This document shows, one piece after another, positions 1 to 64,000 of a stretch of 64,000 nt of DNA. The DNA lies in assembly GCA_050084985.1 (NCBI GenBank), contig JBITNC010000001.1, positions 169,694,001 through 169,758,000 of the forward strand. Reading direction: 5' to 3'. This DNA is from Nageia nagi (Eukaryota > Plantae > Pinophyta). Below the pieces are notes generated by a model that was not told the DNA's origin, did not search any database, and saw nothing but the letters and a program-made list of their open reading frames with translations. Within the stretch, counting starts at the first letter, position 1; each line of letters begins with the position of its first letter. The position numbers and the translations under genes are program-made.

Positions 1-259
1 CAAAAAAATATTAATACAATTTTTTTGTTGTATTATATCTATGCAAGTTCTTTGAAGTGGAGAATCTCATGTATAAAAATCCTGAAATTAAGATGTCAGC
101 CATATATTTGAATGGCCACCATCTTCAATGTTTTCAGTTTTCCAACACTGAGGATTTGTAATGAGCTGATGAAATGTAAGTGGCCAATCTCGATCAACAA
201 ACACTTCCAATCCCCACCTCTTATATACGAAATGTCGTCAGCATATAAAACCTGTGCAG

Positions 260-395
260 GTTTCTCGCCAGAAAAAATGTTTTGTCAGCAAGGAGATCAA
301 CTCTGTAGAAAGTGTTTGGAGGAAGAAACAAATGTGCAGCTACATGATTATGATTATTCTGAGAGATGGGAATTCCTCAAGTCGCTGCCTCACAA
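260..395 (+). CDS. Probable coding exon (GFSPEKMFCQQGDQLCRKCLEEETNVQLHDYDYSERWEFLKSLPHK); either an internal exon of the DUF1853 gene or the last exon (to 402) of another gene
   Basis: TGCAG| acceptor at 255-259 (phase 1), protein-like composition in ORF 112..402, candidate donor AA|GTACTG at 396; in-frame TGA at 400-402 if unspliced. Confidence 0.55.
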
Positions 396-599
396 GTACT
401 GAATCTTATCCTTTCCTCAACATAATTTTCTATGCTGTTATCAAAAATCGTTTGTCTCTTGTTAAAAATGTTGTTTTTCCCCTCATATATGAGTTGATTT
501 GAAATGCTGTTGGATTTTTGTTAACTTAACTCCAAATTGTCCAGACCCATATTTCCAAATCATTCCCCTAGTCAAGGCTTGAATTTTCGTCACTATCAC

Positions 600-830
600 A
601 TAAGGCTTTTTAGTTTCTGTACCTTGTCTAATTGGGTAGATGGGCCCTCCTTAATCCTTAGCTGTTTAGTGCCATGATGACCATTTCGAGAATTGATGTT
701 TTTTGCGGTTGAGGATAATGTGGTCAAAGCCGGATTTCTGGTTGCAAGGCATGGATCAGCTATGACTTGAACCCGATATCTTACCTTGGTAGTGCTAGGC
801 AGTCTACTACTGAGCCACTGGCCCATTGCA
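600..830 (-). mobile_element. tRNA-derived SINE-like element (3' boundary uncertain)
   Basis: Minus-strand Pol III A box TGGCTCAGTAG (817-807) and B box GGGTTCAAGTC (774-764), 32 nt apart; no full tRNA cloverleaf. Confidence 0.55.
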
Positions 831-3000
831 GATTGAGTCTTTTGAGTGTGGATTGAACCTCCAACATTTCTGGGTGATTTTTAGTTCAGTTTGACTAGAT
901 GAAGATCATAATACACTGAGAATTATTTATATGAGAGTTCTAGGTCTCGTGGGCACTAATCCTGCGTTGGTTACTTTAGAAGATACATAGGCCTCACAGT
1001 TATTAGACGCTATATGGAGTAAAACTAATATAGAGTGTGAAATTAGAGTTCAATTGACAGAATTCATCACAGATCTAGGTTGCAGAGCATGGGTGCAACA
1101 GCAAAATCACAAGACATCATAGGGTTGATATTTTTTGCCACTACTCTCTGATGCTTCTAATTACAGCCTTGTGAGACATTTGAAACCCGTTTAGAATTTT
1201 TCTTCAGATACTACAGAATGTTTGATACATGCTATATAGCTTCTCCATGTCTTCCTGCAATTTGATGGGTCCTGGATAACTTTATTGTATCTATTTCACC
1301 AGAGTCAGTCAGGCCTATTCATGGTTGGAGTTTGTAGCCCGCTTTTGGAAATTGAATCTAGGTTGTTTCTGCAATAAGCATGCAACTTGCTATTGGACCA
1401 CTATCAGCACCCCAACTTGTCATAATACAAGGAACACACTTATAAAGAGGATTTTACCTTCTTTATCCACATAACACATCGCTGGGAAGAACTTGTTATA
1501 GGGCGAGAGTGGGAAGACATGCACACACATCAACTCACACACTTTAAGAGAAAAAAGTGAAAATGATAAAGATTAAGTAATGAAGAAAATTAATACTGGT
1601 GGTCCATGAATACTAATAGTGATTGCAATATCATTCCTACTGTGGCTCATTTTATTGTTTGTGTGTGTAGACTTATACGGGACATTGCCTTTGTCATTGC
1701 AAGCCCAGACCTTTTGTTGGATTCTGATGAGGTGAGATATTGATTTATCCCTTGATAATACTTCTTTTATATTTCCATTGCTCAATTATTGTTATTATGG
1801 AGACAATGCATGCTATTAAGTGTGCCATTTTTACATGTTTGTACTATTTTAAAATTTTAATGTCAAATTTTGTTCTAACAATTCTCAGCATAATTAGTTT
1901 TCTCTAATTTTTACCTTACTGTCTCATCGCCCCCAATACCAACTACAGGGGATTAGGGCAATTGGGTTTGACCTCTTTGCCTCATCATCAGACAACTATT
2001 TTTTTACTGTTTAACATTTAGATTGTTGACCGTGATAAGGAGATGTAAGATTCAATTGCCCACATAGGAGCGCTGAGAGGAGATTCATGGGTTCCTACTT
2101 TGTGCTTTTGCATAGTTTATTTAGGGCCAAGGAACCCACTGTCAAGTAGTACTTCACTTTTTAGGCGCTTGGCTAGGTCTCCTCAACCTATCCCTTCGAG
2201 TTGTGGAAGCATACCAACTTACACTTATATCCCTTCTGGGTACCCTTTGGTTTGCATCCCATGGCCAGCCTGTTGTAAATGTTTTAAAGAAGCAAGAATC
2301 CATATCCAAGTTCCATTATTAGTAGAAAATTAAATACTTATGATCTGAATTTTCCTCATAAAAATGTGTCCAAAATTCCAAATCATAATAATCATTCTAT
2401 AAATAATTAAATTCAAGAAAAGAGTGTATGTAAAATAATAAGTCTAAGAGTCTAACCATAGTCATCTTTGATAGATTTGAATAAAACATTCCATTTTGAT
2501 CATTATAGTCAATCACATTACACCATACATCACGGAGGAAATATGCAAAAAGGAACTTTATTCATGCACAAATATGGTTTACATTCACACCCTGCAAGTC
2601 CTGAGGATGGTGCGAAATTTATACAACTCTTAATCCCTAACTTCTTAACCCTAACCTTTACCACTTAGCTGAGAAGAGATAGAAAGTGAGATACTTTGCC
2701 ATGTTGGGCTCACAACCTGGAATGGCAGTGGTAAATGATGACCTGGGGACAGGATTATTAGATATGATTGTTGCACTGGGCTCCCTGCCATCATCGTGTG
2801 ATCATGCGGATATCAACATTAACACATAAATACTCAGTGGAACTATGTGCAAGTCTCCAACCTCCGTTGTTTGCAGCATATGCCAACATCTAAAATAAAA
2901 GATTATGTTCAGAAATATATACACACATCTCAAGGACATTGTATCCAACATCCTGAAAGAGCATTTACCTGTTTCCAAATGCAAGCCTGATGAATCAATG

Positions 3001-4159
3001 TCATAGTGCAGAATCATACGATGATATAATCCTCATCGTCCTTATTGTGGTAAATCCAAAATACGGTAGGAATACAATCTTATTGTCCAGTTCTTAGATT
3101 ACCTTCTGATGCTTTCGAATCACCTGCTGAAGCACCTGAAGTGCATGTTGCTCTCAAGATTCTGTTGTCTCCTATGATAAAATATAGGCCACTATTTCTA
3201 CAGAATCTTATGAGTTTCTACGTTGTATGGAAGTTGATTATGTGTGGAGGCTTGCACTATGTGGATCCTGATGATTTTCCTCTGTTCTTCCAGTTTCAAG
3301 CGCATACTTTTAAAGCTAATGGTCACCTTCCCTCATATTTTGAGCCACTGTACTCTTAATAGCACATCTGCATGTGCAGACTGTAGGAAAAACGTTGGGC
3401 AAAAGATCACATATTCTCCAAAGGACTATTTTAGACTGTAACACTTCCCCTCACAACAAATAGGATCTCCATTTACGGTTCTAGAAGCAGGATAGACAAA
3501 ATCAATTGAGGCTCTTGGCTACATTCTTGCAAACGAAATTGCCAGTCTTGCCAAAATCCTTTGAATGCTGTTCACAACTTTGAGGGTTTGATGAATAGTA
3601 ATACTTTACAGAGTATGAAAGATACTGTGTATGTATCCTCTTCTTGTGCTTGAGTTTTTGGTGCTGAAATATCTGATATATCCTTGTCTGAGCTATCGTA
3701 TGCCTCCTACAAATTACTCATGAAGAGCTTATCATATTTGTGTTCTACAGTATCTTCTGTGTTTGCTGGCCCTACCTAGAATCTCTTTTGTCTTCTGCAG
3801 TATTCATTTATTCAGATTCCAGATAACATGCATGCAGAATTCAATTTAGCATTTCCTAATCGTTAGCCATGGGCCTTTTCTGAACAACCTTGTTCAAGAA
3901 ACATGCAGCAAAATAGCAAGCTGTCAGCTAATAAAGGCTTATACATGCTGGTTTTTTGCTTAGCGTAAAAAAAGGATTTGAAAGGGCCTGTACTCTTGTA
4001 CAATGCAAAAGAAGGCTAGCCAAGTATTATTTACCTGGAAACCATCAACAATCTAAAACAAGCTGAAAAGACAGCTACAAAATGTTGCAATCCTTGCTTC
4101 AAACAGCTACAATTCTTGAATCAATCCACCTTCCAATAACTGCTTTCAAAGAGGTCCAT
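3001..4159 (-). pseudogene. Decayed reading frame resembling a myosin-binding/GTD (zein-binding, DUF593) family protein
   Basis: Across stops and frameshifts, in order: hydrophobic N-terminus, SCEQHSK...FVCKN, CTCRC, MRLKLEEQR, then heptad-like EQHALQVLQQVIRKHQKVI*ELDNKI. Confidence 0.4.
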
Positions 4160-4611
4160 TCACCAATCAAAAATTAAAACCATCTGATTATGCCTATAAC
4201 CAAACTGGGAATAAAGTCTGTTTTTCTTTGAAAATGTTTTTGAGATTGAACCTTTCCATTCCCATCCAAGTTAGACTCATTTTCCATAATTATAATTAGA
4301 TCAGAAGGGAAAATATTCAGGGGAATCCATCTCTTATCCTCTTCTCTAAGAGTAACCCAGTTGCCATCCAGCCTTGTTACCTTTGAAAGTATATAATGTC
4401 CAATGGTTTAATTTATAATCTTTTGACATCAGCAGTAGTTGAAATATTCAAATATATGTATTTACTATTTACAAATTCCCTCCGACGGCTACATCCTCTA
4501 ACTGCTGCAAGTTCAGACATTTATTTTTGTTTACTGTATGATTATATTTTCTCAATCAAATCTGATATTTTCTTTTTTAGGCATTTAGTTAAGAATTTAT
4601 TTCCCTTACAG

Positions 4612-4679
4612 TACTTACTGTTGTAAAGCATGGGCGTCCACATTTCTGTGTTGACTTGTATGGACAGACCATCTATTCT
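4612..4679 (+). CDS. Probable internal exon of the DUF1853 gene (xLTVVKHGRPHFCVDLYGQTIYS)
   Basis: Acceptor TTTCCCTTACAG|, donor TCT|GTTAGT, phase 0 end fits the 9645 acceptor in frame. Confidence 0.55.
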
Positions 4680-5039
4680 GTTAGTCTAACATTGAGTCCC
4701 TTACACTCAACCTTCCTCCTCGAGATGTATAAGGACGTTTTTCCATTGTATTGTATCATTGTTTCTGATCATTCTGCAGTAGCAAGAGCAAGAGAAAAAG
4801 CTCTGCATTTTACCATTTTGTTGTGTCTTCTGTTCTTGTGGTGTTTTTGCATTCTGGGTGAAGCTGTGATCAAGAAATCACTTGCATCTATTTGGAGATT
4901 AGATTTGGAGCTATATAAAAGTAATATTTACTTATTAGATGTCATTTTAATGTGGTGGGTATTCGTTAGTTTTGCATTCTGAGCTTTCATTTTGAAGATA
5001 TTCATGATTCTTTCAAGCTGCCCTTTTACGGACCAGTTT

Positions 5040-5335
5040 GCTTTCGGGAGCTATAACTTTTGTTCTACTGAACCTCTAAGTCCGATTTATACATCATTGG
5101 AAAGGTTTTTTCAATACCTTTCCAACGATATATAACACAAACACCTTTGTATCAAAATCGACACTTCAAATCCACGATTTGCAGCCCTGCACTTACCAGC
5201 CATATTCTTTTCTCAGTCTGTGACCAGTTCACTTCCGGAAAATATTGCCCTATCAAATCAGCTTCAATCACTCCGTTGTTTATACCAATGGATAGCCCTT
5301 TTCATGTCCTTTCTAATGGTATATAACACAACACC
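5040..5335. repeat. Two degenerate copies of a palindromic TE-type motif (CATTGGAAAGG...CCTTTCCAACGATATATAACAC)
   Basis: Copies near 5090-5140 and 5280-5330, each with an internal inverted repeat. Confidence 0.5.
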
Positions 5336-5460
5336 CTTTTCTTCTATATGGAAGCTTTTTTTGAGCCCTATTTTTCAGTTTGTTTACAACTCTGGGGGCA
5401 AGGGAAAACTTCATGCACTTTGCAACTCCACGACCCTAGACGAAGTCCTGTTGGCTGGGA

Positions 5461-5859
5461 CATAGTAGCAAAACTCGTCGAAACTCGCAGGTCCTGAGGC
5501 TGAGTCTGTTGGGAGGAATACCAACAGCTCGGACTCGTGAGTTTGGTGAGTTTGGACCATTTTGTATTGTGAACTTTGAAGTTTTAACATTTTGATGAAT
5601 GTAAACATATGCCCTTTCCTATTTGCCTTTTCTTATTTGTAATTGTGTATATTTTAAATTGTATAATGTTGATGTTGAGTAAGTAGGCTTTTAGAAGTCA
5701 CTAATCACAATAATAAGTAATATGCAATTGAAAAAACTTAATTTTTCAGTGAAAATATACATTGTTTTTTTGTTTTGCCGAGTTTTTGCCAACTTTGACC
5801 AATTTTTTCTTCAAGTCCCGAGTCTCGAGTCCAAGCCAAGTCTGAGATTTACTACTGTG
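5461..5859. mobile_element. hAT-like MITE
   Basis: Imperfect TIRs: CATAGTAGCAAAACTC at left, reverse complement CACAGTAGTAAATCTC at right; subterminal ACTCG/CGAGT repeats; 8-bp flanks match only 5/8. Confidence 0.65.
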
Positions 5860-5999
5860 CTCTGGGGAAGCCTGTAGGTTCATCCTCTCACATAACTTAT
5901 TTCATATTCTTCAAAGGAATCTATCATCTATGGAGTGTCCTAAAGTATGCTAGTTACCTTCCAACTTAAATTAGCTTTGTCTTTTTAGGGAGTTAATTA

Positions 6000-7880
6000 T
6001 ATTCAGAGAGTCTCCATCTACCAACAATTTCTTTACTTTGATATCCTTCGCTAATTTAACACTAGCATAAACAGCTCTTGCTTCAGCTTAATAGCTGATC
6101 ATTTCTTTAGAAAATTCTGTGAAAGCACCAACCATAACTCCCATATTATTTCTAATGATCCTTTTCTCTCCAGGAGTCCAGCCTTTCCAAGATTTCCACT
6201 AGAATCCCCATCAAAGTTTAGTTTAAGTCAATCTGAGTGGATGCTACTGAACATTATTTCTTTTTGAACTCTTAGAAGAAACATATGCTTGAATTGGTTT
6301 CAGTGTCCATCTAGCAGCTAGATAAGCTTCCTCATTATTTTCAATCTAATCTTCCAACTTGATGATGGATAAGTTATCCAAAATCACTTCTTTAATGGAA
6401 TGATTATTTCTCAGAACAGATTTTTTTTTTCTCTTTAAAAATCCTCCTGTTTTTTTCCAATCAAATACTCCAAGCATAATGAAATGGAATGATGTCCCAT
6501 ATTGCATTTAGTCTTCTACTTTTGAAAAAGTTTTTCCTATTGCTTCAAACCCAACATATTATTTGGGAAAATCCAATCAATTCCTATTTCAAAAATGATA
6601 TTAGTAGAAAGAGATGATAAATGGATTCTTCACTGGATTCACAAAGAATACATCTATTAACTAGCTAAAAACCTTCTTTCATCAGATTGTCCAGGGTCAG
6701 AATTTTATTTTGAGAAGCCAGCCAAAGGAACATAGTAATTTTAGAGGTGGCTTTCTTATTCATAATCTTGTTCCAAGGAAATCCTCCTTCTGGTTCATCC
6801 CAAAGAGTATCATAAGTTGATTTAACTGTAAAAAATCCATTTGCATTAGGTCTCCAAGAAGAGAGTCATTTTCCAAAGATGGCTCAAGAAATAAGATATT
6901 AGTTTGAGGTTGAGCAACCTACAAGCCTCTTCCTTTAGGGGGTTGCTACATTTCAAATTTTCCATCCTACGCTTGATTCCTTTGTTTCAATGAAATCTTG
7001 AACTGTACACCCATATTGCATTTCCACCTACTTTCTGATTGTTGAGAGTCTGTTGTCTTTACACAAAGGATAACTGCCCAGCCATGTATCTTCCCAAAAA
7101 TGAACTTTACTCCCCCTTTCAACTTTTTGTCTAATACCTTTCTTAAGAACTCCTCTACTGTTTATGATGTGATTCCATAAAGAAGAGCTCCTACAAGTAT
7201 CTTGAACAGCAACAAGCCTCTCTAGATCATTGCTGTCAAAGTATTTATCTTTTAAGATTCTATCCGTCATTGAATCTCCCTTTTTATAATCCTCCATCCT
7301 ATCTTTCCAGCCAAAACTTTGTTTAAAGTTCTTATCTTTTTTAAACCCAAACCTCCACATGGTTTTGGTGTACAAATTTTTTCCCAGTCAACAAGTGGGA
7401 TTCTACTTTTCTCTTCTAGTCCAGACAATATGAATATTTTTGATACTTTCTATTTTACCAGCATCAGCAATATTTACAAGGATTTTAAACACTGAAAGCA
7501 TGCAAGTATGAATAGATTGGAGGGTACTTTTAAGCAATCGAAAGTACCTGCTTGAGTCAAAAGAGTGCCTTTCTAGCCAAACAGTTTTCGCTTAAGTCCG
7601 TTCAATAAATAATCCCAAATATTGTTCTCACAGGAACCTATAAGCAGAGGCATTCCAAGGTAAACTGTAGGGGGAGAGCTAATATTGCAGGCTAAAATAC
7701 CTGCAATTTTTCTTTTTCTATTCTCGGGTATTAAAAAAAAGAATACTTTACTTTTCTCCAAGTTTATCATTTGATGGAAAGCCAACTTGTATAATTTAGG
7801 AATTATATTGAAACCTCTTGCTTCCTTACAGAAGATTTCCCTATTACCCACAAATCGCTGATGGGCAATGGATTATACAT
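6000..7880 (-). mobile_element. 5'-truncated, decayed L1 LINE (RT C-terminus, zf-RVT region, RNase H-like domain)
   Basis: ORF 7573..7851 INLEKSKVFF...YLGMPL; ORF 7028..7375 VHFWEDTW; LKLNFDG..SGNLGKAG near 6185-6230. Confidence 0.85.
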
Positions 7881-9644
7881 GTTGCTACCTAGGACAATCT
7901 TCAGTATTAATTATCAAATAACATAGTTGAATATCTTGAACTATATGCTCCAACATTTTTGGAATATGAAACAAGAGTTTCTCTTTTACCTTTAAGGCAA
8001 TGACATCTCAGTGGGTCATCCACTTTGGTATAGCAGGAACCTGGGGACGATTTCCTCCTGATAAGGGAGAAAATGATGAACTAGTTAAAGTTAATTCTAC
8101 ATCATTTGCGGTCATCTCATGTTGTGAACATCAGTCTTCAGTATTTTAAGAGTTTTTGTGTCTAGTGTCCATTGTGATTTTGCTCCCAAGTGAAATGAAT
8201 TTTAGACTTTAGAGTTTGTCTTTCTTTAGCAATTAAGATTAGCAACTGCTACACTATGTTTCAAATTCTCTAGCTATGGCAATTTCTGTAAAGAGGTTTT
8301 GCTTATCTTGTGGATGCATATTCCTTCCATGGTTTTAGGCATAGATTTGTTTTCTAAGAATGTTTTCTTTTTTGGTAATTGGTAAAAAAAAGGGTTTTTT
8401 AGACAGTATCCCAAAACCTATATTAAAAAATATGAATCTTAACATCCATATTATCTATTGCAAAATGGTTCCATTACATTTGGTAGCCATTACATAGAAT
8501 ATTCTAACACAGATTTTATCCTTGCAAAATTCCTATATCTATCCTGCTCTAGTTGTCTTGGTTCTTTTTCTTAATTTCTTCCCTTTCAGATAGATCATTT
8601 GCAGTGGTCTGACATTGTAGACGATCTGTTCATTTGCTGCGTTAGTCCTTGGTAGCCCACCTCCTTCTGTATTTGTTTCCCCTGCAACTGATGCGTTTGG
8701 TAGCCCGGCATATGGGAGTGTGGCATGTCATTTCAAATGCTCTGGTACCCATGCCTCGAAACTCTTCAATTCGTGTCACCGGTAACCAATTTTGTGTGAC
8801 TTTTCTCATCCCCTCCTTTTTCACGTGAACAACTGTCTTGTCTGAAACAAGACTTCACCCTCATTTCCGCCAATTTAAGAATGTTTCCAGACGATAGGAA
8901 TTTCATATATATATATTTTGTTACCTTGATTCAACTGTATGGACAATGAACAATTTATCTTGTTTAGAAAGACAATCTTTTGAACCAATTAAAGAAAGTT
9001 GAGTTATCAACCTTGGAGACCAGTATTTAGACGGATTAGGCTGGAATTCATCATCCATGATCTTGTGAAGCCAAAGAAGGGTTTATCTGCACTTCATTTC
9101 TAGTCTTCCTAAATTGGCTCTTGAACCTTTTGTAATGCTTTAAATTGAGAGGATGTTACAATGTTCTAGAAAGATGGACATGTTTTACCACTCTTTGGTT
9201 TAGCAAGGCATACTTTATTTTCTCCCAAGGATCTTTCCTTCCGGAGGAAGCTTTTCTAGGCAATACCTTTTCTGCTTAATTCAGATGCAGCCCTTGCTGT
9301 AGTAATTGTCTCAACAATGGAATCACAAGACTAGTCTTCTATGCATGCAGTATATGAATTGTTTTGGTATATACCTCTTTCTCTATTTGCTTATACTATC
9401 TGAAGCAAACATGGACCAAACCTGTTAATTTATGGATGATGCTCCTTTACTTCATGCAATCATATCATTTATTTTTGTGATGAGAAACTACTACTTTTAT
9501 GATGGAAAAATGTTACATCTAGTGTTATTCTTGATCCTTAGACTGTTGATTGCCATCTTATTAGTAAATATGTCACTGAATGTGGAATATTTATTTTTTG
9601 ATTCCATGAACCTTTACAAACTTATACAATCTCTCTATTTAAAG

Positions 9645-9777
9645 CTTCCAACAGTGACTGCTGACATGCTGGGTGGAGATGCATGGAAGTGGAATGAGTC
9701 TAAAAATTGGTTGAAGGAGTTAGAGATGCAGCATGTAAATGATTGGTTTGGAGCTCGGAAATGCAGAACAAGATTGG
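9645..9777 (+). CDS. Penultimate coding exon of DUF1853-family gene (LPTVTADMLGGDAWKWNESKNWLKELEMQHVNDWFGARKCRTRL-G)
   Basis: Acceptor AAG| at 9644 (alternative CAG| at 9654); donor G|GTATGT at 9778; phase 1 join to 11002 recreates RLG. Confidence 0.8.
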
Positions 9778-11001
9778 GTATGTTAGTATAGGTTCACTGC
9801 TTTCAAATTGAAAACAAACACTGATAGAGACAAAAATATATGTTAATTTGTTTCATTACAAACATTGAATTTTCCTGTGAAGAATATAAAGAGCAAATTA
9901 ATAATATTTTCACTATTAAAAGACATTTATCTTTGAACATGTAAAGTGCCAAAAATGTCTTCATATTCTTTGTGCCAAGTGTTACCAGATCAACTTTCAA
10001 CCTGAAACATAAAACAAGAAGGAATCCACTATCATAGTAGAACTAGCATGGTTCGAGCAATCCCTAAATCAAACTTAAGAAGGATACTACCTTTTAGCTG
10101 CATTGCACACTAGAACAATCCATCATGGAAGAGATTATGGCCATCACAAACCTCCCAAGGAGAACCTACTATGGTTCTAGTGCCATTTTTGTTCTTTGGT
10201 ATCAATATCCTCCAAAGGCTCACTTATGGATCCACCCTTATACCATAATCCCATGGATGCAAGAGGATTGTTCTTAACACCTTGAAGCCTAAATAATAAT
10301 TGGTGACAATAGTAGATCATATTTGGATTCCATCCCCCAATGGGCATTGGGCTTATCCCTACTGCCTCCAATTGGAATTTCACCACTATCCATACACCTT
10401 TCCTTTATATCTTCTTTGCACATTTCAGAATTTAACATATGTGAACACTGAAAATAATGTTTTAAGGGCATGCCATGGATTTATTTAAGCACAATAACCA
10501 TTCCATCCCATGGGTACTGAGTCTATAAGTAAAGCTATATGCAATCCAACTGAATTGATTATGCTCTTGCTGATGACACTTTAGGCTAATACTAGGACAC
10601 ACCAACTAGAGGGCACTCCCTTATGTGACTAACACAAGGCATTCCATCTTGTGACTATGACACTTTTGATTAGTCTCTCCCTTTCCCAAGTACATTCCAA
10701 CCTAGGATGTACAAGCAATAACACCACATAATAAAATGTGTTTAATATTTGAAAGAATATATAATTAATAATTTCATATTAGAAGAATGTTATATCTATA
10801 TATATGAGGAGAACAATACAAGAAATCATGCTTATAGATATAATATTTTTGTGAAGTAGTTGGTTGCAGAGCAAAGTTGAGCGAAAATTTCTACCCTTCC
10901 AAGTACAATTGCAACAACCAGGATATTATATCTGTCATTTTCTTCTAAGTGTAACTACCATTTTATATTATCCAGTTAATTGATTCCCGTCTGATTCCCA
11001 G

Positions 11002-12722
11002 GAGACCATTTTGCTGCATGCATTGAATATGTATTACGGTTTTCCCCTGTTGTGCAAGTTGAACGGCTTGTTGTTTCTCAACAAGTAATGGAACAAATAG
11101 ACATTGATGGCAGACATTCATTTTGTCAAAAAGACGGACTGAGGTCTGAAAGGAACATATGGCAACCTGTTTCTCAGCAATCAGAAAATCTTGAAACTTC
11201 ATTAAATAGTACTGATTTATCAGAGCTGAATATTTTGCAAATGAGTGAAGGTGATCTCAATATGGCACTAATGGTAGATATAGAGGATGATGATGCTGGG
11301 TATCGTGGAGATCACTGTCAAAATCAAAGACAGCAAAATAAATTGATTAAGAAAAGGAACAAATTGAAATCTAGGAAAACTTTGGTACGAACGATTGGCG
11401 AGTTTGATTTTTTGTTTCAGCATCATGATATTAATCACTGTGCTCCTAAATCTACAACCAGTTGCAAACTATATGCAGGTGGCTTTGAGAGTATAACCCA
11501 AGATTTGTCTGAATCAGACTTTCCATACAAGGATGTCTTTGTGAAAGTACAGCACTGGGAAGCTTCAGTTAAGTTTCTGTTGTATGCAGGTCCTTGGGAG
11601 GCATTTGGTTTTGAAACGCCAGAAAGTGCCACATGGGAAGCAAAAAGGGTTGATCATTCTCTGGAGGAAAGTAATTTGTATGAGCATAACCATCAAGGTA
11701 GTCCTGATTCAACTATTGCAAACCCTTCTACTTTATCAGAATCTGCTTTTGAAAATAGCGAGTTTATTGGCTGTTTTCTTGGTCCACATGTAGGGGAGAC
11801 TCTCTATGACAGGAAATGTCGACTGCGAAATCAGCTTGCTCTCTCACAGAACCCATTAGCTGCTTCCTTTCTTCACAGGACTTACACTATTTCAGAATTA
11901 TCAGAGCAGGTTGAATTTACTGAGTGTTGTTCTGATGGGCTTGGTAGCAAAGGAGATGATTTAATGACGGTGGGTAATAAACCTGTCTTAGAGATTGTCC
12001 CTGGTGCAGTGTTGAAAGGTTTCTTGTTTTATGAGTGTAAGCTATGGGAGCTTTTGAGAAAATTGCAAAGAGGAAATAAAGCATTTTATTCCTATGACCT
12101 CTATTCTAGATTAACGCCAAACTCTTCAACCGATGATCAGGTCATGGATCCTAATCCCCTTTTCAAATCTCATTCTGAAAGGACATCTACTTTGTCCAAA
12201 ATGAATCATTGTTTTGAGTGCTATCATGTTAAATTAAAGCCAAATAGATCAATGCTCAATCCACATCATTGGATGGGGTGGTGGACTCATATTGATGAAT
12301 TTTCCAAGTTTGCAGGATTTGCTGCTTGTGAGAAAAGCAGGTGGTACATAGTTCCAAAGCAAGAATGGCTTTCACCTGTTATTATAAATGGGTCTGATTT
12401 GGATGGTTGTGCAAAGGTATTGACATTGGAAGAATTTTTGGCTGTGGCTGCCAAAGTTGGCGAGGAAGCTGCTTTGACAAGAATTCCTAGAAAGCGCTGT
12501 TTTATGGTTGCAGAAGTTCGCTGGGAAACTGATTTCACATATACACAGAGATCTGAAGGTCAATTTGAAGACAGCCACTGTTTGCCTTTGCACAGTTCTG
12601 GAGTTTGGGTTGAACAAAGCAGAGGATTTGTAGTTGAAGAAACATGGCCAGATAGCAGAGTGTACAGGCCGCACGGTTATCTGCCAAGCTGGTCACCTAT
12701 TTTGCAGCAAGGGTTTAAATAA
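11002..12722 (+). CDS. Terminal coding exon of DUF1853-family protein (predicted PD-(D/E)xK nuclease-like)
   Basis: Acceptor TTCCCAG| at 11001; open to TAA at 12722; ordered motifs RLGxxF, RTIGEFDFLF, HWEASVKF, FLGPHVGETL..R..RL..QL.LS, LKGFLFY, HWMGWW, RWYIVPKQEWLSP, SRGFVVEETWP. Confidence 0.88.
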
Positions 12723-15700
12723 AAAAAGCTTCAACCTCTAATGAATATATTAGAGTGTGCAGCTCAAGGCCCACTTCTGAGCATTCCTTTTACAAACATT
12801 GTATCTCAAAATTAAGCAAAACATATGCAATGATAATGGCAATTGACAACATTAACATCCTTTAGGTCATCTTGGTATATAGGGGCTGTTGAAGCTAACT
12901 CCAATAATTTGTACTTTATTATATTGTTTTCATGTATACTATAAACAGAACATAAATTTGTGCAACATCTATTCTCCTCCTGCCCAGGTTCCTTGGTGGT
13001 TTATCTTTTGATGTTTGTCTAATGTAAAGTTGAAAAGGTAAAAAATCCTTATCATTACAATCATACTCTATTACCTTATGGTCCCGTGCAGGGGGGCTTG
13101 TTGAAATTTCTTAACGGGTGCCACTCCACAATTTTAGGGATGTTTTAGCAGGTAAATGGTCGCTTGGAAGTATGTGTTTGCCACTGTTTGTTAATTTTTA
13201 AATGTAAATTATTTTTATTGAAATGTGGTAGAATCTTCATTAAGTGATCAAAAAGTTTTCAGTCCCCCCTACCCCTCCATCACCAGCTTGAAATTTTGAT
13301 TATTGCTTCACAATTATTGGAAAAATCTTATTTCAGCAGTAGCAACAGGTACTTAAATCTTGCATGAGACTAACTGCTACATAAAATTAGGAGTGGCAGC
13401 TTCCCTCGTCAGACCACTGTATTACAGCATATCTCTTATCCAGAAATCTAGTTTTCTATGGATCCATGTGTCTGACGTTGTTTGATTACAGTAGATTGAA
13501 GATTGGAATCCTACAACACTATTAATTCATGTTAGGGTAGCATTCTTTAATTCTAATCTCAGTTTTTTTAAATTTAGTAATCATGAGTCCTAATATCTTC
13601 GTGAATGGTTAAGATAAATGCTTAATGGTTATTTGCTATCAGCTTTTGAATGTGAAAGCAAAGGCAATGATTTATTAGCTCGAACCCTCAAAGTGCTGAC
13701 ATCTTCATTGTTCTTTAAAAGTTAAAACACAAGGACATGTTCATCGGAGAAGTGACAGAGAGGTACTTATGGATAGGTCATGGTGAATAATGTACATGAT
13801 TGAAGTTTAACAAAAGCCATGGTGAATGCTATAACATGACAATTTTATTACGAGTCTTATTTTTGTTAAAAAAAATCATTTAAATAGTAAATACATAAAT
13901 GATATATATTTATCATTGAATTTAAAGGATGTTAAAGCATCATGCATTCATTGATTGTGTTTTTGGTGAGAAAGGATAATATATATATTTGACAGCTGAA
14001 AGGCATGTGATTTTCCAAATATGTGAAGTCATGTAGGAAACATACCTGACAGTTGCCTATAGTACGTAAAACATCCACTTTATAATATAAAGGTCATTTT
14101 TCAGGCATATTTGAGTCGGTACATTTATTTAGCATATACAAGTTCTTTTTATTTTGCCTAATAGATTTTAAATTTATACTAAATAAATTTTTGTTCTTCG
14201 ATTAAGCTTGTAGAAAATCAAGAACTTGTCAATTCATCTTAGCCTAATTTCTCAATTATTTTAAAAATATTATTTTACAAATCATCATGCTTAAAAGAGT
14301 ATGAAATCAGACAGTACTGGTAACAACAAAATGTAATATGTAATGGACTTGATTTTCACCCGATGTATCTATGTCATGTTATTAATAATTAGCAGATTTA
14401 AGTTATGGAATAGCTGGACTGAGAACAAAGTCCTGATGAGATCTAGGTGTGTAACATAGATAAAACATTTTGCTTCATATCAAAAAGAAATTTTGGCAAT
14501 GCAAATTCAAATCGACATCAAACCTTGGAAAATGAAAATGGAAGTTGTACATCAAATATAAAATTACACAGTACACACTTTTACTGTAACTTATATATCA
14601 CGATGTCAATTAATTTCTTTAACAAGGTTTAAATATAGGAAGGACTAAATTTAGTTAATATATATGAAGTGATATTTCTCCCTTTTGACTGAGGCACACA
14701 TGCATAATCTTTACCTTCTATATAGTTGATTTCCTTTTAATGTGAACTTTCATTTACATCAAAGCAGGTTTTTGGTTAATCCTACAATGATAAGGAGATC
14801 CATTTCATCAAAGTCACTTAAGGATTGATTGAGATCTATTTTGTTGCAATCATAAGGATTGAATAAGATCCATTCCATCAAAGTGGCCTAATAATTGAAG
14901 TCTTATGGCACCCATGATAGATCAAACCATTGTGGACTCTGATTGAGCTATTGATATTCATTAGTTGAACATTGCTCTATGGGTTATATGAAATTAAAAT
15001 TACACTCATTAATATGTCAAGTGTATGACAAAAATTAACTTCGAGGAAATCAAGGCTAACAAGAGTTAGTACCATTAGTTTATACTAGGCATTGGATAAT
15101 GCAATGAATAAATAATAAATTACAATAATAAATATAATGGATTCGAAATTGAAATAAAATGAGAAGTGTTAGAGACATGTAGTTGATATGATGATGGGTG
15201 AACCTTGTCTGCCAAACTTGTGAAATATTGATGTAATGGATTGAAAATTGTTTCAAAGGTTTTCATGTTGAACTATAAACATATCCTTTGGTGGTTGATC
15301 TACAATATTATCCTCAAAATGATCGTTACATTATAGTAAATGTATAAATCTACTTATGTGATCAATAGTTTCTCAATATAAATCTATTTGTTACATGAAT
15401 ATTATTTTCTCAATACATTTGCTTGTTGTAGTGGTTCATTTATTTGTTATTTACTTGCAATGGTTCATATATTTCCTATTTACAGGCAATAAATCATGTA
15501 AGTTCTAGAATTCTAATTTAGCCTTACATATTTCATATAAAGAAAATCATTTAATTATTTAGATAGATAGATAGCTGCCCTTTAAGATCCAATTAAATCT
15601 ATTTGTTTGTAGGACCTATCAAAGTTTGTCTAAAAGTAAAATATATATCGATTAAATATTTGAATGGTTGTTTCTCATATAATGAAAACATTGAACAATG

Positions 15701-16201
15701 CAACTCAACCAAGGACTAATTTTGTTCAAAACTAGATTGCAAGCATTTTCAAGTAGTGTGCAAAATTAGTTAAAAAATTTGGGAATGGCTAATGAATAAT
15801 TGATAAAAGTTTACTATAGCATAAACAAACATATAACTTTCACACTGTGCACACATCAAATCGAAGAAGTTAACACTTTTTTATTACTCATTTCTAATAA
15901 TAAGAATAACACAAGCAAATGAATTTTTCAACTCACACTCACACCAACTTATGAATATAATATGGGTATATGATGGGAATGCCATTTCATGTCTTTCCTT
16001 TCAGTTACAAGAATCTTCCTAATTTTCCTAACAAAGAATATTGAATAACTACTATTATAAATCATGTACATCTTCCAAAGGATGAGACAAATGACATGTG
16101 GACACTACAAGAATAGTGGTTAAGCTTATCTTTAGTTAGCAACATTCTTCAACAAATTATGCCTCACATAATTATCCATACATCTCTCACTTACAACCTC
16201 A

Positions 16202-16273
16202 TGCAACATTCATCTCTTTGTTCTCCCCCACCTACCCTTGCAACATTCCTCTCTTTGCTCTCCCCCACCTACC
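16202..16273. repeat. 37-bp tandem duplication
   Basis: TGCAACATTC(A/C)TCTCTTTG(T/C)TCTCCCCCACCTACC twice. Confidence 0.8.
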
Positions 16274-18158
16274 TTTATTGCATCCATCATGATAGCCCCT
16301 ACCACATCACCATCCACCTTTATCCTTCGTCTGCTCATTCTATCTTTATCAAACCCCTTTATCTACATTCATGCTAGCTTTAAAGCTCGGTCTCCCTTAC
16401 TTTGCTTTACTACCCCCACCACTTTGGACCCATACCAACCATTTTCAAATGCACTTTTTTGCCATGTCCACCAGCTCTAGGCATTATAGAAAATAAAATA
16501 TCGAAGTATTAGAACTATCAACCAACACCTCTACATGCCATGTATGCAAATTTTTTTCTGCTTAAAAAATAAAAATAGAATCAAGGATACTTATTCACTT
16601 GAACTCAAAAGCATGGAAGCCTATTGTATGAAATAAGATACAGTGGAAGATCTATGATCATCACACACTTATTAACTATTCAACATTTTCTTGAACTATT
16701 TGCACTTGCATTCTATTTACATGATAACTTGTTTTGACATTAGGGAATTGAAGAGTTCTAACCACAACATCAAGGAAGTGGATAATACATAAGCAAATAA
16801 CAAATATATAGAGGATATACTTACATCCATGTTAGTAGTATAAAGGAACAATAGAGATGAAAAGAAAAAGGATAGTATGAATATGTTAGTTATCTCTATC
16901 ATGTTTGGTATATATCTTTTGCAAAGCATAATGTAGGACCATGTTGTATTTTTTGTTTAAATTCTAGCTTGGCCAAGGTTAAGGTTCTTCTTTGATATTC
17001 GATCTTGGTCAAATGAGTTATTAGCTTTGATTTTTGAGACAACATATATTTTAAACAATGAATTATTGTCATGCAAAAGACTTCTAGAAATGAAAAACCA
17101 TCGACTACGATAATGTCTACATTGTTGATTTGTTATTCCTCAACCTTTGAGTTTTTCTTATTCATGAGTTTATAATTTATTTTATGAGTTTTATACATTT
17201 GTTTGTATCATGGTCTTTTTACTTTATGATAGTTGTAAAACTTAATTTCTATAAACCAAGTAGGTTTATCACAAAAATCTTGGCATTGAGTAGTTGGTGG
17301 GTCTATTATAGAGTTCTTTAGAGGACATTCATAAATTTATTTGGTTATTCTTGAAATCCTTTTTTCTTCTTATTTCTAATATATCTATTGATAATGCTAC
17401 AAGGCTGAACAACATTGCACTTTTTGTAAAATTGTTCTTAAAATTAGACTTTATAAAATTATTTTGAAAATTACCTTTTTGTCCTACAAACTAATAAGTT
17501 TAAAAATATGTTAAAAGACTTGTCTATTTATCTATTTATAAGACGAGCAATTCAAATCCAAGCTTTCAATCAAAACACTTCAAAATATATAACATCATAA
17601 TAAATCATAAACAAAGATTTATTCATGACATGCTTAGTATGATATCTCAAAGGAGTAATTAGATTTCTAGCAAATATTTTTTAACATTATAATTAGGTAA
17701 TTAATGTTTCATTCTGAGCCATATTATTTAAATCTAACTGGAGTTCTCTTTTTGTTTAATTAAAATAACAATACTAACATTCTCAAGAATATTTACTTTG
17801 AAATGGTTTACATATATATTGACAAAGGTTGAAAAACATGGAATAAAAAATATTGGTTATTATTAAGAACCATTCAACGGAATAATGAATAAGATCATAG
17901 AAAAATAATTTATTTTATAATATCTCTTGTTGCATGATTGTGAGATAAGATTATTTGAAATATTTAATACTTCTCAGAACTTCCTCTCCTCCAAAAAGTT
18001 GAAGTTTCACAATCATGAGGCAAGGCATGATATATGATGCAAAATCTCAAGAGATAAAGGAGTACTCATAAAGGTATCATAGTTATGATGGTGATATTTT
18101 AACTTCTTAAGAATGCTATGCAAATTCTATTCCAATTAGGTCATTTGCAAGTCATACT

Positions 18159-18671
18159 TGAGAAGTATAGTCTACTTTCATTTATTCAAAATGAAATATG
18201 TACATCAATATATAGTTTTGAACTAACCTTAGAATAGACTAAAGTGGTTGAGTTGGATAATCTCAACACATAATACAATCCAATCCATAAAACAACAATC
18301 TAACTAGAATAGATGTTTAAATCCTATCTAAGACACACCAAATATAGTAGACGAATCATAGATAACTCATAGAAGAGTATAATTTAAGATAGTTGGTCAA
18401 ACTTGACCAAAATGAACTAAAATTGGAAAATGCAGTCAAAACTTGCCTCTGTTATGGAACACAGTTGTGTTTGGGAAATGTGGTAATGTTTCGGTTGTGA
18501 TGCATTCAAATTGAAATGCAATTGCGTTTTGGCTAAAACGTAACGGTGTTTTTGTTGAAATGTGGCTACACTTATGATGAAATGCGAGTAAGGTTGCATT
18601 TATGAACAAAATATAGGAAAACTTGATTTTGAGGTCTGATTTTGGTCTTTGATGATGCCAAGTTTCCAACA
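18159..18671 (-). repeat. 3' LTR of element A (513 bp)
   Basis: Direct repeat of 47030-47541; adjacent to G-rich PPT on the minus strand. Confidence 0.9.
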
Positions 18672-19128
18672 TTCCCCCCCTTGATACTGAAGGAACTCTT
18701 CCAGGAGTTTAGAAGCATCACAAACTTGGAAGAAACTAAACAATTTTTGTTTCCTCCAATCTTTCAACAAAAAATGAGAAAAGACAAAAATTTTATATTG
18801 GCACTCCTTACACTTTTTGTGTGGGATCTCCTCCAACTATAATGCTACTCCTTCTTGCTGATAACTAAGTGCCTCCTTTTAATGATCAATTCCCCCTTCA
18901 TCAAAAGTCTTCTCAAATGTGGTTTTCAATAACCACTTTCTCTCTTCTTCATAATGGATTTTAAACCATTCTTGCAAGTGCTCCTTTTTTATATCATTAC
19001 ATTTCCATACTTCCCATGAGTGTGCGCTAGGATTGATCATCTCACATAAATGATTGTACATCACAACACTCTCAACAACTTCTACATACAATATTACATA
19101 ATACATGGCCATGAAATAGCCTACTACA

Positions 19129-21450
19129 TGATATGGAATTAGAATCTAAAATGCATTTCATTACAAACAGAATCCTATAAATAGGCAATATTACAATGAA
19201 TACCATGGTATTGGATGCATGGTATTGAGAACACGATATTATACGATAACTATAATTATTAGAAGAACTAAATAAATGCTTCTAAGCATTATTTTATCTT
19301 AGATACGTAATTAAAAATATTATTTATTATTCCTTATCATTCCTCCCAACAACAAGAGCTTTGATCCCCAAAGCATGGGAGGAGGGGGTGAGAAGAAAAC
19401 CCAAATGACGAAGATACAAAGTGGTTGATGTCGATGCCATTTCCAAAGCTGAAAGAAGAAGCAGTGCAAGAGAGTTAAAACAATGACCAATATAATTGTT
19501 GGAATATCAACTATGACTCTTTACTCCTCAAGAGTAACCATACATAAGTCCAAGGAACAATGGACCATGGTAGAATGGAACTACAAATCCAAGTGAAAGA
19601 GTACCCTATGCATATGCTATGTAATATCCAATGAACAATGACGATAGTTGCAAAAAGAATCCCAATAATTAATTTAATTCCTGGAAGAAACAATAGAACA
19701 TTGCAAGAATCTTTGAAGCATGGAAGCATCAAAATAATGTGAAGACCAAGTATCTTGAAAAGGGAGCCCATCTACCAAAGGAAGGATGCAAAGAGAGTCC
19801 CTTAACCTGAAAGTAAGGCATGACCTTTTCTTTGATGATGGTATTAGGGTAGAAGGAAGAGCTCAAAAGTGGAAGACCAATGCTTCATATGGATCCAAAA
19901 TCGAACTTTGAATGACAAAGATACAACCTTATGAAAATTTCATTAATTAATGAAAAATAATTAACGAAAGAAATCCACCATAAAAAATTGGTGGTCACAC
20001 AAAGCATAAAGAGGCAATCTATTCCATGCAACCACTCGTTACGAAGCTCTTGAAGTGATGAAGGCAACTAAATAGATGACATGTTAAATAAAGGTTTGAA
20101 GAAGAAGTTATGATAAAAACTAGTTCAAAATTGAAAATTACTCAAATAATTGCAATTTTGATTTGACCATCATGCAAGTGGATGCCAACAAATCATAAGT
20201 CAACATAAAAAAAAGAGGTCTAACCACATGAATGGAGAATGAATTGCCAAGTGGCAATTAGAAGATGAATATGAACATCCAAGATTGTAGATCTTAAACT
20301 TTCATACATAGTAAAGATGATAGTTTGGGAGCATAATTTTGAATCTTGGGATGCACTTGTCTCATTCCTTGGAAACAAATTCTATCCTCTAAATTATAGG
20401 CATGATCTTCAAGCTCAATGGATCTGCCTACATCAAGTGTCTGAACAATCAATGTAAGACTTCATCAGTCAATTCAATCGCTTGAGAATTCTACTACAAC
20501 AACAAGATTCCATAGAGGATCTTATCCTCAAGTTCAAATATGGATTGATTGCACCTCTCTATCATAAGGTAAAATTTTAGGAAGTGAATACACTTGATGT
20601 TGATTTTAGTCAAGCATTGCTTGCTAAGGAGGAAATCAATGCTTTCAAACCTCCTTTGAAGAAGGATAATTCTTCTTCTTCTTGCAATTCTTCTTCTAAG
20701 TCTTACAATTCTTCTTCATTCAAACCAACTAATGGTTCACAAAATCATTCCAAGAATGGTTCTAATTCTTCTTCTTATTTTGAAGCTCTTTATTATGCAT
20801 ATTGTAAATGCAAAGGGCATGAAAATGATTATTGTTCTAAGAAAAAAATAAATATCTTGTTGTAACAACTGATGAAGGAGCATCAAATGACCTCATTAAT
20901 TCTAGTGGTGAAGATAAGACTTATGAGGAATTGCATGATTACCTCAATAATGTCACATTGATGCACCACACTATCTCTCCATACAATCTTGATAATTTAT
21001 TTTTCACTAGAGCCCATCTCACACATAAATTTCATGTGGATTGTATAATCGATAATGGCTCATAGAAGAATCTCATTGCAAGATCCCTCATCGAAAAATT
21101 GAAGCTGATCTTGAGCCGTATCTTCATCCATATTCACTTGGATGGAAGTATAATGGTTCCACCTTAAAGATCATACACACTTGCATTGTGTCTTATGCTT
21201 TGGGTCTCTATTTTGTAGATGAATTCACTTCACATGATGTGACCATGATGGATTGTTATGGACTTGTTTTGGGTAAGCCATTTCAATATGATAAAAAAGC
21301 CTATTATGATACATTCAATAACACATGGTATTGAGAACAAGGTATTACAAGATATCCATAATTATTAAAGGATATTAAATAAATGCTTCTAAGTACTATT
21401 TTATCCTAGATACCTAGTTAACAATATGTGTTACTTGGGAATATAACTCA
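19129..21450 (-). mobile_element. Element F: rearranged Gypsy-derived insertion inside A
   Basis: Short LTR 19129-19339 with PPT GTTGGGAGGAA on the minus strand; about 105 bp of it repeated at 21323-21430; right boundary and TSD uncertain. Confidence 0.5.
20320..21322 (+). pseudogene. Decayed Gypsy gag (capsid, zinc knuckle) and aspartic protease fragment
   Basis: SWDALVSFLGNKFYP, KFKYGL, YCKCKGHENDYC, CIIDNGS*KNLI, HPYSLGW, LVLGKPFQYD. Confidence 0.8.
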
Positions 21451-21704
21451 CACAAAATATTAGACTTTATAGTAGTAATATATGCTTTCCACTTCAAGGA
21501 AGAAACATCATACAAGTGTCCTAAGTACTAATCCAACAATGTCTTCTCACAAGGAAGACTATTCTCCAAAGGTATCTTTGTAAGGCAAGTCTCAAATCTT
21601 GCATTGCTTACCAATGATGTCTTGATAAGATATTCTCCATCATATATTAAAATAACAACCTTAAACTCATTTATAAAATATCTACTCAAAAATACTGAAC
21701 TATG

Positions 21705-23536
21705 TGTGACATTGAGAGGGGGTAAATAAGTGTGAATTAAAACTTTAACCAACTATAAAAATCCAACAATCAACCACACACACAAAAGCATGCATCACAT
21801 AACACAAGATTTATAGTGGAAACCTGATGTGGGTAATACCACTGTCCCAATGGATTGCTTGGGCTCCCACCCAAATCCAGTCAAAAATAAAATAGATGGA
21901 CTTTTACAAATTTCTGTAGCATCCACTATGAGAATGGCACCAACTAACCAAATATTTTGCAGCACCCATTGCTTGGAGCTCTGACCTTGATTGCCAACCA
22001 CCCACTCGGCAAGATCTCCAAGCTATACCAAAAATGAGTCCAATTCCTAAATACCTTGAATGGTCTTACTCAACTTTAATATCTTCTCACATTGACTATC
22101 TCAATCCCATTACACTCCAACAATCTGAAAGCTGATTCTTTGCACATAATAAAAACTTTTTCCACAAGCTCAAAAAAACCCTTCAAAATAAAATTGCAAA
22201 TTTGTACCACAAGATGAAATTTTTAGGTCTCAATAATGTATCCCTTGGAATACATAACAAAATTATAGATCTTTGAATTCTACATGCTTTGGAAAATGAA
22301 CAGGTGAAACAGAGTCACAGATCAAAAGTTATGGCCAAAATCGTGAGACACCCTTCATTATCTCTTTTTCACTCTTTACTTGAGAAAAAAACCACTTTTT
22401 TTTTAACTCCTTATAAAGATCTTTTCTTCTTAAAAAAAAAGTAACTGACTCTTGCACTTCTCTTAAAGAAAAATAAAACACCTCTATATTCTCTTTAAGA
22501 AACTCAATAAGTTTGTCGACCATTTCTATTTACATGTATACCTCCTAAATGTTGTTATTTTGTTGTGTGACTTAATTTTAATAAAGATGATTTTTCTACA
22601 AACCATGCCATATGATAACATATATTCATATTTTTTCAATAATGTAAAATATGCCAAACCATCACATTTTAAAGACATTTTGTCAAACACTTCACGGCTA
22701 AAGTATGAACACCTTGCACAAACTCATACCTTGGGACCTTAGATTGAGATGGTTAAAAAAGCAAAGTTGCTCATATTGATGATCTTATCATTAATAAATC
22801 ATCAAATTTTGAATTTTGCGACCAAACATGAAATATTTTACCGTTTTCCTACCAACTATACAAAATTGATAAAGTATCTTTTTACAATACATGCCATTTC
22901 TTTCTCAAATGTTCGTTTCACATGAAATTTGAATTGTATGCACATATTAGTACTAGATATGTATAATTAAAATTTTATGGTATAAATATTCATGGTTTTA
23001 TTAATATTCCACTTTCAAAGTGGCATTTGGTGCCAATTTTATGACTATCATACCAACAATGCAAATGATTGATCCAAACACTAAGATGACACCTCAAACA
23101 CCATGCTAGCCTATTTCCACACATGCTAACACATTCCACATTGATCCATCCTGCCCAAACACACATTGAAGTGAAATTCACTTGTTCCAACAAAATTGTT
23201 AAGAAGTCTAAAATGGTACTGAAATCCATTTGACACTAAATCAACACTGCAACTTCATTTCCAATTGATAAATAAGGCTCCAAATGATATGTTGGGCTAT
23301 CCAACATAGTCCATTGGCACATATGCACAACATTTGTAACTTTTACAACTTTTACATTTTTTTTATAACTTCTGCATATTTTTCACAACTTTTGTAATTT
23401 TTGTAGATTTGCACAAATTACTTGCACCAAATTTAACCAAGCATCAAACACATCCTCAACATAACTGCACATCTCTATCCATGCTCTAAATATTGTATCA
23501 TGACACCAACTAGGTCCCATTGAGGTGTTGACAACA
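21705..23536 (-). mobile_element. Element G: solo LTR (about 1.8 kb), Copia SIRE-like terminus
   Basis: TG...CA ends; GAGAGGGGGTAAATAAG motif near the left end; TSD CTATG/CTTTG (4/5). Confidence 0.6.
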
Positions 23537-23945
23537 CTTTGCTCAACAAAAAAAAACATAAACAAACAAATAATCAAGCAAGTAATGTTGAGTAGGATCC
23601 TATATACCTTCATTTTAATCTTCCATGAAGACATGTTATTGTACAGTTTATATTGTTGATCTTGAGGCAACCATTAACTCTTCAATAAGAGTTATCCTTC
23701 TTGATGTAGCTTCCCACAATGTTGCCTCTTTAAGAAACCATCATTCTTTGTTTTTGTAGTCACTTTGTGTGAGTGATCTCCATCTTCCTCAATTGATATT
23801 TTCATAGTCATGATAACTTGAAAATCATTAATCTTTACATTCTTTATCTCATTTGTTATCTCATTTTCCATCCCCCAAATGATATAGTCTTCTTTAAACT
23901 TTACTCTTGATAAGTGATCTTCATCGTTGAGCATGAAGCTAATAT

Positions 23946-24906
23946 CACTACTAGAAAATAATGTATTTTCTTCCAAACATAAAGCATATTTTTGAACATC
24001 AACACCAAAAATCAATGCAAATTTTTATGCAACTCACATAATCATTTTTGCATCTATTTTTATGTTATAATTTTACGTTGAATAAAAATGATATCAAGAT
24101 CAAAAGTTACGACCTTTGCAAGGTACATCATTTTTATTAAAATAATCACTCAAGATCCACTTCTATGATTTGCTCTGTATCTTAGAGTTTCCTTGTTTAA
24201 TAGCTCTTTAGGGCAATGACATTGGTCCATTAAATCAATTTAGGAATGGGGTTAGTGGTTCAAGTTTTAAAAATTTGAATTTATTGTATATAATTTTCCT
24301 AAATAATACAACACAGATTTTAATTTTACTGTCCATTTTTTGTTGCTTACTTCTTTGGGCAATTTCTTATCGACCTTCGAAGAAGTTTTCTTTTCTGCAA
24401 ATGGATATTTCTCTATCACTAGTTTTTTATTTGTGGGCTTGTTCTCTATGGGCTTCTTCTCTACCTTGGGTGCCATAGCTATGATCAAAACCTGAAATAT
24501 AAGGAAGAAAAAAAGTTAGCTGAAGTCTATGAAATGTGAGGATTGTGGGGAGGGTTTATTGATATATATAGATAGGATAGGGCATTTGGCTATTGGGTGA
24601 TCACTTCTGGTAGGGATGGAGGATAAAATGAATGTGAGCCTTCAATTGGTGGATTGATGAACATGTGAAATGCATTTTAATTTTTGTTAGTGAAATACAA
24701 TGTAAACTTTGCATCAAAATTTATGTCAAAATTTGCATAAATTTTTACATCAAAGTTTTATTATTTTTTGCATTGAAAAAAAGTGAAAAATAGAAAAAAA
24801 ATTAAAATAACACATTTGATGTAGTAGGATGCAAATTAATGTCAATTTTCAATTTTTGTGTTTGAAGATGCAAATAAGGATGCTAATAGGCCTTTTCCTA
24901 GTAGTG
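23946..24906. mobile_element. Element H: non-autonomous CACTA transposon (961 bp)
   Basis: TIRs CACTACTAGAAAA ... TTTTCCTAGTAGTG; 3-bp flanks TAT/TAG; ATGCA/GCATC-rich subterminal repeats. Confidence 0.85.
24351..24476 (-). pseudogene. H2B: Captured histone H2B N-terminal tail fragment (42 codons)
   Basis: MAPKVEKKPIENKPTNKKLVIEKYPFAEKKTSSKVDKKLPKE fits plant H2B MAPKAEKKPAEKKP...AEKK...KKLPKE; no histone fold follows. Confidence 0.75.
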
Positions 24907-24909
24907 TAG

Positions 24910-26290
24910 CTTGCATCTCTTTCTCCTCTTCAATATTTGGGTAATCATACTATAAAATTTGATTTATTACCTTTCCAACAAGATAATCGTTCATTCCAAA
25001 TGAGTGAGCTCCCAACTCTGATTTTTCATAATATACCATTCTAGTTGAATGATCTTCCACTTCATCTAAGTGAGATGTAATTAGATGGAAACACTCTTTC
25101 ATGAGTGTCCCTTCTTCATCTTCCTCTTTTGATTTTTGAAGAAATTGGTCTTCCATTTGCTTTTTCAACAAAGCAATTTTCAATTCAATATAAGCAATAT
25201 TATTTTGAAGTGTTGTCTCCTTCTCTCCAACATTATCCTCCATTAGTGTGTAATCATAATATGAATCTTCTTCAAATTTTGGTGTCTCTTTTATAAGACA
25301 CATTTCATCATATTCCTCTTCCATGAGACATTTATCACCCACCTCATCTTGGTGGTCTTAAACCATGCAATGCTTCATGATGAGTGTTTCTTCTCAATCT
25401 TCAAGGCAATCCTCCATTCTTAATGAATGGTATTCAACTTGGGCTAGCCAACATTATTCCATCAAGTATGTTGCTCTATCATCATTTTTGTATGGCTTAT
25501 ATTTAACATCTTCAACATGCCAATAATGTGGGGTTGGCTCTTCATCATTATCTTTCACGAGAATGACTTCATCAAAATTTTAATTTTGTGCCTCTTCCAT
25601 GAAACACTCTTCAACAAAGGGTTGAGATGATATCTCCTCCTCAACATGTTGAAGATATGTCTCTTCCATGAGACATTCTTCATCAATGTACATGCTTCCC
25701 TAACATTATACATCTTCTTTTTCTTTTTCAATACAACTCTCCTTAATGAGATTTTTCCAAGTCCTTATACAAGGCTCCTTCACATCCTCCTCTTTAAGAA
25801 GAAATTCTTTATTTTCATTATATATTCCTTTCTCATAAGACACATATCCCACAATAAGAATTACACAAGGCTCACAAGACTCTTCATATGAGTCTTCACA
25901 AGATTATCCAAAAGTATCCTCAAAAGAACAAGGCTCCCCCTTGCTCACACAATCTCCAAAATTGTCACACATATCTTCATGAGTGTCCTTATCACACCCA
26001 TAAGCATATTCCAATATTTTACATGCTTTTGTAGTTGATCTACAATTAGCAATAAAAGGGAAAACATTTTCTTTCATAATTCTCCTAAAGTACATGAAAT
26101 CCAATGCATTTTATTATTGCTCTCCTTTCTTCAACCTCTTCTCTTCTTCTCCAAGCATGATCCAATTTGGTGGTTATTGATAGCCTCATTCAATGATGTT
26201 CCAAAGGTATTTACCCATTAGAAAGGTCCTCAACTTTATTCTCCAATAAGCATAATCTTCTCCATAAAAATTGTACACTATTATGCCAAC
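24910..26290 (-). pseudogene. Decayed Copia gag of element A, followed by an acidic low-complexity frame
   Basis: GEDYAYWRIKLRTFLMGKYLWNIIE*GY, VFPFIANCRSTTKACKILEYAYG; E/D-rich ORF 24950..25342. Confidence 0.75.
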
Positions 26291-27228
26291 AAATAATTTC
26301 TTTGTGGGAAGATTTAATAAATCTTCACACTCATCTCTAGAATTGATCTAACATGGATCTATAAGTTTATCTCTTCAAGAGCAGGAATTATTCCAAAAAA
26401 TTTTGTTCTTTGAGATCAACTTAAATCTAAAATATAGAGGTCTAATATTACTAGAAGGAAGATGTTCATGCCATGCTGATTCATAGGGCATCAATGTCAT
26501 AGATTTGGATCAATTTTCGTAGGAAGTTGAAGGGACATGATCATTTTCAAATTTAGGTTATTCTAGACTATGAACCATTTTTATTTGGTGAATCTAAATC
26601 TATTTGAGGTTTTTTTTTTGAGGCTGTAAGGAGTATGGGGGAGTTTTGTAATGAATACCAAGAGTCAACTTATGAATTGTTCATTCTATGTAGTAGTAAT
26701 CTCTTGTTGTATAGAAGTATTGAAAAGGTTTAGAGGAGTATGTATTGTTATCTTTTATTTGTATTTATCCATTATATATGTACATATTATAATGCTATAT
26801 AGAAAATAAGAATAAGTGCTCTTATTCCATGTTGTATTAGCCCACATTGGGTAAACTAGGGTAAATCAATATGTTAAACATTTGTGTGTGTGATTTGAGA
26901 TTGTTCATTTGCTATTGATATATAGTATTAAGTTGATTTTCCAATTTGCACATTAATTTGATGGGTAACATAATGGAATTTTTGTTTCAAATTTATAACT
27001 AAGGATTCAAGTATGTTATAATCATTTGATGATTAGGAATCACATGGTATTAGAGTGCAAGTTGTTAAATATTCAAGGGAATTTTATATGGATTTTACGA
27101 TGTTGATGCATTACAGGTGCGTCTATAGAGCGAACACATTGTGATTGTTGATATTTGGTAGAATATCTCAAGGAAGTGAATTATTTCCTAAGGATCTTGA
27201 TATTGATAGATGAAGAAGGGTAACTACT

Positions 27229-30200
27229 ATGGAGCATATAGGAGAAGAACAACTTGAAAATGTTCTAACCATGTTGTTTGCCAATTTTCAAAGGAGATTT
27301 ATTACAATGGAGAATCATTTATTAAGATTGACTAAGCTCTTAAATGGAATTCATTAAAAAAATAATAATCAAAAGAAACATTGAAATGTTGAAGAAGGGA
27401 GACTTGATTCATCATCATCTCATTCCATTCCATTTAAGGTGGAGATTCCTACTTTTGGTGGAGAGGTTGATGTTGATAAATTGAATAATTAGCTAAAACA
27501 ATTAGAGATATACTTTTAGATATAAGGTATTGTTGGTGATATAAATAAAATCTCTTTTACAATATTGAATATGGGCAGGCATGCATTGATTTGGTGGAAG
27601 ATTCATGTTTAAACTCTTACACATGACAACCAACTAGAAGTATCTTCTTGGGAAGAATTCAAGAATTTGTTAAAGGATCAATTTTATCCATTGGGATACC
27701 ATAAAAATAAACTAATGAAATGGTAATTATTTAGACAAAAAAGGGGGTAATCAACTCAAAAATATATAACTAAATTTAGAAAGTAAGCTACTTTGCTTAG
27801 GTTTCACTTAAAGATCCTCAAACATTGATGAAGTACATTGGAGGGATGCATAGTCATTTATAAAATACTATCATGTTGTTCAATCCTTAAAATATTGATC
27901 AAGTATGTGTTCAAGCACAATATTTGGAAGAATATGGTAAAGCAAAAAGGAAATATGAAGACTCCAAGAAGGCTTCATGTTCAAAGGGTCATCAGGAAAA
28001 AGGGAAATCTCAAGAGAAAGGAAAAGGTAAGCAAGATACTAAAACTACCAATATTTCAATGAAAGAGGGTATTAATAATCATTGAAATTATTGTGATAGA
28101 GATGGTCATGTTGAAGAGAAATTTTGGAAGCTTCATCCACAATTATGTCCATTTAAGAAGAAGAGTAAGGATAAGAAGAATGATATGGTCAATAGGTGTG
28201 AGGATGTTGAGGGAAGTTTTAATGTTGATGAAAAGCTTAATTAATTTGATGTTTAGAAGGTTATAGAGGATAAATACATTAAGGATTAAAGGATTAATTT
28301 ATTCCACCTTAAGATCCAAATCAAGAAGATAAGAATTGATTGCATCATTGATTTGTGTTCTCAAAAAAATTTGATTTTTGAGTCTATGGTGAGTAGTTTG
28401 GGATTGAATATCTACAACCATACACATCCATATCCTTTGGATTTGATGCATAATGATTTTAGACTTCAAGTTACTAATTAATGTAAGTTGGAATTTGCTA
28501 TTTGTACAAAGTACATTGATGAAGCTGTGGTTGATGTTGTTCCATTAGCTAGTTGTGGTGTTATTCTTGGTAAATGTATTTGTGGGATAAATATGCTATT
28601 TTTTATAGAATATCGAGTAAGTATAAATTAGTTAAGGATGGAAATGAATATCTTGTTAGCACTCATAAAAGAAAGAAGAATTTACCTTTGGTTACAACTA
28701 GTTAGGTCAAATGATTGATTACTACAAGCAAATAGTTTATCCTACTCATGATTAGGGTGAAAGAGTCTAGGTATATTAAGATCACAATGTCCACTCCATG
28801 TTGTTCTAACTCTAGGGTATACACACTATACATAAGAGAGGATGAGATATAGAAATAGGTTTATGAGTTTGTTGAGGTGTTTGTAGAGAGGAAGAGAATA
28901 CCTCCTATGCAAGCGATACAACATAAGATTCAACTATTACCTGATGCTTCTTTTCCCAACATAGCATTGTATAGGCAATAATTTTTAGAGCAAGAGGAGA
29001 TTAAAGGGAAAATTCAAGAGTTGGTTGATCAGGGTATCATTAGACCTAGTAAATCTTCATGTGGGTCACTTATGATTTTGGTTCCAAAGAAGGATCAAAC
29101 TTGGAGGATGTATAGTGACTATAGAGCACTCAATAAATTCACCATTAAGAACTATTATCCATTATCTCATATATATGATCTATTGGATCAATTGCAAGGG
29201 GAAAGTTTCTTCACCAAGCTAGACTTGAGAAGTGGATATCATCAAGTTAGGATCAAGGAAGAGAACATTTGGAATGCCATCTTTAAGATAAGAAAAGGCC
29301 TATTTGAGTGGCTTGTTTTTCCATTTGGTTTGTATAATTCACCAACCACATTTATAAGGGTAATGAATGAAGTTATTCATCCATTTATTAATTCATTTAT
29401 TATTGTTTACTTGGATGATATTCTTATGTATAGTTCTACTTAGGAGAAACATTTGGTACATCTTAGACAAGTGCTCCAAACTTTGCAAAAGGAGAAGTTG
29501 TTGAAGATGAAGAAGTGTAAGTTTGGTAAGCAATTTTTGGTTTTTTTAGGCCATGTTATTGGTTATGAACAACTTAAAATAGATCTTGAAAAGGTTAATG
29601 TTATACTATATTGGCCTATACCATCTAATAGAAAATTTATTATTGATTTGTCCCATATTGCTTTACCTTTATATGATATTACTAGTAAGAGGAATTTTTT
29701 TCAATGGGGAAAGAAACAACAGTCATATTTTGGTGTTTTGAAGTAAAATATTATTAATACACCCATGTTGGTACTTCCTTATTTGCAAAAGCCTTAGGAA
29801 ATTGATATTGACACAAGTGATTATGACATGGGGATAGTTTTGTTACAAGGAAGAAGACCAATATGCTACCATTCTAAAAAGTTTAGTGGGGTAACTTTGA
29901 ATTATCCTACATATGAAAAGGAGTTATATTCATTGGTTTAGGTATTAAAGAAGTGAAAATATTACTTGATGGGTAATTAAAGATACAATCATACATATTG
30001 TTAATCAACCATTGAAGTATTTGTAAACTCAATAGAAGTTGCAACAAACTAGGCATTTCACATGGATGCATTTTTTACAATAATTTCATCTAATTATCAA
30101 GTATAGGAAGGGCATCCATAATAAGATTATAGATATGCTTTCTAGAACATATATTTTTATAACAATCACAGCTCCTATACCATGCTATTCTATATTTAGG

Positions 30201-31730
30201 GCATCGATGTCATGCATAGAGATGAATAGGGGTTCCTTAATAGTCATGAAATTTTGTACTTTTATCTTTGAGGCATATTCAAAAGCATATGTGCATGATC
30301 TTAATTTTGGAGGAGTATATCAAAGGTTGACTTCATCTAGATTGAATTATGAAGGTATGGATGATTATCATCTGCATGATGGACTTATTTATTGTTTTAA
30401 TGCATTATGTGTTCTTAAAGGGGAGAGAGTTGGACTGATTCAAGAAGCTCATACATCTAATATGGTTGGTCATTTGGGGTTGGAAAGACATTGCATAATT
30501 TGTAAAGGTATGTGCATTGACCCAAGATGCAAGAGCAAGTTGCTAAGTACATTAGAGGGTATTCTTTGTGTTCCATAATTAAGTCTAGTAACAGAAAGTT
30601 AGGTTTGTATCAACCACTTCAAGTACCAAATCATCCTTGGGAGTGTATTTCGATGGATTTTGTAAGAGGTTTTTCTATGTTTAAGAAAGGGCATGATTAT
30701 TTATTTATTATGATGTATAGATTTAAAAAGATGTCTATATTACTCCCATGTAAGAAGACTATTATGGAATAAGAGGCTGCAAATTTATTCTTTTCTCATG
30801 TTTGGGTTTATTTTGGGTTATCCACTTCTATTATTTTGGATAGGGATTATAGATTTTTGGGAAACTTTAAGACTAATTTGTAGAAGAAGATAGATATGAG
30901 GTTGAAGATAAATATTACCTTCATCTTCAAACATATGGACAAACTAAAGTGATGAATAGGAAAATAGTTCAACTCTTGCGGGGTTATTGTAGCAAGCATC
31001 CTAAGTCTTGGGATGAGCATCTTGAATATATTCAACACTCATATAATAGGTAAATTCATTCTTCCATTAATAAAACTTTATTTGATACTTGTTTTAGTTA
31101 TTTACCACCCTCACCTTTTGATTGTGTATTTGGGAAACAAAAGGATGAAGGAGATTCACTTATGAAGGAGGAAAAGCAAGTTGATGCATTTGTGGAAAGA
31201 ATTAGGCAAATTCATTTGAAATCACAAGAGAAAATTAAGGAAAACCAAGATAAATACAAGTTAATGCATAAAAATCATAGGTTTTACCATAAGTTTCATG
31301 TAGGAGATCATGTTTTGTTATATCTTAGTAAGAAGAGATTGCAAGTACTCGCTAAGAAGTTAAATCCTATAAGGTATGGACCATTTGAAATTTTAGAGCA
31401 AGTGAGAGAGAATGAATTTATAATGAATCTACCCATATATATGAATATATATTCAATTTTAAATATAAAGAAATTGAAATTAAATGATCCATCCATGTTG
31501 ATTGAAGATGAAGTAGGTTTAGATCAGATTTTGCATCTCTTGATGAATTAACTCTTCATTTTATGGATGAACTTAAGGAGGATTCTATTTTGTAAAAGAA
31601 GTTTTATGCTATAACAAAGGGTGAGACTAAGATATGGTTAGTTGTATTGAAAGAATAGATGCCTAACAAAGGCAAGTGGATGGTGAAATTTTACAAGGTA
31701 GAGGAGTTGTATCCTCATCTTCTTCCCATA
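27229..31730 (+). pseudogene. Decayed gag-pol of element B (gag, PR, RT, RH, INT)
   Basis: RT ORF 29021..29443 with LDLRSGYHQ, PFGL, YLDD; INT PWECISMDFV; GPF motif RYGPFEI; many stops. Confidence 0.93.
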
Positions 31731-33227
31731 TGTATTTGTGGAACTAAATGCTTCCCTATTGGGGAGGTGTGATTCAAAATGGATATTAAAATTGATCTCT
31801 TTATGAGCAAGAATTATTCCAAAGGTTTTTGTGCTTGTAGATTAGCTTAAATGTGAAATCTAGAGGTTTGATCTTACTAGAAGGATAATGTTCATACCAT
31901 GCTAATACTGTTCATAGGGCATTGATGTTGTATGTTTGGATTAAGTTTCATGGGAAGTTGAAAGGATAAGGTTATTTTGGAAGTTAGGTCATTCAAGATA
32001 TTGAACCATGATTGGTTGAAAACTTTGAATCTATTTGAAGCTATCTTCTTCATTATTTTGAGGTTGGAAGGAATTTGGAAGGGGTTTGCAAGAAAGACTA
32101 AAAGTTATCTTTTGAATTATTCATTCTTTATAGTTGTAATATCTTGTTGTGATGCACCCAAATGTGGCAACCCTCCACCCAAGGGGAGGACCAAGGTTTC
32201 AAAACTAATGCTATTTCTATTATTTATCTTGTGACAAATTATGGAGGGATGCTCTTAATGTCTAGACTTACAAGCAAATAAATGTTAATTAGGGCCTCAA
32301 CACCCTATTCCCTTAATACCCTAGAGTGTGCTCAAAGAGGGGTGTTAAACCTCCTTTATGGAATGTAGACACCTATCCCACAATCAAATGGGAATTAGAA
32401 AGTGATAATATACCTACAATGCAAAGTGATATGCTCATGATATGCTAATATGATGATAAAATGATAAATAAAAGCTAAAATACCATGAATCTAACTTATA
32501 AACATGACACATGTTAATATAAATACATAAATATGCTATAGAAAAAGGATACAAGTGCTCTAATTCTCCAAGATAGCTCCCAATGCTCTCCATTACCTAT
32601 AAGAAAGCTTAAGACATATTATGGGTATGTTAGTGGTGATTAGGGTATGGGATAGTGCTCAAGTTTTTAATTGGGAAAGTGAGGAAGGAGTGTAAATATC
32701 AAGAGCTAAAATGAGATTTAAAATTTGACTTTATAGATTAGGGATCAAATTGGTAGGCTAATTGACCTAGCCAATTGGTTAGTTAGCAAGTTAACCGATC
32801 AAGGAAATCGATAGACTAGTTTGATGCCCAACATATAAGGCCAAAAATGGCTATGATGGAGAGATTGGGAGAAATCACAAAGATGCAAAATGATCAGGGA
32901 CAAGAGGCTATTTTGAGATGCTCATAGATGATCCCTTTTGAGATGAGTTTTACAAGATGTGAAACTTAACTCAAAAGCTAAAGGGAAAATGATGATGATT
33001 ATGATGAATGATGATGATAAACAAGATATTAATAATGATTATTAATGATCAATGATTAATGATGTTTTATTGAAAAACAAGAGGATGTGGAGGTATGAAA
33101 ACCTACCACATGCTAAAGAATACAAATGTTATATGCTCTCAAAGATATGGTCAATGCAAGGGTGGCCAACAAAAGGCTATACTAAATGATCGAGACTTGA
33201 TATGAGTCATTATCAAATATAATTTTG

Positions 33228-33530
33228 GCCCATGATAAATGGAAATCAAAGGACAAAAAGGTATCCAATATTGTTCCATGCTTAATGGAAAGCAAGAATG
33301 ATAATAGTAACTTTACCCCATGTTGAATGGAAAGAGAAGGGAAAATAAATGATAAGCCTTTCCCCATGCTAAATGGAAAGAAAAGTAAAAAATGATAAAT
33401 CTTGTCCCATACTAAATGGAAAGCAAGATGAACAAGGCCCAAGGATAAATTTGCCCCATGTTAAATGGAAATCAAAAGAGATTTTCCCAAATGATATCTT
33501 TTTGCCATGTTGAATGGAAAGCAAATATGT
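33228..33530. repeat. Array of about 7 conserved cores (CCCATGYTRAATGGAAAG) with variable spacers, period about 40-51 bp; more copies at 36975-37100
   Basis: Cores near 33229, 33276, 33317, 33363, 33406, 33455, 33505. Confidence 0.85.
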
Positions 33531-33579
33531 TATCAATGATCAAAGTGATAGTGTGTGCAATGTGATACAAAAGCCAACA

Positions 33580-34019
33580 CATTCATGTCAAGGGTATATA
33601 TGAATATAACATCTTATGGTACCAACATTTGCATTTTGTAACTAGTATGTACTACTAAAGGGTAATATGATATAGTTAACACAGTTGTATCGAGGGTACC
33701 TATGGATATAACACCTCGTAATGCCAATACTATCATATTGTAACCAGTCAATACCATGGAAAAAGAAAGAAAAAGATAGAAGATAAGGGGACATATGGCT
33801 ATAACACCTCACAGTGCCAATATTGTCGTGCCATAACTAATCCATACTATAATAGAGATGATATTATAACAAGAGATACAATGGTGTCAAGGGTACCTAT
33901 GGCTATAACACCTCATGGTACCAACATTATCATGTCATAAACAATCGGTACCATAAAAGGATAATGAAGGATAAAATGATAATAGTTGATACACTCATGT
34001 CAAGGATACCTACAGCTAC
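33580..34019. repeat. Second array in C (core GTCAAGGGTACCTATGGCTATAACACCTC..., period about 100 bp), continues at 36790-36930
   Basis: About 5 copies left of D and 1-2 right of D; one unit is split by D. Confidence 0.8.
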
Positions 34020-36789
34020 TATTAACACCTAAAAAGGAATTTTAATTCAATTAAAATACCCTTTTAGGTATTTGAAATAATTTATTAAATAAATGCTATT
34101 ATCATTGAGCACACTCATCTAACTTTATGTTTTATGATAACAGGTGAGCTTGGCATCACAATAAGCCTAAGGAGAAGTCTTAGCACTAGACCTATTACCT
34201 ATAAAAGATGAAGAGGTTGTGCATGATAAAAAATATGACATGACATGACATAATCTTAAATCCTTGATAGGTGATAATATACTTGTGTCATTCTTGATTG
34301 ATATTTCTTAATTTAAATTATCACATTTGGATTTTTTATACTCTAATCTTGACATTTCTATGATATTTCATCCATTCATGAGCGATATTCCATGTATCGA
34401 AGGTGGGATGATGACATTGAGTGAAAGGGTGATATATTTTGGAATGGTAACCAGGTGACATCCTTGGGTTCCTAATGTTGGTGCTAGGTTGAGGTTGGAT
34501 TTGTGGCTCCATATTTTCAAGAAACTCATCATTCATCTCCTTTCAATTGAATTTTTCCTTTGTTCATCATCACAGGTAAAGTACAAGTTTGTATCTCTCA
34601 TAAATCTATTCTTGATAGGTCAAGGTGAATTAAGTCATTATCATCTTTCATGTAATTTATTTCCTATTATTTCATGGTAATTTGGTTAGATTAATATTAT
34701 TTAAATAACCCTAATTATTATTATCTTCCTTCTTTTAATATGGCTATTTTTGATCTTTTGACGGATTATCATACTTTATCTTTCCAATTTCCACCATACA
34801 ATCTTCTTTTTGAGTCAACTTAGGAACAATGTTAGAAAAAGAAAAATACACATAATCCATAGCTATAAACCTCAATTCAGGATGAATATTATGAACAAAT
34901 ATGGCCTTTACATGTGCTTCTAACAAAGGGTCCTTAATCATACTCTGAATGTTTTGAAATCTTTGAGCAGACTTTGCTAATCTTTCATTTTGGGTTTGCA
35001 TAGTATTCTTTAAATAAGAAATAATAACTTCCCTATGAGATGTATATTTGAAATACATATTAAATACAAACAAGAGTTGTTCATAAGAATTAATTGACTT
35101 GGAGGGAAATAAAAATACTAATTGTGAGTATCACCCTTTAATGTAGTTGGAAACTATTTGGCCATTAGATTATCATTTACTCCAAGCTTCAATTCAAACA
35201 TCATCTTAAAAACCTTTATATGAGCCATAGGATCTCTTTCTCTTAAATATGAATCAAAAATTGGTTCCACTTGAATATCATATGCCCAAGTGTTGCCAAT
35301 TGTTGCGAATTTCATCACATAGAGGGTTGGAATCCCTAGAAATAGGAGGATTAGCTCCAATAGGTAGATTATTGCCCCCAATGTTGTAGCCTTCACTTCA
35401 ATATTAATTTCCATAAAGCATCTTCTTCAAATTAGCTTTAGTTGCATCATCAAAGCTATTGACCATGGTAAGAAACTCGATCGATTCCATTTCTAAAACA
35501 CTTGAAATGCAATATTAGTCCTATCCAAAAGCCTTAGAGCTTTTGACACAACTAGTGGGCAAAATATGCAATTATAGACTTTAAAATATCACAATTATTT
35601 CCTAATCACATATATCTAAGGTTGGGACAAGTTTTTATTATGAAATAAACCACCAAATAATTGCAAAATAGGTTCAAAATTTAGGGCTTTTTAATATGAC
35701 ATTATTTTGCAAACATTTCTCAAAATTGATCAAAATATGCAATTCTAGGCCCTGAAAAATCATTAAACATTTCCAATTATATTTATCTATGGTTTGAAAA
35801 AAATTTGTAATGCTATATATCACCAAATTGAGCAAAATGAGCTTCAAAATTCAAAGTTTTCTTTAAAAATGAAATTCATCAAAAATAAATCTTCTTCATA
35901 TTCAACAATTTTCAATCAACAAAAATTTAAAGAATTATCAAAACCAAAGGGAAAACAAAAACTAAAACATAATACACCACAAATAATGATAAAATCCATA
36001 GAAAATATGATGTGCTAAAATAAAAATTTCAAGGTTTGTTAGATACAAATGAGTTCACCAAATGTTATAACTAAAATAATAATAATTTGGGTTATTTACA
36101 TAATATTCAATTTAACTAATTAACTACAAAATAATAGTAAATGGTGACATGAAAGATTATAATGACCTACTTGACCTTGACCTATCAAATTGAATTTATA
36201 AAAGATACAAACCTAGAGCTTTACCTATGACAATGATCAAAGGTGATATGAAATTTAAAGAGGATGAATGACGATCTTCTTTGAAAGATGGAGCCACAAA
36301 TACAACCTCGACCTAATGCTGACACTAGGAACCCAATAGTGCCACCTAGTTACCATTCTCTAATACCTTTCCCTTTCACTCAATATCATCATTCTACCTT
36401 CAATGCATATAATCTCACTCACAAATGGATGAAAGATCATAGGAATGTAGATATTAGAGTATAACAAAATCCAAAAATGATAGGTGTCGTTAAGAAACAC
36501 TGATCAAGATTGACATAAGTATATTGCCATTTATTAAGGATTCGTAATTATGTCATGTTATGTTATATATTTGATCATGCATAACCCCTCCATCTTTATA
36601 GGAAACACATCTAGTACAAAGGCTCCTCCTTAGGCTTATTGTAATGTTGAGTTGACCTATTATAATAAAACATAACGGTATATGAGAGTGCATATAGAAA
36701 AGAGCATTTATTTAATAAATTAAATAAATTATTTCAAATATCTAAAAGTGTGTTTTAATTAGATTAAAATTCTTTTTTAGATGTTAACA
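34020..36789 (-). mobile_element. Element D: LTR-derived element with two inverted LTR copies around a gag fragment
   Basis: 34020-34724 is the reverse complement of about 36075-36789; Trp-like PBS TGGTGAAC at 36060-36053; gag ORFs 35154..35414 and 34744..35073. Confidence 0.85.
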
Positions 36790-37201
36790 ATTATAACACC
36801 TTAAGATGCCAACATTATCATATTGTAATCAATAGGTACCACCAAATAGGATATGATAATGATGATGTAATCACATTAAAGGGTACATATAGGTATAACA
36901 CCTCATAATGCTAATATTTTCATACCCTAACCAATAAACACACATAAAAGATAGGATAAATGCCCAAAATATAACCTTGCCTATGCTCAATGGAAAACAA
37001 GGACGAATAAATGATAAGTTTTTCCCCATGCTCAATGGAAAGCAAGAAGTAAAGAGCTCAAATTGTATCTTTTCCCCATGCTAAATGAAAAGAAAAGATG
37101 ATAAAGCTCAAGTGATAGTGCTAAAATCATGATGTATGACGTGCTAATGATATGCTAAAATGCCAATACAATATTTGGATATGACTTAAGATATTTGATA
37201 G

Positions 37202-40200
37202 TGATGGAATTGAAGGATTTCATATAACCAATATCTCCTTGGAGTTTCTTCAACAAGAATATGCCATTCATCCATATAGTAAAGGTAAGAAAAAATCATG
37301 CAATAGATAATACACAATGTATAGTGGTTCCTCCATCTCTTGGGAGTACATCCACTTTGAACCATAATTCTATTACTTTCTCAGAAGATAACTCTCTTAC
37401 AAATTCTCAAGATAAGCATTATCATGCTTGATCAAGTTACATAATGAGAGGAGTACCTCTCTATTTATAAGAACTAACCCACCCTTTAACCTTCCTTTTA
37501 CCCAGGGGTAAGGTTAAAGGTGTTTCTATATTTATATCTATTCCTATTTTTATTCTCTTAATGCTTTAAGGTATCTAAAGATACTATAAACACTAAGTGA
37601 ATTTACATTAAAGAAAAATATTACATAATAAATATTACACAATATTACATTACAATTTCTAACACCCCCCCTTAATGTAAAATTGGATATAGAGTTGAAA
37701 AGGAAAAGAAAGAGAAAGTAAGAGAGAGTTCTCCTTCAAGAGATACAAGTGGAGATGAGAACTTTTTACATCTTTGAGAAAGTAATAGAATATAGATGGT
37801 TCTATAATGGTTCAACTACTTAAATATTTTATTAAATGGTTTTACAATACAATCATTAACCAAATTATTTTTTTTTGTACAAGAGTAGTCATTCAACAAC
37901 ATGATGTGAAGAGCCTTCACAAGCCTGCATACTTGAAGTAACCTACAATCTCAAGAAGAACTTGCAAGCTACAAGCATCTCAAAAAATAAGATCAACTAG
38001 ATACATCATATATACATATATAAGATAGATGTTATCCATAAATTGATCAAATATACCAAGTCATCACATATACATAATAAACCAAGTGATATTAATGCAT
38101 TCTCAACCAATGATATAAAAAATATCATTAATCTTTATAAAAAAAAATTGATTTTTGATTTTTGTATTTATTTGTTTTAGATCATTATTTTGTATTTGTT
38201 GAGGCTATATAAAGGTGTCATCATAACATAATATTTCATAATTTAAATCTCCCCTTAATGATAACTTCACCAAAGAAATACTTATGTGACCATGTTAACT
38301 TAACCATGTCACAAATGATAAAAAAATAATAGAACTAAAACACAAATTTAAATTTTTAAGCCATACATGATAACTTGACCAAATACAAAAATCACATACT
38401 AAATAAACTTAACTTTACCAAGAGTGAGTCAATATGCCACAATAAATAAATTTGACTTTAATAAGAGTGAGTCAATATGCCACAATAAATAAACTTGACT
38501 TTACCAAGAGTGAGCCAAGATGCCGTAATAAATAAACTTAACTTTACTAAGAGTAAGTCAAGATACCATCTTAACCATGCTATTAATTAAAATGTATATA
38601 ATGAAAAAAAGGTAGCATTAATCCAACAAGGATGCAATTTTTCATCAAAGGTTGCAATGTGAAGAAGGATGAACCTTTTTAACCATTACAACATTTAACA
38701 ATCACAAGAATGTTGAACCTTTTTAACCACTTCAACATTCAACAATCATGAAGAAGGTAAAACTTTTTTAACCATTCCAAGAATGTAGTTATGGAGAAGG
38801 GAAAATATTTTTAACCACTCCATACACTACAAGAAGTAATGTGGTAAACAATCTATCACCATGGATCTAACTTCTTAACATAGAAGTAAACTATGGCAAA
38901 TAGTGCCTATAAGTTATCACAAAGATACCAAGCCAATACTTATAGTCATAACCCTCCTAAAGATGAAGTAAGCATTACTTCACTCCTTCTTGAGGATAAA
39001 TTTATCAACAAAGTCTTATTTTGATGGATAATAAACACAAAGTCCCATAAAAAATTTACTTCTTGATAAAAAGATGTTTGGATTTTATATTTTTACTAGC
39101 AATGTGGCATAATTCATCAACATGGATATTCTTCCAAAACTATGGAAGTATACTTAGATTTTACTCTCCCTTAAGGGTAACTTTATAAAAATTAAAGCAT
39201 ATTACAAAAAACTCTACACATGTAGATAGGAATGTACATTTCTTACTTGTACACTTTCTTTCCAAAGCAAGGTTAATATTGCATTATCAATATCCTCAAT
39301 AAGACTTGTGGAAAAAGTTTAAAAACTTTTCACTCCAACAAGTATATTAATCAAAATGCATGAGAAAAAAAACTCTAAAACTTATTGTACAACAATTCCA
39401 ATGTTGAGTAAGTTTACAAAATCTACTCCAACAAGAATGTGTGTATATAAAAAAAATTCCATCCAACTAGGATAAAAATAATATGCATAATTAATGAGGA
39501 TAGTAATGTTTGAAGAAAGCTTACACAAACTTTTACTTCAAACAATATGCATAACATTATTATTTTGAAAGTTCAAAATTTTCATATTAACCATTGATAT
39601 AACAAATGCCAATTCATAGTTCAATGCATATAATAAATCTTTATGCAATATAAATTAATCTTAATTTGCAACTAAAGGATAGTTCATAAAAATTAGACAA
39701 ATTTTCATAATGCACATCCATAAGTTTCCATTTTAACATTGTGAAAATTTAATTATTAATATATTGGACATTATCAATTAATGTTATCAATTAAATTGAT
39801 TTTTATATGTCCAACGTTATCTAGAAAGAAATTGCAATACTTGTAAAAAAATAATTGCACAGTAATGGTTGCAATTAATTGCTTTGTAAATTAACTTTGA
39901 TCATTTTATTTTTAAAAAATACCAAACAAGGCATATGACTTGCAAATTATCATAGTATTTTATCTTAAAAATTTATCCAAAAATTTTAAGAAAAGATTTT
40001 GATACTTATCAAATACTATATTTGCAACATTATTACTCTAAAAAAGCTATTAAAGCTATTAAAAAAATAGATCAAAGTTATAATTTTCATATAGGATTTA
40101 GAAAAATAGATCACATTCCTTTTTATGAAGTGGGAAAACAAAATTTTGCACATGGTAATTTTAACCAACTAGTGTCATTTGTGTTTAAATATTTTACCAA

Positions 40201-41696
40201 AAAATTGATATTAACACTTACTACCACATGGTAAAAATCGGTAAATATAAGATAATTCAACAGGAATGTTTACTTTTTAGAAAACCATATCCCATTTACT
40301 TTTTTTAGAAAAAATCCATATCCCATGTTGCAAAAAATGGGTAACATGCCCCCTTTTTAAAAATTTTCCCCTTTTTAAAATCCTTTACTTTTCCTTTTTT
40401 TTTTAAAAAAAAAAACTTGTTTTTTTTGTTGTTGTTTTTCTTAAAAGGATTCTCATTGAAATTATATTAGAGAAAATAAAAGGTTAGTGCAAACTTATCA
40501 TGCACTTGCCTTCTTTTTTAAAAAAACTTCTCCCTTATTTTTTTAATAGGTTGTGCATGCATGCAATAATGCATGATATTTTTTTCATGCACGTCTTTTT
40601 TTTTATGCATGCAAAAATGCATGTTTTTTTTTCTAAATTGCAATTACAAAAAAAAATTGCAACTAAAAAAAATATTAGACTTTTTTCTATTTTTTTAAAA
40701 TAAATTTTGCATGGAACCAACCAGATTTGGTATGCAAACAAATTTTGCATGCATGCAATCATTCATGCACATTAATTTTTACAAACTTATTGTTAAAAAA
40801 AAAATGTGCAATAGCATTATAGTAGTGTCGTAAAAATAAAAAAATTGCAAGACTTTTAACTTTTTCTATACTAAATAGAAATTTCCAATTTTAAACTATA
40901 ACAACTCATTTTAGGCAAATTTACTCAAAATTCACATATTATTACTACACATTAAGTAATTTTATTGAAAAATTGCAACTAACAAATTTTTAGGAAAAAA
41001 AATGCATAGTAAAAATTGAACTAACATGTTCTTTAATCAAATTTTGCTAGACTTAAGCTCATCATCAAGATACCAACAAAAAGGTTAGTGATTAAAGCAA
41101 AAAATTAACAAGAAGAGGTAAATTATACCTTCAAATCCTTTTACCTCAACACTTGATGGAGAGAGAAGAGGAGTGGACCTTCAAGGTTGCTGAAGTGGAG
41201 ACTCTAAGAATGCTTTGATACCAATTGATGTAATTGAAGGATTCCATATAACAAAGATATCTTTGGAGTTTCTTCAACAAGAATGTGCCATTCATCCATC
41301 TAGCAAAGGTAAGAAATAATCACATAAAAGATAACATATGATGTATAGTGGTTCCTTCATCTCTTGGGAGTACATCCACTTGAACCATCATTCTATTACT
41401 TTCTCAAAAGATAACTCTCTTAAAAATTCTCAAGGCAAGCATTACCATACTTGATCAAGTTTGATCAATTTACATAATGAAATGAGTACCTCTCTATTTA
41501 TAAGAACTAACCCACCCTTTAACCTTCCTTTTACCCAAGGGTAAGGTTAAAGGTGTTTCTAAATTTATTCCTCTTTATATTTTTATTCCCTTAATGCTTT
41601 AAGGTATCTAAAGATACTTTAAACGTAAGTGAATTTACATTAAAGAGCAATATTACATAATAATTATTACATAATATTACATTACAATTTCCAACA
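37202..41696 (-). mobile_element. Element E: non-coding Copia-type LTR element (LARD-like) nested in C
   Basis: LTRs 37202-37664 and 41226-41696; perfect TSD GATAG; Met PBS TGGTATCAAAGC at 41223-41212; PPT TTAAGGGGGGG next to 37664. Confidence 0.92.
38400..38535. repeat. About 43-bp tandem repeat inside E (3-4 copies, last fading to about 38570)
   Basis: AAATAAACTTRACTTTACCAAGAGTGAGTCAATATGCCACAAT units. Confidence 0.8.
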
Positions 41697-44600
41697 GATA
41701 GCTTAAGCCTAAATAAAAGAAAATAAAATGATATCAACCAAACACCATTGAGTCATTGATAAGTTTCTCATTGATCATTGATAAGATATGATATGATCAA
41801 GAGCATATGATATGAAATAACATAAAATTGATCAATAATAAATGATTTGCTTATTTTTACCTTGATGAAATATATGATAAATGATAAAATATATGACTTG
41901 ATTATTTCTTTACAATGAAGAGATGCTTGCTCAATGATTAATTGATGATGGCAGAGTGAGAGAAGAGATTCATCCATGTCAAATCCATTATCACTTGGTC
42001 CATAAGACTATGTTTCCCTCAGAAGCCATGATAGTTAACAATCTATGATCAATATCAAAGGAATGAATTAAGAAAAAATGATATAATTATCATGACCCAA
42101 TTGGTTATGTCCTCATTGGGAAATGAGGCCCATGAGAAGTGATAATGATGTTAAGTCAAATGAACCTCAATGATGTGTACCTATTATGACACTATTGAGA
42201 TGCTAAGATGAGATGCATACTTGATGAAAGTGGTTCAAAGATAATGATGACTAGGATGATGATGATAAGATGATTGGGGAAGGAACAAGATGATATGACA
42301 AAATGATGATGTGATGGTATGATAAATATGCACATCACATGAGGGGAAGAAAATGTTAGTGCTATCGATAAGTGATGACAAAGATAAGATAACAATGTTG
42401 ATGGGAGATGAGAAATTATTTTCCTACCTCAAATTATCCACTACTAGATGAATACAAAGGAGGAGTAGGATGTAGTATCAACTCCCAAGATGAGAGGATT
42501 ATGATACATGCTTAATGACAAATGCAAGTGGTGATGATATGATGACAAGATATGATAGCATTTTATACAAATGATGAGAAGTTAAGGATAGAGTACATGT
42601 TAAATAGCTCAACCAACAAAGGTACCATAAGATAATGGAGGCTCAACCTCATGGTATTCTTTCTCATATGATGTTTATGCTTTGATTTGATCATGATTAG
42701 GAAAATAATTTTTTAAAGTCTCCAAATGTTGATTAGGTGGTGCGATTGGTACTCTTGCTAATACTTGACCATTATCTATAAGATCATGAATCTCATGCTT
42801 CACTCACATACACCCATTGGTGTTGTGTCCATTTTTCTTATGATACTTACAAAACTTATTTTCTTGATACCAAGGTCTTATTTATGCTCTTGGATTTTCC
42901 TTATATTGGAGAAAATGTCAAAATATTTTCTTGTAGTAACTTAGGTAGGACATACAATAATGGCTCCTCAGAAGAAGTGAAATTTATTCTTAGCCTTAGG
43001 TTGCTAGGATTCTCTTACTCATGCATGGTTGGTTGATCCCAATTTGCTTGATTAACTTTGTATGAGGGTTTAATTGATTTTTTTCTTTTTATATGTATGA
43101 TAGTTATCATTACATTTTTTATTTTGATCTTGATTCTTTTTGCGTAATTTGATGTCACCCACTTGTATCTTAACTTGCTCAATGATCTTTTCTTGTGAAA
43201 ATGCTTCCTAAAAAGACTTATGTTGTTGTATTTGCAAGGTGGAAGATATTTTTTTATTACAAATATTATAAAAGATTTTGACAAGCTTTTCTTATGGCAA
43301 GGTATATAGTAAATCTATTACAATTGCTCTCCATCTAGCCACATAATTATTGATATAATCATCATCCTATTGAGATATTCTTGTTAGGTCCTTGATAGAT
43401 GATATTTTTCTTATGTTGATGGAAAAATTTTCAACTTGGGTTTATTGATTTTGATTTTGATTTGGGACCCTCAAGGGAGGGATATTATGATGTATCCCTA
43501 ATCCATAATATGGAAGTTGATTAGGCATGATTAAAGAACTTGATTGCAAAATAAGTAGTTTTTATGGACTATGAGATGTAGCATGTTGACTGTGATGATG
43601 AGATGTTGATCCATGATCATGGTTGATGTGTTGTGTACTTGATACAAAATTTGGAACACTTGATGGCAAGTATATGGTTAGGGCTTCTTATGAGACTATT
43701 TTTTGCAAATATGGAGATATGATTTGGGTTTTTACAACAAGTGGTGAAGTATTGATAAAAGAAGGTTGGGGATTAAAATATGAAGGATGATAATTATGGA
43801 TCACATTTTGAATATGAGAATAAGGGGGAATGCTTTGATTATGATGGTGTTGAAGAAAAAAAGAAAGAAAGAAACTTTATTAATATCCATGGGAGACCAA
43901 GAGCGGTCTATGGGATTGTAGAGGCAGTACAACTGTATGTCATTACTAGGCATGGAACATGGGATGCATGACATAGCAAGAGTGAATTATTCAAAAATAT
44001 TAGCCAAATTCTATTAAAAAATAGTATCATAAACAAATTTATTCTTGATGGCTTGAGGAATATTTTGAAATAAGGGATGAGACTTGATTTCACTAGCCAA
44101 CTGAGAACCAAGAGGAATAGTGGCATGATGAGGAGAAGAATGATGAGAAGGATGAGGAGAGCGATGTAAAGAAGAATGATGAAGATAAGTATGATAATAA
44201 TGAGAATTATGAGAAGGGTCATGAGATTTAGGGGTGTTTGACCTAGAATAAAGTGGTTGATATGGTGACCCTTGATCTTGATATTGCTATTAATCTAGTT
44301 TATTAGATTTAGGGGTAGATACCATGTTCTCATAAGGCTCCCTATCAAACTTCCAAGGATTCATTAACCTTGAAAATAAAGGAACAAATGGAAATAACAA
44401 CATTGTTGCTAAATCTAAATATTTCAAAGGTGCTAAAAAATGATAAAAAAACAAAAACCAAGCCTTTTTTTTTTGCTATGCTTTTGATTTAGTGAATGCA
44501 AATCTAATGCACCAACACCCTATATGATAAGATAACAATGATGATTATGTGGATCTAATTGCTTCTTGTTCAATTCGGCTATTATCTTAATTAATGATGA

Positions 44601-47029
44601 TTGATTTTGTGGTAAATTAACCTCTTGATTAGTTTGTCTAATGATTAATCTAGTCAAGTATTTAAGGGTGAAAGATCAATATCTAGGGGAATGGAATGTT
44701 TAAGGGCTCAACTCAATTACCCCACCTTGGTAATGACCTCCAAGTGTGGGTGACACCATGGTAGTGATATCCACTTGCCTGGCTCAATCCTAGGCTCATG
44801 TCATTAAATATGCAAGGTAAATTGACCTATGATATGCAACTAAATGGATGCAAACTACAAATTACACCCTTAAAAAGATATGATAAGGCACTCCTACCCA
44901 AGAAAAAATTTTTACTAATGCACAAATGAAAAATAACTAAACAAATAGTCCTAGGATGAAAATAGCAAACAAGGCTTGATCTAAAGCATAACAAAAGTGG
45001 GATAGAGGTATGGATGATTCCACTCCAAGCTCCGAACATGTACAATACCTTCTTACATGCTTTGATCCTAACTATTACACTTTAGACCAGTTAGTAGCAC
45101 CAATCGACAAGTCAATAAACTAGTTGACCATCTAGTCATAATGGCATCCAAAGAAAATTTAAAAAGAAGTATAAAATATTAAAAATAAAATAATATCATT
45201 ACAACCTAGAAATCAAAATGGTAGTAGTGGACTATTTCCACCTAGTTATAGGGCCTAGGTTACTAAAAAAATAATAAAAAAATGAATTAAGCCTAGCTAA
45301 AAGACTTAAACCCTAAAAGTAAAATAGGGCCAACCAATGCCCTTAGATTTGGCTAATAGATAGATTAATATACTAAGAAATTACTATTAAGGATTGATTG
45401 ATTTGAATTTAGGTGATCATTATTGGATCAATTGATGGAATGCAAATAAGTTACAAGTCAATCAATTTGCTAATGGTTGGCTAGAATCTGCAAATCGATC
45501 TACAAGAAACTGGTTGGTGATTAGTTAGGAATGGGAACTTCAAACTTTCAAAATTCAATTTGCCTTAGCTCCAATATGATTTTATGAAAGAATCAAAATA
45601 TTTTGGTAATGGGAACTGACCTAAAAAGTGAGATAAAGGGACAAAATGAAAATCCAACAAAAGAGAAAAATTTAGAAAATACCTCCAAGTTGAGCTTAAA
45701 GGACCAAAGGAGGTCCCATGGTGATTACCATCTTATGATGCACCCAAACATGGTGACCCTCCACCCAAGGAGAGGACCAAGGTTGTAATACCAATGCTAT
45801 TTATAGATTTTATCTTATAAAAAATGATGAAGGGATGCTCTTGATGTATATACCTATAAGAAAATGAATGTTAATGGGGACCTCAACACCCTAGTCCCTT
45901 AAGACCCTAGAGTGTGCTCAAAGAGAGGTATTCAAACTCCTTTATAGAATTTATACCCCGCATCCCACTATCAAATGGGCATTATAAAGTAATAATATGC
46001 CCATAATTCAAATTGATATGGTCATTCTATGCTAAGATGATGATAAAATGATAAAAAAAAGCTAAACTACCATGAATCTAGCCTAGAAACATACTACATG
46101 CTCACACAAATACATAAAAATGATATAGACAAAGGATACAAGTGCTCCAATGATCTAAGATAGCTCCCAATGCTCTCCACCACCTGTTAGAAATATCAAT
46201 ATATGTTATGGGGTGTGCTAGGGGTGATTAGGGTATGGGATAGTATTCAAGGCTTTGGTTGGGCAAGTGAGGAAGGTGGGTAATGATTAAGAGCCAAAAT
46301 TATGTGAATGGCCAAGAGAGGGAAAATGAGATTTCAAATTTGAATTTATAGACCAATAATTGGATCAATAGGTCAATTGACCTAGCCAGTAAGCTATATA
46401 GCAAGCTAATTGATCAGGGAAATTAGTATATTAGTTCGATGCTTGACATATAAGGTAAAAAATAGCTATGATAGAATGATTAGATGAAAGCATCAAGATG
46501 CAAAATGATCAAGGGAAAGAGACAATTTTTAGGTGCTCACACTTGTTATATAGGAGTATTATAGAGGTCTGTAGGAGGATGTACTTCTTTATTTTGATGG
46601 TATTTCTCCATTATACATGTACATGTTGTAATGCCCTATAGACAATAAGAAATGATCCCATTCCATATTGGACTAGCCCACATTGGGTGAACCAAGGTAA
46701 ATCATCATGTTAAACATTTGTGTGTGTGAGATTTGATATTGTTTATTTGTTATTGTATGATATTAAGTTGCTTTTCCAATTTGCATAGTAGTTTGATGGG
46801 TAACATAGAGAAATTTTCATTTTGAATCTATAAGTGAGCATCTAAGTATGTTATAAGCATTCAATGATTACGGATCATGAATAGGTAAAGAGTTATTATT
46901 TGGAACCATTTTTCAATGTTCATTACAACAAGATATTGGATCACACATTTTGTAAGAATCTAATAAATTTTCACGATGTTCCCATAAAAATTCAAACCTA
47001 ATAGATATAATCTTGCTCTGATACTATAA

Positions 47030-47541
47030 TGTGAAGTATAATCTACTTTTATTAATTCAAAAGAAAATATGCACATCAATATATAGGTTTGAAATCATCT
47101 TATAATAGACTTAAGTGGTTGAGTTGGATAATATCAACACTTAATACAATCCAATTTATAAAATAATAATCTAACTAGAATAGATATTTAAATCCTATAT
47201 AAGATACACCAAACATAGTAGATGAATCACATAAAGCTAACAAAAGATTCTAATATAATACATTTGGTCAAACTTGAACAAAATGAACTAAAATTGGAAA
47301 ATGCAATCAAAACTTGCTTTTATTATGAAACACAATCATGTTTGGAAAACATAGTAGTGTTTTGGCTGAGATACATTTAGGTAAAATATGGTTGCATTTT
47401 GGCTGAAACATGACTGCATTTTTGTTGAAATATGGTTACATTTTTTATGAAACATGAGCAAGGTTGTATTTATGAATAGAATGCATGAAAACTCAATTTT
47501 GATGTTTGATTTTAGTATTTTATGATGCCAAGTTTCTAACA
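47030..47541 (-). repeat. 5' LTR of element A (512 bp)
   Basis: Direct repeat of 18159-18671; PBS adjacent; TSD ATACT at 47542-47546. Confidence 0.9.
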
Positions 47542-47942
47542 ATACTCTTGATATATGTTTTAAGAATGTTAAACATAAATGTATTGTTGGTTAAAAGTGA
47601 TGATTTGTATGTGTATCTAAGTGGAATTGATTGAATGGCATGCATTTTTTGGTGTAGGGAAAATGGTAATTTGGTTGTAGGCATGGAGACTACATTTATA
47701 GTTGTGATGGGACAAAGTTGGGCTTAGCTTTTTCAAGAGGAAAATCAATAAGAATTGAATTCAATATCTATAGATTTTATGGTGGATCATTTTGTTAAAT
47801 GAATAAGAAGCATTTCCATATTTAGACAAATAACCAAAGTCTTACTTTGTTTACTTGAACTAAGAGTCCTTGTTATAGAAAATAAGATTAATAAAAATAA
47901 TCATCATTTTTATTTAGAAGACTAGAAATTTGGCTCTATGAG

Positions 47943-48468
47943 AGGTTTGGACTTTAGGGAAATTGCCAACATTGAGAGGGTTATTTTGTTGATATTTATT
48001 ATTAATTTTTAATCACATGAGAACACCTTCAACTTTAACATTATAAAAAATAAGGTTTTATAAAAAATACAAACCTCCAATTAAAAGAGGTGTAGGAATG
48101 TAAGGTACCCAAAGTTAAAAACTTTAATAATGAAGCACAATTGAACAAGAAAGTAATATATATTTGATATTAAACTTCATGGATGACTAAGAAAATAGTC
48201 AATGCAAGGGTTGGAATTTAGGGGAACTGCCAACATTGAGAGGGTTGTTCTATTGATATTGATTATTAATTTTCAATCATACTAAAACACATACAATTAT
48301 AACATTATAAAATCTAAGTTTTTATAAAAAAAAATACAAACATCTAATTAAAAGAGATGCAAGAATATAAGGTAGCCAAAGTTAAAAACTTTTACAATGA
48401 AGCATAATTGAATAAGAAAGCAATGTATATTTGATATTAAAGTTCATGGATGACTAAGAAAATAGTCA
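47943..48468. repeat. About 265-bp tandem duplication
   Basis: Both units start near TGCCAACATTGAGAGGGTT and end in TTCATGGATGACTAAGAAAATAGTCAA. Confidence 0.85.
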
Positions 48469-50241
48469 AATGGGATTATAGAAAAATGCATATAAGAAAA
48501 CCAAGGGAACACCTAAAGCAACTCCAATGTGCAAGATTGAGAAGTAGATAAAGAAAAGCATAGCACAAGGTATTCAAAGTGTAAAATATAATAGGTTTTA
48601 TTAAAATAGTAAAAGCATACATATGGAGATTCAAGGGGCTCCTTCAACATTTGAGTTTGACAAGATGATCATGATATTGCAATTAAAGGGAGAAACCCTA
48701 GTGGGTTTAGAAGTAATGGATCAATGAGTAGTCCTTCTAGAGTCTTAGAGCTCATGTTACACTTTTAGTTTATAGGTTCTTTCTATTGAAACAAAGATGT
48801 GATAGGTTTGGAACCAATTGTACTATGGGATTTACTAGCAATTAAGCTTTGTCTGAGGTGGGTGGCTTCTCTAATATAGAGTAATGAATTTATAATCTTT
48901 ATAATTCATCCATGATTTCAATGTATGGGAAGATTGACCTCAAATATCATAGTATATGGGGTAAATAAATATGAAATGCTCTACAAAATTGGGTTCCATA
49001 TTGTGTAGTCTATATATACATTAGTATCTAGGGATATTATGGTTTGTCTTAATATAGATATAGTGTGAAAAATCCCTTATCTAACCAAGATGGAATCTAA
49101 GACCATGTGATATATGTATTTTTATGTAATCAAGGATGATAATAGCACCATTATCCAATTTCATGTTAACCAAAAGATAATATAATATCTTTGGTGAAAA
49201 TTATTTTTTTGGTCAAATCCAGGTTTACCTCAACTAAGTCAAGTATATTTCCTTACTAATTATGTTGTTTATATCTTTAGTAGAAGAATTATAGGTCCTA
49301 TTTGAGATCTATGAGGGAGGAATTTGCTTGATATCTAGACCTATGAATTGTAGGAGAGAAGTGGCCTTTGAGTACCAACACCAACAAATATCTTTATTAT
49401 TGTAAGTCGCATTGAGAATTTGAGATCTAAGAGAGTGCATCTCTTTGATTCGGGAGTTTTTGATATCATATGTTGAATTCTATTTAGTAGCATAATAATA
49501 TGGAATACTATAATATCCAATAGGGGATATGCATCAAATTAAACTAGGATGATGAAATGAGGGACAATTCTTTGGCTCGAATGGATCTTGAAAACATATT
49601 AACAAAAACCCTCTCAATGCAAGCCTAACTCGAGTGAATCAAACTAGGTCCTCATACTTCACATCCAAAAATCAAACTTGGAGAGATAAGTGCATAGAAG
49701 AGTTTAATTTTTTCCATGATATCTTAAAATTAGAGTTGAAAATATTGTCTTTCTAGTGAGATAGTTGCAACATAGCTTTTATTCAATTTGTTCTAAGAAG
49801 TTGGGATCAAGCTGAAAGTAGGACTTGTGAAAAGAGCACCTAAATAAGTATAAGAGGTGACTATTTTTATAGGTTTCCCTTAGAAAGTAACATGATTTTT
49901 AGAATAATTTGTTCTTAACATGTTAAAGGACTTCACCTTTATCTTTTGAATATTAACTTCAAGATGATGAATATCACAAAATGTACTTAGAGTATCAACT
50001 TAACTTTGAAGCCTAGTTGTTGTATGAGATAGTAAAATAATGTTATCTATAAATAGTAGAATGAAGGAAATGGAATAATACAATAAAAAACCCACACTTG
50101 AGCCCAAGGTGTTTGAGAATAGTTACTCAATTTCATCAATACTAAACCAAAATAGAGTAGGTGATAGATGGCAACAGGTAAGTGCAAGAAGTTGAGTCCA
50201 CATAAAGTGGAATTTTTGGTACATAGAATTTTTTTGGAGGA

Positions 50242-50425
50242 AACATGATCTCATTACTTAAAAAGGGGATCCTGTATTGATTCCTGATCTCAAACCTAAA
50301 TGAGATCCCATTTTTCAAATAATGAAAACATGATCCCATTTTTAAAATGGGATCTCATTTTTAAATAAGGAGATCCTATTTTTAAATAAAAGGATCTCAT
50401 TCTACAATACAAGATGCCATTTCAT
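50242..50425. repeat. About 20-bp GATC-centred palindromic tandem repeats
   Basis: AAATG(A/G)GATC(C/T)CATTTTT-like unit, about 8 times. Confidence 0.7.
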
Positions 50426-50469
50426 AAATTTAAAATCCAATCCCATCCCTTTGATTTGTATTTTATCTT

Positions 50470-51281
50470 GGGAAAGATATGGTGAGTCAACCCTTAGCCT
50501 TGGATGTGCAAATGCATGATCATAGTAATGTTAACGAAAACTACTAACTTTCGACATATGTTTGATGACCTTTTTTGTAGAATTTTTTCATGAAATTGAA
50601 ACCCATTATAGACGAGAGAGGGAAGATTTCAAATATGTAATTTTTTTAACAATTGGATTATATTTTTTATTTTTTAATTAATTTTCAATGAAACTGGTCC
50701 ATAAACTTGAAAAATTAGGTTCTCTTTTTTTATTAACTTTTTTTTAGGAATTATGAAAAAACATTATGACATCAACCTATATACAATTCTTTAGTAAATG
50801 AAAAGAAATTGAAAATAAGATAAGTTTAGGTCAAATTATTCATGTCATATACAAGCACTTTTCAAAACAAGAATCAGGGCCAATAAAAATTTATAATAAA
50901 AACATATTCATTAAAAAATTATGAAAAACTATCCTCATCAATCTTCAATGTTTTAGGTAACTTTTCTCAAAAGGAATTTAAAAAATACTTTAATTTAGGT
51001 CAAATTATAATGTGTTTACATGTGCATGGTCCTAAAATAATATATTAAAAAAAATAGTTTTAATTCATTCCTATCAAAAATCAATTTCTATCATCTAGGT
51101 ATTGGAATAAATTATATATTTGAAAACTAGATTTGAAGAAATACATTTTTACCTTAGTGATCATTTTCAATATTCTATGTCTAAGTTCTTCAAATTTTGA
51201 GATCAATTGTGACTAAACTTGAAAAATTGAGGAAAAAAACTTCCACTTTTTGGCCATAAAGTGGACCCAACTTCTTTCACT
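50470..51281. mobile_element. Possible non-autonomous TIR DNA transposon
   Basis: Imperfect inverted ends: GGGAAAGATATGGTGAGTCAAC vs reverse complement GTGAAAGAAGTTGGGTCCAC; AT-rich interior. Confidence 0.4.
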
Positions 51282-52300
51282 AACCCCAACCCTATTTAAC
51301 ACCAATAGAAGTCGTGTTCACCAAAATGTGTGAAAAAATCAATTATAGGGAAACTAGGGCTAATTAGAATATTTTATGCTATACTAGGCAATTAATAAAG
51401 TAATAAATGAAAAATATAATTGATTTAAAACTCAAATTAATTCAATAATAGAGATATCTAGTTGGCATGAGGACATCTAAATCTTACCATTGTAACTAAA
51501 CAAACATCATTGCAACAAATTAAATACTAATGTAATGATTTAAATATCATTGCATTAATTTGCATGTCAAATAGTAACTATAGTTATATGTATTATGTTT
51601 AGAACTCCACCATGAAAATGATCATTTTTCATATTTCAACTTATAGAAAAACATTAAGACAAATAAAGTATTTGGAGGATTTTCTATGTCTCTAAATTAG
51701 ATAATTATAGTTGTTACCCATGTATGGAAAGTTTTCAAATTCTAAAATTGAGTAAGCAATTATGTAAATGCAATTATAAAAAATTAATGAAAAAATGACA
51801 AATAACTAATGGGAATATGATGGTCATAAATTATTCTATAGTATTATGTGTATTCCTTCAGAATTACACTCTAAAATTAGGGGAATTCTATTATTTTTCA
51901 TTCTTTAGTGCCCAAGAGTTATGTATATAAGAGTGCCTGGGAGGGATATTATTCTCTTAGAGTCTTCATGAGTTGTAAATTTTTTATATTCTTTCATTCT
52001 TAATCCCTCCTCTTCTCATTTCTTTTTCTTAGAGTGTTATAATTCATATTATTTTCTTAGTGCCTAGGAATTATGTGAATAAGGATACCCAAGAGTTACG
52101 TCAAATTGAAGTTATGTCATTCTTTATTCTTTTATTCTTTAGTACCCGAGAGTTAAGAGAACCCGAGAGTTATGTCATCCCCTTCAAGATACCAAGAAGA
52201 ATTGTAAAAAAAAACCCAAGAATCATGTATATAAAATTGTCCAAGAATTGTTGGCACAAGTGTCCAAGACTTGCATAAATTCAGAGCTAGGTTTTTGAAG

Positions 52301-52706
52301 AACATCAATAGAGCCCATTGATTCTAGAAGAAGACATCACATTTTGTGGTAGAAATCAATGGGTCTTAGTAGAATCAAAACATTAATAGAGCCCACTAAT
52401 TCTAAGATATGATATCACATTTTTTGGTAAAATCAATGGGTCTCAATAGAATCAAAACATAAATAGAACCCATCGATTCTAAGAGATGACATCACATTAT
52501 TTGGTAAAAATCAATAGGTCTTAGTAGAATCAGAACATCAATAGAGTCCAATAATTTTGAGAGATGACATCACATTTTTTAATAAAAATTAGTGGGTCTT
52601 GATAGAATCAAAACATAAATAGAGCCCATTGATTTTGAGATATAACATCACATTTTTTGGTAAAAATCAGTAGGTCCTAGTAGAACCTGATCATCGATAG
52701 AGCCTG
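52301..52706. repeat. 78-bp tandem array, about 5 copies
   Basis: AACATCAATAGAGCCCATTGATTCT...AAATCAATGGGTCT units at 52301, 52379, 52456, 52534, 52612. Confidence 0.9.
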
Positions 52707-54139
52707 CAAGAAGAACATAGAGCTTGCCAAGCAATTATAAGAGTAATGCATGAGAAAGAACATCTAAGTCCACTTTATATTAAGTGTTTGAACCTTAGGG
52801 ACCTATTAATGTGTCAACATCGACTCAATTCCACATAACAATGGCATCTTCTTGAACCAAGTGAACATAATGTCTATCAACCATCATTACTCTAATTACT
52901 AACATCTATAGTAGAGATCATAAAGATTTCATAGAAGTAGGTAGCAACTAATAGAGCATAATACCAAATCATACCAATCAATGTGCAATCAAATAATTAC
53001 TTATTCAACTATAGTGCTATCTTCAATCAGTTATAGGGTTGAAGAAGGAGCAGTCAACATGTCAGAAGGATTGTGGCTTTATGGACATGGATGATAAAAA
53101 ATTGCAAATTCCCAGATAGTTAAGTTGATTAGTACTTATTCACTATATAGTCTAGCATAGTTATAAGATTTATGTAAATAATGTTATTTTAGTTATTTCA
53201 TTTAATGCTAGTAGTTATGTATATTAACCTAAGGAGTGGGGGAAGTTGTATAAATAGCTAGCTTTTAGAAATAAAAAAGGTTGGACATTTTAGCAAATTT
53301 GCCCAAATTTGTAAGAGCTATTCGCATATGATAATACAAATACACAATACTTTACCCTCTTGCAACAAAGTGTCTATTATTTCTTTTGTGAATGTTATGT
53401 GTGAAATGTTTTCTTCAAATTATGGCTATGTATTGTGATTGCGAGACCCTAGGTGATACATAGTTTGCTACTCTTAATCTTGGCTATGGATTGCTACCTG
53501 TGCTGCAATGCCTGAGTTGTAAATTTCTTATTTTTGTTATTTATTTACTTATCTCTTTCCTATAACTCTTCATCTATTCCTTTCCTATTACTTTTAAACT
53601 TAAATATAGATAGGAATCAGCTTATAAATCGAAGATTGAGCAGAAAACCAACATGAGCGTATCCCCACCACTTTCTATTCTTTCAAGGAACCTACTATTG
53701 TGGGTAATGGAGAACACAACCAAACCAAACCCTTGAGGTTATGCTATATTGATCAATAGTAGCTAGTTCTATTTTTGGCATGCTTGGTGGAACATGAGCT
53801 AAATTACATATTTAGCAAGCATTGTTAGGCCTAATATCCTCATCTAGTGGGATATCAATTGAATCCTTCAAGATTATAAGGTTCTTATAACCTTATTGGT
53901 GACTTTACTGGTAACCAATCAATGTTTTGAACCCTAGCACCTCTAGAATGCAAATTAACTAGAAGTAGTGCCAAAAATTCCCTTAGACAACCTAAATTTC
54001 AAGAGCTATTAGTTTCTCATAGGAGGACTAGGTGAAATATTTCTTGGGTTGTGTCTCCCTTGGTCCCTTTAAGGACAACCCCTTTATCAGTCATATTTGA
54101 CTAATTCTTAGAAAATCCTTCATCTCCTATACATTCTTC

Positions 54140-55190
54140 AAATATGGTTCAATAAGCAAATTTTCTTGCTTAGAATAATATTCATCCTTTAGTTGTAGTT
54201 GCTAATTCAACTCCGATACCTCAAGTAGCTTTTAAAGTTTTGCTTAAGTATGATGGATCTAAAAAGGTGCCATACGAGCACTATCAAGATGTATCTTTAT
54301 TAGCTTTGATATTACTGATGAAATTATGATGATAAGGATACTATCACACTCTTTTGAAGGTAAAGCAGTTGAGTGGTTTGAAACTCTTACTCCCCAATCT
54401 ATAAATTCATGGGGAGAGTTGTATCAAGATTTAATTAAAAGATTTTCTATATATGGTGATGATATCATGTTCCTTAGTCTCATAGCATGTATCAAAAGAC
54501 ATCCTCATGAATCTATTGATGATTTTAATATCATATTTGAAAGAACATAGAAGTCTATACTAGCAAGGATTAGACTAATGAATACACAAGCTTTGATGTA
54601 TTACAAAAAATCTTTTCTTCTTGACCTCAATATGCTTATTTTTATGTCAAAAGATACATTCTTAGATGTTTACTAGATAGCAAATATTGCAAAACATACC
54701 CTGGTGTCCTTTGGTAAAATGCAACCTAGAATAATCATGCTTGTATTTCCAAATTTACATGCAAGTAGGCTCCACAAATAGGTCACCTTGGAGTTTTGAC
54801 CTTACCACCTCCTCCCAGAGCTATTGTCCAAAATAAAATACCAACATTACCCCCTCTTGCATCCACAAGTATTGGTACTCAACCTAAATCTCAAGAAGAG
54901 GAGAGAATAAGGTAGTTGGAGGTAACTATTAGAAATCTAACCAATAAGCTTACTCTATAAGAAAGGTAGAATCATGGTTTTAATTATACAAGATATGATA
55001 ATTAGTATCAACCAAGATTCTAACCCAAGGTCAACTAACTAGAATAGTCAAATCCTCTTAAAATAATTGAGAATGTTATTATGACTAGTTTTGTAGATAA
55101 TGCTATTTTGGGCATTGCAACATGGTGTCCACCATGTTTACATTTTCATTTTCTAAATTCATGTGCAGTGTATCAACATCATAATTTGGG
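54140..55190 (+). pseudogene. Decayed gag of J
   Basis: ORF 54326..54550 HSFEGKAVEWFETLTPQSINSWGEL; WCPPCLHFHFLNSC knuckle-like motif. Confidence 0.8.
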
Positions 55191-55359
55191 GTTACATTCT
55201 AATTAGATGGTATTTGAAAGTGACACACTAAGGGAATCACTACTGACAACTAAATTTCTTTCAATAAATGATCTAAATTATCAAGTCACAGATGTAGGCA
55301 TTGAAAATTATTATCTGTATGAGAAAGTTCAGCCAATCTCAATCACTACTGATAAAGGA

Positions 55360-55750
55360 CATGAGTTATGGACAATGTATTTTGATGGTTCTTGATGTAG
55401 ACATGGATGTGTGAGCTAAATTGGTCTTGAAATCTCCTAAGGGAATTACCAAAAGATTCTCCTTCCAATTCACATGGACTTGTACAAATAATGCTGCTAA
55501 ATATGAAGCCCTTTATTTAGGGTTATCTAAAGCAATTAGTATAGGTATCAAATGCCTAATTATCCTTGGTGATTCTGAATTGGTCATCAAACAAGTTATA
55601 AATTAGATAAGTACAAAACATCATTGTTTGAAGAACTACAAGAATAGAGTGTGGGATTTATTGAAGTCTTTTCTAACTATCAATTTTATATCTATTCCTA
55701 GAAGGCACAACTAGATAACTGATGCACTTGCTACAAGAGGGGTATGTTAT
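55360..55750 (+). pseudogene. Additional (archaeal-type) RNase H of J, upstream of RT
   Basis: WTMYFDGS, CTNNAAKYEAL, GDSELVIKQV, IPRRHN..TDALA. Confidence 0.88.
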
Positions 55751-56019
55751 AACCCTACTCATTATAAAAGAGGAGCTCTTGGAGTCAAAACTAGCAAGTA
55801 TTTTACTATGATGAGCATATTGTAAACTTCATCATAGACGAAGCAGTGGCTCACACTTTTGGTACTCAAGAAATGCCTAATTATTTCTAAGAATTAGATT
55901 TCATTCAACTCAGAAACAATATGATACCAAAAAGATTATTCTCTTTTGAAAGACTATTTGATTTACAAGATGTCCTAAAAGCTAAGTCTTCAATCATCTT
56001 GAAGAACAATTACATTGAG

Positions 56020-58755
56020 CTAGAGGTAGAACTTGGGAAGTTTATAAAAGTTGGTTCAAAATGTTTTAATGTAGAAAAAGCTACTATGTGTTAGATTTAT
56101 CATGAGTTTTTCCAAGTAATTACTTGGAATTATGAATATCTTAAGACATATGATAAAGATATCATCCACCACATGATTGAGCTTGAACCAGAGGTCAAAT
56201 GATATAGGCAAAAGTAGAGACCAATTAACCCAAAGATAGAAGTTATGAAATAGAAGTTAATCAAGCTCCTTGATTCAAAAATCATTTATCCTATCAAGCA
56301 TTCTTCTTGGGTTGCAAATCTAGTTCCTATTGGAAAGAAAAGTGGAGAAATCAAACTCTGTGTTGATTTCAAAAATTTGAATAAAGTGTCCCTCAAAGAT
56401 AATTATCCTCTCCCTTCTATGGAGTAGATCCTGCATACAGTAGCTAGAGCTTGCTATTTTTTAATGATTGATGGTTACTCAGGATTTAACCAAACTTGGG
56501 TGAAGGATGAAGATCAGTTCAAAATAGCATTTACAACTAAATAGGGAATATTTTCTTTTCAAAGAATTCCATTTGGTCTTTCTAGTGCAAGAGCTACTTT
56601 TCAAAGAGCCATGGATCATGCATTTGGTTAGCTAATAAATAAGATTATACTGATCTATTGAGATGATAGCACTATCTTATTCAAAAGGAGAAGTGATCAC
56701 CTGGAACATCTAAGATTAGTATTTAAAATATGCATGAAATTTGGCATTTCAATCAATCAAAAAAATTTAATTTTTATGGTCAACCAAGGAAAGTTACTTG
56801 GCCACATTATCTCAAAAGAAAGACTAGCAATTGATCTAGATAGAGTAAAAGGTATAGAAGCATTACTACTCCCCTCTAAGAAGAAGGCATTATAGTCATT
56901 CCTTGTTCAGATAAATTTTATTGGAAATTTTATTAATAATTTTTCAAAGATTGTATCTCTAATCACTTCAATGCTAAAGAAGGATGCTATATTTTCTTGA
57001 TCATGTGAAGCAAAAATAGCCTTCAAAGAGATTAAAAAGGCTATAATAGAAGCCCCTATGTTTAAAAATATTGATATGTCAAAAGATTTCATCATGTATG
57101 CACATGGAGAATATAGAATTATTGTTGCAATTCTTGCATAAAAGGATGATAATAATGAAGAACACCCAATTGCCTTTCATAGTCAAACACTACATCAACA
57201 CTAGCAAAGGTACTCATTTATTGAAAAGCAAGTATTTTCCATTATCAAGGGCATTACAAAATTCAAACATTATGTCTCCCACAATGGAATCCTTGTATAA
57301 AATATTCATCTAGATGTAAGAAATTATATTATACAAGGAGATCTAGGTGAAATAAAGGCTAGTTAGATCACTAAAATAATGGAATATAACATAGAAATCA
57401 AGCCAACCAAGCTGATCAAAGGTAGGGCTCTATGTGAAAATATGGTTGAAGCTTCACATATGATCACTCTTGTGGAGGATGAGTATAACTTAATCATGAA
57501 AGTGATTGGATTAAGCAAATCATGGTTTATTTTCAAATTGGTAGGTGCCTTGAAGCTTTAGACAGATTCCAAAGAAAGAGATTCAAGTTGCATGCCCTTA
57601 AACTTATCATGATAGATGACTATTTATACAGAAAATATTTTGATCAAACCCATCTTAGATGTGTGACTCAAGATGAATCCTATAGAATATTGCATGAATT
57701 TTATTATGGATTCTCTGATGGGCATTATAGTGGACCAACTACAGTAGCAAAGGTATTACAAGTTGGATATTATTGGCCCACTATGTTTCAAGATTCATTC
57801 AATATTGCCTAGGAATGTGATAAGTGCAACACATTTGTGGGAAAGAGAAGACAAGCTTCAATGCCTCTCAAACCTATGGTAGTTGAAGAGCCTTTTCAAT
57901 AATGGAGTATTGACTTCATTAGTGTCATAAATCCAAATTCCTTGGTAGGCCACAAGTTTATTTTAACTACAATAGATTACTTCACTAGATGGTCAGATAC
58001 TATACCATGCCAAAATGCAGATCAAAAAGCAATGATAGAAATGATTAAAAGGATAATAATCTACTTTGGAATCCCATAGACTATATTATCAAATAATGGC
58101 CCAACATTTATTGAAGGTAATTTGTCAAGATTTATAGCTCAGTATGAAGTGTATTGGTTATTCTCTTCAAACTATTACCCATAAGGTAATGGGTTAGCCA
58201 ATTCAACTAACAAAACTCTAATTCAGATCATCAAGAGAACAATTGAAGGGAATCCCAAATAGTGGCATACATAATTGGAATTTGCATTATGAGTTGATAG
58301 AATCAATATAAAATTAGCAATAAAGACATCCCATATGCATTGGTATATGGTAAAAGACCTATGTTGCCAGTACATATGGAGTTACCAGCTTTGAAAATCC
58401 TATAAGAATTGGAAGACCATGACTTTGAGCCATAATCTAGATATAGTTAGCTCTTGAAATTAGAGGAAGATTAGAACAAAGCATATGAGTCATTCTAGCA
58501 TTGCCAGCACATCGTTAAGAGGTGGTTTGATAAGAAAAAGTCTTCTTGGGTGAAGTTTGAACCAGGTGATATTATCCTCAAATGGGTGAGGAAAGAGCAA
58601 AGCTTGAAAGACACCAAAAATTTGACTCTCTTTGGAGCAGGCCTTACATCATCACCTAGGCTATGAAAAATAATGTATTCAAATTACAAGATATTACTGG
58701 GTCTCAAGAATTACCTATTCCCATCAATAGGATCTATTTAAAACATTATTGGGTG
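56020..58755 (+). pseudogene. Decayed RT, RNase H and integrase of J
   Basis: LCVDFKNLNK, DGYSGFNQ, PFGL, GHYSGPTT..KVLQVGYYWPT, PFQ*WSIDF, DYFTRW, WSRPYII. Confidence 0.92.
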
Positions 58756-58804
58756 ATGAGGTAAGCTTGTACTACCTACAAAGCATTGTATATTGTAAAT
58801 ATTT

Positions 58805-58807
<3 letters not shown>

Positions 58808-58846
<39 letters not shown>
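58808..58846. repeat. (TA)n microsatellite
   Basis: About 19 uninterrupted TA units. Confidence 0.95.
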
Positions 58847-58849
<3 letters not shown>

Positions 58850-59399
58850 GCATAATTTTCAAAAGTAGCCGTTAATGCTCAACTTTAATTTAGCTTTATT
58901 AAGAGTTAATGTTAATGTACTACTTAGTTATCAACTTTAATTCAACTTTGTCAAGAGTTAATGCTAGCATATTGCTTAGCTGTCACTGAATAAAGCAACA
59001 TTTAAGGAAAGATTTCTTTAGATTTCATAAACCATTGCATAAGTACAACAAGTTAAGTCTAGTGTGCTTTGAATTTACTAATCTAGCCTATGCCAACTTA
59101 GTTCGTACAATGCATGGGTCTCAAGATCTTCAAGAAGTAATTACCATTAATGAAAATATTTCCAACCTTAGACAAATAAAGTTCTCCCATACTTTATAGT
59201 TCAACACTTAGCCAATTTCAAGCACATAAGTTTCTAGAGCATTCAAAGCTTAGATATTTTAGAGCCGAATTGTGTTGAAAGAGAGAAAAGTTATAGGACC
59301 TCACATTGCCCTAATTGCTATTTCAAAGTGACAACTAGAGGTTCAAGAAAGGGTGTTAATATCATGGTGACCTCTTAGCATCCTCTATAGCCAAAGTAG

Positions 59400-62300
59400 A
59401 ATAACTCAATGATAACCTACTTTCCTTAGATGAAGAGTATCTTAAGAATGCACCAAGAATAAATTGAACTAAGATGGGAGTAATTAGTTATATGGATACA
59501 TGGAGAGTTGACCCTACTCGTATTATTTTAAAAATTAAAACACCTAAAGTGATAAGGAAGGGGATGTCACTTGCTCATTTGAAGAGAGATGTTATGATTA
59601 ATCAGGGCCTCACATATTATGTGCCTTATGAGTCCTTCACTTACCTTGAGCTCTTGTACTCCCTAGCACATAGACATCATAAAAAAGAGTACCAAATTAG
59701 AATGTTTAAAAGCATTGAAGAGGGAGATACATCTAAACCTGTGTTTGATGCTATGCTAGATTACTCTCCTAACTCCATCATCCAAGCATTTGTTGTTCTA
59801 GTATACTGGACAATCCATGTTAAAAATAAATTGATTTGAAAAAGGAGAAGCATGATTTTTATATCAATCAAGATGAAATGTTGAACTAGATTAGTGGGAT
59901 ATACCAATATAGTAGAAAATCCAAACTCTTATCAAGCTACCAGATAGCTCATTTTGAAAGAAAGAAGGATAGAGAAGTGCTACAAGCACTAGCAATCATC
60001 TTGGGAAAGAAGACCTAGATTGAAGTAGATAAAGCCATGGTGCATTAGAGGCTCACATCTACTATGACTTCTTAGCTTTTATAATTAAAGAAATTAAGAG
60101 GTGTCTATTTAAATTAAAAAGTTAGAATTCAAACATTCCTCATATCTTTGGCGGCTCTTTATCCATCAAAATTTGGAGAACTTATAGAGGTGGGACTCCT
60201 AATTGACCTAACAAATTCCAGTGCTATATAGATACCAATTGACCTGATGGTACCAATTTTGACTAAGTTGCATGGATCCTACTATGAATTCATGGATAAG
60301 TTTTATGCAATAGTAGTAAAAATTTTGACTAGAAAACTCCCCAGTAGGTTGCACAAAAGCATAATGAGGGAGCTACAGTGAGGAAATAAAATTGATGACT
60401 GGTATTTCCTAAAAATTTGCACTATAATAATTAGGTATGGGTATTTTGAGAGACCCTTCTTATTACCTAAACATGTAAGCCCCTAGTTATATTCAATAGA
60501 GATGGGTAGATAGATTTGTGCCATAGAAAGCAAATATGGGTATGAGGGGTAACTTTAAGTCTATTGTAGATATATTGGCTTCTAGTAAGAATTTTACTCT
60601 TTTAGAGATAGGATGTAAAGATAGTATAGCCCAATTCATTGTATAGAATTTCAAGTAGGATAAGGTGGAAACTGCATGGATGTATAACCCATCAAGGGAG
60701 ATGACACAAATAATAAGGTATAGCAAAAAACATCCAGCATTTGTCCATGATAGTAGGCCTCATAAAGAATATTTTGTAAATAAAATTGAATAGAAAGTAG
60801 AAATGTGCCCATATTGGGAATTTATACCCCTGAATAAGGTCTAGATGGCCCTTGAGGGAAAAAAAAGTATAAGAACTAGAAAAATAAGAGAATATTTTAT
60901 CCTAAACCTAGAGGTCCTCACCCAGTTAGCATATCTTGGGTGGGGTACCAATAAAATTTATTATTTTACAAGATTCAAATTTGAATACACTACAAAACTT
61001 CACCATATTAAGAGTGAATTGTTTGAAAAAATCAAATATGATAAGTATTGGGAGGTAGAGTATAGCAAAGATCCTTTGTTGAAGTTGGGATAGCCCCTTC
61101 CTTCTCATTTTCAAAGAAAACCTACTGCAAGGGTGAGGCCAATACAAATAGGACAACTATCCATCATGGTTTAAATTCCAAAGAAGGGAGAACAAGACCC
61201 TTCAAACACCACCACCTTTTCCTAGGAGCCTTCTCCAAAAAAGAAAAGGAAATTTCAAACTCTTACTCAAAGGTAGCAGATACTAGAGAAGAAATAAAAG
61301 CTTGTAAAGAAGCCCCAATCGACTATTGCAAGGTCTCAATCACAAACAATTATACCTTCACCTTCAAAGGTAATAGGAGAAGTTCCAAAGGTGATAATAA
61401 AAGAAATAGAAATTTTTGACACAAAAGAGTTTAAGAGCCACATGATATAGATGCTAGTGTTGCAAAAGAAGTTCAAGCACAAAAATAAATAGAAACCCTA
61501 GAAGAAGGATAAAGCCAAATTCAACAAAGTAGGGTAAGTGTACTTGAAGCTAGTAGGATTATAGCAACTGCACCTGGAGGAGGATCGAGAGATAATGATG
61601 ATGATGATGAACCTAGAAAAAAGAAGGACTCTAGCCCAATGGATAAGGCTGAGGAACAAGGTGGGGCCATGGAAGAAGTAGAGCCTAAACCAAAAGTCCA
61701 ACATTTGACACCTCCTCAGCAATCCCAACCTATTCAACAAGTTGAGATACCTATTTCAAGTGGACTTATTACTACCCATCCTTTTATTCCTCCAGCCTTG
61801 TAAGAGAAAATAAAGTTAGTTTTTTCTACACAAATTGTAGAGCCCATTGATTGGGTGACTTTTTTTAATAAATATCCATTGCTCCTTGAGCAACAATCAA
61901 GAATTTTGAGTAAGGTAATAGGGATAGGAGATATTAAAATTATACAAATGCCTTTCAAAGAAGGGTAGCTAGATATTACTCCCACAACCATCATATATGT
62001 AAATATGTAGAGTGCACTGGCAATTGACCAATTTAGATTTCTTATAAATAATTCAATGATAGAAAATAAAAGTCTTCAAGCCATGGAGACTAAGATAAAG
62101 AAATTGAATAAGAAAATTGATCAGTATAAGAAAGATTGCTCCCTTAAAGATAAAATAGTAGCTAGATTGGAGAATAAGAATAAAGAATTGATTGTAAGGC
62201 TTGAAAAATAGAAAGTAGAGTTTGATAAGAGCATGTCAACAATAAGAGCCATGCTAGATTCTACAAATTAAATGATGGAAGAGCTCAAAACTTAGGCTAT

Positions 62301-63100
62301 AGTCATTTATGCTCAAAAATTCAAACAAGTTGAGGCTAAGATGCAAACTATCAACATAGCAAATAAAGTTCTATTAGATGATAATGCAAATTTGTTATTT
62401 CTCATGAAGAAATTCAAAAAATCCTTGGTGAAGTAAGTCAATGATAGAATGATAACATTATATCACTTACATATGCTCAAGGAGGAAACTATACAGGCCA
62501 TCAAGGAATTCTATGCTTAGAATGCTCTACATAAGTTGGCTCTAGATATACCCAGAGTAATATTAGAAAGGATGCAAGTTTGTTTGAGAATTTTGATGGA
62601 AAAAGAGTTTGCAATAGTCTCTTTCAAGCCAAAATAGTTATATTAGAAGAGGATCCAATATATTTGTGAACTCCAAAGTTTGGTGTTCAACATGAACATA
62701 AATAAACACCAACTCACAACAGAGCTATGATTCATTAACAAATTCTTTAATTATTTAATTGAAATGAAAGCTCCCAAATTATGGTAAGATCAAAAAGTAT
62801 AGGGTAGTGCTATCAATTGGGTAGATAATACCATTCAATTCTTTGAATAATCTTTTTTCAAGAAATAAATCTTAGATTTGCAATAAATAAATGAGTTGGC
62901 TTAGGAAGCCATTACAAAAGTTTTAAATGTTGGAAGGTTGAATAGTGTCCTAGCAGGGTTCAAAGTAGATACAAAGAAGATTAAGGCATCCCTTATCTTA
63001 TCATAAGTATATTATAAATATTTAAGTGATATAAATAAAAGGATGCAATCATTCCTCCCACTAGACTTGATGGTAGCAGTTGAGACTGCAACCAAGTCCA
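59400..63100 (+). pseudogene. Decayed extra ORF of J downstream of integrase, unknown function, coiled-coil C-terminal half
   Basis: ORF pieces 59474..59839 and 60845..61093; DWYFLKICTIIIRYGYFERPFLLPKHV near 60.4 kb; K/E-rich heptads near 62.0-62.6 kb. Confidence 0.65.
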
Positions 63101-63614
63101 CTTCTAGGCAATCCACTAGGAGTAGCAGTTAAAGGGTTCTATTCTCCAATAGGAAAAGACCCCAAAAATTCACCAAAAGATTATATTACTTCAGAATTAC
63201 ACTATAAAATTTGGGTAATTCTCTTATTTTTTATTCTTTTAGTCTTTAGTGCTCAGGAGGGATATTATTCTCTTAGAGTCTTCATGAATTGTAAAATTTT
63301 TGTATTCTTTCATTTTTAATCCCTCCTCTTCTTATTTCTTTTCCTTAGAGTGTCAAGAGTCATATTATTTTCTTAGTGATTAGTAATTATGTGAATAAGG
63401 ATACTCAAGAGTTACATCAAATAAGAGTTATGTCATTCTTTATTCTTTTATTCTTTAGTACCTGAGAGTTAAGAGAACCTAGGAGTTATGTCATCCCCTT
63501 TAGGATACCTAGAAGAATTGTAAAATAATACCCGAGTCATGTATATAAAACTATTTTGGAATTGTTGACATAAGTGTCCAAGAATTGCATAAATTTAGAG
63601 CCAAGTTTTTAAAG

Positions 63615-64000
63615 AACATCAATAGAGCCCATCAATTCTGAGAGATGACATCATATTTTTTGGTAAAATTCAATGGGTCTCGGTAGAATCAAAACATCAA
63701 TAGAGCCTGCTAATTCGAAGAGATGATATCACATTTTTTAATAAAATCAATAATTCCTAGTAGAATTAGAATATAAATAGAGCCCATCAATTCTAAAATA
63801 TGACATCACATTTTTTGGTAAAAATTAGCGGGTCCCGGTAGAATCAGAACATCAATAGAGCCCATGGATTCTAAGAGATGATGTCACATTTTTTGGTAAA
63901 AATCAATGAGTCCTAGTAGAATCAAAACATAAATAGAGTCCACCAATTCTAAGATATGACATCACATTTTTTGGTAAAAATCAATAGGTCTTGGTATAAC
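63615..64000. repeat. Second 78-bp tandem array (at least 5 copies, open at the window end)
   Basis: Same unit as 52301-52706. Confidence 0.9.

Follow-up and report, generated by a model that had tools for sequence, protein, structure and literature searches.

An expressed four-exon gene of Nageia nagi for a DUF1853 protein with a predicted PD-(D/E)XK nuclease core

DUF1853 (PF08907, COG3782) is a mostly bacterial protein family, whose bacterial members comprise ~300-320 aa and belong mostly to Pseudomonadota. The family was placed in the PD-(D/E)XK nuclease superfamily in 2010-2012 (PMC3045609, PMC3424549), with an EXXXK variant described for DUF1853 and the structure 3fov as the closest profile match (PMC3045609). 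In the literature, no assay of any DUF1853 member was found, the mentions being bioinformatic only, and no EXXXK arrangement is documented in a characterised enzyme of the superfamily. A profile search of PDB sequences returned no DUF1853 match and no solved structure. A mention of plant DUF1853 proteins dates from 2010, and orthologues of the protein described here are present in public proteomes as 'uncharacterized protein'; the gene accordingly adds a member to a known family that is unstudied. The novelty claimed by an initial annotation of this DNA holds for the uncharacterised state of the orthologues and is diminished by the 2010 mention. The gene itself is ordinary, its type of locus being annotated correctly already. 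It provides a handle on an orphan enzyme family whose conservation extends from charophyte algae to gymnosperms and which escapes notice in Arabidopsis, rice and other models, being seemingly missing from all angiosperms but Amborella; this apparent absence may explain why the family has never been studied. The EXXXK motif offers a testable active-site variant.

The locus, which lies in a 64 kb window (the whole stretch of N. nagi DNA that was analysed), is a nuclear, intact, spliced and expressed plant gene for a DUF1853 protein with a predicted nuclease fold. Four coding exons on the + strand, delineated by tblastn with orthologues together with splice sites and phases, form a CDS of 2079 nt with 692 codons (Table 1). 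Residues 42-729 of the orthologue P0002 are spread over four ordered pieces of the window, and all four exon segments have GT..AG borders and consistent phases and are colinear with the orthologues. Exon 1 was aligned with P0002 and P0004 (...ERWEFLKSLPH), and its MSS start is common to the orthologues. The joining of exon 3 and exon 4 (9777/11002, phase 1) yields ...TRLG/DHFAACIEYVLRFSP, which is identical in the orthologues. An intact, intron-containing gene had been proposed initially and is confirmed, while the proposed start at 9645 is not, exons 1 and 2 being located upstream. The 556-aa ORF at 11052-12722 (+) belongs to a terminal exon that begins at 11002, as the initial annotation had it; upstream of the ORF, no stop interrupts the frame as far as the AG at 11000-11001. 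No other ORF of at least 150 aa was found on either strand of the window, which is otherwise TE-rich, in agreement with the earlier description of a sole long open frame. By our own arithmetic, the chance of 572 stop-free codons at 32% G+C is roughly 1e-15 over the window.

Table 1. Positions in the window of the gene, its untranslated regions and the motifs of the encoded protein.
Feature	Position	Strand	Remarks
5' UTR	118..231	+	5' limit approximate, inferred from the contig of run X3
Coding exon 1	232..395	+	ATG at 232 (MSS...); phase 2 end before GTACTG
Intron 1 (GT..AG)	396..1670	+	placed by colinear orthologues and by phase
Coding exon 2, N-terminal DUF1853 motif LIRDIAFVIASPDLL	1671..1731	+	tblastn identity of 82-86% to gymnosperm orthologues
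Intron 2 (GT..AG, 7.9 kb)	1732..9644	+	loose ends of four runs before 9643 equal window 1702-1729
Coding exon 3 (LPTVTADMLGG...RKCRTRLG)	9645..9777	+	phase 1 end; tblastn and run contigs
Intron 3 (GTATGT...CCCAG, 1224 bases)	9778..11001	+	skipped in contigs of X1, X2, X3 and X5
Coding exon 4	11002..12722	+	572 whole codons and stop TAA; remainder of the DUF1853 domain
Predicted motif I Glu (E in CIEYVL), first core helix	11025..11027	+	nearly invariant in plant orthologues
Streptophyte-specific basic cluster (RQQNKLIKKRNKLKSRK)	11328..11378	+	resembles a nuclear localisation signal or nucleic-acid-binding helix
Predicted motif II Asp (D in GEFDFLF)	11406..11408	+	invariant in plants
Predicted motif III Glu-x-x-x-Lys (within HWEASVKF)	11559..11573	+	Glu in all 86 aligned members, Lys in 85 of them
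Most conserved C-terminal block (HWMGWW ... RWYIVPKQEWLSPV ... RGFVVEETWP)	12267..12650	+	Pfam match, protein 410-544 to profile 190-285; holds invariant columns
3' UTR	12723..12980	+	end approximate; contigs of three runs stop at 12977-12984

Splicing is observed in contigs of four sequencing runs from four studies (X1, X2, X3 and X5; runs presumed to be RNA), which join 9776/7 to 11001/2 at GT..AG borders and skip the 1224 bases between them, at the phase 1 junction that had been predicted. In each of the four runs, exon 2 sequence sits directly 5' of 9645 in the spliced contigs. A 2453-base contig of run X3 carries 339 bases 5' of exon 3, which correspond to exon 2 (61 bases) and 278 bases of exon 1 and place the transcript start at or before ~118, the last 30 letters having been read and the remainder inferred. 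The placement of the exon 1/exon 2 junction is predicted from orthologues and phase. The spliced contigs have a common 3' end near 12980 and 3-5 times the depth of the intron contigs, which are patchy. Related taxa carry the exon as well. The transcript also has an in-frame isoform that lacks the catalytic core. As a separate observation, the window allele encodes Cys at a near-invariant Arg position, which is Arg in the orthologues and in all four runs.

The assignment of the protein to DUF1853, proposed initially from a series of motifs, all eight of which occur in the translation, is borne out by the Pfam profile, which exon 4 alone passes at 54.3 bits (gathering threshold 25 bits; E 1.9e-14). 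Exons 2, 3 and 4 align to consecutive positions 15-32, 36-74 and 77-330 of a 64-sequence, mostly bacterial family profile, in which the exon 2 motif corresponds to the bacterial VRDLAWVxxSPxLL. Exon 3 alone gave only a chance-level row against Pfam, the PADLOC (anti-phage defence) and NCBIfam profiles matched none of the plant, chlamydial and gammaproteobacterial members, a single non-significant row aside, and a protein atlas search with the conserved C-terminal block returned no usable match. Judged by its sequence, the protein is a single DUF1853 domain with lineage-specific, poorly conserved linkers, the insertion of which accounts for a length about twice that of the bacterial proteins. 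The end-to-end domain is common to both, including the N-terminal RDxAWVxxSPxLL, the helix acid, GE-x-D, H-W-E-x-x-V-K and the C-terminal GWW...W.I.PK.EWLSPV...RGFVV blocks. The identity to bacterial members, however, is only 23-32%, and the plant protein differs in a Lys/Arg-rich helix, in a helix-1 acid shifted by one turn and in the introns of its gene.

In sequence comparison, none of the predicted PD-(D/E)XK catalytic residues is missing: the protein has the Glu of helix 1, the Asp in GEFD and the Glu-x-x-x-Lys. Their motifs, located in CIEYVL, GEFDFLF and HWEASVKF, fit the description of DUF1853 by Laganeckas et al. 2011 (PMC3045609). The motif I acid occupies the same column in all eukaryotes and in a Chlamydiales protein; in most bacteria it precedes this column by one helical turn. 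The motif II residue is Asp in 77 of the 86 aligned family members and Lys in the other 9, which belong to a clade of exonuclease fusions.

The PD-(D/E)XK assignment of the initial annotation agrees with the published placement (PMC3045609, PMC3424549) and with weak but one-sided fold matches. AlphaFold of the window's exon 4 alone (20-sequence plant alignment) gives a poor model with a pLDDT of 47, and the fold is therefore transferred from a 40%-identical Selaginella orthologue, the model of which (64-sequence alignment) reaches a pLDDT of 85 and a pTM of 0.84. The elements of the Selaginella model follow in the order helix, strand, strand (D), strand (ExxxK), helix, strand (H87-98, E104-117, E163-176 with D171, E183-196 with E189 and K193, helices, E247-261); the alpha-beta-beta-beta-alpha-beta order of the PD-(D/E)XK core is thus that of the orthologue model, not of the window protein's own. 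Foldseek of this model against the PDB returned nothing at E <= 0.001. In VIA-align the highest Z was 5.4; values of 4-5.4 lie in a range that the tool describes as common, and by its own note a Z under 8 is not decisive. The top-ranked rows are mostly PD-(D/E)XK nucleases, namely R2 endonuclease, NucS, Can2/Card1, UPF0102 3fov, HamA, TnsA and AddAB, together with MGME1, Exo5, Cas4, McrC, Dna2 and FAN1. UPF0102/YraN (3fov) recurs here by structure, with Z 4.6 over 84 aligned residues. In the model, the core topology is shared with UPF0102/YraN, NucS 2vld, TnsA, Cas4 and the R2 endonuclease domain, which points to a restriction-endonuclease-like PD-(D/E)XK core. Compared with minimal PD-(D/E)XK nucleases, DUF1853 exhibits certain discrepancies: sequence similarity is undetectable and Z values are weak, the Lys is moved by two positions (EXXXK), and the large elaborations at the N- and C-termini match no fold.

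Colinear orthologues occur in Cryptomeria japonica (LOC131076467), Ginkgo (Gb_40100), Amborella trichopoda (LOC18440672), ferns (Adiantum, Ceratopteris), lycophytes (Diphasiastrum, Selaginella), Sphagnum, Chara braunii (CBR_g34324) and Closterium. Overall identity ranges from 58% (Cryptomeria) to 38% (Amborella); the motifs and the basic cluster are common to these proteins, whereas the linkers vary both in length and in sequence, and Cryptomeria isoform X2 has a different first exon. Identity to the gymnosperm kin is 78% over the domain columns compared with 54% overall, suggesting that the domain is under constraint. The window protein itself is absent from a collection of 5.8 billion proteins, in which no angiosperm orthologue was found other than that of Amborella; no orthologue has been characterised, in line with the initial reading. 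In an 84-row quick tree (SH-aLRT; sequences aligned on the family profile with hmmalign), Cryptomeria is the sister of the window's gene, and the pair falls inside clades of seed plants (99) and of embryophytes (98). The gene tree, the check proposed for the initial reading, matches the species tree, and in a careful tree the eukaryotic members form one clade (100/97). These trees argue for vertical inheritance across streptophytes from green-algal ancestors; the bacterial-type label used initially should not be taken to mean a recent transfer.

The protein is a vertically inherited orthologue of LOC131076467 and LOC18440672 and probably a metal-dependent PD-(D/E)XK nuclease of the nucleus or cytosol, its catalytic activity, substrate and localisation being predictions from sequence. 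The most likely mechanism would be divalent-metal-dependent cleavage of phosphodiesters in DNA or RNA, which is proposed from the core fold and the complete set of predicted catalytic residues. A nuclear or cytosolic site of action would be consistent with the Lys/Arg-rich helix before the catalytic strand and with the acidic, non-transit-like N-terminus in seed plants. In the 30 residues before GEFD, embryophytes and Closterium have 10-11 Lys or Arg, Chara has 8, and bacterial and oomycete homologues have 3-4. This segment forms a helix in the Selaginella orthologue model, and the basic cluster may serve as a nuclear signal or as a nucleic-acid binder.

Many PD-(D/E)XK domains have become non-enzymatic modules, and a protein that has kept the fold as a nucleic-acid-binding or scaffolding module, and is not an enzyme, is the foremost alternative, though an unlikely one. 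The relevant comparison is with proteins of oomycetes and chromerids (Lagenidium N0F65_009728, Aphanomyces, Chromera Cvel_22497). In 10 of 10 long oomycete or chromerid-type homologues, DUF1853 is fused to a DEDD 3'-5' exonuclease (PF01612), with a YbaK-like domain (tRNA_edit, PF04073) in addition in 6 of the 10. These proteins belong to the same eukaryotic clade as the plant protein and have in common with it the helix-1 acid position and E-x-x-x-K, while the plant protein lacks the exonuclease and YbaK-like domains. They lack the basic cluster, and with Lys in place of the motif II Asp (GQLK for GEFD) they show that the DUF1853 domain can persist without this Asp, here beside a real exonuclease. 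A non-enzymatic role would also fit with the Cys of the window allele and with the EXXXK arrangement, no example of which has so far been shown to be active. On the other hand, every aligned member outside the exonuclease-fusion clade has kept the Asp, and the helix-1 acid is kept as well. The near-invariance of Asp, Glu and Lys in streptophytes and bacteria would be unexpected for a purely structural role.

An active nuclease acting on organelle DNA or RNA in plastids or mitochondria is quite improbable. Eukaryotic holders of the gene are mostly plastid-bearing or formerly so (the green lineage, Amorphochlora, Chromera and oomycetes), and Ser/Thr- or Ala/Arg-rich N-terminal extensions occur in fern orthologues, where they are Ser/Thr-rich and possible transit peptides, and in P0054, a 465-aa relative in the clade beside the streptophytes. 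However, the segment that precedes the domain is strongly acidic in the window protein and in other gymnosperms and just 7 residues long in Selaginella, and the conserved Lys/Arg cluster is nuclear-signal-like. A decaying or TE-captured fragment, a pseudogene, bacterial contamination of the assembly or a recent bacterial transfer with an open frame, which a TE-rich window without another long ORF and a mostly bacterial family might suggest, is scarcely credible and is contradicted by four exons with spliceosomal introns, full-length colinearity from Chara to Amborella, spliced contigs in four studies, trees in which the gene is nested inside seed plants, and the low identity to any bacterial protein.

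The nearest bacterial relatives of the eukaryotic clade are three chlamydial proteins (97/93 in one tree, a post hoc grouping of few sequences). A broader joint reading, which is doubtful, is that eukaryotic DUF1853 derives from one ancient exchange with Chlamydiae, was then inherited vertically in streptophytes for >500 million years, was lost once in flowering plants after the Amborella split, and would be an active nuclease on RNA or tRNA with a Glu-x-x-x-Lys site. The exchange is suggested by the three chlamydial homologues, which are basal to the eukaryotic clade and have the same shifted helix-1 acid; the oomycete and chromerid fusions, with an RNase-D-type exonuclease and a YbaK-like deacylase as partners, hint at the RNA or tRNA substrate. 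The gene would be a candidate for chlamydia-related ancestry among plant nuclear genes. Such cases are debated and were usually compiled from model genomes without a DUF1853 gene. A cyanobacterial (endosymbiotic) origin is unsupported, no cyanobacterial sequence being present among the best 80 bacterial loci. The bacterial neighbourhood (36 same-strand, immediately flanking ORFs from ~30 loci) has no conserved context and offers no clue to function; the only recurring neighbour family is glycerate-kinase-like (3 times), and a single RtcB was found.

The window gene, an orthologue in the known, unstudied DUF1853 family, contains four coding exons on the forward strand. The initial annotation had placed an intact plant DUF1853 gene of predicted PD-(D/E)xK nuclease type at 9645-12722; its observation and interpretation hold overall, with the model corrected to four exons. 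The reported ORF (11052-12722, + strand) is present in a frame open from the AG at 11000-11001, and its translation contains all eight of the listed peptide motifs. The exon 4 ORF is the only one of at least 150 aa on either strand of the 64 kb window. G+C is 32%, so stop codons are frequent, and by our own arithmetic the chance of 572 stop-free codons anywhere in the window is ~1e-15. When gymnosperm, Amborella, lycophyte and fern orthologues were searched against the window with tblastn, they aligned in four ordered pieces, not two, and exon borders were set from these pieces, the window sequence and a phase check. The previously proposed 9777/11002 junction and the 9645 border, an acceptor, are exact; exons 1 and 2 were missing from that model. 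The four exons comprise 2079 coding nt (692 codons plus stop), and the protein start, MSS, is the same in both gymnosperm orthologues.

Coding exons of the DUF1853 gene in window coordinates
Feature	Position	Strand	Phases	Signals
Coding exon 1	232-395	+	0/2	ATG at 232, donor GTACTG
Coding exon 2	1671-1731	+	2/0	acceptor ..GTAG, donor GTGAGA
Coding exon 3	9645-9777	+	0/1	acceptor ..AAAG, donor GTATGT
Coding exon 4	11002-12722	+	1/0	acceptor ..CCAG, stop TAA

Intron 2 occupies 1732-9644 (7.9 kb). Its length, the low G+C and the single long ORF fit a very large genome of gymnosperm type filled with TEs. A Cryptomeria homologue (P0001, LOC131076467 isoform X2) has a different short first exon (MLRKSATVKLGT...), which joins the rest at the point corresponding to window exon 2, so members of this gene family may have alternative first exons.

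Exon 4 alone scores 54.3 bits against Pfam DUF1853 (PF08907; cutoff 25), in agreement with the family assignment made from motifs. The sequence LIRDIAFVIASPDLL encoded by exon 2 corresponds to VRDLAWVxxSPxLL, the motif with which bacterial DUF1853 proteins begin. When the exons were compared one by one with a 64-sequence family profile, exons 2, 3 and 4 matched positions 15-32, 36-74 and 77-330, respectively; these consecutive positions indicate a single uninterrupted DUF1853 domain spanning the four exons. Searching 1.84 billion representatives with a profile recovered only 241 proteins at E <= 0.001, which makes this a small family.

Plant members were known as early as 2010; public annotations label the orthologues as uncharacterised. 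The literature mentions of DUF1853 that we found are restricted to surveys of PD-(D/E)XK nucleases (PMC3045609, PMC3424549). Laganeckas et al. (PMC3045609) placed DUF1853 in this superfamily, with the motif III Lys shifted to give EXXXK and an extra Lys in the helix after motif III, and described a few longer eukaryotic members from 'plants, algae, phytophthora'; Steczkiewicz et al. (PMC3424549) listed the function as unknown. The helix-1 Glu (CIEYVL, motif I), the Asp (GEFDFLF, motif II) and the Glu-x-x-x-Lys (HWEASVKF, motif III) are all present in the window protein. In an alignment of 86 family members, all have the motif III Glu, 85 the motif III Lys and 77 the motif II Asp. No solved structure with DUF1853 was detectable by sequence search. 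The predicted model of exon 4 alone is poor (pLDDT 47); that of the compact Selaginella orthologue (414 aa, 40% identical; 64-sequence alignment) reaches pLDDT 85 and pTM 0.84, with the order helix, strand, strand (D171), strand (E189, K193), helices, strand. Foldseek returned no significant structural match. An exhaustive VIA-align search gave Z of only 4-5.4, and most top-ranked rows are PD-(D/E)XK nucleases, including 3fov (UPF0102), the nearest family also named in the 2011 paper (PMC3045609). The PD-(D/E)XK fold is thus supported, not proven. The best mechanism would be metal-dependent phosphodiester cleavage by the putative Glu/Asp/Glu..Lys site, which may act on DNA or RNA in the nucleus or cytosol.

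Part of exon 4 is present in 20 public sequencing runs from eight studies; at least half of the exon 4 words occur in seven runs, five of which are labelled with one organism. Contigs of four runs from four studies were aligned to window 8800-13400. In every run compared, a contig connects 9776/7 with 11001/2 and omits 1224 bases that have GT..AG ends, so the 9777/11002 junction that had been proposed for checking is found in spliced form. The letters directly 5´ of 9645 are identical to the exon 2 end in all four runs, which confirms the 7.9 kb intron. Contigs end at 12977-12984 in three runs (3´ UTR of ~260 bases), and one 2453-base contig extends 339 bases 5´ of exon 3, implying a transcript start at or before ~118. 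Depth is 3-7 and patchy in intron contigs, compared with 9-28 in exons. That the runs are RNA is a guess; mRNA is the simple reading of their size (33-64 million contig letters, although the genome is clearly very large), of the spliced form and of the common 3´ end.

At 12498 (exon 4 codon 499), PRKRCFMVAEV in the window has a Cys (TGT); the four compared runs all have C, which gives Arg, a near-invariant residue of the orthologues (PRKRRF). Possible causes of the Cys are a private allele, a variant with mildly deleterious effect and an error in the assembly. The other differences common to the four runs are silent (11720 and 12116) or in the 3´ UTR (12839); those in some runs only are 11954 (silent) and 12519 (R/C) in three and 12106 (S/C) in one. 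One 58-base contig (run X1) uses a minor alternative acceptor, 9777 to 11590 (..TGCAG at 11585-11589). The skip of 1812 bases (1224 + 588) is in frame, and the isoform would be 196 codons shorter, with neither the basic cluster nor any of the three catalytic motifs. In run X5, the sole contig over 11556-11633 lacks 78 bases flanked by the 8-base repeat TGGGAAGC, one copy on each side. This in-frame gap has no splice signals and takes out the E-x-x-x-K motif (HWE[...]AKR); it resembles the result of slippage or template switching, or else an allele with a deletion.

The best protein matches are from Cryptomeria (58%), three gymnosperm-like proteins (54%), Ginkgo (48%) and Amborella (38%), with others in Diphasiastrum, Adiantum and Ceratopteris; Selaginella was reached via the Amborella query. 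Cluster look-ups extend the set to Sphagnum, Chara braunii, Closterium, the chlorarachniophyte Amorphochlora, oomycetes and Chromera. The Amborella protein matched no other angiosperm among 5.8 billion proteins, and none of the matches without an organism label was closest to Amborella. The case for absence from angiosperms other than Amborella is strong, not final, as predicted-protein databases can miss unannotated genes. Trees were built on 309-310 profile columns. The quick tree (84 rows, SH-aLRT) recovers embryophytes (98), seed plants (99) and the window protein with Cryptomeria (94), with Chara and Closterium outside embryophytes, and the careful tree (60 rows, bootstrap/SH-aLRT) unites all eukaryotes (100/97). 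The gene tree matches the species tree; inheritance is thus vertical, and any bacterial origin must be ancient. The gene has been kept from charophytes to gymnosperms and Amborella and appears to be missing from the rest of the angiosperms, a pattern of note alongside the putative EXXXK site and a possible chlamydial affinity.

The best bacterial score against the plant profile belongs to a Chlamydiales genome-bin protein (L002:3965-4918; P0071). Its helix-1 acid is at the eukaryotic position; that of most bacteria is one turn earlier. When this protein was constrained to group with eukaryotes, the log-likelihood rose by 25.5 units over that of the free quick tree. In the careful tree, which includes a close relative and Protochlamydia naegleriophila (rows P0217 and P0285, respectively), the three chlamydial rows join the eukaryotic clade at 97/93, paraphyletic at its base. 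Substantial caveats apply. This grouping was selected post hoc, once the motif had been noticed; composition is deviant in two of the three rows, and the branch is short (0.07). Plain identity of the Chlamydiales protein is 35-40% to gammaproteobacteria versus ~28% to plants, in a bacterial sample drawn by similarity to a plant query. No cyanobacterial sequence is among the best 80 bacterial loci. A chlamydial affinity of eukaryotic DUF1853 is possible from these sequence comparisons. The presence of Chlamydia-affiliated genes in eukaryotes with plastids is a known, disputed theme, to which DUF1853 would add a new candidate, not a new phenomenon.

Each of the ten long homologues of oomycete or chromerid type that were scanned (P0064, P0069, P0072, P0075, P0084, P0098, P0101, P0102, P0113 and P0133) has DUF1853 followed by a DEDD 3´-5´ exonuclease; six have a YbaK-like aminoacyl-tRNA editing domain as well. 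This architecture is not described in PMC3045609 or PMC3424549. The fusions tie DUF1853 to nucleic-acid, possibly tRNA, metabolism. In the fusion clade the motif II Asp is replaced by Lys (GQLK), suggesting that the domain there may bind, not cut. A Lys/Arg-rich helix (~8-11 basic residues in 30) directly before the catalytic strand occurs in streptophytes alone and could serve as a nuclear signal or bind nucleic acids. The N-termini preceding the domain are acidic in gymnosperms, nearly missing in Selaginella and Ser/Thr-rich in ferns. Among 36 flanking ORFs scanned at about 30 of the bacterial loci L001-L080, no conserved context emerged, and defence-system and NCBIfam models gave no match. 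One bacterial DUF1853 gene has a same-strand RtcB tRNA-splicing ligase gene as its neighbour, and three have a glycerate-kinase-like (DUF4147/MOFRL) neighbour.
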